DNA of 63,756 nucleotides, the filler included, from Rhabdomonas costata (taxonomy: Eukaryota): assembly GCA_019059605.1 (NCBI GenBank). It is 44 parts of 44 records of this genome, joined end to end, with 100 filler letters (N's around TTAATTAATTAA, not from the genome) between each part and the next. Parts side by side here need not be neighbours in the genome. Positions count along the whole stretch, not along the records: positions 30,494 to 31,844 come from JAHMHO010018513.1; 43 more parts are not named here. One strand, given 5' to 3'. The position numbers and the translations under genes were made by a program. Below are positions 1 to 63,756 of the stretch, one piece after another. A model generated the notes under the pieces. The model saw nothing but the letters and a program-made list of their open reading frames with translations, had not been told where the DNA came from and ran no database searches. Positions within the stretch are counted from its first letter, which is position 1. Every line of letters starts with the position of its first letter.

Positions 1-577
1 TACGGGGCAGCGCAGGCTTTGGTCTGTCCTATTTTTATTCTGCAGTTTGTCCGGTGGGTTTATATGGGACGTTGTCGGCTTCTGCTGAGATGTTTCTGCC
101 GCCCTCCCCCCGCCTCCATCGACCGAGTTAGTTGCAGGGAGGGGAGGGATGGGGGGTACGCTTTCGGGTTCGTAGTTAAGTCACTGCACACCTTTGAGGA
201 TGGGAGCGTTGAACACGGCCTGTGAGTTTCCGCTGGGCAATGCCTCACCCGCCCAGCCGCGATAGCAGTGCTCCTCCCACCACCACAGGCGGTCTGTCAG
301 CCTGAGGAGGGGCAGTGAGGCGGTATGGAATAGCCAACAGGGAGACGCGCAGCGAAGCGTTGTGGAGCTGCAATTGTGCATGGGCAGTGCCAGGGGGCCC
401 ATTGTGAGAGCACCTCCGCAAACACACATACATACACGCCTCCCGAGCTTTTTAGACGCTACCGACTGCTAAGGTTAGCCTCCCCTCGCCTTTGAAGGGA
501 GCCACATGCCTTTTTTTCGCCGACACCTGCTGCTGGGCCATTCCCTATTCCCTCTCTCGCCCATGCTGTGCTCGCAG

Positions 578-799
578 AACAAAGCTGGGCGGGTGCCCCT
601 GGAGGTGGCTGTCATGGAAGCCAAGAACGACGACGTAGCTGTGGTGTTGGTGGGACCCACTTTTTCCGAGAAGGCGATGGAGATCAACAATTTAGTCGCC
701 TTGGAGACGGGCTCCACCCTTGTCCACCTCACCGCGGTGCACAAGATGCCGAAAACTACGGAAGCGCTTGTGAAAGCGGGCGCCGCTCTCAGCCTCAAG
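578..799 (+). CDS. Internal exon of an ankyrin-repeat protein; a related exon starts at 1300
   Basis: CAG|...|GT phase-0 exon: NKAGRVPLEVAV...TGSTLVHLTAVHKMPKTTEALVKAGAALSLK (ankyrin G-x-T/V-P-L-H/E and LxxAGA motifs). Confidence 0.65.
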
Positions 800-1352
800 G
801 TGATCACCACCCCTCTCGACCCCCCCCCCCTTTATTGAGTGAAGTTCTAATTGCGCACTTGGTCGCCCGCAGCATTTGTTTTCAGACCTGCAGCCTTTTG
901 TCATTCTCCAGGTGTGTGTGTATGTGTGTGTGGAGGGTGGGTGCGATAGGAAAGGGCTGCAGCTCAGCAGAAACATTGGGGGAGAGGCCCAGATCGAGCA
1001 CTGAAGCAAAGCCGCTTCACCGTAAATAGCTGCGGTGGCGAAGGCGTTTGCTCTGAGGAACCGCCACAGCCTTAAGGGGCACACTGAAACAAATCTAACG
1101 GGCCCATGAAGGGAAACCGTAAAGGCCTGTGGCCGGGTATCGCCAAAAGCCTAAACGCCCCGCTGGGGGAGCACATGTGCCCCCATTTGCCTGAAAACGG
1201 AAGTCACGTGTTTGCAGTCCCCCCCACCGCAGCCCGTGCACACTTTTTAATGTAACATGTCCACCGCTGTGCACACCGTGCCCATGCCCGTTGCCGCAGA
1301 ATAAAGCTGGGCGGGTGCCCCTGGAGGTGGCCATCATGGAAAACAAAAACAA

Positions 1353-1452
1353 NNNNNNNNNNNNNNNNNNNNNNNNNNNNNNNNNNNNNNNNNNNNTTAA
1401 TTAATTAANNNNNNNNNNNNNNNNNNNNNNNNNNNNNNNNNNNNNNNNNNNN
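1353..1452. other. Artificial contig spacer (N-run/TTAATTAATTAA/N-run); first of 43, recurring about every 1.45 kb
   Basis: Identical 12-mer with stops in all six frames, flanked by Ns at regular intervals; sequence on either side is unrelated. Confidence 0.98.
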
Positions 1453-1684
1453 TTTGTGGGGGGGGTGCGTCCGGTTGAAGAGTGGTTTTGACCTCCTCCC
1501 CTTCCTTCATCGCTATAACCGAAAGAACGTAATGTGCTTGCTATGAGTATCACACAGAAGGCGCAGGGTGGTGGGGATTGCAATGTGTCTGTGTATTGTG
1601 TCTGTGTTGGCGATGATAAGGAGTGGGGCTCAATTTTTAGGTGTGTCCGTGTGTTTTTTTGTGTGTCTGGTGGAATAAAAATAG

Positions 1685-1789
1685 GTGTACAAGGGGCAGT
1701 GGAAGGATGACCAGCGGCATGGTTTTGGAGTGCTGAGCTCCGCGGACGGCACCGTGCTTTACTCCGGGCAGTGGTGCAACGATGAGCAG
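1685..1789 (+). CDS. MORN-repeat protein exon
   Basis: After TAG acceptor: VYKGQWKDDQRHGFGVLSSADGTVLYSGQWCNDEQ, matching the MORN consensus YxGxWxxxxxHGxG; not in the ORF track. Confidence 0.8.
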
Positions 1790-4700
1790 GCGTGTCCCTA
1801 ACACCGCCACACTACCTAACGCACAACGGGCACACGCAGACACACACTTGCACAAGCCGCTTGCAAGGAAGGCAAAAGGCTTTGCATCAGCCTGCGTGAA
1901 TGTATTCAACGGGCATGCTCACGTGCAACGCAATGCAAACTCGTAGTGCACACACGTTAGTGCATATGTTCAAGGCCTTTCTCCGTCAGGAAAATCGTCC
2001 CTTTCCATTGAAACCCTTCAGTAAAACTCTAGTACTGCGAAGGGAGGAATGCAAAAATGACTGCTGCCAAACATATGCATTTTGTGATGGTGACCCCGAG
2101 AGTCGCTCCCATTTGTGCTGAACTCCTTCCTCCCTGCACAGGAGACTCGTTGCATGGCGTTACGTCGTGTTGTACAGCCGAGGACCGCCTTTCCAAACCC
2201 AGAAAGCTCAACTGCGGGCCGATGCCCTCCCTTCCCACGGAAGCTATGCGGCGAGCATCCATTTCCCAATTAGAATTTAGAATCTGCAACCTTGTTTCTC
2301 TGAGTTCCGAATCAAACAACTGATAAGTAATTCCGAATTTTTGTCGATCCCTGGTGCCGCAGTGTTCACAACCGGAAAATCACTTGAACTTTTCGTGTTT
2401 CGTTTGCATTTTTCCACGTGCTTCTTCTCTGCCTTCCCCACTGGCGCGACAGGTTCCTGGGTCACTGCTCCCCCTCTCTGCTACCGCGCTGCTTGTCGAA
2501 TCCATTCGCCCCTCCAGCGCGCAGGTTTTCATCCTCACTCGCCTATTCCACCCCACTCTTGCACTCCCATGAGAATGAGGGGAGTGGTGGAAACTGCCCC
2601 CGCTCTCCGCTCTGTTCAGATTCTTTGGAGGTTTCCAAGGTGCCCAGCGGAAGCGCTGGATGGAAGTCATCGAAGCCATCCTTTGTCGGCCACATCACTC
2701 CTCACACCTTTCTCACTCATCTTTCTCTGTCTGCCTCAGTCTGACTCGGGTCACTCCCAGTCCACGGGCACCTCCGGCAGCGACGACGACGACGACCCCA
2801 AACCNNNNNNNNNNNNNNNNNNNNNNNNNNNNNNNNNNNNNNNNNNNNTTAATTAATTAANNNNNNNNNNNNNNNNNNNNNNNNNNNNNNNNNNNNNNNN
2901 NNNNGGTTTTGGGGTGATTTCGTGATTGTATTGATCTTTTGAAGCGAATTGTCAATCTGTACCCGGCTGTTTGTTGAGAAGTTAGGTAAAGATAGGGTTT
3001 AAACACAGCCATGTGGTATGGTGCAGTTCTGAGTTTACGGTGTAACGTACTTTATATGATTTGACACCCTGTATTATGCGGAGCAGGATACTAGCTGCCT
3101 GCCAGCCCAAATGAGAAGTCCGGGGGGAGCGTGTCTTTGACATCGTTCTGTTTCAGGTTGTGCTTTTCTTTTTTCGTTTTTTTTTTTGGACTTGCTGTGT
3201 GTCTGCATACGAGCCCGTCTCCCCGTTGTGCGCGTTTGAGGTCGGCACCCTCCCGCTCGCTCCACTGGGAAAGGTCTGCTCTCCCTTGAGCGGGAACCAC
3301 ATAGAGAGATAGGGCGGCAGAACGAGTGAGTGTGCGACCGATCGAGCCAGCCGCCGCGCGCACGTGAAAGCGGGAGCGGTCTCCGGGCGCGATGAGCAAG
3401 AGCCCAGACCCTGATGAGCAGAAGGAAGGGCGGAAGCCTGCCGAGACGGGTGGTGCGGATGCCGCGGGCAAGACGAAGGACATCTGGCAGCTGATCCAGG
3501 CCCAAACCCCGCCCAACGCACAAGTACACCTCCGACCAGCCCACCCCAACCCACCACCCAATACCTCCAGTTCTATTGGTATCCATGGAGCTCAAGGCCA
3601 GGTCGATTTCCCCGACTTCCCGTTGTGACGAGATGCCCAGGGGGTTGTCAAACCGAATGTCGATGTGAAGCGGAAAAACGTGAAACACAGTTGTGAGGAT
3701 TCCGCCGAGGTCCCTCGCAAACATGCTTGGTTTAGTCATGTGTCGTGACGCTGAGACCCAAATTCACACCAGGCAAAGGCCCCGCCTCCGTAGCAACATT
3801 CGCCGCGACGTTGACCTTAGCATTAATCCGCCATAACCAAGCAAACGAATCGTTTCAACTAGGGACAGTATTCTACGAGAGGCAAAGAAATAGCTTTCTT
3901 CTTCGACATAGGGACCCGTGTGTCTGTTTGTTAGCGATTGTTTATGTTTGTGCGATGAAAAGGCTGTAAAGAAACAAGACACGCGCACGTGAAGGAGCGA
4001 TGATGGAAAGAAAAGCTGCCCCTAACCTAAGACGCGCGCAGGCTGTGTGCTCGCACGGAGAGTCCTATAGCACTGCTGTCGGGTGCTGGCTCGAAAACAA
4101 TGTCAGCTTTCTGCCCATACGTGTACAACGTGGAACAACAATGTATCGTATGACGTTGTACGATTCACCATCCATCCATGGTGGGGCCGGAATGCTTACC
4201 AGACTTTTTGGCGAGGAAACCGGACGTGTGATGCATTCCTTCATTTATGATAACCANNNNNNNNNNNNNNNNNNNNNNNNNNNNNNNNNNNNNNNNNNNN
4301 TTAATTAATTAANNNNNNNNNNNNNNNNNNNNNNNNNNNNNNNNNNNNNNNNNNNNTGTGTTGTGTTCTTTGGACTCTGAACATTCTTTCCATCCAAAGG
4401 TTTTGCTCTTCCCCTTTTTGGCCGTTTCTGTTTTTGTGACTTTTCGGACGTTTTAGTTTCCGGCAACTCTAAATTTATACCCCAAAAAGAACCCTGCATC
4501 CTCAGGGTGCCAATGAAGAAGAGCGAATGAAGAAAAGGAAAAGACGTGATACTTCTCAGGTGGTTCCTCAATGTCCAGCACACGAAAGCAAGGACTCGAA
4601 CTTGGCACAAACCACAGAGATGCCGACTCTCCCTGAGCCTGAGCAACACGCCGTATTTCACAAAAATTCCTCCCAAGAAAGATAGGGCCAAATTAATCTT

Positions 4701-4809
4701 CCTCGAAACCTGAAAGAGCGTATCATCCCTCAGACCAACTTTGACCTCTCTTCTTCAGGATGACAGGTTTTTGAAGTGGATCAAAGTTGTCCTCCAAGTT
4801 CAAATAGTT

Positions 4810-5471
4810 TATTGTGACCAACAAAGGTCATAGATCAAGTTCTAAATGTCGGCTGAATGGGATGATAGACAAAAAATTGCAAAAAAAAAAAGGTTCAGGT
4901 GTGATCTGGTCAAAGTTAAGTTCAATTCAATGCGCAGTTCAATTCAACCCCCACACCTGGTCTTTCTTGAGAAAGAGCGGAAGATCTGCACATCGTCCGG
5001 CTTACCCACCCCGGGGTACCAGCAAACAAACATTATATTTTATTTGAAGTGAAAATTATGCCGTACTTGGGTTGCTTCTTTTTTGCTTTTTGGTTCGCTG
5101 CAACAGAACGCGCTTGCTAAGCCAACTCTTGTTCATTCTTACAAGGATCAAACTCTTTCCGTCAAGGGGTGAGCCCAGAAATATCGACAAGAAACAGATG
5201 GGCCATAGTCACTATTCATAATCGTATGCAGCGATTCTTGCAAAAAAAAAAGGGGGGGTTCCACACTTACCTCAATCCGAGTGGGTACGAACTGGTCATT
5301 GACCAGGAGGCGAACGCGGCCCAGATCCCAGGTATCTGCAAAGTGAACTCTGGCCTCCTGCAATGCAGCGACATCAGAGTTCTTGCAGGCAGCTTTGAGT
5401 TGAGGGTACCCGGCATAGTTCTTGACCCAGTAGGGCCACTGAGAAGCCTTCCAAATGGTCACGAACGGCAT
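4810..5471 (-). pseudogene. Possible degenerate APE-type endonuclease of a non-LTR retrotransposon
   Basis: VTIWKAS...KNSDVAALQEAR resembles the APE TWNV...DIxxLQE motifs; downstream frames are broken by stops. Confidence 0.3.
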
Positions 5472-5906
5472 TTGCGTCGGCTGAGTGCACCTTTCCCACG
5501 AGGATCATTCGACTACTTGCAGCAGCGCGGTTTCACAGGCTGCCGCATCATTGAGGTTTTCAGGAACACAGAAGGAACAAAGTGACAAACAGGTACTAGC
5601 GAGTTCGCAGAGGAAAAAAGAAACGGAAAGTGGATTCGACAAAAGTCTGGCACAACCACAACGGAAACGGAGGAACAGCAGTTTTACACCCAGGCTTCAC
5701 AAAAAACCNNNNNNNNNNNNNNNNNNNNNNNNNNNNNNNNNNNNNNNNNNNNTTAATTAATTAANNNNNNNNNNNNNNNNNNNNNNNNNNNNNNNNNNNN
5801 NNNNNNNNTCTCATTTTGGGAAACACTGTGCTGCTGAATGCGGGTGGCAAAAGGGCACATTCAAAAATCAAAATAGCATTTTGACACCACTTCGGGCATC
5901 ACCCAG

Positions 5907-6542
5907 CTGAAGCTGCTCTACCAAGTCCCCACCTCTGACAAGTTGGCCGCCCACCAAGTCGCGGTGTACACCACCGTCTACACCATCAGTGCCTTTCTGC
6001 GGGGCATTGTGTCGGCGGGTGGGCCGAAGCAGAGGCTGTTCGCGCTGTTCCGCACCCCGGCCGGGACCCTGCTAGGGGCCTCGCACGGGAAGTTCTTCTC
6101 CCACAGCGACGTGGACTACACCACCACCAACGTCATCGCGAACCCCCCGCCCGTGGCGGAGTTCCGGCGGTTCACCGCGGTGAACTCCACGGACGCCACG
6201 ATCCGAGAGGCGGGGCGGTGGCTGGTGGGGGCGTTCTTCTCGTGGGACGCGATCCCTGACGTAGTGGCTGTGCAGGCGCTGAACGGGGAGGACTACTGGG
6301 TGAACACCGCGGCGATCAACACAAAGGTAGGCGTGTATGTGTTTGTGGGGATGGTCCAAGGAGCGCCCGGGGCAGAGCCTTCCTCATGAATGTGGGAATC
6401 GTGGTGCCATGTGAGTTTTTTTCGTGATGGTGCATGATTTCTATGTCATGGACATAAAGGGGGTGTGGGCGCGGTACTGTCAGCTTTCTGCTTCATGGGC
6501 ATTTCTCACGAGGGAGGTTTTCTTTCTGGGTTCCGGGAGTGT

Positions 6543-6582
<40 letters not shown>

Positions 6583-7110
6583 CTGTGCAGATGAAGCTGC
6601 GGCTTTTGCTGGTGTTGGTGGTGGACCGAGGGCCCACGATGGGCCCCATTGAGGCCAGCTCGGCGAGCACCCTGGACGGGATCAACCGCACCAACGCCCG
6701 GATGACGATTCTGCTGGCCGTGGTGGTGGCGCTGGCGCTGGGCTTTGCGCTGGTGTTCAGCTGGATGCTCACCGTTTCACTGTCCCGGTTGGCGTTTGGG
6801 ATGGACAACCTGGTATGTCTGTTGGGGTTGGGGTGGAGGTGGGTTAGTGGCTTCCCGTCAGGGTACGTAGTTGTCTTTTAGCGCTTGTATGTTTCTTGTG
6901 TCGTTGTCGCAGGAGCTTGGCATTTGGTTTGGGTTTTTCCTGCGGCGAGAGTGTGACCGGTTTTCTTTGTGGGTCATGGGTTGTGGGTTGCCTCTCGCAG
7001 TCACTGCTGAAATTTGAAGAGGAGGAAGGTCCTCGTGGGACTCTTCTGGTGTCTCGCTCGCGGCTCGCCGAGGTCTCCGTGTGCGAGCAGTCCTTCCTTA
7101 CTCTTGAAAG
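5907..7110 (+). CDS. Three exons (5907-6326, 6591-6812, 7001-~7110) of a membrane sensor protein: Cache-like extracellular region, TM helix, HAMP-like segment
   Basis: GT-AG phase-0 joins; YWVNTAAI..LRLLLVLVVDR (Cache C-terminal strands), TM ILLAVVVALALGFALVFSWML, then TVSLSRLAFGMDNLSLLKF...SRLAEV (HAMP-like). Confidence 0.65.
6547..6580. repeat. (GT)n microsatellite in an intron
   Basis: Perfect GT run just upstream of the 6590 acceptor; a similar run lies at 22640-22662. Confidence 0.95.
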
Positions 7111-8824
7111 GTTTTCCCACCGCTGCGCTTCCTCTCTCACCACCCCCACCCCGACCCCGTCCACCACAACNNNNNNNNNNNNNNNNNNNNNNNNNNNNNN
7201 NNNNNNNNNNNNNNTTAATTAATTAANNNNNNNNNNNNNNNNNNNNNNNNNNNNNNNNNNNNNNNNNNNNGTTGGTGTTGGTTCTGGATGCGTTCGCTCC
7301 AAAGCGGCAGCAGCTCGCACCGCGGCGAGGTCATCGTGGACAGCCCTCCCGCTCCCCCGAGGTCCATGCTCTCGCCTAGGAGCTCGTCCCCCTCGGTGGG
7401 CGTCGCCGTGGCGGTCGATGAGGCGGATCCGCAGCCGTCGTCGTCCATCTCCTCCTCCTCAGCCGCCGCACCGCCCCCATCTTGGTCACCGCCCTCCGCA
7501 CTGCACATTATAACACAGCAGTCACAACACAGCAGTCCCTCCGCAAGCAACGATTTCAAGTTCACCTAGGGCTCACCTTTGGAAGTCCGGCGCAGGTGTG
7601 AGTATTATGGTCAAAGAAAGAGGCAAATGCATGCCAATATACAAGGGAGGAGGCCATCTTATATAAGGGGCGTATAGCAAAGCGGCACTAAACACAAAGG
7701 TGCCACTGCGGCAGAACACAGTGGACACAAAGACGAGCAAGGGTGGGCATTACAACAAGAAACGTATAATTCACGCGCAGAGAATATAAAGTACTGGGGA
7801 CAAACAACCGACTGAGACGGAACAACACGTACACGCACTGCAGAACATACATGGTCAGAACTACTCTCACCAGTCCCGTTCTTCAGCAACACAACGGTAA
7901 CCTGCCACCCAAGACCCAAGGCTGAAATACACTTTGGTTCTCTTTTCGCACATAAATATGCCCTTAGAACATTTCCGGGGGTGTACAGGGCACCCCATGC
8001 AACTCTCTGCGGTTACAAACTACTGCATTTCATTCGACCACATAGAAGTGAGAAGCCGGAGCAGTCGCCCTGAAGTTGCTGGACCCTGGGGCACGTAACA
8101 CTATGAGTAAACGACGCAACTACGGGTCGCACTGCTACACAGAAACGGCAAGCATCGCTATGACGGCTACATTCGCTCGTGGCGTGACGAGGGCGAAGGG
8201 GGCGGCGGTGATGACTCCGGGTGCGTGGAGCGTAGCACGGTGGCTACTGCCTGGCTGGCTTTAGGTGACCGTCCTCGACTGACGGGTTAAGCGCTGCAGG
8301 CAGCGGCTGGATGTGGGAGATACCCACTTATTGAGGGCGGATGGACACAAAAAACCAATGCGTAAAGTCACCAACCGCTTGTCTAGAGTCTCTTGGGAGG
8401 AGAACGGGGAGTGCATCGAGAAGTTGTGCAGGGCGGCATCCGCCACGGCGCCGTCCACCCCATCCATGCTGCACTCCGCCGTACCGCACCCACACTTCGC
8501 TCACAAAAAAAGAGGGGCAACAACCAGAAACGGCAAAAGAGAAAGCAGAAGAGTCGTCTTCGCACTTGGAATTGCACTGAGAAAGAAAGCCGGAGGAAGG
8601 CAACCCCCAATTCTTCCCATACNNNNNNNNNNNNNNNNNNNNNNNNNNNNNNNNNNNNNNNNNNNNTTAATTAATTAANNNNNNNNNNNNNNNNNNNNNN
8701 NNNNNNNNNNNNNNNNNNNNNNGGGGGAGGTGGGGATGGGTTTTGTTCTTTGTGCACCTGCTGCGTCGCCGTCAGACGTCGCTTACTTTCAGTTTTGACG
8801 GTGATATATATTTTTTGTGCTTCA

Positions 8825-8948
8825 GTGAGAGATATTTTACGGGATGTGGGGATTGTGGCAGACGCACTAGCTGGCGTTGGTGCGCTGGGTAAACTGTTCG
8901 GGGATAAACCTAGTGAACAACCCGTGGTGATGGTCATTGGGGATCATA
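8825..8948 (+). CDS. Short exon possibly leading into the P-loop of an EHD/dynamin-like GTPase
   Basis: RDILRDVGIV...QPVVMVIGDH(S) followed by GTTTGT donor; resembles the VxxxGxHSxGKS approach to G1. Weak. Confidence 0.3.
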
Positions 8949-9222
8949 GTTTGTTCATGTTTTTGTGTGTTTGGGAGGAGTCAGCGGATAAGATTTCTGA
9001 GGTTTCTGTGCCGTTCGTTTTCGTGGGTGAGTGAATTGGTGTGGTGTGAATTTTGGAGCCCTCATAACCATCGTGTATTTTGCACACGTGTTCCTGCACG
9101 GATGAGAGCAGGCGTGCGCCCATTGGACTCCATTGGACTCCCGCTTTTTCATGTTTCTCTTCTGGAGGGGAGGCTTGCTACCCTCAGTCGGACGATCCCC
9201 CCCCCACACACACACGTACACG

Positions 9223-9345
9223 GAGCCGGCCCCACGCCACTGTTCACTCCGAAAGTTCCTCTCGCGAGCACCCGTGGCCAACAGTGCGTCCGCCCGTGAG
9301 TTCACAGCGGTCACCAGCATCAGTCAGACAACAGCCCAGCGCGCT
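9223..9345 (+). repeat. Dispersed repeat family A, copy 1
   Basis: Core CCTCTCGCGAGCACCCGTGGCCAACAG shared with ~35288-35314 and ~49191-49218. Confidence 0.85.
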
Positions 9346-10233
9346 ATGTGCCCAACCCAAACACATACAAACACGTTACCAACCCCCAACACATCGTTCA
9401 ACCTGCGTGGCTGTACCTCCGATGTCAGTGTGCTTTCATATGCTTGCTGCAGTGTGTGTCGCTTCTCCGCTTCATATCTTTCTTCACATTCAAACCCCTG
9501 TGTGCCATCTCCGTGACCTTCCCCGTCTTCGTCCGTCTTGGGAGCCTTTGCTTGGCGTGCGCATCCCCTCGTAGTGTTGCTTTGTAGCTTGCTCAGACTC
9601 ATGGTATCATGCTCAGCAGGCCAATGCCTCCTGAGAATGATGCGGGACAGGTGCCCCGAATTCGGATACTTTCCCTGCAAATGAGGCATCTTCCCCTGTG
9701 CGCTTGTCATGCGTTTGTTGCTTTGGCCCTGTAGACGCTTTGTCGGTGGAATGGTCTTTGCAATGTATCTGAGCATTCCCTTCCCCGCACGCCTCACCTC
9801 ACGCCATGCCACCAATGGAATCGGAGGTTCATATGTTGTGCACCAGACCAGACCCGTGGTTTGCGATCCACCCACCCCCTCTGCCCCTCACCGCGTCTTT
9901 CGCAGCTTCGTTGAATAGTGTGTTTGTAGTAATATGGTGTGGTGTGTGCCGTCTCCAGAACCTGCATCCGCTTGTGGACCTTCTGCTATGCTTCGTTACT
10001 GAATACCAGAACGGCATTGTGTCCGGCAATCGTGCATCTTTGTGCTTAGTGTGGCGCAAATATCCCCCACCACCNNNNNNNNNNNNNNNNNNNNNNNNNN
10101 NNNNNNNNNNNNNNNNNNTTAATTAATTAANNNNNNNNNNNNNNNNNNNNNNNNNNNNNNNNNNNNNNNNNNNNTTGTTTTGTGTGAGGGACTGTCTATT
10201 CAGCACCCGCCATAAGGCACATCCCAAACACAC

Positions 10234-11142
10234 CGTGACGATGGTGTTGCCGATGGGGGTGTTGAACCTGGGGCTGAGCCTGGCGAACAGCGGGGGCAGC
10301 AGGCCGTCCCTGGCGATGATAAAGAAGATCCGGGTCTGCCCCAGCAGCGTGGTAAGCACCACAGACGACAGCCCAGACAGCGCCCCTGAAAGAAACATTT
10401 CCTCCGGAAACGTCCGTTTCCTTTCCACCACACAAGTAGTGTAGTGCCGAAGCATCAGGCATCACTGCTGTTCACCGGCGTGACCTCATTTCCGGTTCGC
10501 AATCGTGGTTAGGTAGGGAGAGTGGGTGGTCACAAAAATATATTTGACTGCTGGAAATAGTGTGAAGTTAGAAAGTGAATTGTGTTAGTGCGTTCGGAAA
10601 CAGCTGAAGCCTACAGATACCCGCCCTTAGGTTTTGCAGTGGTTGCGGACCGAGGGTGGACAGGCCCCGAAAACCGCAAAAAGGGAACTTCTTCAGTGTC
10701 TCCAAGCCCCTACCCATCCTTCCTCCCTCTCTCTCTTCTGAATGGGGTTGACAGAGGACAACTGGGATGCGCGTCGGACAGATAGATATGAGGCTCGGCT
10801 CCGAACGCACTGAACTGCAGCGACACGCAAAAGACAGCGTGAGTTGAACTACGACCATTCTCTGGGGAAATTGTTGAACCTGAAGGGGACGTTCCAACTG
10901 CAGTGCAAAAAGCGTTGATGCGACAGTGGTGGGGCGAGCGTCCTGTGGAGGGAAGAGCCTATACTTTGTTGCGGGGGCGCCTGCAATGGAGGGCACGGAC
11001 ACGCATCGCACATCGTGCACACCGACTTGCACGAAGATTCTCAGCCACTTCAGCTCTGGGATGTCCTTCAGGGCCTGCGGAATGGGGTCGGCGACGTTCA
11101 GCGTGGTGTAGTTGGCCAGCCCGCACAGCACAATCGACACAG
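10234..11142 (-). CDS. APC-family (cationic) amino-acid permease, two exons (11142-11023, 10385-10234)
   Basis: SIVLCGLANYTTLNVADPIPQAL..LKWLRIFVQVG|ALSGLSSVVLTTLLGQTRIFFIIARDGLLPPLFARLSPRFNTP; hallmark GQxRIF..ARDGLLP motif; GT-AG phase-1 join. Confidence 0.9.
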
Positions 11143-12116
11143 CTGAAGAATGCAGGGGCGTGGGAGAAAAGAGGGGGGCCGAGATGAGAACCGGTTTGGC
11201 CACACTGTGGAGCAGCTGCTCCAACTCTTCACTGGGCACTTCAAAAACAGCATCCAATCCAGAAAATCAGCAAAACAAAAAGAGGAGAAAGATACATCTC
11301 TGGAAAGGAAGCAAACACCATCACCAAAATGCCGACACACAGATACAAAGGGCATTGAGAGGAACAATGGGAGGAAGATGACTTATGCACCGTAACCCAT
11401 GGGCAGAGTGGTGAGACCATGTTAACATCTACCACAGCTACAGAGGGAGTGCGCAGATCGTGCGCACCATAAGTATCACCCACCCACCCTTGCTTTCTCG
11501 CCACACAAATTCACACCAACGGATAANNNNNNNNNNNNNNNNNNNNNNNNNNNNNNNNNNNNNNNNNNNNTTAATTAATTAANNNNNNNNNNNNNNNNNN
11601 NNNNNNNNNNNNNNNNNNNNNNNNNNTGAGAGCATACAATGGTAATGCTGTTGATGCACCAGATCCCCTTTGTGTGCATGACGTTCTTCTTGGCGTTCAT
11701 GAACTTCGGTTTCCACGGGTTCTGGGAGGTCGACAGTGACACGGGCAAGGGGATCTGGTGCATCAACAGCATTACCATTGTATGCTCTCACCAACGCCCA
11801 CAGCAATTATATCTTTCATCATAATTTCATTACTTATGAAAAAATTCCGCAAGCCATGGCCACAGCGTTTTGTTGTCGGGTTTCTCGAGGCCGGGTCTCC
11901 TCCTGCTATTCACTTTTGCGCATCTCTATTCACATTATTAGCAGCGTAATGTATTTGTGCCGCTTGGAAGTGGGGCTTCTTTTGCTCTGTAACCCAATAA
12001 CACCTCGAATCGTTCAGCTTTGTGGGTAGTCCTCTTTGTTACATCTGGACTTGTATTGTTCTTAGCTGTTGATTTTTCTATTTATCCTTTTTCGTCTTGA
12101 CGCGCGCTTTCCATAC

Positions 12117-12356
12117 AATGGTAATGCTGTTGATGCACCAGATCCCCTTGCCCGTGTCACTGTCGACCTCCCAGAACCCGTGGAAACCGAAGTTCATGAA
12201 CGCCAAGAAGAACGTCATGCACACAAAGGGCTGGATGTAGAACCAGAACAGGAAGGGCAGGCTGCGGGTCAGGAACAACAAGCCCAGCGGGACGGCGATC
12301 CAAAACACAAAACAGCCACGGACGAGCTGCTGGCGCTGGACGGGGAAGTTGTATTC
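12117..12356 (-). CDS. Exon of a membrane protein, probably fatty-acid-desaturase-like
   Basis: Hydrophobic exon ...FWFYIQPFVCMTFFLAFMNFGFHGFWEVDSDTGKGIWCINSITI bounded by CAG/GTATG; a partial inverted copy sits at 11666-11784. Confidence 0.45.
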
Positions 12357-14641
12357 CTGGGTGAGAAAACCACGCAAACGCTGATGCGCTAGTTGCGGAA
12401 AAATCATTGCATTTATTATTCCGGTGAGAAAGGATGTACGAAGAAGATGTTGTCCTCTCGCTCATTACAAGGACACACCACCGCTACTTCCCTATCGTGT
12501 TCGATGTGGCGCGAGACCACAAGTGTTTCTGACGAGGATGAATACTAAACTGTAAATTGCAGCTGAAGAGAACGACGGTGCGTCTGTAAAACCGCGAGCA
12601 CAGCTCCAAGTACCATGGATTGAATGGGAGTGTTTCACGAATCGCGAGGTCTCATCCAACCAGTACCATGTTGATATGTTTCAGCAAACAGTCCGGAGCA
12701 TTGGCAAAGGATTGACCACCCAATAATTGGGCTACCGTCCAGGGCTTCATTTCACATTGCCCCTGCCTCCTCAACAGCGAGAGGTGAAAAATATTACCGA
12801 AGCGTCACCTTTTGGACTTATAGGAAGCTTTATTAACCATCTCAGCTGAGTTGTTTCTTATGCATTGGATGCTCTTAAGTTCATTAAGTTCAGGCTTCTT
12901 TTTCGGGGGGATATGCCGATGTTTTCCAGATGTGTGGTTGACAGCAGTTGGAAAACATCGGCATATCCCCCCACAACCNNNNNNNNNNNNNNNNNNNNNN
13001 NNNNNNNNNNNNNNNNNNNNNNTTAATTAATTAANNNNNNNNNNNNNNNNNNNNNNNNNNNNNNNNNNNNNNNNNNNNTTGTTTTTGGACACTACGACAG
13101 TACCATCCGCACGGGAGATGATTGCTTTGAGGTGCAAATTCCTCTCTATTTGGGTCAGCCGTTGGAGGCGCAAATGTGCGCTGTTTGTTCCTCGTGCCGT
13201 TCGTGCTTTGCGCACAGGAACAGGTGGATGCAGCGCTCGCCTTGGCCAACAGCTTGGAGTCCACTGTAAGATAGTCTCGTCCCCATGCACATGTCCCGAT
13301 CCCCATCCGCGCTTTTGTGAACGCAATCTGTGATGTTGTTGGCCCCGAAATCTGAAATCCGAGATGTGTCCTGTGCATTTTGCAAGGGTTCACTGCAAGG
13401 GAACAATTGACTGGCACGCTTACGTGTAGCAGGTAACAGGAAAGTCCAGCAACCCAAAATCTCAAAAGAATTATGGGGTAGCAATTCTGCGAAAATTGAA
13501 GACGAGCTGTCCGGAATGCCCTCCCAGGCTATATATACTGCACCGGGGTGCGACCTGGGGGGGGGGACCTTGAGATGAGACGATCGGGTCCTCTGCCGCG
13601 TCGTTGTGATTAACCCCACTTTCCACTTTCCACTTTCCACTACCTCCATGTGTCTGTGTCTGTCTGTCTGTCTGTCTGTGTGTCCCCGTAACGAACGAGG
13701 TACGAGTGTCGTGTCGTGTCGTGTCGTGTAGGGATTAGTACGCGAAAAAAATGGTACCCAAAGGACAGTGGCAGTTATATTTATATTCACATGCGGGACC
13801 CATGCGGCATAAAAACCGGGAATGCCCGCTCACCCTCGGAAGCGCTCCGAAGCAAGGCACCCGTTCGGCCGACAACGCATAGAATAATCCGGGATAGCCC
13901 TTCACAACAAAAGTTCCCGAACTGGAATACCCATCTTTAGGGTGCGTTCAAAGTTTCATATTCCACGGGAATGCCGAATACCGTTGATTGAAGAGACCCA
14001 ATTCCAGAAATCTGACCCCAAAAACCAAGCGCCATATATGTAGCAGCCTTTTCTGGTCTAAACGGCACCCTTCGTTCTGGAACGGCGGACCGCTTGCTAT
14101 AGGCAAAACCTCGAGGGCCCCAATTTCTGGCGAAAGAAGCGGCGTCCGAAACCTAAGCAAGAGAAGTCCAAATATGTCCAAATATCCCGGCCAACACTTA
14201 GACCAAGCAAGCGCGGAGCCGAAGAGCCCGACGAAACACACGCCCGAGCCAGAAGCCGAAGATATAGCCCACGCGTCGACCCCGAAGAGAGGAAGCCGGA
14301 CGGGCCCGCGTGTAAAATCAGCCCCTTTCTTTGCCAAGTTCACTGCCGACCACCACCGGGTCGAAGGCGTGAGAAACGCTCACCCGAAAACGCGCCACAA
14401 AAACTCAACCACTGCCAAAACAGGAACAAANNNNNNNNNNNNNNNNNNNNNNNNNNNNNNNNNNNNNNNNNNNNTTAATTAATTAANNNNNNNNNNNNNN
14501 NNNNNNNNNNNNNNNNNNNNNNNNNNNNNNTTTTGGGGGGACGCTTCTGGTCAAGACCAGAAAGAGAGAATTCAATCGGGAGCAGCTGCTGATGTACTGT
14601 TGCACACTTGGGAAGTGAATTAACCCCTTGTTCACGCACAC

Positions 14642-14831
14642 CTCACAGTCGAAGCACTTCTGGACCATCCGAGAGAGCAGCATGCGGTTGATCTGGCAGT
14701 CGTCAACGATGAGGCACATTGAGAGCTTGGAGACCGGGGTGGCGGCGGGTGCCGATGGGCCGGAAGGGGGAGCGATAGGGCTGGCACGCCCTGAGGTGGA
14801 ACTGCTGCGCAAGTCCAGCGAACTCAGGCAC
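14642..14831 (-). CDS. Exon containing the start of a response-regulator receiver domain
   Basis: MCLIVDDCQINRMLLSRMVQK matches the LIVDDxxxNRxxL receiver motif typical of hybrid histidine kinases; CAG/GTGTGC borders. Confidence 0.8.
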
Positions 14832-16030
14832 CTGCGAGTCCCCCCCAAAAAAAATGGCACCCGTGTGAGCTGGGTGCGGCTGAAGGCTTAGAAAAAAGAA
14901 CAAAGGAAGGCATGAGCGGGGGTGGGAGCGACGTGATATAATTAAGCAATGTTAGACGATGCAATATGTGATGCTGCATGCCGTTGTTACAGGGCAAAGT
15001 GTCTAACCGGTCTAGAGGGCCCAGTGACCCCAGGACCCAGACTGCATCGCTGAGTCGTGACCTCACGTTGGGCCCAAAACCATCACGGCACAGTCCCCGT
15101 CTTAGCCGCCGCTCCAGCCGCCCCGCGGACTGGCCGAGGCAATATAACAGTGGTTTTTACGTCGATGCACCGCAGCATATTCATATCATCGCCATCACCA
15201 GACCACTAACCAACGGGATATGATCACCTTAACAACTCACCCGTGTGCCTTTGGCCCGAAGACAAACGCACGGGGAAGAGAGAGGGGGAGGGCACCTCCG
15301 AATGGAGGCCAGGTTTACTGCTGACTTGAAGGAGGGGGAGACGGCGGGAGATAGTGCTGGGTTTTCCGGAAGAATTCGACGGGTGGGCTGAGAAAACGCT
15401 GCCAGCCCGGAGTCACGGAGGTCTCCAGCGGACTGCCCGGGAATACCGACGACCTCGGGGAAGGATGGGACCACGGATTCAGCGGTAACTGAGAGCGAGA
15501 AACAAATGCAAGAGACTTGTCCATTACAATCAGTTGAGTTAATCATTTTCAAAAGTATAAACTTGAGAAAGGACCTTCAACAGCTTCTTCCGCATCATGT
15601 GATGGCAACGTGTGCGATCCAAACAGACAATCTTTAATTGGGAAAACGACACAGATCTCATGGCGGTGGGGCGAAGTTATCATGGCTTTATCACTTTATC
15701 GTTATGTTCCCGATGGGGGAGGGAAGGGGAGTTGTCATGGCCGACATACCCTCCCATCAATCCGAGTACCTCCATTATAGGCAACCCCCAACCCCCGCAC
15801 AGACCTCCTCATCCTTTTCCGCCAAGCGCCATCTCACCACATCTCCACCTGCCCTCTTTCTGTCCCTCCTCCCAAACCCCCNNNNNNNNNNNNNNNNNNN
15901 NNNNNNNNNNNNNNNNNNNNNNNNNTTAATTAATTAANNNNNNNNNNNNNNNNNNNNNNNNNNNNNNNNNNNNNNNNNNNNTTGTGGGTGTGTGTGCGTG
16001 TGTGTGGAGGGGGGGGGGCGGACTAAAAAC

Positions 16031-16143
16031 CACTCTTCGCTCTGCTGCACCGGGGACACTCGCAGGATTTCCAGAACAGGCGAAGGGCCACTGCAGAGCC
16101 CGCTGACGAGATCCACAGGGAGGACGTCGCAGGTGAACTCAAC
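16031..16143 (-). CDS. Exon likely from the C-terminal part of a class III nucleotidyl cyclase
   Basis: VEFTCDVLPVDLV...QSEEW resembles the exon at 63637 (VECTTSCLPCTVL), with the same phase-0 intron before VE. Confidence 0.4.
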
Positions 16144-17453
16144 CTGAGCCGAGGTGCATGCCATTTATGCAAGTTAGTACCACACAAGCATCGCTGACAC
16201 GACAGATTTTGGATGGGAAGTTGGGAGCTCCTGTAGGGGCAAAAAAACGACAACTAATACACAGGAATAAAAAGGATACGCCATGATCCACCCATTTCCA
16301 ACAGAAAGTCTTTTTACCCTTATGACGTATACGGCGCGGTCCCGAAAATATGCGCGATGTGCCTTTTTTCGCTTGGATTGAGCCTCAGGACTTTGTTGCC
16401 CTTCAGTTCATAGACAAGAATGAATCCACACGACGACAGTAGCACCAGACTTGGCGAGCCCTCAGCAATGCTGTTGTAAAAGAAACAACTGTGCATCAGA
16501 GAAACACAGCTTCATCACAGACACATGGCCCAAGTTCCCAAGTTCCCTGCACAGGTTCGTCTCACCGCCTTATATACCCCTGACGCCATCCATTGCAACC
16601 TTCGGAGGAGGCAACGTACTTCACGCTTGGGACTGGCACCACTCTAAAAATTTCTCATTACTAATGAAATGTAGTGGTTGAAAAAAAAGTCCAGGCTCTT
16701 ACCTGCCTTCTGCAATGCCAACGCTCAGATTGGATCAACAACGAATGTTCAGTGAGCAAAGAAGGGTAGCGGACGGTTACTTTGCGATACAAACCGTTGC
16801 AGTGCTCCATCCAAGACAACCCCATCACCACCACCAAAACAACCACATGCAGACGCACACCTGGACCCCAACGTCGTTGTCGGCAACAAGACGACCTCCG
16901 ATCACCTCGCACAGGGAAAGCAGCTTGTGGGCCTTCCCCTGAAAACCAATTTGGGAAGAGTTGCCCTCTAGTCTCCACGTGGTCTCCACCGTTGGGAGGA
17001 ACACTTTTAGAACTCAACAGTAGAAATCGTCAAACGGTCCTTTCGACAAAATTGTTATCAACAAAATAAGAATTTTCTTATTTCTCACTGATTGAAGGAT
17101 TTTTTTTAGTTTCTTACTGATCAATAATGACGAACGGGGAAGTGTTTCACACAAGATTAATTGTTTCAGGCTCACTGCAGCAGGGAGGGTGTCCAAATTT
17201 TGGTTTACTCAAATTTGTTTAATTTCATCATAATCCAATACACGATGACCCTGGGAGGGAGCCTGAAACAATTAATCTTGTGTGAAACACTTCCCCGTTC
17301 GTCATTATTGATCAGTAAGAAACCAAAAAAAANNNNNNNNNNNNNNNNNNNNNNNNNNNNNNNNNNNNNNNNNNNNTTAATTAATTAANNNNNNNNNNNN
17401 NNNNNNNNNNNNNNNNNNNNNNNNNNNNNNNNGAAGTGTGTCGCCTCACCAAC

Positions 17454-17641
17454 CCGTCCATGTGCTGTATGGAGAAATGGCAGTGGGTATAAGGGAAGAG
17501 ATGGTTGTGGGAAAGCGTGGTCGACATCTCATTCTCCGGGGGTCTCTCCGACACGATCCCCGCAAAACCCGCACCGGCGTTGTGCCACCGTGCGAGGTAC
17601 TGGTCGTCCTTCTGCCGCTCACGGCGGGCAACGACCACTCC
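17454..17641 (-). CDS. Exon, possibly the divergent N-terminal part of the adjacent PP2C (opposite strand)
   Basis: CAG|GVVVARRERQKDDQYLA...AGFAGIVSERPPENEMSTTLSHNHLFPY...MDG|GT; loosely fits PP2C motifs 1-2. Confidence 0.45.
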
Positions 17642-17864
17642 CTGGAGATGAGTAAACACACCGGTTCATCTTCAGATTCAAGACCGACATGAAGTGCAGT
17701 GTCTGTCTGTGCGTGTGTGCATCTGATTCAACGAGCTGTTCACAGTACCAGCGCCGTGATTATTTGTTCCCATCCATCATGAACAAAGTGTAATGCTCCC
17801 TCCCCCTCGCGCGCGCTCCAACCCTTCCGCACCGGGGCGCTTATTTCCCTCTCCGCCCTTTCAG

Positions 17865-18366
17865 GCACATCAAGCCCAACGCTTCTCCGAAGGATTGCAA
17901 GGAGGCACTTCGCTTGGCTCTGCTGGAGAGCGACGAGCGCTTCCTGCGCTTCGCTGGGGAGAGGCGGCTGGAGTCCGGCACGGCCGCTCTGGTGGCCTGC
18001 ATCGCGGACGGGTTTGCGTCGGAGGGGGGGGGGTGGTCAACAGCACGTCTGTCCGGTCTTCTTCTTGCTTCTTTCCTGGTGAGTCAGCAAACCAGGCCCC
18101 AAAACCTACTTCTGTCCCGCGAGCCAACGGATTTTTTGGAGGCGGTCGGCATTGACTGCGAGCAACTGACAACGCTCCATTATGCACCAGTGTTGCGACC
18201 AAGGTAAACCTGCCTGCCATGGAAGTGATGTTTGTCATATCTTCCCCGCGTGACCATTGGTGGCGGTTTGATTTTGGGTTGGGTCGTCTTCCACAGATGG
18301 ATTCATATTGCTCATGTGGGAGACTGCCGCGCCATTGTTGTCCAAGAGGGAACACCCAGGACCCTG
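17865..18366 (+). CDS. PP2C-family protein phosphatase, two exons (17865-18011, 18297-18366)
   Basis: ALLESDERFL...ESGTAALVACIADG|WIHIAHVGDCRAIVV; SGTxA and AHVGDCRA motifs; phase-2 GT-AG join. Confidence 0.88.
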
Positions 18367-18926
18367 GTGCTCACGCAGGGCATGCGTGCTTGCCCGTAAA
18401 TTTCTTTTCCTCCTCTTGCTCGGGTGATGTGGCGCTTTTTTCGGGTGGGTTCCTTTTTCCTTCATCACGTGAACTCTTCTTGGTTCTGGGGCCAGCAGGG
18501 GAGGAGGGGAGTTGGGTGGTCAACGTGAGAAACTGTGCACCGCTGAACTCCACTGGATTATGAACTCTCTCCCCCTCTGTTGGTATTAGTGGCATGTGCC
18601 GTATGTGAACTTTATTTCGGGACATTTCCCTGCTTCTCCAGTTTCGGCCAAAAAAAGACTCGCTGCACCTCAGCGAACAGTATTTCAAAAGACGGACACC
18701 GCTGACAAGGGATCGCGGACAAGGTGATCCCCGGGCACAAAAAACCCCGATTTGCGATTGCGATCTTCCTCGTTACCAAACACCNNNNNNNNNNNNNNNN
18801 NNNNNNNNNNNNNNNNNNNNNNNNNNNNTTAATTAATTAANNNNNNNNNNNNNNNNNNNNNNNNNNNNNNNNNNNNNNNNNNNNCGCGCAATGAATGAGT
18901 AGAGGTGTGTGTGTGTGGAGGGGCAC

Positions 18927-19714
18927 CTTTGCCGGCAGGGTTTCCCCCTCGGGATGTTCCAAAAAGACTCGAGGCACCAGGTCCGAGTCTACTTCGAACT
19001 CTTCCCCAACGGAAGAGGTAGAGGAGGAGAGGCCGCCCATGCCCCCATCGGCAGGGGAGGGTCGGCCGCCATCCACCTCCATCCGGGATTCAGCGCTCTT
19101 GCGGACAATGAAGAACTCCCCCTGGAAGATGGGCCAAAAGAGGCGCAACCCGCTGAAGAATGGAATACAATCGAACGAACAAACAAACAAACGGACGAAC
19201 GAACTAACGAACGGCATCCAGGTTCTTCTTCCAGATTACTGGACGGACCAACCATCTTTTTCAAGAAAGTTTTGTTACTACAAGTACACTCTTGCAAGGC
19301 ATGTCCAAAGTCGGGAACAATTAGAAGAGAAGACAGAGGAGGAGAGACAGAGGAGAAGAGCAATTAGCATGAAGAAGAATGTCATTTGGACCTTCGCTAT
19401 TGATCCTTCATCTAATAAAATAAACCCGACACAACTAAAGACTCACCCTAAGAGCGCTTAAAAAAAAGCATCACAACCACACGCCACCCGTGCGATGCAA
19501 CTGCCCACTCCCTCTGTCACTCCCTCCTTCCAGTCACCGCTGACCTCGGCTCGGGGTAGGGTGCCGTACACCATCCAAAACACCAGATGCTGCAGCAGAA
19601 GCTCGTAGCAGTACCGCAGCACCCGTCGTACAGCCAGCTGGACCGCGGGAACCCCGGTCATGCTGCGCTGCCGCAGGTTCTCCAGCAGGTCTACAAACCC
19701 CTCCCTTCCTCTCG
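18927..19714 (-). CDS. TUBGCP4: Gamma-tubulin complex component (GCP4-like), two exons (19714-19545, 19121-18927)
   Basis: LLENLRQRSMTGVPAVQLAVRRVLRYCYELLLQHLVFWMVYGTLPRAE|GEFFI; GCP WxxxGxL...EFFI motif plus the GCP4-type TGxPxV. Confidence 0.7.
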
Positions 19715-20614
19715 CTACAAAAGAATGGGCGAACATGTCAGGTTGCGATTTCGATTGGGTGGCTGTGTATTTCCTATTTCTTTTGGATAGCTCAATTTGG
19801 GTGTTCAAACATCTGGAAGAACGCTTTAGTCACTACTTTCGCCACTGCATTGGTTGAGACTACGGCTTCCGTCCCCAGCCTGAGATCCTCGGGTCGCGTC
19901 ACCTCCCCAGACACCCATCCCTCAAGTGGCCACATCTAGTTCGGCTTCGTCAAACAACTCACTTCGACTTGCAACGGGAGCAGAGAAATAGAGATGTTGG
20001 AAAAAATGCTAATAATGGAGCCTGCCGAAGCGGTCCGTCTGTCTCCAAACGCCCGCACAGGAAGCTGAGAACTTTTTCATCCGCCCAGTCTTTCTGGACT
20101 TAAGCCTTCCTCTCGCCCTTTTCGCAACGCCTGGTGACCGTTTCTATTGGCCACAGGGACTATTATTTGTAGAGGTGTTGTGCTTCTAACGTTTTTGTGT
20201 GCGTGCTCTCCCAGCTTATGCACTCCAGCACAAAANNNNNNNNNNNNNNNNNNNNNNNNNNNNNNNNNNNNNNNNNNNNTTAATTAATTAANNNNNNNNN
20301 NNNNNNNNNNNNNNNNNNNNNNNNNNNNNNNNNNNGGTTTTTTGTGATTTAAGCTCATTAGACCGACATATCGCATTTTCTGGGTTGACACTGTTACAAC
20401 GCTCGTGAAGGCAGGCCTTCCCAAACAATGTGATGAGGCTAGGGAGTCGAGTTTTCCCTTTGTCTGAAGTCAAGCTTCCCTTGGTCTGTCGCTGAATTTG
20501 ACATTGTAACCGCCTGAATGCGTGCAGTTCCTGTGTGACTAGAGTGTGGGGATGGATGCGAGGAACTGCGGCCTTGTAAAAGTGGAATGATGTGACGGTG
20601 TAAGGGTGTTCTAC

Positions 20615-21490
20615 CTTGCTGGCCCTGTCCACCGAAGACTCCCTGTCCAAGGGGGAGATCCCCTGCCGGAGCTGCTTCAGGTGGGACTGCAGCGCGGAGC
20701 GGGACGCCCGCTCGGAGTCGTACATCTGCTGGAACTTGCTCAGGGAATCCTGGGAGGCCTGCTGCCTTGTCTGGAGCCCAATCCCACCCCGCTTATGCCC
20801 CAAACTCCCCCAGGCCTGCGTAAAAACTGCATACCCGCTCAACATCCATAGGGCTCGTTTTCTGGAAGGTCCCGTTTCCTCCGGTGTGGCCCACCCAACA
20901 CATTGTTGGGTGCTATCCTGTCGACCGTGCACAGAGCGGGGGGTGAGAGATTAGGAATCACAAACACGGGAAGATGGTGACTGTGAATCCAATTGGCACA
21001 GCGGAATAAAACCAAACATAATAATATTAAACGCAGAAGCTTCGGCTCTCATGTAAATCGGCATACTTTCACGGCCCACTTACACAGCGCCGGAAAGGGT
21101 GGCCAAGCCAGCAGAATCCAAGGAGCACTGCGTATGTATGTGCGTATACTGCTCCAGTAATCTCAAAAGGTGTTTGAAAAACATCCTTAGCTTCTCGCCT
21201 CGCTCGCCGTCCACTGGCCGGAAATTTCCCAGGATGACAGCTATTCAAAGACGTCCCGCAAAGCGAAAAAACCCGAAAAGAACAACCTGCAGCAGCTCCA
21301 AGTCAATCGTCACCGAGTTCAGCTTGTCTGTGGCCATGCCCAGCGCACCCTCCGCGGCGGCCCTCTGTCCCGCCTCTGCGGCGAGCTCCGCTTGGATCCG
21401 TTCCAGCGAGTTCTTGGCAGCCATCAGCTGGGCCCCCTCCTGCACCCTCTGCTCGCGTGCCCGATCCAGCTCCTGCTCCAACTCACTGAC
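20615..21490 (-). CDS. Coiled-coil protein, two exons (21490-21287, 20770-20615)
   Basis: Phase-0 GT-AG exons with E/Q/A/L heptad-rich sequence and GC3-rich codons. Confidence 0.65.
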
Positions 21491-22490
21491 CTGCGAGGAG
21501 ACCGAGATGCCTTCCTAATGACCACGTCTGTGCGAAAGAAAGCCCTTCCGCGCAGGGTCGGCAAAACCCCAAACCCAACTTTCTTCAGTGCCCAGATCTG
21601 TTTGAACATTACAAACCTGCGGGGCCCAATGGAACTTGCGGGGGGAGAGGTGACCGTTACCACTGGTAACTGTCACCTCTCCCCCCNNNNNNNNNNNNNN
21701 NNNNNNNNNNNNNNNNNNNNNNNNNNNNNNTTAATTAATTAANNNNNNNNNNNNNNNNNNNNNNNNNNNNNNNNNNNNNNNNNNNNGGTGGTTGTGGTAC
21801 GGATGCAGCACTTGCGAGCATCAAATGAAATTGGAAATGTGGTAAGTATTTTGAAATCCCAGAGGTAAATTGTCCCAAATTTGGGACAAACATCATTTCG
21901 CACATCACATATACGTGTCAACAACGATACAACCCCGAAATTCCCCCAGTTCTCGGAAAGAGGCATGCGAAATGTCAGGAATGATTGCACAAAAGGGTTT
22001 TTTGTGCCCGATCAAGCCGGTTGCAACAGCAACAGCAAAATTCCACGCACTCATCCTGAGGAGCGCGGTGGCCGGGGGGGGGGGGGGGTGCTGAATGATG
22101 TTGGCCTTGACTGGGGTTAGATTCCATTGACTTCTCTCCAAATCACCAACGCCCAGGTGCTTCAACGTTACTAGGAAATGAGGGTTTTGGTGTACCAAGT
22201 TGTGATTTTGTATCCGGGTGTGATGTCAACCACCGTCCTCATTCGTCTTTCTGGCCTTGTTCCCCAGGTCGTGCTGGGACGGTGGCCTGCGGTTCTGGAC
22301 GGCTCCGCTCTAACTTCACTTTGTATGAAGACCTTAAACGCCGAAAGATTCAACATGGTATGTGGGCATGTATGGTGTGTGTGTGCATTCTTAGTCCGTT
22401 TTATTATGCTGTGATGGTGCCTGGGTGTCGGTTCGGGCATCGTTGCTGAAGGGCTGAAGGGCAGAGTGGATGTGGCGGTTCTTTCCTCAG

Positions 22491-22616
22491 GTATGGCTGT
22501 TAAACCACAACCTTACTGCGTCCTACTACCCTGGGGTGGCCTACCTCGAGTGTTGCGACCCTGCCGAGAAATGCATGATACACGGGTGCTCGAACTACAC
22601 AGATAGCTTGGGTGAG
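22491..22616 (+). CDS. Exon of an unknown protein (other small exons likely at ~22268-22357 and from ~23005)
   Basis: CAG|VWLLNHNLTASYYPGVAYLECCDPAEKCMIHGCSNYTDSLGE|GT with coding-like codon usage. Confidence 0.45.
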
Positions 22617-25518
22617 GTATCTCGGGACCTAGTTCCCGGGTGTGTGTGTGTGTGTGTGTGTGCAGGGGTGGTTGGGTGAGGGTGTCAAATAAAAAGCAAT
22701 ATCGTTTCATGGGAATTCGTTTGTTTCGTGGGAAAAAGTCAAATACTAATCTCTTTTGGGGGCTTGATATTAATCCAAGGTGTGCGTTCCCTTCCACCTG
22801 TGGTTTTTTGTCAACCGCAAACCTGTAACGTTTCACTTTTAGTCGTTGGTGGTGCTCTTTCTGTTCTGCGTGATTCTGGTTTGGCTGCCTGTGACAGCCT
22901 TTTTTTATTTAAAAATCCGAGTAAATGGAACTGCTGCCCAAACCCTCCTGCTTTTCCCCATCGCCACGACTCGCTTGATGAATCCTTTCCCTGTGTTTTC
23001 CTAGGTTACCATTCAGTCTAAGTATTGGGACCACAGCAGGGCTGCGGTGGAGATGTTTGCCTACCTGCGCCATAGCCCCCTGGGTCACTCCCCAGCCGTC
23101 TTCACCAAATGCCTCGACACTGTCTCCCCACAAACAANNNNNNNNNNNNNNNNNNNNNNNNNNNNNNNNNNNNNNNNNNNNTTAATTAATTAANNNNNNN
23201 NNNNNNNNNNNNNNNNNNNNNNNNNNNNNNNNNNNNNGGGTGTTTTGTGCAGGAAACTTGTGCCGCCCCCCCCCCAACCCTTTTTCACACACTTCCTCGT
23301 TGGTGCGTTTGATGTATATGAGAAACGATTTTTTTTTGCCCGTTGGTACCAATTCAGCTTTTGGGCATTGGGATAGGCTCCATCCGCTCGAAGCTCTGTC
23401 GAGGTTTCTTCACCGAGTCCATATCGGTGTTCCCTCTTTGGGTGATCGGCACTCCCGCACGCAATGATGCCAATATCCGATGATATCACGTAGTTAAACT
23501 TCACCACTAGAAAGGACCGCCATGAGCATCCTGAAGTTTCCAATTCGCTGAATTGTTTCGGGGTTTATATATAATAAGAGCAGCTCTGGCACTATCTCGT
23601 CTGCCGCTTTCGATTCATTTTCTCAACGATGATAGAGGCGTCTTCCGTTGTTCATGAATAAGGTCGCCTGGACACTGTGAAGGTGCAAGCCGCTTGTTGA
23701 AGGATACCGATGCTGAGTGGAGCAGGAAGAAGAAACTCTCTGATTGTATACGCTGTGGGTGTGGAATGGAAGCAGCGTTTGCAATGCCCTGCTTCCTTAT
23801 TGAATGAGGTCAGATAGTGGAGTTTGGGGCAGTACTCACGCAGTCTGTGGATCTAGGATTTTTATTCCGAAAGCACACGTCCTTGTGGGGCTTCTACAAT
23901 GGCTTTACGTTCTCGAGCTGCCTGGAGCTGCCTTGCAGGGGTCTGCCTCTGCTTCCTGGTTGCCGGGTTCTTTCCCTGGGTCATCCCTCCGTACCTCACC
24001 TTCCTCGACCTTCATGTCCTCGCTCTGGTCGCGTACTTCCAGATTCCCGTCAACGTTCCCCTGAAGCCCTTTTTCACAAATATTCTCTCCCGCACTGGCC
24101 GCACCTTTGGAATCAAGAATATCCTCGCCTTTATTTCCGGGACCCTGGTTTGCCCCGTTGTGGTGTCTCTCGTCGCCTCCCTGCCACCACCTCCGGGCAT
24201 GTCACTTCCGCTGGAGCCTCTTCCGTTTATCGGGGCACCTCTACATTGGCTGATTCTGGCCTTTCCTCCAGGCTCCGCCTCCGCTTGCCGGGCTTTCTAC
24301 CTCTGCCTGTCCCACTTCACAATCTTTCACATGGCAGGCTGGGTGGTGACGGACGATGGGCACCTCATGCTGGACTTGCAGCGGGCCGTGCAGCGCCTGG
24401 AGCTTCTCGCGTGGAAACCGCATTTTTTGGGCAATGCTAAGGGCACCATGGCACCTCATGCCCGATAAAGCAAAGTTTTTCCCGATAAACGCATGTTATG
24501 TTGTATTGTATGTTGTCATGAAAGATATCGGCACGCTTATTTCCGGATCAGGAAATAAGCGTGCCGATATCTTTCATGACAACACCAGNNNNNNNNNNNN
24601 NNNNNNNNNNNNNNNNNNNNNNNNNNNNNNNNTTAATTAATTAANNNNNNNNNNNNNNNNNNNNNNNNNNNNNNNNNNNNNNNNNNNNTTGTTGTTGGAA
24701 TATGTCCCTTATATTCTCCTCTCTTCCCCTTTGTTTTGAGAATGTATCGTGGTTCTTCAATTTCCTTCGTGGTGGCGACCACGGTTGTGATTGTTGTCGC
24801 AACGCTTTCCGTCCTCAGCAGTGCTGACCAGGGAATCCCGTCTAGGAGGCTGGGACTGCGTAACCCTGCTCCTTCGTCCCCATCTCCAACCTCGCTGCAA
24901 ACCAGAGCAAGCCTTCCCCAAAGTATGGCATACTGCTGCTAATTCGCGGCTTCGCCTGTATCGCGATGCATTGTGATGCTATCTGGGCAGATTGCTCTAA
25001 CCTTCCCTGTTTGAAGTTAGCGGGTATGTAGTGCACCTATCATTGACTCAGGTTGAGCCTGAAGTTGCGTCTGCCTGCGACTGGCTGTCTCTGCCTCTGC
25101 CGATGTTGACCAATGTTAGATATGTGTTTGATTTCCATGCACTCTTGTCTCATGCTGTGTCTTTGGTCGAGCTGACCTTGGAGGGTACTGGTGAGTTGTA
25201 TATTAATCTATGAGTTGTACACAAACTTGTAATAATGCAAACAGGAATATGCAGGTGCCAGGGGTAAGGGAAATGTTGCTGTGGCAGTGAGCCTGCTTTG
25301 GCCTCTGAGGGAGGTACTTCTGAAGGACGAGTCCGTTGTTGGTGCACAACTAGAATACCATTGAGAAGGGGCCGACGGCGCCGCTGCCGAGGGAAACCAT
25401 TCCCCCAAGACCTCGAGCACGGCGTCCATTGTGAAATTTTGTTGTTTTAAATGGCTCTGCTCAAAAATGTTGCCAGTGAGAGTCCTCCGGCTCGTGGTGT
25501 TGCTCAACTCCTTTGCAG

Positions 25519-25830
25519 CCTCTGGGTGCAACATCTCCCTGAGTGGCTGTGTGGGCTACTTCTGCGACACCTACGCTCTTAATGACCTCTATCTTTTGGC
25601 CGGAGAGTACGAAGGCCGGCCGTACTACAGCAAGGACACTCCCAGAATCTTCCTGTTCTACACGGCCGTGCTGGGGTGGACTTTGTTCGAAACGTTGGGC
25701 GCGAGGTTCGTGTATTACGCCAGCAACTCTCAGGACGTGCTCACGCCGGACATCTTGACCGCACCGTGGGCCGTTGTAGACCCTATCGCTGGTCCTGTTA
25801 CAGTTCCAGAAATGAGGGCTGTGTGCACAA
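25519..25830 (+). CDS. Exon of a secreted/surface protein module; a signal-peptide-like start lies at ~24742
   Basis: CNISLSGC...LNDLYLLAGEYEGRPYYSKD..IFLFY....W; CAG/GTATGC borders. Confidence 0.55.
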
Positions 25831-27590
25831 GTATGCCAGCTGCGCGCACTGCCATGTGAGTGTGGAGCTCCTAGAACCTTGGTTTTAGTGCGCCAGTGAG
25901 GTATTCCAAGGACTCCCGCCCGGCAACAGACGAGTGATCCGCACCCCGGCAGAGGGCGAGACGAACATTCGAAAGCCTGCAGGAGACAGAAAGACCTCGA
26001 GCACCAATGCCACTTGCACGTAGGTATGGGAGGGGTGGGNNNNNNNNNNNNNNNNNNNNNNNNNNNNNNNNNNNNNNNNNNNNTTAATTAATTAANNNNN
26101 NNNNNNNNNNNNNNNNNNNNNNNNNNNNNNNNNNNNNNNGGTGTTGGTGGTTGCAAACTGTGTGGGTGGCTTTTCCAGAGTGGAGTTTCTGTTGGGGGAC
26201 CGTGAACTGTGGGCTGCGCTGGAGAGGGCAGCTATCTCCGCAAAGAAGAAGTCCAGCAAAGAAAGCCTTGTGCCTGTCCCAGTGGAGTGCCCAGAAGTGG
26301 TGACTGTCTAGTCGGTATAGCTGCACACACTTCTGGGGTGTCAGTGCCTTGCGTGATGCGTTTCAGTGGGACTTGCAGTTGCCGCAGGACTGGGCCTGGG
26401 AGTGCGGGTGGTGGTGACGAGCATGCCGAACATGATTTGATGACGATCTGCATGTTTTCACCATCGATTGATATGCTGCTTTCGCGGAATTGGCTGCAAT
26501 GGCTTTTAACCATACCCGAAATACCGGTGTGTTGAATCGTGGAAACATTAAGGCTGAATTCAAGCATCGGTCGTGGTTTTGAACCTGTGTATTTTTGCTG
26601 TGCCATTTTATTGCACGTGCTGCAACGACTGGTACATAAAAAATATGTACTCAGAGTGTAAAACTTGACGTAATTCCGATGGCATCGAGCCGTTTTTGTA
26701 CATACAGCATACAGCTGAAGTGTTGACCGTCGCTCTTGTTGTGGTGTTGATGTAATACCCAGCGCATGTGGTATATCTCTGAAAGTTCGAATAGTATTTC
26801 GATTACAACCTGTTTGTGACTACGTAATGCAGATTCATTTTTAGATGGTGCAGTTGGGCGGACGAATTAACCACCAAAGTTGTCGCGGATCAGTCGTAAA
26901 CCCCCATTCGCTCTTGGCTCTTGGATCTTCTTGCCCTTAGCGCTTGCTGGCATCCGATGTAGTGCCAAATGGGAGGAAACTATCAAAAAGTCGTCGGCAC
27001 TCGAAATTTTTTTGTGCTCCTATTCCCGGTTTGCTGTCCATTTGTTTTCCTCCATCTAGTCGCAGGAGACGGCCTTTTTGTCCCTGTGTGGCTGAGAGTA
27101 AAAGAGGCGACCAGAGGGATGCTGCTCAGCCTTCGCTGCCAACCGCGTCCCTCTCACTTGCCATGGCCGCTGCTTCGTTGGGGTCGTTCCCAATCCAATG
27201 TGCCTTCTGGATGGCCCTCAACATTGCCCCACATGTCTCCAAAACTCTTTGCCTCCACCCGCTCTTTTCTAAGGCCACAGGTGCGGGGGTACTCCATCCG
27301 CCACAGGGGTGTTCCGAAGCTTGACGACCAGCAGCTCTCTTGGAATCTTCACTGCCTCGTCGTCGGTCCCTCTGCCCGCCGCAAACATGAAGACTGGGAA
27401 AAGCTCTCCAACTTGGCGTTGACCGTCACCTCTCGAGCCAAGCGCTTTCGGCCCGAGACGTTGGCGAGGGTTGTGAACAGCACCACCACANNNNNNNNNN
27501 NNNNNNNNNNNNNNNNNNNNNNNNNNNNNNNNNNTTAATTAATTAANNNNNNNNNNNNNNNNNNNNNNNNNNNNNNNNNNNNNNNNNNNN

Positions 27591-28325
27591 GTTTTGTGGG
27601 GTCTCATCTTTGTAGAATGAAGATCTCACTCAAGAAGTGGGTCGAGAAGGTCTATTACTGGGCGATGAATAACCCCTTTCAGGCGATTGAGAAAATGTCC
27701 GGCCTCACTCTCCGCACGGTCTCCATGATCATCACGATGATCCTGGAAGTTACAATAAATGACTGTGTTGCAAACCCCACAAACTAGATGGCAGGGGTTT
27801 GGTTACACAGGTTAATGAGGCTGAGTATGGTCACACTCAAAAGGGTCACAAAGGCAGGCAGTCCACTGTGATGCTTGACGTGTGGGGGCGGTGGACCAAG
27901 AATCTGGGAGGTTGGTGGTCTCTCCTTTTAAGAAAATTGCCGCTGACGGCTCTCGTCGTTTTGTCCCTGGAAAGAGCGAGGGGGTACTCCCTTTGGTAAC
28001 TCGTTTTGTGTCTCCGTGTGGCTGGGTTGTTTCATACAGGCTACGCGATTACAGGACCAATTTCTCTGCTTTGTGTTACAAACATATTGCTCTCAATCAC
28101 TCCGAGGCTGAGTTTGTTTACCCTACTCACCATGGTATGCACTCTCAATATATGGAAGGGGCATGGGCTGACATGAAAACACACTTTCGTGCTATGCACG
28201 GTGTGCTCTCCTGCAGGGTTGAGCTCCATCTTTATGAGCGGATGTGGCGCCGAAACGTTCTCTCTTCATCCGCCTGCCCTTTACACTCCATTGTGCTTCT
28301 CCTTGGAAAGAAAGCGTCTCTTTAG
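27591..28325 (+). mobile_element. Degenerate Merlin (IS1595/ISXO2-like) DDE transposase
   Basis: VTQVNEAEYGHTQKGHKGR (cf. VEIDESxFGxRKYxRGR), LPLVTRFVSP, YKHIALNHSEAEFV, HSQYMEGAW, HLYERMWR; one stop, frameshifts and decayed catalytic Asp residues. Confidence 0.85.
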
Positions 28326-28876
28326 ACACGCTGCTACTTCTTGGCTTCTGGATTAGACGTAATGTTTCTTGCGGTTTCTTCCCGGAGTGCATGGGGGTGC
28401 ATGTTGTACACTTGGGTAGGCGGGGGTTTACGTCGTATACGAGCGCCCTTAGGACACAAAGTCCACATCACAAGCCATGAACCAGAAGCAGACACAACAA
28501 CAGTACCACAGACAAATTACAAGCAAAGCCACCCACCTCAACCAACAATCTGACACCAATATTCTAACACCATCCGCACAAACATTGCAGAACACCACAC
28601 AGCGGAAGCTCTAACCATAAAACAATCACAACAACAATTCCAATCATCCAACATGCAGCAACACAACCAACAAAGACACAACCCCACACCATCAAGACAT
28701 ACATTCAGAGCACGACACCAACGACCACACAAATTCCAAGAAGTACGACACAAACTACCATGAGCCACATAAACACCATTGCCAACACAAGCACCAGCAC
28801 CATTCATTGTGCACACTGTAACCACAAACCCTAAACCATTGCACACTACAACCATTTCCATACGCATACTATTGCC

Positions 28877-28932
28877 CATACGCATACGCATACGCATACG
28901 CATACGCATACGCATACGCATACGCATACGCA
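28877..28932. repeat. (CATACG)n hexanucleotide microsatellite
   Basis: About nine perfect tandem units near the contig end. Confidence 0.95.
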
Positions 28933-30750
28933 AACCCACCCCNNNNNNNNNNNNNNNNNNNNNNNNNNNNNNNNNNNNNNNNNNNNTTAATTAATTAANN
29001 NNNNNNNNNNNNNNNNNNNNNNNNNNNNNNNNNNNNNNNNNNGCATCCGGCAGAGCAATTGTCGCTGCAGCTTCCGCTGCAGCTTGGGTTTACAAAGGGA
29101 GGGGGCTGTGCGACAGAACGGGGGCGGGCTGCAGCTCGTTCCAGCAGGCTGCAACTGCGAAGGAAGCGACGCATACCGAAAGCCGTGATCAGCCCAAACA
29201 CCCAAAACGCGAAGAAAAAAAGCACAAAAAACAGCCTGGCAGCCAGGTCAGCCGGAACCACAGCGAAACTGAAGAACAAGCTGATGACAACGATCGAAAG
29301 TATGACCTGAGCTCACACACTTCTAGCGAGGTTAAAGTGCACCACACCGGCTCCCTTCTCATCCGTGTTTGTATGCTCGATTAAGGCACCGTGCTCTGGC
29401 ACTTGAAGCAAGCGGATGAATGAGGTCCGTGAACCTCTTCTTTGGAGCAGAAGGCGAGTACGGCCTCAGGAAGGAAAAGTCCTCCTCAATTCCACCGCGG
29501 TACGTGAAGTCCTTTTGGAGATCCTGTGGCACCGTGGGCTCATAGACACACCGCTCCACCCCAAGCGGCAACGCAGCAGCGACCAGAGTAACCCCACCTT
29601 TGTTCTGTGAGGTCACCGGTGAGTTCTGCACGTTGGCCGGGGTTGGGGAGAAGGAGACGTGCCGAGACGCAGGTGAGCAGGAGGTAAGCGCAGGAGGGAG
29701 GGGCGGATCCTTTCTTAGAGCACTCCTCGGGGAATCACTGCCGAGAGATGAGCAGCAGGTCGAGGCGCACTCATACGAGCTTTCTGGAACCTTTGATCGC
29801 CAAGCAAGGGAGAGGGGGGGGGGCTATGAAAAAAGAGCACGCCGTAATGACAAGAAATGAAAGAGACAAAAATTCAGACCACACCAATCACACCAATGAA
29901 CCAAAAGATGACAAAGATGACAACGAGGCGCAGGAACACCGGAAAAGTACCCAGCAATACCATGTCCACAACAACAGCACCCACAAAAAGCTCCGATTGT
30001 ATTGGAACGCTCTCACAATGCTCGCGTTTTTCACATGATACGTTTATCATATTATTCAGTTCAGATTTCTTTTTTCGATTACTCTCTCCGCTTCTCAATC
30101 TTCCCACCGTTTTGAAAAAACCGCAATGCAACAGCAAGAGACATTGCTTAATGTCGTGCCATTTCGAGCTGCAGGACAGCAACCCCTGCAGCAAACCAGA
30201 AAAAATCTCTAAATGCCTCACAGCCCTCGAAAAACACAAAATGCATACCGACTCAAGGAACCAGCTCACCAACGGCCCGGGGCCCATCCGGAATTTCCCA
30301 CAGCGCATCTTCACCGCGCTTAAAGTCCCGATAAGCTCGGAACCACGCAGATCAGTGGGAGGAACCCAACTCAACCTAAACTCACCCAACACANNNNNNN
30401 NNNNNNNNNNNNNNNNNNNNNNNNNNNNNNNNNNNNNTTAATTAATTAANNNNNNNNNNNNNNNNNNNNNNNNNNNNNNNNNNNNNNNNNNNNAATGCGA
30501 GGGACACCTTTTTGTTTTCATCTTTTCAGTGACGTCTGGTCAATCCACAACCAAAACGAAGACGAAGGAGGAGGTTTAAAATCCCACTGCGAGGACCAGC
30601 AAAAACGTCTTGGTCCCTTTTGTTCACTCGGTGAATACGTTTGAAAAGCTTTTAGCGGAGATCCCGGGGAAGCAGTTTTTGGTCACATTTACGGGGCATT
30701 TACGCGTACACGCGTTAGATTACTTCTTGCAGCAATTCTCATCATGCTAG

Positions 30751-31443
30751 TGGTCACTGCCACTCTGTCAGGCCATTGCCCGCGGCTACGACACCAGCGC
30801 CACCACAGCCCCGAGGCAAGAGTGGTACCACCCCGCAGACCTCCAACTGCTCTCCATCGTTGACGACGACTTCACCGCAGCCGCCAACCTCTCATTCGAC
30901 CTCATGCTCCGGGCGGGACAACTGGACCGCCTGCTGTGCGGCGACCTGGATTTCACCACCCACTCGGTGTGGTGTCCGCCCCACAAGCAGATCCGCTTCC
31001 CCTACCTCCGCACGCCCACACCAGAAGTGTGGCAAATGCTCACCCGCCTCCACAGCGGCAGAGCCCCCGAAGAAAAGCTCTTCAAGAGGACCTCGCGACA
31101 GTACTCAGCGCTGCTCGGGGCACTCACAGAAACCAAGTTGCAGGCTCGCCTCACTTGGCATTCCCTTCGGCGTGGCGGGGCCACCACCCGAGCCCACGCC
31201 GGTCAGTCAGCAGACGCCATTCGCCGCTTCGGGTGCTGGACTTCCGAAAAGGCCGTCACCCACTATATCTTCCCGTGGAGTGACGTCCCCCTCCGCTGCT
31301 GGCGCGCTGGGCCAACTACTTCGGCTCCTGCAGCCCCCACCAGTAGCCCTCCTACACAGCCGCATCCGAAGCGCCGCCGCAAGCCTGCCCGACCTGCCAC
31401 TGGCCACGTCCATCCTCGTCGCGATGGTGGATTTCGCGCATGA
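30751..31443 (+). CDS. Tyrosine recombinase of a DIRS-order retrotransposon (5'-truncated)
   Basis: Frame open from 30751; catalytic set present: FDLMLR (R), PPHK (K), WHSLRRGGAT (HxxR), FGCWTS (W), VTHY (Y). Confidence 0.9.
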   Translation, partial: WSLPLCQAIARGYDTSATTAPRQEWYHPADLQLLSIVDDDFTAAANLSFDLMLRAGQLDRLLCGDLDFTTHSVWCPPHKQIRFPYLRTPTPEVWQMLTRLHSGRAPEEKLFKRTSRQYSALLGALTETKLQARLTWHSLRRGGATTRAHAGQSADAIRRFGCWTSEKAVTHYIFPWSDVPLRCWRAGPTTSAPAAPTSSPPTQPHPKRRRKPARPATGHVHPRRDGGFRA

Positions 31444-31844
31444 TCGACTCCAGCAACTTCACCCTCACCTCTCTGACTGGGCTTCACTTCGCCCAGATCT
31501 TCTTCACTCCCTGCGGGAGCACGACTACCCCTCGCTGGCCGACTACTACGACTCCCAGCCACCCACCTCTGCGCCGCTGGAGTGGAAGCCCCTGCATCCC
31601 GGCCACCGCGAGATCTCGCGCGAGGTGGTGCGTAAGGTACTTGCCCTCCCGTCACAGCTCCGCGCCCCTAAGCTTGTCACTGTCCACCCAACACCCTTCC
31701 ACTCCACGATGTCTGCATGCATCGACAACCTAACCGAGCTCGGCATCATCCATCCCACTTCTTCTCCTGATTCCACCATGTCCCTGTTCCTAAAGCCAAA
31801 GGACGCTCACGCCGCACGCGTAATCTGCGACTTGCGTCCCCTGA
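31300..31844 (+). CDS. N-terminal part of a DIRS-type reverse transcriptase (frame open 30776 to contig end)
   Basis: IDNLTELGIIHP...SLFLKPKDAHAARVICDLRPL matches RT motifs 1-2 of DIRS/LTR-type RTs; cut by the contig end. Confidence 0.85.
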
Positions 31845-33457
31845 NNNNNNNNNNNNNNNNNNNNNNNNNNNNNNNNNNNNNNNNNNNNTTAATTAATTAA
31901 NNNNNNNNNNNNNNNNNNNNNNNNNNNNNNNNNNNNNNNNNNNNTGTGGGTGGGGGGGGAAGGGCCCAATTCAAGGCAAAAACGTGGTTTTTTTTTTGGC
32001 TTGAAGTGGCCAAAAGTGAGGAAAAAATGAAGCAGCGCTCAAGTACAACGCGCGTGGGGTGAGGATGCCAGAAAAAGTTAGTTTGGGGGTAAAACTCGCA
32101 TGAGGGTGGGAAATGGGAGACGGAGCTAAGAGAAAGCGAATTATTAGCCATTTTTTACTGTGTGATGGGGCTTTTTGGAATCGAGCTTTGTCTTATGGCG
32201 AGGGTATAAAAATCAATAGATTTGTATCTAACGTTCGACTTATTTACCTACGGCGTCGCTTCGCTCCGTGTTAACCGCCTGCAGTTGAAAACAAGTCAAA
32301 GGCAAGTAAATTACGTGCCATCACAGGTGGTTAGCGAACTAAGCAAGGAGTCAAATGCTCAAATTAGTCCCGCAAAATATGGTCAACAACGTACCGCTCA
32401 CTTTTAAGGAAATGGCCCTTGCAACTACAACAGCGCACTGTTTTGCGGTAGCAACTCTACCGTAGCTGCGCGTGTATCCTGTGTAACCCATCCTGTGGTT
32501 TGTGCACTTGGAGAAGTTTTCCCATTTCAATGTTGATGCTACAGTTGCATCGGCGTTCCTTTTAACGTCCGGTCGTCGGTCGGTTCCTAAAGACGGCAAT
32601 AAGAGTGCGAAAATTTCGACCCAATCAAACCATTTTGAGGATACGTACAGATATTGGCCTCTGTTGCACAACACCCTTGTTCCAGGCCGCCTTGGATGGG
32701 GCCATATAACCTCTGTCAACCCAGAAATGAACCTTTCTCGTCCCACCTGCCATATGTGCATACGTGCATGTCCTCACCAGTGTTATGTCAAATACTCCGC
32801 TGTACCCACCACCACCACTCCAGACCCCTGAAGGTTACCGGTTCAATGAAGGAAAGGTACACGCATGGGAAGGGAAAGATGGAATCTCACTCACACACAC
32901 CGTATCTTCGTAGGACGGTCTTAAGCCGTTGCAATGGTTTCCCAACAATGACACCGCCTGAACTTTGCTGGCCGGGCCCACCTTTGCCTCCAAGGATATA
33001 AAGCATTTGTGTGACCCCGACGCGGCCACCACCCTGCTTCATGAGGCCAAAAAGCGCGACATTCCCCCTGAATATGGGGCCGACTCCAAATTATGGTCTG
33101 CGGTTTTGAAAATCTTGTTTTTGTATTGTGGCAATACCGCACTGTTTTGATGCGTCTGCTTCCAGTGGCATGGGGTTCTCCTTATGTGGTAAATATTAGA
33201 ATTTGCAGATTAATGGCACGTCACGGAAAAGGTGAACCACGGAAGACGAATGTATTGCATTTAATTTCATCAAAATTCACCCTCTCCACCCCAACNNNNN
33301 NNNNNNNNNNNNNNNNNNNNNNNNNNNNNNNNNNNNNNNTTAATTAATTAANNNNNNNNNNNNNNNNNNNNNNNNNNNNNNNNNNNNNNNNNNNNGGGGT
33401 TTGGGAAGTTCAATTGGATATGCAATTGGTGCTCAACTAGCATGTCCTCAATGTATT

Positions 33458-34742
33458 CTGATAATGTATGATTAAAACTTCCATCACCATCTATACTTAT
33501 CACAATACATTGAGGACATGCTAGTTGAGCACCAATTGCATATCCAATTGAACTTCCCATTACACCTAAACTTCCAGAAGTGATCATTTGTTTGGGCTTT
33601 GTCCAGTCTATATATTGAGATGTCATCATTTGATGATTTCCGACACCTGTTGTTATTATAAAATCAATTTCATTTTCAGTTAAATAATTATTAATTTCCG
33701 TTATAATATCTTGTACTTTTAATTGATTTGTTTTTACATATGTAAAAACATGTAATTGTTTTTGATATTCAATGTAATCGTTCCATTGTTTACGTTCTTC
33801 TTTATTATTATTTATCAATTCATAACGTAATAATTCATTTAGAAATATTTTTGCATCACAATTTATATTTATATGTGATCTAATTGTTTTATTAAAATCA
33901 GAACTTTTTATATTACAATTGATGATTCCTCCTGTACCTTTAATATGTGCTTCTTTTGCTATTGGTGCATATTTGTGTGGATGTCCGATTGTTCTATCAT
34001 CGAATCTGTATCCAATTCCGACAATTACATCTGCTTCTTGTATTATATTATTTGTTGCCATATTTCCGTGCATTCCCATAAATTTCAATGATAATTTATT
34101 ACGTTGATCGATAATACCATTACCTAATAAAGTAGTTGTGATATACATGTTATTTTTTAATGATATTTTTCGTACAAGATCACTATAATCACAACATCCA
34201 GCACCAATTATAAATATTGGTTTTTTTGCATTTTTTATCATTTGTATTGCCTTATTAATATTTTCTTTTTCTTCAAAACTGATTAAATATATATCATTAA
34301 CTGTTAGATCAATAAATTTTTTATCTTGTGTTATTACATCATTTAAAATAGATTTTGGAAGATCAACATGAACAGGTCCTTTTCTTCCAGATGTTGCAAT
34401 ACATATTGCTTTATTTAAAATATATGGGATATCATTGACATCTGTAATACAATGTGAAAATTTTGTTACATTTTTCATTATATCTACTGCTGGACATTCT
34501 TGAAATGCCCCAGTTCCCATTACATCTAATGAAACTTGTCCAGATAATACTAACAATGGAACACCATCACAATATGCATCATATACTGGTGTTACCATGT
34601 TTGTTAATCCAGGACCAGATGTCGAAATACATACACCTATTTCATTTGATGATTTTGCATATCCAACAGCAGCATGACAACAAGATTGTTCATGTGTCCC
34701 AATATAACATTTCATTCCTCTATTATCAATTTCATTAAACAC
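33458..34742 (-). CDS. ilvB: Acetolactate synthase catalytic (large) subunit, partial, intronless, very AT-rich
   Basis: HEQ...HAAVGYA, TSGPGLTN, GQV, AFQE, GRKGPVHVDLPK, GMHG, RFDDR, TGVGNHQM, GDGSF (TPP motif); residues after FNHTLSE come from a fold-back artefact. Confidence 0.97.
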
Positions 34743-34849
34743 ACACNNNNNNNNNNNNNNNNNNNNNNNNNNNNNNNNNNNNNNNNNNNNTTAATTAATT
34801 AANNNNNNNNNNNNNNNNNNNNNNNNNNNNNNNNNNNNNNNNNNNNGGT

Positions 34850-35719
34850 TGGTGGCCAAGGTGGCCGCCAGGTTTGCAAGGCTTCGGGATCAGAACCTCC
34901 AGACTGAGGCGATAAAGGAGCGCAAGGTTTGCCCAAAGCCTTTCCTTTCTGCGTCGCAAGCTGGTCTCTGGACTGTTCAATTTCGAGTTTCTTTTCTAAT
35001 TGCGTGCGTTTCCCTTTGCCACTCTGGATGATGTTTGTGTTTATTTGTGTTGCAGAGAGAGCTGCGCGAGCTGCGGGCCCAGCAGCGCGAGGAGAAGAGG
35101 CGGCAAGAGGCCGAGGAACAGAAAGAGGTCTTCACTTGAGAACGGGAGAGGAGGGCATAAATGGATGAACGGGTAACTGCGCCATGCGTCATCGGCTACC
35201 TCACATTTCGGTGCCCTTTTGACATCCTGACGAACGTTCGGCGGTAGCCGGTTCGGGTTCCCCACGGCACCGTTCGCTTCAACGGCACCTCTCACGAGCA
35301 CCCGTGGCCAACAGCGCGAGCCCATAGTGGTCACTAACAGTCAACCAGGCAACAGTCAGCATGCAATGAGCCCAATACAAACATATACACACACACGGAA
35401 TAAGGATGACGGACAGCACGGTGGGCCATCCTATGTAGCTCCTTTAGGAAGAAAGCTGGTTATGGTGTGAAATTGACTTATGGCTGTAGCGGTACGTTGT
35501 CTGTTCTTACCTTAGATCTGCAGTCGTCGTTGGGGGGGGGAATGACGCCAGCAATAAGAGTAGTATTGCTTTTTCTTGTTGCATGCTCTTTGGTTGTATG
35601 ATGTCCCAAAATTCGGAATCTCTTCGCAGAAAAAGGCTCTGGAGAGGCTGAACCGGCTCTATACTGTGAAGGAGCGGAACCGGCTGGTGAAGGAGAACCT
35701 CCGGCAACACTGCGAAATG
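34850..35719 (+). CDS. Coiled-coil protein, three exons (..34926, 35056-35127, 35630-35719)
   Basis: Phase-0 GT-AG exons: ...EAIKERK|RELRELRAQQREEKRRQEAEEQKE|KKALERLNRLY... Confidence 0.6.
35232..35365 (+). repeat. Dispersed repeat family A, intronic copy
   Basis: GTTCCCCACGGCACCGTTCGCTtCAACGGCACCTCTCaCGAGCACCCGTGGCCAACAGCGCG is nearly identical to 49161-49222. Confidence 0.9.
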
Positions 35720-38318
35720 GTGTGTCCCCCGCATTGTGATCGTGTTGGCGTCCACAGTATCCGTCTGAATGCAACGGATGTACCTTATGCGACTTTCGCG
35801 CCTTAAGCAAGTGTTTAATGTTTATGTTTGTCAGCGAAGGGCAAACTGGGAACTTGGGAAGACAGCGAGAGAGAAACCGAAAGGTTTTCCTATCGGTAGA
35901 GGAGAAGGGAAAATGAAAACTATGTCCACCCCACTCTCCGGAGTTCTGCGGGTTCGGGGTCTTTGCTTGGTGCACAACTGTGTCCCGCAGAAGCAGTGAT
36001 CACTGGAGCCGTCAGTCCATAGAGAAATATGCGCCTGACAGGGTTTGGCACGAACTGTAAATACCATTCAGCTTCAAAATAGGGGCTGTGTCGTCCGAAA
36101 ACAGCAATACTCACAGAAAAAGGTGCCATCAAAAAGGAAAATGCTGTTTTTTATGGCACCTTTTTCTGTGAGTATTGCTGTTTTCGGACCACACAACNNN
36201 NNNNNNNNNNNNNNNNNNNNNNNNNNNNNNNNNNNNNNNNNTTAATTAATTAANNNNNNNNNNNNNNNNNNNNNNNNNNNNNNNNNNNNNNNNNNNNGGG
36301 GTGGGGGAATGTTCTGATTTCAGGGTACCGCTTTGTCCTCATAACTCGGCAACCTCAGCAGTATGCACCCCACACACCCACACTCTCTCTCTGTCTTTCT
36401 GTGCTTTCTTGGCCTTGGTATTGGAAATCCCCGGCCTCCAGCGCACCCCCGTCGATACCGGGGCGGAGGAATGTTGATGCATGTAAGGATGAGGTCAAAG
36501 CCGGAAGTGGCCAGGGGAGGACGGATGGATGCATGGATGAGGTCAGGAGAGCAAGGGGCCAATGGAGACAACACTGGGAGGAGGTAGACGTGGGGTAGGG
36601 CATAAGGAGGCAAGGAGGAAAAGGGAAAGTGAGAAACGGCTGTGCAAATAGCCACAGAAACAAGATGCATGAGGTGCGATGGCACCAGCAACACATGGAC
36701 GACAGAGGCAAGAAGAGACCAATGAGACCACGGAACCCGCAGGGTTAGGCATATATGGGAATCACTTGGTCGTTTAGTAGGCAGAATAGGGCTGTTTCAC
36801 GTCACAGCCCACAATCACACAACCACACAGCAACAAGTCCACAACCAGCGACCACACATTTAAGCCCCATAGCCGACAACAGGGCGGTTGGGAGAGGTCG
36901 GGGGGGGGCACCACCTACGTCACCACACGGACAGAGGAGACACCATGACGTGCATGACAGGCTAGGGACAGCAAAACCCCGCCACCAACGCACACCATGC
37001 ACTCCAAAAGCAAGGCGACGGTGGGAAGCTCCAAAGGAAGCGGAAGCGAGCGGAGAAAACGAGCGGGAAACTTACAGGGCAAAAAGTGCCGCTTCCAACG
37101 GGGAACAGGGATTCTACAGAACCGCACCAATCCCATTCAACGCAAATATTAGGGGGCAGCAAGATACTTGGGAGGGTTCTGAGGGCGGATGGGCGGAGGC
37201 AGGGGACCAGGGACACACGTATACGTGCAGATTTATTACCAGAGCCAACCCAGGGGGGCCCCACTGCAGGACGGTGGCACGGCAGAGCTGGCGGTGCCCA
37301 GCGGGGCTTACAGGATCAGCACCAACGCAAGACGAAGCTTGGGAGATCGACAACACAAGCGTTCTGTGCTTTCAAATTCCAGGAAGATTCACGTTCGCAA
37401 AACACTGGCGTTGAAAGTGGAAAGCCTAAAAACCCAAAGACCTGGAACTGGACCTCTTTGCGTGTGTGAAACGGAAGCGGGGAAGGTACAGGAGTTAGGG
37501 TTTTGTTTTGTTCTATGTGTGTTGTCTTCGGTTCCGTTCGGTTCCGTTCCGTTCGGTTCGGTTCGGTACTTTTTACTAGCAATACCGAAATGATGTGGCG
37601 TCAAGAACATGCCACTGCAACCGCCATATGGTTTCCATCCACACCAACNNNNNNNNNNNNNNNNNNNNNNNNNNNNNNNNNNNNNNNNNNNNTTAATTAA
37701 TTAANNNNNNNNNNNNNNNNNNNNNNNNNNNNNNNNNNNNNNNNNNNNTTGTTGGGGTGATCGCCGCTCAACGTCTGAAACGAGCTCAGTGGCTCCTCAG
37801 ATCCTATGAAAGCTGCCGCGGTTCGCGTGATTCTCTCAACGGATCGGATTGCCTGGCCAAAGTTTTGTACCCCTTAGCTTGTATTCATGTTTCCCAGACG
37901 CGATGGTGACCCTATGAAAGCATTTTGCCCCTGTCAGCTCAAAAAAGAGAAGTTTTTTGTTCACTTAATCTTACGATTTGGATCTAATAGAGCGTTCTCG
38001 TTTCTCGTTGACGATGTGATTGGGAGCACATTGATGCCGCTTAACAGAGGCATTTCAGTTGAGCGTTTTTTTTACCGCTGAACTCTATTTTTCCACTTAA
38101 CTTAAACTCCATGAGCACGCATATACATACACATGCACATTCACACGCAGACAACCGCCTCCGTTTCTCTTCAAGGACTAATGCACACCCTAGTGTACGC
38201 TATAACCTTTGGTGGTGCCTCAAACACCCACCCGGTTGGTTGGGCTGTATCCTTTGAACACGTGGTCAAAATTCATTCATCGCTCCATCCACCTTGTTTG
38301 CCCCGTTTTTGCCTGCAG

Positions 38319-38600
38319 CGTGGGGCTGTCAAAGCTGCGAGGCAGCGGGTGAAGCGGGGGCTGCCCTGCGAGGTGGATGATGTCCTGGCCGCGATGGAAC
38401 CGTGGCAGGTCCCCACGGCCCGCGAGGACTGCACCGATCCCACGGAGATTGGAAAGCTGCCCACCTGGGATGAAATCCGGAGCGCAGTTACAGCGGTGTT
38501 GGTGAGGGTGCGAAGGAAGCTGGGCGTTACTGCTGCCGCGGCCGAGGAAGAGGACAAGGAGAACTCGGGGGGCGAAGAAGACCTTCACTTTGATAGATGA
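38319..38600 (+). CDS. Probable last exon of an unknown protein
   Basis: Polypyrimidine/CAG acceptor then RGAVKAARQRVKRGLPCEVDDVL...EEDLHFDR-stop; GC3-rich codons. Confidence 0.5.
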   Translation, partial: RGAVKAARQRVKRGLPCEVDDVLAAMEPWQVPTAREDCTDPTEIGKLPTWDEIRSAVTAVLVRVRRKLGVTAAAAEEEDKENSGGEEDLHFDR

Positions 38601-40320
38601 GGCTGAAGCGTCGGAAGGGGCTTCTGTGCCAGCCTCTCTGTAGTCGAGTCCAGGGAATGCTGCCCTGGAGGTGAAGGGCAGGGGTTTGCTAACGCATGCT
38701 GTGCTCCTGGTGCTACTGGTGGTGGTGCCCTTCGACCGCGTCACAAGATGTGAATTGAGTAATGTTTGTGTGTGTGCCCATGGCTGCCAAGCTGTGCGGA
38801 AGGCGGACCTTTATCGGGAATCGGACATATTACTTCGCTTTCTCTCCGCTTCGGCCGACAGCCTTGTTATTAAGTTTTAGTTGATGTGCGCACTTGGTTG
38901 ATTTGCGACCACTCTGGTTGTTTTGCTGTGCAAGTCCACACGTTCGGCGTTGCTTTGGAAAAGGAGAGGATGGTGTTTAGAAGTCCGTTGCAGACAACCC
39001 CATCCTCAAGGGGCTCGTGCTGGGATACTGGGTATGCAAGTTTGCACCCAATGTCAGAAGGGCTCAATAGAGCGTTTTTTACCTGCCACCCAACACAANN
39101 NNNNNNNNNNNNNNNNNNNNNNNNNNNNNNNNNNNNNNNNNNTTAATTAATTAANNNNNNNNNNNNNNNNNNNNNNNNNNNNNNNNNNNNNNNNNNNNGT
39201 GTTGTTGGGTGATCTCCCCCGGGCGTTCCCTAGCTTGGAGGCGTGGAGCCGTCGTTACTCAAACAACGCCGTCGCCGTCATCCTCGATGTGGTGGGCGTG
39301 CACAAACATTGCGGCATGCGTATTGCTCCCTGTCCAAGTATTGCATCAAGTCGACGGGCTGATGCCTGGAGATGATACTAGGAATGCACAACAGGTGCAT
39401 CTGCCGCTCACAACAGAGTACACTTTCTCTCGCTGAGCGATCGGAAAATGCAGCAGGATTCGTGCACGTGACTGTTGGGAGAGCCGAGCGATCACTGTGC
39501 CGCTGTGCTGCGGAAATTATGCCCATAGGATTCTTCGCTGAGGAGACTCTCGCATCAGACTGTGGAGCGCTTCGCTCCTATTAGAGGTGGGCAGCTCGTG
39601 TTGTTGCCACTGCTTTACAGTACGGCTGTTTCCGACCACAACTGAACAACTGCAGTCAACACACAAACACATTTCACTCTATCTCACTCCACACAAATTC
39701 CAGCAATCATTTATGTTTTTGTTGCCACCTTTTTGCCTTCTCGCTTCGCTCTCCCACATTCCCAAGGACACAATGGAAGCGGCTATTTTCCAACCCTGAC
39801 TCCTGATTCTCTCCGGCTTTGGCGGGGGATCCTCGCGTCCCTGACCACCTCCAGCCCTTTGTGCGTTTGCTGGAGCCCTTCGGAACCTTCACCCTGAGGC
39901 AGGGGGTTCAGCAACGGGGCAACCCAGACCTGGATCACTAATCACCGTGCTTTGCTGACCAAATGGCTCAAAATGCTCGAGTTCCAGACGAGGGTGGTCG
40001 CTACGGTGACTAGGGCAGACGAGGGTAGTCGCCAAGCGCCCCATCTCCTTCATTCTACGACGGGTGTTTCCCCGGACGACGAATTTCCGGGTGGACCTGA
40101 CGGTACAGCAGACAACAGGGAGCTGGCGAGACTGTCGTAACTTGCTTTTAACTCGGAGCGTAAGGTCGGAAGAAGCTGCTCCTTCACCACCTTCTCCAAG
40201 TTGGTTAGGGCACCCGCAAAGCCGGAGGGTGTGCCCAAGTTTAAGGGCTGGGCGCGTGCAATGTCGTAGGCCGCAACCGCAGAGCGGAAGCTGGGACGCT
40301 GGTTCCCCAGCACCTCCTGC

Positions 40321-40473
40321 CCTTGGTCGCCCCCCCCCCGCGGACGCTTCATCCAGCGGGACGGCCGCACCTTCTACGTCTCCGCCTCGGGACGGCAGTT
40401 CGGCATCGCCGCCCCACCTCCCTATGTCTGTCGCCGCTGCCAGCAGTCTCACTGCTCGTGGACACCCTGTCCG
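40321..40473 (+). pseudogene. Gag-like zinc-knuckle relic
   Basis: Frame 1 (not in ORF track): RFIQRDGRTFYVSASGRQFGIAAPPPYVCRRCQQSHCSWTPCP (Cx2Cx3Hx5C); upstream frame is interrupted by stops. Confidence 0.4.
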
Positions 40474-40649
40474 ACACAACCCAGGCCAACAGTACTATCA
40501 AAACTCTACCCCGGGAGGCTCTACTCCGGCCTACGGTCCCCCGCAGCGCNNNNNNNNNNNNNNNNNNNNNNNNNNNNNNNNNNNNNNNNNNNNTTAATTA
40601 ATTAANNNNNNNNNNNNNNNNNNNNNNNNNNNNNNNNNNNNNNNNNNNN

Positions 40650-41999
40650 GTGGGGGGGTGGTGCGCGCGCGTTCAGGGAAGGATTCGGAAAAGAGCTCCG
40701 GACGACGCAAGGCTTCTCAAGTATGTCGACTTCGGCACTGCCGCCGTCTTCTCGGACGCGATGGGCTATGCCAGAGACTCCGTTGTGCGCGGCCCTGACG
40801 AAGAGCTAAATGCTATGTCCCTGGAGTGGGCAAGCAAGGAGCTTCAGCCCCACTGGGCTTACGCTACCCATCCTGTCCCCCAAAGTCCAAAGGCTCGACT
40901 GTGGAACGGAGAGGTTCGGGATACTGGCCACGAGGGTTGGACCCTGGCGACTTTTCTGAACTGTCCCCAGGCTCGAGCTGCAGGTTTGGCCTCAGTGCAC
41001 GTCGCCGCGCTGCGCCTATACACAGGGCCTGGGTTCGTTTACATCAACGCCGATCTGAGAGAGCTTCGAGGAGCCTTTCCCATCACCGTGAGGGTTTGCA
41101 TGAGTGCCATCACGATGCTCGCGACTGCGGCTGCGGCTGCAGGCAGCATCCCTGCAGTGTTTCTGCGGGGACTCAAGGGGGCCCTGGAGCAGCAGTTTGT
41201 GGACGCCTACCGGTTGTTGCATCAGTCTCCTGCAGGCGAAGGGGAGATGGATCGTTTTCTGTTCGGGCATGCTTTATGTGACCTTGCCCTGACCTCCACT
41301 ACCGCTGACGTGAAGGTTGCCGCGGAATCTTTTGGGGGGAACATTCTCCTGGTCATTACTCCGCTGCCCCTGTCCTATGGTGGTGCTCTTGGCCTTCGCG
41401 GGCTGCCCTGCGGGGCGGAGGTGGGGTGGGTCTCTCAGTACCCCCAGGAGGCGGAGTGGTTGTTCCCCTGTGGCACCATGTTCTACCCGGTGCCCCGCTC
41501 CGAGCGTCTGCCCGCTCTCCCTTTTGCGCCGCCTCCCGAAAAGCTGGTCCTGCAGCTCTACGCCTGCGCACCGGAACTGAAGCAGCACCCCAAGCATCCT
41601 CACGCGTACTACCTCGCGGAGGAAAGCCAGAGGGCTGCGGAGCGCTTCACCACTGCCAGGTTTTGCCTCAAGCACAACCTCTCCCTCACCGTCTTCGCGG
41701 GGCTGTCGAACATTGTCCCAGACACCCTCTGCGGCAAGGTCGGCATTGAGCACGACAAGGTTGTGTACATCTTCTCCCCCTTATCGATCCTGCGGCGCCC
41801 AGAGGGATCACCACCTGTCGTTCTATGCGGAGCCATGGCGCCTCTGCTGATGCGGTTCTACGAATGTGTCGTGGAGCTGAGCGCTGCCCAGGGCCGTCCT
41901 CTCCCGAGTCACCCCAAAACCTGTATCGAGCTGTTCCGCGGGATGTGGCTGGCTTTGCCCCAAAACAAAGGCTTGGACCAAAAGGCCTTCCAGGAAGCT
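40650..41999 (+). CDS. Mono-ADP-ribosyltransferase (R-S-E class) domain protein; partial, intronless across the whole contig
   Basis: ALRLYTG..F..IN..LR, FLRGL (R at 41166), LTSTT (S at 41295), WVSQYPQEAEWLFP (E-x-E at 41448-41456). Confidence 0.85.
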
Positions 42000-44900
42000 N
42001 NNNNNNNNNNNNNNNNNNNNNNNNNNNNNNNNNNNNNNNNNNNTTAATTAATTAANNNNNNNNNNNNNNNNNNNNNNNNNNNNNNNNNNNNNNNNNNNNT
42101 TGGGTCAGCGGGAAGTCTTATGGTTCAAAGGAAGCGACAGGACGGTAGTATGTTGATAGGGGTGGTGCGAAGAGTAGGTGTGTGTGTGAGTGAAGGAAAA
42201 GGATGGAAGAAATGTTAAACACAGTAAATTCCTCACCAACAAACTGGCCCCCAGCGCACGCTCTGCCACAGAAAAGTTGGACGAAAGCGGTAAAAAGGGA
42301 CGCTCACGCTCGACAAACGCTCGAACGGTTGCAAGGGTATCCCCCTCAGCGCGGATGGAAGAAAATGAGAGAGATCTATCGGTTCAACGGCAAAACTGAG
42401 CCGTGGTGTGTGTTGCGGGGAGGGGTATGTTGTCGGAGCACTCGCCAAGAATACGAACTGTGTAACTTGGGTCAAATCATTCATGGCCCAAAAGAAAAGA
42501 AAATTCCACAGATACTGAAGAAGGGAGGTGATGACCTGGAAGTGCCATGGAAGTGGCCAATTCCACCAAATTACCAGACAGAGAGCGGGCAGCGGGTGTG
42601 AGGGGAGGGGTATACTAACATGGGCACAGGAAACCTCTGAGGTAACCAGAGATTCACACAGTTGCGCTGGTACACCAGAAGACGTGAACTTCGGGGTTGT
42701 GTGTATATGTGCGGTGCGAGCTGGGAGGAGGGAGGATGACATTACTGCGGTGGTAAGGGATCGCAAGCAGTGAAACGCGAAGGTGAGCTGCCTTGCACCG
42801 CAACGCAGGCACAAAAAGTGCAGCACACCCCGTATAATCAGCAGTCGCACAATTGGGCGGGGACCGCAAGACAACCGCACCAAACATGGGCGGTTGCTTG
42901 AGGTACTGTGGGCGGGCTCCTGTGGTGCTGTGCCACAGCAATGACGGCAAACGGCACAACGGCACAGCAATGACGGCGAGCTTTCCAATTTGATGATTTT
43001 CGGAGACGCCAGCTCGACTGTACCGAGAGAGCCATCACCTGGCATAGCCACAAGAAAGGGCAGGACAAGACGGGCACACAATCCCACTCGCCAAGTGAGC
43101 AGGAAGGTGCAAGAAAAGAAGGAGGGGATGCTAACACCTTTAAAAACAAGGCGAAGAAAAAGGACAGCTGCCACACTACCAAGGATGAACGAGGGAAAAC
43201 GGCCTCTTCCTCCTCAACCTCCACAAAAAGTCAAGCCAAAGACCTTCGTGCCCACACAAGTATGGCACAAAAGCCCACCTGACTCCTTTGCATTTGGAGA
43301 CGAAGAAGGTATTCTTTGCGAAGAGAGAGAGACATTATTTACAGAGTACAGTGGAACGTGAAGCGGGTGCATAAGGTTAGAGAGAAAAGTGTGTGAAGAA
43401 TATAGCCGTATAAGGTGTCTGTATACGGCTATATTCTTCACACACCACACNNNNNNNNNNNNNNNNNNNNNNNNNNNNNNNNNNNNNNNNNNNNTTAATT
43501 AATTAANNNNNNNNNNNNNNNNNNNNNNNNNNNNNNNNNNNNNNNNNNNNTTGTGGGGTAACGCATGTGCAAAGGCGGGAGAGTGGATCAATCAGAAGAA
43601 ATGGTACAAGACACAGGTCACCCCTTCCCCACCTTACAAGCTCCTGCTACTACTCTCAGTCACCGTTTCAATGCGGGAGCATCTACTCAGTTTACCCGCC
43701 TTTGCACATGCGTTACCGCACATATGCTGAACACTCCGGAACGCCGCCGCTGCCATCATATCCTTGAGGCAAGCGAAAAAATACTGCAGAAAGTTTTCCT
43801 GAACGGATACCGAATGTCGTCGTCAATCTCCAGATCCATGGAAACAGATAATGCACAGAACACAGGTGTGCAGGGGGCCTGCGGGAAAGAAGCGATTTCT
43901 GTTCACTTGTGTGCGCAGGAACATGTGGGCAAAAAATCGATCACAAGAATTTATTTAGCGATAAAGCTGAGGCATTCTGTTGCGAAGCCGCCTGTAAGTG
44001 AAAACGTTAGGGTTGAGATTTGCTCTTTGGCGGTCGAAAAAACGATATATGCGGTGGAACCTCGACAACAGCTGAACAACGGTACCTGACCAAGCAGACC
44101 ACCAGAGACTGACGTGACTTCTGCATATTGCAGTAACGTTGGAGCTGCAGACCTGGCCTTTGCAATGGCCGCGGCGGCCAGCACGCAGTGCACGGCGCCC
44201 AAGCCTGGGTCACCCAGGCGCAGCACCGGAAGTACAAAGACCACCCCCGCGAAGCTCTGGTGGTCGTTCAGCTGTTGCACCACGGCGAAGACTTCCTTTC
44301 AATCCGAAAAGGGAAAACGGGAAAAAACCGTGGAACTCCAAGAGCACTGAGCATTTACTCGAGGCTTTGGCTCATCTGTTCCCATCCATGGTCCTTTCGT
44401 AGTCCCTGTTTCATGCAACAGGGAGATCTTGGTAGTCCCTGTTCCATTTTCGGGGGGGGGTACCATATATCTCCACGGACCATGGAGCCTCTCCATCCAT
44501 CTCCATTCACCATGGAGCCAATGGAGCCCATAAAGCAGGGCAGGGACATATAGACCAAAAAAAAATGCAATACAACATTTTTGAGGAGGGGTCGAAGATG
44601 CAAACTTTGCAGTTTGTACTTTTTTATCCCCCTGCATAAAACCCATGTGACGAGGGCAGTTCATCGTTGCAAGCAGGCTAAAACATGTATATAACATGGA
44701 CCGCCCTGGCACCTCAGCGCTGAAGAGCAAAGGTAAAAGAAACCAAATCACCACTCAAATGTAGGGGGCGTACATCCAGGGAAGGCTCCGGCTGAGTGGG
44801 CTGGGGAAGCGCCTCGGTGGGTGCCCCTGCCGAGGGCACTGGTCCTTCGCCAGTCTCGGCCGAGGCCTCATCGGGCTCCTCCTCCCCACTGTCCTCACCC

Positions 44901-45001
44901 CNNNNNNNNNNNNNNNNNNNNNNNNNNNNNNNNNNNNNNNNNNNNTTAATTAATTAANNNNNNNNNNNNNNNNNNNNNNNNNNNNNNNNNNNNNNNNNNN
45001 N

Positions 45002-45830
45002 GGTGTTTGTGAAGGTCGACTTGGCCAACGCCTACAACTCCATTGACCGTACCGCCTGTCTTTCTGAACTTCGAAGCCGGTGCCCAGAACTTTTGCCTTG
45101 GGCAAAGTGGTGTTTGTGTGGCCCCAGCGAAGTCTACTTTGGACACCAAGTGATCGAATGCCAGACAGGGGTGCAGCAGGGCGACCCCCTAGCCCCTCTG
45201 CTGTTCTCCATGGGGCTGCAAGGCGCTCTTGAATCTTTGGATACCTCTGAAGGTCTGAACCACACGTGGTACCTCGATGATGGTGGGATGCGTGGTTGCG
45301 TGGCGGCTGTGAGCAAAGCCTTTGACACTCTGCAGAGTCAACTACTGACTCGGGGCTTGCGCATCAACACGGGGAAGTGCGAGTTGTACACGTTCGGCTG
45401 CCCCCATCTGCAAGGCACCCTTGCTGAGGTCCCGATCCCGATCGAAACCAACCGGCACAAGTGGTCCTACCTGGGTGCTCCGCTCCGCGAGCAATGATTG
45501 CAGCAGTGGTGGGCACCCTCCGCCGCATCGAGGCCGTGAACCATGGGGTCCGGCAACGTGCATCCGCCTACCTGTCGCAGGCACTGCAAAAATCCTGCGG
45601 TCCTGCACTGGTGCTTGCCGTATTGAGTTCTTGCTCCAGACCTAGCCATCCTTCTCGATGGTGCTCGAGCTTGCTACCCTTTGTGAGTCAGGGCTTCAAC
45701 CAGACCTTTCTGCCATACTGGGAGTGGAGCAGCTACCAGATTCGGTTTGGAAGCTTGCGACCGTTCCCCTGCGACTCGGGGGTCTCGGCCTTTTCAGTTT
45801 GCGGCGCGTCTGGCCAGCCTTGTTTCAGCG
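45002..45830 (+). mobile_element. Frameshifted non-LTR retrotransposon RT (CRE-like)
   Basis: KVDLANAYNSIDR, TGVQQGDPLAPLLF, WYLDDG, GLRINTGKCE, YLGAP; continues in other frames as LRSC..CRIEFLL and WKLATVPLRLGGLGL. Confidence 0.9.
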
Positions 45831-46878
45831 TCCGAAATCTCGGATGAGAATTTTTGCTCCGGTTCGGACCTTCCCAAATCACTCCAACCACACCAGCCCA
45901 TGACACTGACTCTGTGCACATTTCACGCCACCTACTCCCTCACTCACCAAAGTTATTCCATATATCACATATACCATTTTGCCCCCTCCTCACATGTATT
46001 CCTTGGCGCCCTTCATTGTTTCAAGTGTTCAAACTTTTTTCCATCTGCGCTGTTTTCTTTTCTTTTCTTGTCGTAAAATCTGTCTGTTTGGTGACAAAAA
46101 ACGTTTCGACCTAAACACAAGGATCTTCTGACAGACGACATAACTGTGTCGCTGTAGTTCCAATGAACAATGCTGATGACGTATTTTTTCTTTTGTTGGA
46201 GGGAGTGTTTGGAAAGAAGGAAAAGAAATGGGGTCACACAATGTTCAGGGTCGGGGCAAAAACAAATGCAAAATATTAAGCCGAAACAACGAAGATTACT
46301 GAGTGTAATCATTTTTTCGATCCCCACCACACCCCCAAACACACCCACCACNNNNNNNNNNNNNNNNNNNNNNNNNNNNNNNNNNNNNNNNNNNNTTAAT
46401 TAATTAANNNNNNNNNNNNNNNNNNNNNNNNNNNNNNNNNNNNNNNNNNNNGTTTTGTTTGTTCCTCCCGCCTCAAGCGTTTGGCTTCTATCTCAATTTG
46501 AGCATTGTATGCCTGTTCATGTCCTTTCCTTCGTTGTGTCTCTTGTGTAGCCGATAGGGTGCCTAGACCAGGCTGAAGCGGAAAAATGGACGTGAACAAG
46601 CAACAACCTGCGCACAACAGCAAGAAGCCATCGGAGACAGTCACTTGCTTTCTCCTTTTTCTCGTTTTGCTGTATAACAAACTTAAACTGGTTGGTACCT
46701 TTCTGGTATCTCTGATCATCGATGGAGTGTCTCTATTTTGGTCAGAAGGAAAAAGATGGACCTGGGTGGAGCGAGCGGATCGGCGCCTTGTTGGCAGGCC
46801 AGACTTACTATCCTGCATGCCTGCGGTGCAGTCGTTTCGCGCAGCGGAGTTCATATGCTTTTGTGATTGCCTCTCAGG

Positions 46879-47022
46879 AGCAACCTCAGGTGGACCTTCC
46901 GCAGCCGGATGAGCTCAACCTCAACGACAACACAGCGATGCAGACCGACGTGCAGTTCGGCTCCGAGTCCGGAGACTCCAAAGACGAGAAGGACGATGAC
47001 GACGAGGAAGGCAAAGACAAAG
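46879..47022 (+). CDS. Acidic exon of an unknown protein
   Basis: CAG|EQPQVDLPQPDELNLNDN...DEKDDDDEEGKDK|GT. Confidence 0.45.
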
Positions 47023-47600
47023 GTGTGGGAGGGGGTTTGCTGGCAAATATAAGTCAGAAGTTGTTACGGCACTTTTAGCGACTTTTTACCCACTGACGGT
47101 GAGCCGTCAGCCATGATCCACTCGTAGAGCTGAGGCGCGAATGCAAAGAAAAGGGTAAAGTGGAAGGTGAGGAAGGGTGGGTCACGTTAATTTAAGACAT
47201 TGAGAAAAATCTGCTTCTATGGCGCAGGTCCTTGCGCTGCATCGACCTTGCTTTCCTTTCCTTTTGAAAATAGTTTTTAAAGACCCAGCATGATTCGGCG
47301 GTTCGAACAGACTTGTTTCAACACTGGTCGCGGGAAACGTTTTGAGTATTACAAACTCTTGGGTGGCAACCCCTGCTATCTAACCCTCCGCAGCACGCAG
47401 CAGAAACTTTACTCGCAGAAATTCCATACCTGTTTCCTTCGCATCCTCTTCGTAGAATGGCCACCAGCTCCACTTCAAAGTCGTACAACTAGCGCGCGCG
47501 CACACACACTTACACACCTGCAGAAAAGCTCAAAGGCTCGTTTCCGCGAGAAAAGGCCCCAAAGAAAGCAAGGAGTGCGGAGTCGCAGTGACTTGAGCAG

Positions 47601-47670
47601 CAATGGAGCAATGCAGGTAGCCGCTGGAAGGAAAGGCAACCAGTCAACCAGTCAACAGCCAGCGCGCAAC
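47601..47670 (+). repeat. Dispersed repeat family A, internally deleted copy
   Basis: CAATGGAGCAATGCAGGTAGCCG(C/G)TGGAA shared with 48897; CAGTCAACCAG.CAACAG shared with 35338. Confidence 0.65.
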
Positions 47671-48896
47671 GCGCCCCAACACACATACACATGTGCACAC
47701 GCAACACTGGAAACACCCACATCATAATTTGCTTTCAGCAACTCAGCAGTGCATGCAACCGTTGCAGTACCGGACGGCAAGGGCATGCCCGGACAACAAA
47801 AANNNNNNNNNNNNNNNNNNNNNNNNNNNNNNNNNNNNNNNNNNNNTTAATTAATTAANNNNNNNNNNNNNNNNNNNNNNNNNNNNNNNNNNNNNNNNNN
47901 NNGGGTTTCGGGAAAGTTCTTGTGGGGTGCAGCGGGGCGGCTAGCGCGGCGGCGGTGAGGGAGTTCGCGGCGGCTAACCTGGACTCCGCTGCTGCGGTGG
48001 GCAGCGCGGAAGGCATGCTGGAGGTGCTGTGGGCCCAGGGCACAGGAAGCTCCAGCGAAAGCTCTGAGGCTCAGGCGTGTGTGAGTGTGGGTGATTGAGA
48101 GCTAGAGTAGCCAGCCATCCCGAGGTGACGCCACTTCAGTCACTTCAGTCAATTCGGATGGACCTGTTTTTTGTTGGTTTCTTTCCACGGACGGCCTCAC
48201 AGCTGAACGCGTTCGATATAGTGAGGTATTTAATGGCCAGCCAAATGTGGCGGGAGGGCGAGCGCGTATGGCGGTAGTTCCATGAGAGGGGAAGGCAAAC
48301 AAGGTTGGAGCCTAGCTGGTGGTCTTTTGTGTCCCGCACATTGAGTTCTATTTGATGCAGCAATCCCTCCCCCTTCACCCACCTGCTGCCGCACCCCCAA
48401 TCCCAGCCTCTGCTCCAAACGCACTCAAGGATTCTCCAGGGGATGATTCCGAGGAGCTCACCTCAACGCTGCTGAGCACCCTTGTGGCGTGGGCCAACCA
48501 CCACACAGGTGAGATGACACTGTGACGCTTTCTTCTTTTTTTTTCACTTTGTTTGTGTACGTGGCTGGATGCAGGTGGTGACTTCACATCATCCACCTTC
48601 TCGTCGGAAGCACGGTACCTTGGTGGGTCTCTCCAAAGAAGAAGTTTGGCGCAGTAGGAGTGTCTCGACCTTTGGAGCGCCGCGTTAGTCCAACACAGAA
48701 GCGCGGCTGGAAACTTTCGATTTTTTTTTTGGGGAGGGGCTCCTGGGGTAATTGTCTTCGGTTGGCGTTGTCTTGACTTCCGAGATGAGCATCTTGATAT
48801 GTAGACCCGCGGGCAGTTTTTTCTTGCCATTTTGTTCTTCTTTGCTTCTTTTTTCCGCGCTGGGCAGAGGTTGCGGTGGATATCTTTGCGGAGCCA

Positions 48897-49250
48897 CAAT
48901 GGAGCAATGCAGGTAGCCGGTGGAAAAGAGCAGGTGCCCAACAAAGGCTCGAGACCCATGGGGCAGAAGGGAGGTCACCAGAGGTGGAACGTTCGGCGGT
49001 GAGGTGCTGGCACGGCGACGCAGGAGTCGCAGGAGTCGCAGAGACCTGAACAGCAAAGGAGCTAGCCGCTGGAAAAAAGCAGCTGCGCGACAATGGCCCG
49101 GGACCCATGGGGCAATGGGAGGTTACCAGATGTGGAAGGTTTTGCGGTGAGCTGGTTTCGGTTCCCCACGGCACCGTTCGCTCCAACGGCACCTCTCGCG
49201 AGCACCCGTGGCCAACAGCGCGTGCGCCCGTCAATCCAGAGTGGTCACAC
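48897..49250 (+). repeat. Dispersed repeat family A, longest copy
   Basis: Contains both the 5' block shared with 47601 and the core shared with the 9223 and 35232 copies. Confidence 0.85.
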
Positions 49251-49354
49251 AACAANNNNNNNNNNNNNNNNNNNNNNNNNNNNNNNNNNNNNNNNNNNNT
49301 TAATTAATTAANNNNNNNNNNNNNNNNNNNNNNNNNNNNNNNNNNNNNNNNNNN

Positions 49355-49905
49355 NGTTTTGTGGTGCGAGCTCTGGGGGAGGCCTGAGCTTCCAGTACGC
49401 CGGGGTTTTCCCGGGTGGCAACTCCTCGGATGAGACGTCGAGCTTCTCATGGAGCACCTGTGGAGTGGTGATTTCTCTCCCGCAGACGGGGGGCAGCTCG
49501 GGTGGCCCGAGTGTGGTCGCCATCGTGCTTCCTATCGTGGCGGCTTTTATGGTTGGGCTCACGATTTTACTCTGGAAGCTGACGTCGAACTACCGCAAGA
49601 TGAGAAAGCTGCTCTCTGACGAGGTTTGCGTCAACCTTGGGACCCCTAGATATTGTGGCTATTAAACGCTTGAAACTCATTCTGGTCAGTACGGTGGCCC
49701 AGGCCCCTTTTTTTATTCTATACTCTCAGGCTCTCGCCGTGAAGTGTGCCGAGGCCATTGCGGTGCTGCAGTTCGAGGAGCTGGAGTACCTCCGCATGCT
49801 GTCCTCGCCTAACCGAATCCAGCAGGCCTTCATCCGCATCCTGAACATCCTGACTTACGTCAAGAAGCGTGTGCCAGACGCCGTGCTGGTGCAGCTAACT
49901 TGTCA
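49355..49905 (+). CDS. Single-pass membrane protein exons (..49623, 49730-~49905), probably a receptor-type cyclase (TM plus juxtamembrane linker)
   Basis: TM VVAIVLPIVAAFMVGLTILLW, then E|ALAVKCAEAIAVLQFEELEYL..PNRIQQAFIRILNILTYVKKRVP (helical HAMP/S-helix-like linker). Confidence 0.55.
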
Positions 49906-51007
49906 GGCAACTCCCTCGCCCCCCTTTCCCCCATGAACTCCCTTTTTTCATAGGTTTTCCAGGCATCTTTGCTTTCTTCCTCCTGCTTTCCATCCGCGCA
50001 AGGTTGTGTTCAGCGTCCTTTCTTGGCTGTGTCCCCGTTTTCTGGTTCCCACTCGCTGCCTGATCCCCTCAACCTCACCCAAGCACGTGTCCTTCTACCT
50101 TTGGTTTGGGTGACTGGGTCACCCTCTGGGTCTGGGGCGGTATTTTTGTTAACAGTATGTGTGACCTTGTGTTGCAGTCCTAATCTTTCTATTCCCAGTC
50201 GCCTTGCTCCATTACATTACATTCTTGGTGGTCCCAGCACACGCCGCTTTCGCGGTCGCTGCCCCTCCTCTGGTGAAGTAGCCGGATGCGAAAGAGCCCC
50301 CTGGGGTACCACAACGGGCGAGGAATTCCTGACCCCAAGGACCGGCTAGCCGCAACGTTTCTGGAGGCCTGCTGTATTTACAAAATACCCTTCTTCGGCT
50401 TAGCTCGATTCGGTACTTGAATACTACATGAAATCTGTGTCCTCAATTTTCCTTTTTGCTATTCTACTGTGAAGCGGCGTTTTGATATAGTGAGGCAGTC
50501 CACTTGTTATTACCCGGCAACCATCTTTCGTTTCCTTCTCTTGATTCCCCCCCCCCCATCTTTCGCAGCCCTCGATGATCGACAAAGACGACTCCGCCGA
50601 CCTCTACTTCACCCGGCTCGAGGCCCGCACCCTCTCTTCCGCAATGTGTCTGTCTCCAGAGGCTCCCGGAGCTTCCTCTCCCCTCTCTCTTCCCAACCAA
50701 CCAACANNNNNNNNNNNNNNNNNNNNNNNNNNNNNNNNNNNNNNNNNNNNTTAATTAATTAANNNNNNNNNNNNNNNNNNNNNNNNNNNNNNNNNNNNNN
50801 NNNNNNCCAGAGAGGGGAGTTAGGGAAACGACGGCATTTACGGTTACAGCTCAGCAATGTCGTGGTGGTTTCTCGGGAACAAAAACAGCAGAAAAATGAG
50901 CAGCAACCGAAGACTAGCGTGATTAAGGGCACACCTTTTTAAATTTTGGCCCGAGTCCTGCCTATCCGGACTTGTGAAGCATTTTCCCTCCCCTGCCCGG
51001 GGTCCAG

Positions 51008-51715
51008 GCTCCCCGATTCCCGCGTCGGTGTACGTGGGCCTGGAGGTGGCGTGTAAGCTGCCCTTCGAGAACTTCGGCCACGTCGTGCTGGCCAACACTC
51101 CCATCCTAATGTATCGCATGTGTGACCAGTGGGTTCGTGTGCTCGTCGACGTCCCCCTCAGCGTGGGCTCCGGCGCGGACGCGATTAAGGTGTGTGAGTG
51201 GTCTGGTGGGACTCAGGAGGTGGGAGGTGGTGGGAGAGTCCTTTTTTTCGCTGCTGTGGTTGCATTGGTGATAATTACGTCTTTGCATAGTGAGGGTCCA
51301 ACTAATGGGTGCTGCAGCTTGGGGACTCTGCTGCTGATTCTGGCTCGTGCTTAGCGTGTCAGGCCGAGGCGTGTACTTTCTGGAACTTCGGTCCTTGAAG
51401 TGACCAAAACACCCTCGATTCGTGGCTGGGTGGCGGGTGTATCTCGGACTGGGGGCCTTTCTCTTTAGGTGTTTTTTGAGCCCCGCCCTCCCTTGTATTC
51501 CCTTTTGAATGCCGCAGCTAATTCTTGTGCTGATGTACCCATTATATATTTTTGGATGCTATAACTTCTGCACTGCTTTTTATAGGCCCACCTCATTGAC
51601 ACGGTGCCGCACCTCCCGGAGTGCGTGCGAGAGGGCTTCGCAGAAGCTGTGGGCCGGGGGCCGCTGCGGTCGATGACCAACCGGGTACTGCACCCGCGGC
51701 CCTACCTCGTACCCG
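51008..51715 (+). CDS. SQLE: Squalene monooxygenase (epoxidase), two exons (51008-51189, 51586-51715)
   Basis: SVYVGL...LPFENFGHVVLA..PILMY....RVLVDVP|...VPHLP...F.EAV....LRSMTN; SE-domain motifs; phase-0 join. Confidence 0.85.
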
Positions 51716-52711
51716 GTGTGTGTGCCTCCCCCTAGCTCAGTGTGCCCCCCTCCCTCGCCAAGCTTTTCTTCTGTTATTTGTTGCTTGCCTTTGATTGTCT
51801 GTACGCCGAGACGCGGGCTGCAAGGCTGATAACCCAGCGGGAGGTCGGTGACCAAGAATTAAAACATAATCGGCCTTCTCGAGAGACTCCTTCACTGGAA
51901 ATGTCGGTCACAAACACACTGGAGCAAAAGGGATATTGTAGGGAAAAACCGCTGCTAGAAAAACAATATCACTGCCGAAGGAGTGCTATTAATTTGAAGG
52001 GTCATGACTCAGGTTACCTAATCTTCTTCTTGCAAAAGTAGGTTTTGTTTTACTACTGTTTTACTACCCCTCACTTCAGAAGGGCTTCGGCAAGTCGAGG
52101 AAGGTGCGAGTGGGTGAACTGGTGTGGTGGGGTAGTAAAACAGTAGTAAAACAACACNNNNNNNNNNNNNNNNNNNNNNNNNNNNNNNNNNNNNNNNNNN
52201 NTTAATTAATTAANNNNNNNNNNNNNNNNNNNNNNNNNNNNNNNNNNNNNNNNNNNNGGGGGTTGTGTAATACCTCGCCACTCCTCTGCTATCGTGCAAC
52301 TTTTGATTTCCTCTGCAAGAGGTGGCTTCAATAAGTTTATTCGTACGCCCGGTTTCTCGAAGAGAGTTGAGCGAAGAGAGGGTCTAAAACAAGCCGAAAA
52401 GCAGGGTCAGACTCTGCTACAAGGACAGTACAAGTACAGGCTGTAGGGCAGTTCTAAGCTGGCCAGCCTTATAGGCTGCCTTGTCCCAAATATTTTTTAT
52501 GTGTCAGTTAGATCGGACCGCAAAACAGATTTCAGTGTCGAGTGTCGTTCGGCAGTTTCGAAACTGCCCAAACCTAAAGTTTCAAGTTGAAACACTTCAA
52601 ACCTGTCTCGAGGGACATGTTTCGCCTTCATGCCTTCATGGGGTACGTTCCCTTCAATTCGATGTGAATTTCTTTTGGTTATCGCCCACCGGGGGCGTTA
52701 AACGTGTCGGA

Positions 52712-52903
52712 CTTTGCGGTTCGCAACATTAGTTTTTGGGCGGAAGCCAGTCCACGGTTCGGTCGGAGCGCACGGTTGAGACGGGGCGTGCCATGGGTAG
52801 GGGGCTTGCAAATTTTGACTTTTGCTGTTTAGAGATGTTTAACGTTTAACCCTGCTAAACAGCAAATGAAACTTTTTTGTTTTTCAAAAGTCATTTTCCG
52901 AGC
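52712..52903 (+). repeat. Dispersed repeat family B, copy 1
   Basis: CGGAAGCCAGTCCACGG..CGGTCGGAGC, TTGACyTTTGCTGTT and TTTCAAAAGTyATTTTCCGAGC are shared, in order, with 59160-59394. Confidence 0.8.
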
Positions 52904-54218
52904 GGGGGGGGGAGGGTTAGGTTAAGTGATCTTGAACTCAGCAGACGATGTTATTTTTCCGATTATTACGATTAAGAAAAATTTCGGCCATTTATCGGCG
53001 TTACACGTTTAACGGTGTTTAACATGTAACGCCCCCGCCCCCCAATGCAACAGCCCCACTTTATTCGTTTGCTTGCGTGTTGCTCTTTCTTTGTGGTCTT
53101 TGCTTTCTTTTCTGCGCCTGCAAACAGAAGAATATGCCTTTTTGTTTTCTTGCTTTTGTGTCCAAGTTTAAATGTTGAAGTTTTGGGGTACTGGCTGAAG
53201 CCCAGAGACGGCTCCTCAACGGTGGAAGAGGATGCAGCTGATGGTGAGGACCCCCTCTCATTCCCGTTCGGTGGGTGGGACTTCCGTTCTCCCGCTGTTC
53301 CTGGCGATGTCCCTGCTGCTGTGCATGGGCTCTCACCTTCTGCCTTCACGGATTGTGAGCAGTGTTCCTCAAATGTGCCTTGGACAGCCCAATCGCTGTG
53401 CTGAATCTCTCATGAGGTTGTTAATTCCCTTCGACTTTTTTGCAAAGTCCAGAATCCCACAAAAAAAAAGCTCGTCACGGCGATTTTCGGGTGACATGGG
53501 GGTACGCAGATGGACCTTTTGTACACAATGGGCCCCCAAAACGCTAGGCCTTTCCTTACACCCTCAGGCCGGTACCCACCCATAGTTGGGGGTACGAAAT
53601 CCCTCTANNNNNNNNNNNNNNNNNNNNNNNNNNNNNNNNNNNNNNNNNNNNTTAATTAATTAANNNNNNNNNNNNNNNNNNNNNNNNNNNNNNNNNNNNN
53701 NNNNNNNTTTTTTGTGTTCTTTTTGGTTCCTGGTAGTTGGTCGACCGATTCTTTGCGAATTCAACGCTTCTTTTTTTCTTCCATTTTAAGAACCGAAGAT
53801 AGCATGAAAAGAGGACGGATTCAAAGCATGATTCATGTAAAAACTTCGGAGGGGGAGAATCCGTGGATTACAAAAAAACCACCACTCAGCACTCAGCCAC
53901 GGGCCCACCGCTTTCATCCACAGTATACAGCAGTGCACACGCACGCACCAGGGCTCCACAAAACCAGGATTCGCTCTCCATCGCACACACCACATGGAAA
54001 CAGCTATATATAACACGATTTCTCCAGAGAGGGAAAACCCAAGTTTTGAGGACTCCCAACCAACCCGGAAGGCTGAGGCAGTGTGTGGCCAGGCCAACCC
54101 CTAACTTCCCCCGAGCAGTTCCGCGACTCATCTTCTCCATGTTCAGAAACGTAGAGAGGAAGAAGACGAAGGAGAGAGAAGAGCACTGCAGGAGAAGAGC
54201 GGCAGGGGTGGGGGCGGC

Positions 54219-55000
54219 TTAGTGGTGGCCGTGGCCGCCATCGTCGTGGATGGTGTGGGTGTGGTGGCCGCGGCGCACCAACCCCTTGTAGCCCCCGTTC
54301 AGGCCGTCGTCGTAGCCCGCCTTGTTCTAAAAGTCACACCCAGGTGCAAGGTGGGCACGCTTTCTACAACCACTGCAATGATCTTTCGGCTGAAGGCTGA
54401 AATGTTTCTCGAGCCCAGCGGGCTGGTCCATTTTCTTTCTGCACAATGCTCTCGGAATCATTTTCTGTTTCATAATTCGAGGGTTGGAGACGGAGAAGTG
54501 TAAGTATGTGAAGCGCAGAGTTGACGGGGGGGGGGCATACCCACGGCCCCTTCAGGTTGAACAGGCCCTTCTCCCGGCCGCTCTGAAACGCACAGACACA
54601 CAGACACATACCAACACGAAGGAGAAGCTGCGGCACAATCAAAACGCGACGTCGAAGTCGAAACCAAATGCTTAACCTTGAAAAATAATCTTAATCTCAA
54701 AAAAAGAGCCTCAGAAACGTTTCAGGGTTTTTGGCTTTTGGGAAAAGATGCCACCAAAAATGCGAAAACTTGCAATTGGCTGCCCCGCCGTATCACGAAG
54801 AAAGTCACACAGTTCGGAATGAAAGGGTCCCGTGTACAGAGTACAAGGTCTAGTGCTTGGTTGGATTGTACCGCAGGAAGCAATTGGGAACTACTCTCCC
54901 AATTCGGATGATGGAAAGGAAGCGGGATGGAGCAAACGTCACAGCATACAGCGTAGGTCTTGCTCAGGAGGTCATAGTCGGGGTGCTCGTGCAGCATTTT
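54219..55000 (-). CDS. Last three small exons (55000-54950, 54582-54541, 54326-54219) of an unknown protein with a His-rich C-terminus
   Basis: Phase-0 GT-AG exons: KMLHEHPDYDLLSKTYA|SGREKGLFNLKGPW|NKAGYDDGLNGGYKGLVRRGHHTHTIHDDGGHGHH-TAA. Confidence 0.6.
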
Positions 55001-55768
55001 CTGCAAGAAAGCGAGCCCGACTTCCTCCAATTCCACACAAGCACACCCCAACCCCCCCNNNNNNNNNNNNNNNNNNNNNNNNNNNNNNNNNNNNNNNNNN
55101 NNTTAATTAATTAANNNNNNNNNNNNNNNNNNNNNNNNNNNNNNNNNNNNNNNNNNNNGGGGTGGGGTGGAGGGTGGGAGAGGGAACCACCTGGCGAGGA
55201 TGTTGGGGTCTGTAGGGACGCGGGAGACCAGTCGGTTGAACCACTCCACCGCGCTGCGTGAGTGAAGGACATCACAGAAGATTTCAAAACAGAACAGGCA
55301 AGTCCACAGTTCAGGCCGCCGTCCATGGAGATGACATTAGTCTTTCGATTTGTTGGGTTAGGAGCAATGCGGTCAGCATCTACCTATCTACCTGCGGCTC
55401 GACAATAGCTGCGACTAAGCTCTGGTGCTGGAGAGAGATCCTGGGAAGCAGAAGCGATATGCAAACATACCCAGCACCCCATTTTCTGTCCCAGCAATAC
55501 AGCAAGGGTTACAAGCTAAGCTGAATAGATAGCTGATTTCGGCACAAGCCATCGCAGGTGACACCAGGCCTCTCAATAATGGTCTCGAGAGATAAAAAAC
55601 TATTATTTGGATTAAGGATGTCCAGTCAGATCGAGTCAGATCGAATCGAATAGGACCTTAAAGCGTTCTGTGCGATGTGATGAGGAATGCAGAGGTGTGT
55701 GTTATGCAAGTGGGTTGGCGCAAAGAGGAGAGAAGAAGGGAAGGTGGGAAATGGGGCAGGGAGGCGAC

Positions 55769-56178
55769 CTGTGATAATCTCCCATCAGCTCGTGCAGGTT
55801 GGCGATGTGGTACACCACCTCCGTGCTGTCCGGGATCATCGCCTGCAGCCTCTTGAACATCAGCATGGCCTCCTCGTACGCACACAGGTGCTTCGTGGTC
55901 AGCCCCAAGTTGTAGATCGCCTCCACACAGTCCGCCTCCACGGAGAGCGCGTCCATCAGCAGGGCCTTGGCCTTGTCATACTCCTGCTTGACGTAATGGA
56001 AGTTCGCGCGGTTCACCAGGGCCCGCGCGTTGTACTTGTCCGCCGAGATCGACATCTCGGCGTACTTCAGGCCGTTCTCGACGTCCCCCTCGAGGTAGTA
56101 CAGGTAGGACAGGTTGGTCGCCGCTCGGGCCTTCAAGGCCTTGTCCTTCTTCTCAAAGGCCTTCAGCGCTTCAATGGC
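55769..56178 (-). CDS. IFT88: Intraflagellar transport protein 88 (TPR) exon
   Basis: AIEALKAFEKKD...AATNLSYLYYLEGD...ADKYNARALVN...ALSVEADCVEAIYNLGL, characteristic IFT88 sequence; CAG/GT borders. Confidence 0.93.
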
Positions 56179-56608
56179 CTGTTGGAAGAAAAGGTAGAGG
56201 AGCCTTAAAGGAATCGAAGCAAGTCCCTCACGCGCCGATCTACAGGCACGCGACTCATGGATCTCCAATTGCGACTCGGAGATCTATGTGCGGAGCTCCA
56301 CTATTTCTTGTGAGTTGGTAATGGCCTTCTCGCCGCAACCCTACACATCAGTCGCCGCGGTGCTCAAGAGATCGCTATAAACCCCAGCAACGCGAAAATG
56401 TGATGCCACGTTTCCAGTTTCTGGCAACAGGAGTAAACACAGCGCTCCAATGACTGATGAATGATGAAAGACAGAACCCATTTGCACGCAGACATCGGAC
56501 AAAAAACANNNNNNNNNNNNNNNNNNNNNNNNNNNNNNNNNNNNNNNNNNNNTTAATTAATTAANNNNNNNNNNNNNNNNNNNNNNNNNNNNNNNNNNNN
56601 NNNNNNNN

Positions 56609-57460
56609 ATGGGGAGCTGGGCGCGGGAGTCTCCGGAGCAGCGGAGCGGGTGGTGGAACTTGCGATGATGAGGTCGAAGAGCACGCCCATGGGAAGGTGC
56701 CTGGGATCGGGGGAGGGGGGAGGAAAAACACCGCAGAAAGCATAAAAAAGAAGGCCACCCGCTCGACAGCAGAGCCATTACCGCCTTCGAGGGTCTTCAT
56801 CCAGGCATTTGCCGTTGAGCCCGAGCACAGGACGGTTTTGGACGGTCGTAAGCCGAATCTGTGGCAAGACCCCGCGGCACTTATCAGCCCAAAAGCCTCC
56901 CCCCAGTCCCTAAGCACATGAAAAAAGGAAGGAGGAGCCTAGGGCAACCGGGCAATAGGTAAAAGCCTAGCGCTTCTCCAGTCTACAAGCCAAGCAAAGT
57001 AGCCATTGTTTCCAGCTGCGAGCAGCTGATGCTCGGATGGGCGGAGTGAGTGCTTTTTTAGAAGCCTTGAATGGTGAGCTCGCAGCACGTGAACTGCCGC
57101 CTCAACAGGTGGGGAAACGCTCCCTTTTATCGAGCGTCCTCTAGAAGCCCTCGTCGGATTGAGGGGAGCTTTGAAAACGGAACTGATGTTTGGACCTTTG
57201 TGTAGCACATTGTTTCCCCCTTAGTTTCCTGTGGAGGTGTTTTCTGTGCTGTTCACTGGGGGAAACAAAAAACAATAAGGAAGTGTTCCACACCACTTCA
57301 CAGGGGCGTCCGCGTAGCTCAGCCATAGCTCCATCTGCTCTGGCAGCACCTGCACCGCGGAGCTCTGGAAGTGCTCCGTGAGCTCCCGGACGTAGAACGG
57401 TAGGTAGGACACCCGAGGAATGGCCCGCTGGAAGGGCTGCGGCTTCTCCAGCACCCCAAC
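56609..57460 (-). CDS. ATG5: Autophagy protein 5, two exons (57460-57294, 56700-contig end)
   Basis: IPRVSYLPF....EHF...LWLSYADAPVK(W|)HLPMGVLFDL; the ATG5 PxKWHxPxGVLFDL motif is restored across a phase-2 intron. Confidence 0.9.
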
Positions 57461-58481
57461 CTGGTCACGGAGCGCCGGAAAAGCCCATTTTCGGCACATC
57501 TTAACTCTTTTCATTATGCACAGGCTTCGGAAACGCCATAGCTGTATTTGGGACAACCTTGGAGACATTTGGTCTCTCCCTGGTTACTTTAAGAGCGCAA
57601 CTCGGGAGAATATTCATTTCCATCCCCTCTGGCTGTCCTCCATCTTCACTCCAAAACACGTCGGAAAACCTCGCACACTTCGTTCACGGGCAATCGTTCT
57701 TTGGGGGGACATCTCCGGGGAAAACCTAATGATCCTGAAAATCTTCGGTTTAAGGTGCTTCTTTCACTTCTTCCTATTCATGGCCCCAGTCGAGCTGCGA
57801 CTACTGGGCAATTCATCCACCCAAAAGGGCTCAGGGTTCTCATTCCAAGCGCATCCGCGCCCCCACTCTGCTCCCTCCTTTGTTCCTTCTCACCTCGCAG
57901 TCTGCCAGTACAAACTCAACGGGGATGAAGTGCTTCCAGAACTCTCGCTCCACCGCTGNNNNNNNNNNNNNNNNNNNNNNNNNNNNNNNNNNNNNNNNNN
58001 NNTTAATTAATTAANNNNNNNNNNNNNNNNNNNNNNNNNNNNNNNNNNNNNNNNNNNNGTTGGGTTGTCGTTAATGCATAAATGCCAGTGTGGTCAATCC
58101 CTGAATCACGGAACTGCATGCTGCGATTGGGACACGTCGTGAATACGATTATCCTCTTCCAAGACACCCTTCTGATGTTAGAACTATATACAATACAATA
58201 CCGAGTACAAAACACCAAGAATGAGCGCGCGAGCACAGACACACACAGAGCCCGGGTGAAGGGGGTCCGGCACTGAAATCGGCTCCAATCATTTCATTCA
58301 CGGTCCATCACGCTGGTCTCGATCAGCCGTTACGTTGCACCTCCCCACCCAAAACAAACCCTGTGAAACATATGCGCCTCAGAATGGGAATATACGTTGC
58401 CTGCAGATAGGCGTCTCGAGCAACCACAATACTTGAGGTGATGGCTGAGAAGTCTTTCTCACCGCACACACGAGCACACAC

Positions 58482-58671
58482 CGGTCCAGGGTCCACACCA
58501 CAAGCTTCTCGACCGAAGGGTCCGGCCGCAGCACCCCTGTGGTGGCCCCGGGGCTGTACCTCAGGTTACTAAACTCTCCGAACTTTGCCACCACGGCGTC
58601 CCATATGCTCTCTGTGCGGTCCACCAGGCCAGCCTCCACGCGCTCCTTGTCCGAGTTGCCCAGGAAAGTTC
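58482..58671 (-). CDS. Myotubularin-family phosphatase, C-terminal exon
   Basis: GTFLGNSDKER......RTESIW......FSNLRY......VLRP......LVVW matches the myotubularin FGTFLxNxxxER...TxSxW...FxNxxY signature. Confidence 0.8.
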
Positions 58672-59159
58672 CTTACAACGGAAGGCACACGCATGCACGC
58701 ACAGGTACACCCACACGCACACGCACACCCACATCCTCGCAGGCACACGCATAGCAAGAGGAGGGAGAGAGGTGTGTGAGTAAGCAGACGGAGGAAGCTA
58801 TACAGCAGTTGTTCTAAGAGGGCTCAACGCCCAAGGAACGCCGCCCGGTGGGGTGAAATTGTCAAATGCGAGCAAGGAGCAGTAGGCAGCAGGTGGTCGT
58901 AAAAAGGGCCGTAAAAATAATCCGGCGCTAATGTCTAAGCTCAGCGTTCACCAGTACACCATTGTAAAGGGAACAACAGAGGTGCAAGCTAATACAACAC
59001 TGAGGGATCCACAAGAACCTGGAAAGGATTCTCTCTGATTCGGCCTGGGGTCTTTTGTACACACCAAAACGTCACAACAAAACACCACAACCTCCACAGG
59101 TTGTACAGGTTGTGGGAAAATTGTATTTTTTTGGTGGGGGGAGGGGGGTGCTGACTGTT

Positions 59160-59394
59160 TAACGGCTTAAAACGTTTTGTACTCTGTGGATCGACTGAGA
59201 ACACATCGGTTTAGGAGCGGTGGCAAGCCGTCGCGCAGCGGCGGGCGGCGGAAGCCAGTCCACGGCGCGGTCGGAGCAGACGGACGAGGCGGGGACGTGC
59301 AGTTGACCTTTGCTGTTAATCGTTCAGCATGGTTACACGTATAACAGCGTTAAACGCCAAAGAAAAATTTCTTTTCAAAAGTTATTTTCCGAGC
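59160..59394 (+). repeat. Dispersed repeat family B, copy 2
   Basis: Same ordered blocks as 52712-52903. Confidence 0.8.
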
Positions 59395-59627
59395 ATACCC
59401 ACCACACANNNNNNNNNNNNNNNNNNNNNNNNNNNNNNNNNNNNNNNNNNNNTTAATTAATTAANNNNNNNNNNNNNNNNNNNNNNNNNNNNNNNNNNNN
59501 NNNNNNNNGGGTTTGTGGGGTTCGAAGTGTGTGGTGGGTCGGCATTCTTAGGTCCGTGGGGTTCGTGTTGTGGTTACCGGTGCTCATCAGTTGTTCTCTT
59601 GCGGTAAGGCGTAAGGGCTATTACGAC

Positions 59628-60230
59628 CTAAAGTTGGTATTTGTGTGAAACGCGCCATATCCGACGTAGGAGTCGGAGAAAGACGGGGTGCGCAACAGGT
59701 GAACAACCGGACAACAAGGCAGTGCTGTCAGTGATGATTAAGATGTGAGGGAGGGAGCGCAAGCCAGCCTGTCGCAGGCAGATGGAATACAGTTTGGCTT
59801 GTTTTTGTGTTAGAACCCATGGAGGTGGAAGAGTGGAGGTAAGGAAAAGAAGATTGTGGTTAGGTACCGACGGGGAAAGGGGTGGTGGTAACACTTTTTG
59901 CGTTTAGCAGGAGCCTTGCCTGTTGGAGGAGACAGGTGTAGTGTGTGCACAAAGTCAAGAAATAAGTGTCGGGATGAGCGAGCAAAATGTCGTCGGGTAT
60001 ATGATTCTCGAATGCAGCTGGCCCGTACCGACGATTTGAAGGATTGACAGAACGTTTTTGCTACTATGTAATCGGTCGAAGTTGATGTCCGCTCCAAGCG
60101 GGATAAGGTTGCATCTCCCCGTGTTACGGTATCGTTTGTATGGTGGTGTCAATGCTGGTGGTGGTGATCCTGCTGCTGGTGCCTTCCCAATGCCAAGGTG
60201 GCAACATCCATAGGGGTAGAGGGCATCAGC
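59628..60230 (-). pseudogene. Possible decayed RT/RNase H of a DIRS-order element
   Basis: TQKQAKLYSI...HILIITDSTA resembles RNase H (AEL / hhhxxDN); upstream LGADIN resembles RT LGxxIN; several frameshifts. Confidence 0.3.
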
Positions 60231-61527
60231 ATCTGGTGTGAGGGGTAGTGCGTGTAGGGTGATGACTACTATGTCTTATGTGGTTATGCATATGTACCAA
60301 TACCACCAGATGTTGTAAGCACCCATGTTGTGGCCGTTGGTGGGTCATCGGTGTCAACCGAAAATACGGGCAAAAGGCTTGGACTCTTGGAGCTATGGAA
60401 GCGGAGTTTTTCGTTGTGTTTTCGCCTGACTGGAAGTTTTCCTCGCAGGCTATTTCGATGAACTTGTGCACAGGGAATTCACTGGGTCATGATTGTCGGC
60501 ACGAAGAGGAGCGTATGGATGGCGGACATCAACTCCAGCATCCCGCTTACGGTGGGTCTGGAGGTGGGCTGCGCCGCTGGGTAAGCCATGCTCCATCGGA
60601 TTCCTCTTCGCAAAAGCACTGTTGCCTTTGCCCTTTTATTTTCAATGATTTAGCATGTTGCCAGCCGGGCTCTTAAATCAATTTGGAGCGCAATGGTGAA
60701 CGTTTCTCTGGTTGTGTCATGCTAAGCTGAGATGAAACTTTACGGTGAAACCAGAGTAATCGTCAAGGTCTGGCCCACATTTAGGCCGTACTGTGATCAG
60801 CCCCTTATAGACTTGATAACGAAGGCCCAAGCCCACATCCTTTTCTCCAAAACACANNNNNNNNNNNNNNNNNNNNNNNNNNNNNNNNNNNNNNNNNNNN
60901 TTAATTAATTAANNNNNNNNNNNNNNNNNNNNNNNNNNNNNNNNNNNNNNNNNNNNGGGGGTGTGGAGAGGGTTGCTGCGGTCATGCCGCTCTATAGAGG
61001 AGGTCGTGGGATGCCTCTGGTTTTGCAGTTATTCCTTTTTTCTGAGTACTTACGTTCATTCTCCCCGGTGCCAAAAACAGCAGGAAGGGTTGAACAAAGA
61101 AGAGGTCACAGAGCGAGGGCTTTTCCGTTAACACCTTTGGGGACTGGGAAGAGGGCAGGAGGAACGAGCAGATCCCATGCCTTCCTTCAAGCGTGTCGTG
61201 TAGTCCTGTGGGGAATTGATTGCCGGAGCACCCTCAACTAAAATGTGCTTGACCCCCATCTACGTGCGGGTGCACGTCCGCCCGTACGTGATCTGTGATG
61301 ATGTTTCTCAGCGTGCTGCCTGTGCTGTGTTTGTGTGCATGTATTGTCTGTGTGTTTATGCGCAAAGTGTGTGTGGGTGTGAAGCGGCAGGCCGAGGAAG
61401 TGTATTCGAAAGCCCACTGGAGGAAAAAAACCCCCACCAAAGCAAAGCCTAGTGCACGTTGTGTGTCTGAGTGGATCGATGGATGAGTGTGTTTATGTAT
61501 GTACACAGAGCGGTGCATACTCGAAAA

Positions 61528-61721
61528 TGAAGCCCACCACGAAACTCGTGGTGGTGGTCTCCGTGATGACCCTGGTGATGTGCCTCGCCGTGGCGGCGAC
61601 GGCGATCGGGCTGAGCTTTGGCAGCGCAGTCCGGATGCAGGAGGAGAACCTCCAGAAGCAGCTTGACCTGGTGGTGAACGCCGTGGAGAGCTTTGCCGTG
61701 ACCCAGGCTCAGCAGCAAGTG
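61528..61721 (+). CDS. Exon with an N-terminal TM anchor of a sensor-type membrane protein
   Basis: MKPTTKLVVVVSVMTLVMCLAVAATAIGLSFG followed by an amphipathic helix; GTATGT donor. Confidence 0.55.
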
Positions 61722-62608
61722 GTATGTCCGGGCATCCCCATGAAACACGCTTCGGATTGAGTGTGAGTTCGGTGGAAGGGTACAATATTTCCGATTGTGC
61801 ACACCAAGGAGTAGATTCAAGAGCAACAGCCTTTGTGTCACCATTTTGTTCATGCTTTTTTAGTTTTAGTATCTGAAATTAGTATTTGAAAATATGTCGT
61901 CCTGCCGCATAGCCCACCTTTGGTTCAATTCAAGTTCTGTGAGAACTTTCGGGCGACTCCTGTGATCAGGTGACGACCACCCTTGTACAGCTTCGGGAAT
62001 TCCCCCCGGTCATCGGTGGTAATCCTGCGATGGAGAACTAAGTTGGACAGCCTTTCCATCTTTCTTCAGGGAAATAAGCTAGTGCCTGAAACCACAAAGA
62101 AAAAAATGAAGGAATTTCCAAAACCCACAAAACGTTCTGAAATGCGTTCCTTTTTCCTTGTCCGGTTTATGAGGTAATTTTCAGTGTAGACGTAACGTTA
62201 AAAAACACGAAGCTTTTTTTTGGTGCGCAAGGTGTGGAAGGAGGCTCGTCACACACCCACACACAACCGCACATCTCAGTTAAGCCAGCAGTATGATACC
62301 GCGGTGNNNNNNNNNNNNNNNNNNNNNNNNNNNNNNNNNNNNNNNNNNNNTTAATTAATTAANNNNNNNNNNNNNNNNNNNNNNNNNNNNNNNNNNNNNN
62401 NNNNNNGGGGTGGGTTTGGGGAAATCACTGAAGGGTGCTGTCGTACCAGTTGATGGCGCGTGATATTATACATTCAACTGTCTCCGCCGTTTGTCGCTGC
62501 CGCACCGCTTTTGCCAGTGGATAAATTTTCTCTCTCCCTTCTGAATTCACGGAGTGACACTTCCCACTTTTCTTTCTTGCGTTTTCTGACACCTCTCTTT
62601 TGCTTTAG

Positions 62609-63756: not shown

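Follow-up and report, generated by a model that had tools for sequence, protein, structure and literature searches.

The contig G000:C18513 of Rhabdomonas costata carries a tyrosine recombinase (YR) gene running into the start of a reverse transcriptase (RT) gene, which raises the question of whether this genome hosts a retrotransposon with the YR-first gene order known from VIPER and TATE and, if so, to which lineage it belongs. The window that we analysed (the whole stretch of DNA, 63,756 nucleotides) is made of 44 contigs of ~1.35 kb apiece separated by N linkers, adjacency within it has no positional meaning, and the YR-RT fragment is confined to this one contig (window positions 30494-31844; Table 1). 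The assembly behind it is highly fragmented (97 Mb in 104,289 contigs), and the context of the element was drawn from other contigs, the adjoining window pieces being irrelevant. The family to which the fragment belongs is real and structurally resolved here, and its YR-first layout is one already known from VIPER and TATE. It is quite probable that the window holds a fragment of a ~4.7-kb family of DIRS-order YR retrotransposons with, as a whole, the layout and mode of action proposed below.

Table 1. Coordinates, in the window, of the features of the contig that carries the YR-RT fragment.
Feature	Position	Strand	Remarks
Flank, low-copy sequence foreign to the element	30494..30756		Common to C35823 (98%, 262 nt) and C30769 (100%, 127 nt)
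Truncation junction	30756..30757		Flank abuts the middle of the YR gene; window compared with C4575 and C35823
YR catalytic domain and low-complexity tail, N-terminal ~90 aa absent	30757..31443	+	Frame open 30751-31440 (230 codons), stop TGA 31441-31443; TAG at 30748-30750 just ahead
YR catalytic residues	R 30910-12, K 30985-87, H 31159-61, R 31168-70, W 31237-39, Y 31264-66
RT reading frame, +1 relative to YR, spanning the whole YR	30757..31843	+	Open 30719-31843 (375 codons)
First RT motifs, MSLFLKPK ... RVICDLRPL	31778..31843	+	At 31778 and 31817-31843; contig ends within the RT
N run and short linker	31845..31944		Between unrelated contigs; same linker at all joins of the 44 pieces

The original prediction had credited the recombinase with a complete catalytic set, and all six residues could be located. 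Their alignment columns are invariant in 14 of 14 YRs (the window copy and 13 of the 14 relatives found, which are 51-75% identical), so that the family possesses the R-K-HxxR-H/W-Y signature of DIRS-order elements. The Pfam Phage_integrase match of the window YR was weak (E 5e-4, 20.2 bits, under the 27.1 cut-off), and searching the sequences of the PDB with the YR profile retrieved Cre only, at a non-significant score (E 0.49). At the level of predicted structure, the AlphaFold model of a full-length relative (P0004; pLDDT 69.5) had Cre as its best match (E 1e-6) and resembled Cre, XerA and other YRs in 49 matches at E<=0.001. The full YR ORF of the family has ~300 aa. Its N-terminal ~90 residues, missing in the window, form four predicted helices in the P0004 model and are present in C4575 and in metagenome relatives. 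A second, distant YR group of ~30% identity was also observed in the same assembly (G000 C32987, C16666 and C37821, loci L030-L032) and in JGI loci L088 and L089; its +1 frames are likewise stop-free, and an RT lies downstream in L089.

The RT frame extends beyond the window copy, continuing into C51475 and C62805 through 127-nt end overlaps. A Pfam scan of the window RT piece alone gave no RT match; close relatives matched RVT_1 with E values of 1e-15 to 1e-22. The family RT carries LPFGWSWAP and YYDD motifs and is followed by RNase H (RH), for which the Pfam match was weak in the family (E 0.04-0.3) and above the cut-off in the relative P0049. Both frames had been described as stop-free over ~1.1 kb; this is true of the RT frame, whereas the YR frame is open for 0.69 kb. 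Three pairwise comparisons showed that conservation shifts from the YR frame to the +1 frame ~10-20 codons past the catalytic Tyr, and conservation of the RT frame begins ~35 codons ahead of a conserved Met at 31424. Across the YR, no stop interrupted the +1 frame in 9 of 10 segments, where synonymous shuffles predict 1.6-3.9, and neither the +2 frame nor the +1 frames of five gag, RT and RH controls showed such a depletion; with single-segment P values of 0.005-0.13, the open +1 frame is convincing only as a set. A crude check of the RT frame against the YR frame at 11 loci returned +1 in 7, 0 in 1, -1 in 2 and no call in 1, and the three frame-discordant loci have visible indels.

The predicted position of the YR upstream of the RT recurs on single contigs of the same assembly (C70755, C58949, C71262, C32924 and C23535), the first of which is 97% identical to the window across the YR-RT join, and in 5 of the 10 JGI metagenome loci returned (L082, L085, L086, L087 and L089). 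Among these loci, L082 contains the end of gag, the YR, the RT/RH and the 3' end, and L084 has gag followed by the YR. That the adjacency might be an assembly or amplification chimera, or a Crypton-like DNA element nested with a separate retroelement, could be suspected in so fragmented an assembly and on a contig that does hold one abnormal junction, at 30757, but this reading is already refuted and extremely improbable, because the overlap recurs in those five contigs, some with just 50-53% protein identity, and five metagenome loci, and the two frames overlap with the handover of conservation inside the overlap.

As judged from its sequence, the window copy itself is a non-functional, 5'-truncated internal fragment. 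Element sequence starts only at 30757 and the contig ends at 31844, within the RT, whereas C4575 shows the parts absent from the window copy, gag and ~90 N-terminal YR residues. The junction at 30757 is neither an element terminus nor a (GACA)n site, and therefore arose by deletion, by rearrangement or as an amplification chimera. The copy had been called intact-looking, a description that does not survive the replacement of the YR N-terminus by unrelated flank and the interruption of the RT. It had also been called young. In favour of this, its nearest copies are 97-99% identical; against it, several of them carry frameshifts, stops or deletions, and the repeats B1 and B2 (see below) differ at 4 of 95 sites. 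The defects include a stop and several frameshifts in C4575, a frameshift in C70755, a stop in C50929 and, in C51475, an in-frame deletion that removes an RT motif; no intact copy was seen among the sampled genomic copies, which are mostly decayed. Amplification of the family looks fairly recent by these comparisons. A 12-mer from the B end had 41 exact matches, against 14 for its control, and by this count the family would comprise tens of copies at least.

Five contigs overlap in the order C20173-C4575-C18513-C51475-C32855, at 88, 99, 99 and 97%, and tile an element of ~4.7 kb, a length summed from overlapping contigs of different copies. In this way the gag, RNase H and termini that were to be sought beyond this contig were recovered, together with the arrangement A1(~149 nt)-leader-gag-TGA-YR/RT-RNase H-B1(~95)-A2(~149)-spacer(~68)-B2, which is a composite of different copies, the whole element being on no single contig. 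A1 lies ahead of the gag ATG at the left end (C20173), and B1 starts right after the RH stop and is followed by A2, the spacer and B2; in each of the two contigs with both B1 and B2, these repeats are identical at 91 of 95 sites. The element, in this composite, has the split direct repeats A1...B1-A2-B2 of VIPER-like elements, and its repeats are direct instead of the inverted terminal repeats with an internal complementary region of DIRS1-like ones. The gag contains two C-x2-C-x3-H-x3/4-C motifs and a Pro/Tyr-rich tail, and no Pfam family matched it; RT, RNase H and this gag-like ORF1 occur in one element, as in DIRS-order retrotransposons. C20173 holds two elements in tandem with a short array between them (B2-(ACAG)n-A1-gag), and C26274 (L064, reverse strand 165-459) a solo A-spacer-B unit with ACAG repeats on either side, equivalent to SIRE or to a solo LTR.

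The ends of the element point to a specific target. Free right ends abutted (GACA)n in 12 of 23 cases and left ends in 5 of 7, against a background of 0.4% (428 of 116,886 window positions by the ACAG rule, 0.37%). In the fetched loci, 31 distinct B ends ran into A (8, of which 6 by rule and 2 by eye), into ACAG units (12, one of them marginal) or into other sequence (11, including one degenerate ACAG array and many with lower-identity B), while 15 A starts followed B in 8 cases (6 by rule, 2 by eye), (ACAG)n in 5 and other sequence in 2. No telomeric hexamer, the target of TATE, was present in the printed flanks of these 31 B ends and 15 A starts, which have (ACAG)n instead. With a slash marking the boundary, the left end reads ...GACAG/GGAACTC, the right end GGAGGATAG/ACAGACAG and the internal join GGAGGATAG/GGAACTC, as expected for a B/A circle recombining with the array in a shared AG. 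The metagenome locus L082, which comes from another sample and has a YR 57% identical to P0004, likewise ends in GGAGGATAG/(ACAG)n. Some other structures were noticed at these ends. The B/A junction is an inverted repeat, GGAGGATAG ... CTATCCTCC (L045 reverse 675-702; L085, a distant relative, 2209-2247), whose arms are possibly recombinase-binding, and in L061 (C24676, 35-88) two B-like ends face each other, inverted, around a short palindromic spacer. A hairpin is predicted at the B/A junction and stem-loops after the gag stop; neither was used as evidence.

Such an element would work as follows. A transcript running from A1 to B2 would be reverse-transcribed, with the split repeats guiding the strand transfers, and a circular DNA would form whose junction is the same as the internal B1/A2 join, as in the model proposed for Ngaro, PAT and VIPER. 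The YR would then recombine this junction (…GGAT-AG-GGAAC…) with a host (GACA)n array, presumably crossing in the shared AG, and recombination between A1 and A2 would leave solo A-spacer-B units such as the one seen in C26274.

The coding region suggests how the proteins might be made. In five of five junctions (C4575, C13392, C7914, L082 and L084), a single in-frame TGA-CT[C/G] lies between gag and the YR, with gag recognisable upstream in four of them and C7914 truncated there; these junctions are related, two belonging to one subfamily, and do not represent five independent events. An early AUG is absent from the YR, whose first Met is at codon 133-140 or lacking, and its second codon is TTG, ACG, AAG, CTG or ATT. 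In L088, a locus of the second subfamily, the YR frame differs from the gag frame. Gag would be the main product, and the YR would arise in small amounts by translation beyond the conserved TGA-CT[C/G]. Because UGA-C is a leaky stop context, we favour stop-codon readthrough for the YR, to which we give about an even chance. Alternatively, since the second YR codon is one base off AUG in all five junctions, expression by reinitiation there is possible, if rather doubtful. RT/RNase H would be entered in the +1 frame, upstream of or at the start of the YR. Since the RT frame is already conserved ~35 codons before Met 31424, entry probably occurs upstream of this residue, and a frameshift from gag seems marginally the better guess; an internal start at Met 31424 or trans-splicing may serve instead.

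The host is probably a euglenid, judging from one gene in an assembly that also holds foreign AT-rich contigs. Two exons of the ribosomal protein eS1, on separate contigs, matched PDB 6zj3, the Euglena gracilis ribosome, best, ahead of the kinetoplastid entries (91 versus 79 bits and 98 versus 82 bits). This agrees with the non-trypanosomatid host originally proposed and, as far as eS1 tells, places it outside the Kinetoplastida, where VIPER-like elements reside. Neither of two spliced-leader motifs matched the genome, a result uninformative on the host.

We compared the family with known YR elements as they appear in excerpts of the cited reports. CryptonV elements (PMC8869645) are eukaryotic YR elements of which some families are, like this one, microsatellite-specific; unlike it, they are DNA transposons without RT, gag and split repeats. 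The Ngaro-like elements of zebrafish, Xenopus, fungi and Cafeteria burkhardae share with the family split direct repeats, the absence of a methyltransferase, solo AB repeats and a YR with HxxR and Tyr, but their order is gag, RT/RH, YR (PMC8547959, PMC9210276), whereas in our family no YR lies downstream of RT/RH. PAT-like elements (PAT, Toc and Kangaroo) share the split direct repeats and, in Pat1 forms, a gag zinc finger; they differ in having a putative methyltransferase (PMC4157794), absent here, where B1 directly follows the RH stop, and a YR located after the RT (PMC9210276) or inverted.

A quick IQ-TREE run, without VIPER, TATE, PAT or Ngaro as named references and with 69 rows (66 of 115 proteins with RT-core coverage plus three locus translations), recovered the family as one RT clade (SH-aLRT 99) within a wider clade (96), most members of which have LPFGW, apart from gypsy-like RTs. 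The wider clade also holds L089, in which the YR is first, and P0093, a EukProt gene model in which zinc knuckles and RT are followed by the YR. When the N-terminal extensions of 27 distant RT ORFs were screened for a YR footprint, they scored no better than reversed controls, so that within the wider clade only the family, L089 and P0093 have a known gene order. No long RT relative (771-2200 aa) turned up among the 7,999 candidates scored in a profile search, which is weak evidence, a first metagenome scan with the RT profile and a viral-contig scan each gave 0 of 40 candidates, and the cluster names of 20 RT matches were uninformative. In P0102, another member of the wider clade, a C-terminal stretch without Pfam match resembles by eye a DIRS-type methyltransferase.

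One rival reading is that the family belongs to a PAT-like or Ngaro-like lineage whose YR gene was shifted ahead of the RT, its likeness to VIPER being convergent. The YR of P0093 scores against the family profile at E 2e-21 and P0093 has a gag with the family motif, and PAT and Ngaro elements have split direct repeats too (PMC8547959, PMC4157794). However, P0093 is a single example and an unverified gene model, and the family has no methyltransferase after its RNase H, in contrast with the PAT elements described (PMC4157794). We consider such an origin unlikely.

VIPER-like elements are defined by RT monophyly and shared structure, with split direct repeats, and have few matches beyond Kinetoplastida in the excerpted PMC6681497; PMC9210276 describes YR-before-RT retrotransposons as restricted to kinetoplastids, and PMC10161547 mentions TATE-like ORFs in passing for Diplonema. 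VIPER (Trypanosoma cruzi, Bodo saltans, Crithidia and others; PMC6681497) has the same gag-YR-RT/RH order and A1...B1-A2-B2 repeats as the family, and in both the YR and RT ORFs overlap. The VIPER RT ORF often overlaps all of the YR, as here, starting upstream of it in 8 of 15 copies, and in T. cruzi the YR abuts the gag stop in frame, ORF2 beginning at the base that follows the ORF1 stop, again as here (PMC6681497); both features argue for real kinship. The short unique A2-B2 spacer and the solo A-spacer-B unit parallel SIRE, the short solo form of VIPER, and the gag of some VIPER species has a zinc-knuckle-like motif as well (PMC6681497). With TATE (Leishmania braziliensis and others; PMC6681497, PMC12278014) the family shares gene order, split direct repeats, tandem clusters and fixed-phase insertion in a simple repeat, which in TATE is the telomeric GGGTTA instead of (GACA)n.

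The differences concern the RT, the frames and the host. The family has YYDD and LPFGW, whereas VIPER has xxDN and LPMG/IPTG (PMC6681497) and TATE has LIDN (PMC6681497, PMC12278014); the xxDN and LP[MT]G-type pair, a trait that we read by eye rather than a published criterion, has DN in three of three VIPER/TATE reference copies (PMC6681497) and was found in none of the best 150 RT matches of the family, which include gypsy-type RTs, with DD in 114 of 115 aligned matches. The RT/YR overlap is +1 in the family and -1 in 22 of 25 published copies (VIPER 12/15, TATE 10/10), a trait computed here from the coordinates of PMC6681497 and likewise not a published criterion. TATE further differs by a gag without clear CH-box and a YR ORF of up to 980 aa, against ~300 (PMC6681497, PMC12278014). 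The host is kinetoplastid in VIPER and probably a euglenid here, and we did not find (GACA)n targeting described for VIPER in the excerpt of PMC6681497.

The family might even so be a true VIPER-like member, that is, a divergent euglenid sister of kinetoplastid VIPER/TATE, with such elements ancestral to euglenozoans and YxDD kept here while kinetoplastids turned to DN. Besides the shared structure, the simple-repeat targeting that recalls TATE and the ORFs of Diplonema, this is favoured by the nearest Atlas cluster for RT/RH, mostly Euglenozoa among 3 members with phylum and to be taken as a lead only, and by the weak match of P0032 to the hepadnavirus Pol C-terminal domain (E 5.5e-4, below the cut-off; one of seven family proteins), as a hepadnavirus affinity has been reported for VIPER-like RNase H (PMC6681497). 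However, the same domain match occurs outside the family (P0127, P0104 and P0115), and the RT motifs, the make-up of the best RT matches and the overlap frame all speak against it. The motif differences do not exclude a sister relationship, because conserved residues are often changed in VIPER/TATE RTs (PMC12440569). We regard this placement as possible, if not the one that we would choose.

Our preferred reading, held with a slight inclination, is that the family works like VIPER/TATE and is a separate RT lineage, set apart by motifs and frame and not by direct alignment. The family is not filed here as VIPER or TATE, because its RT motifs and overlap frame differ and its RT falls in a clade with L089 and P0093.

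Literature searches revealed no euglenid or microsatellite-targeting YR retrotransposon among the titles listed, Repbase and subscription papers being outside their scope, and those for stop-codon readthrough in DIRS/Ngaro YRs and for Euglena YR retrotransposons found nothing. A far-reaching proposal would be that of an undescribed fifth superfamily of YR retrotransposons, widespread in euglenids as well as in other protists that are poorly sampled (the large metagenomic LPFGW clade), whose YR gene changed between the first and the last position independently of VIPER/TATE. In the present branch a single mRNA would give rise to Gag, to Gag-YR through UGA-CU readthrough and to Pol, the last from a +1 frame that overprints the entire recombinase, and the Cre-like YR would have retained its fixed (GACA)n target while the proteins diverged to ~57% identity; taken jointly, these points make a doubtful whole. 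A euglenid family with the VIPER layout and ordinary RT motifs means either that VIPER-like elements are euglenozoan-ancestral, this being the missing outgroup, or that the layout arose twice, and either outcome bears on the single or multiple origins of YR retrotransposons. With its defined junction and a target that is a simple repeat, the family opens eukaryotic retro-YR integration to direct tests in vitro. Concrete recoding hypotheses follow from the conserved gag-TGA-YR junction and from the stop-free +1 frame, and by its published coordinates the T. cruzi VIPER abuts likewise (PMC6681497, excerpt).

Several features elsewhere in the window deserve mention. A frame of 450 codons without Pfam match spans a whole contig at 40650-41999 (+), and another RT fragment (RVT_1, E 1e-14) at 45003-45494 (+) was unmatched by the family searches. 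At 27879-28322 (+) there is an ISXO2/IS1595-like, Merlin-type transposase fragment (Pfam E 3e-5, below the cut-off); comparable decayed sequence precedes the YR fragment in C23535. Finally, the AT-rich contig at 33396-34746 (-; 29% GC) consists throughout of an intron-less frame for a TPP enzyme (acetolactate-synthase-like) and is probably foreign to the ~50% GC host, deriving from a source such as a bacterium or a giant virus.
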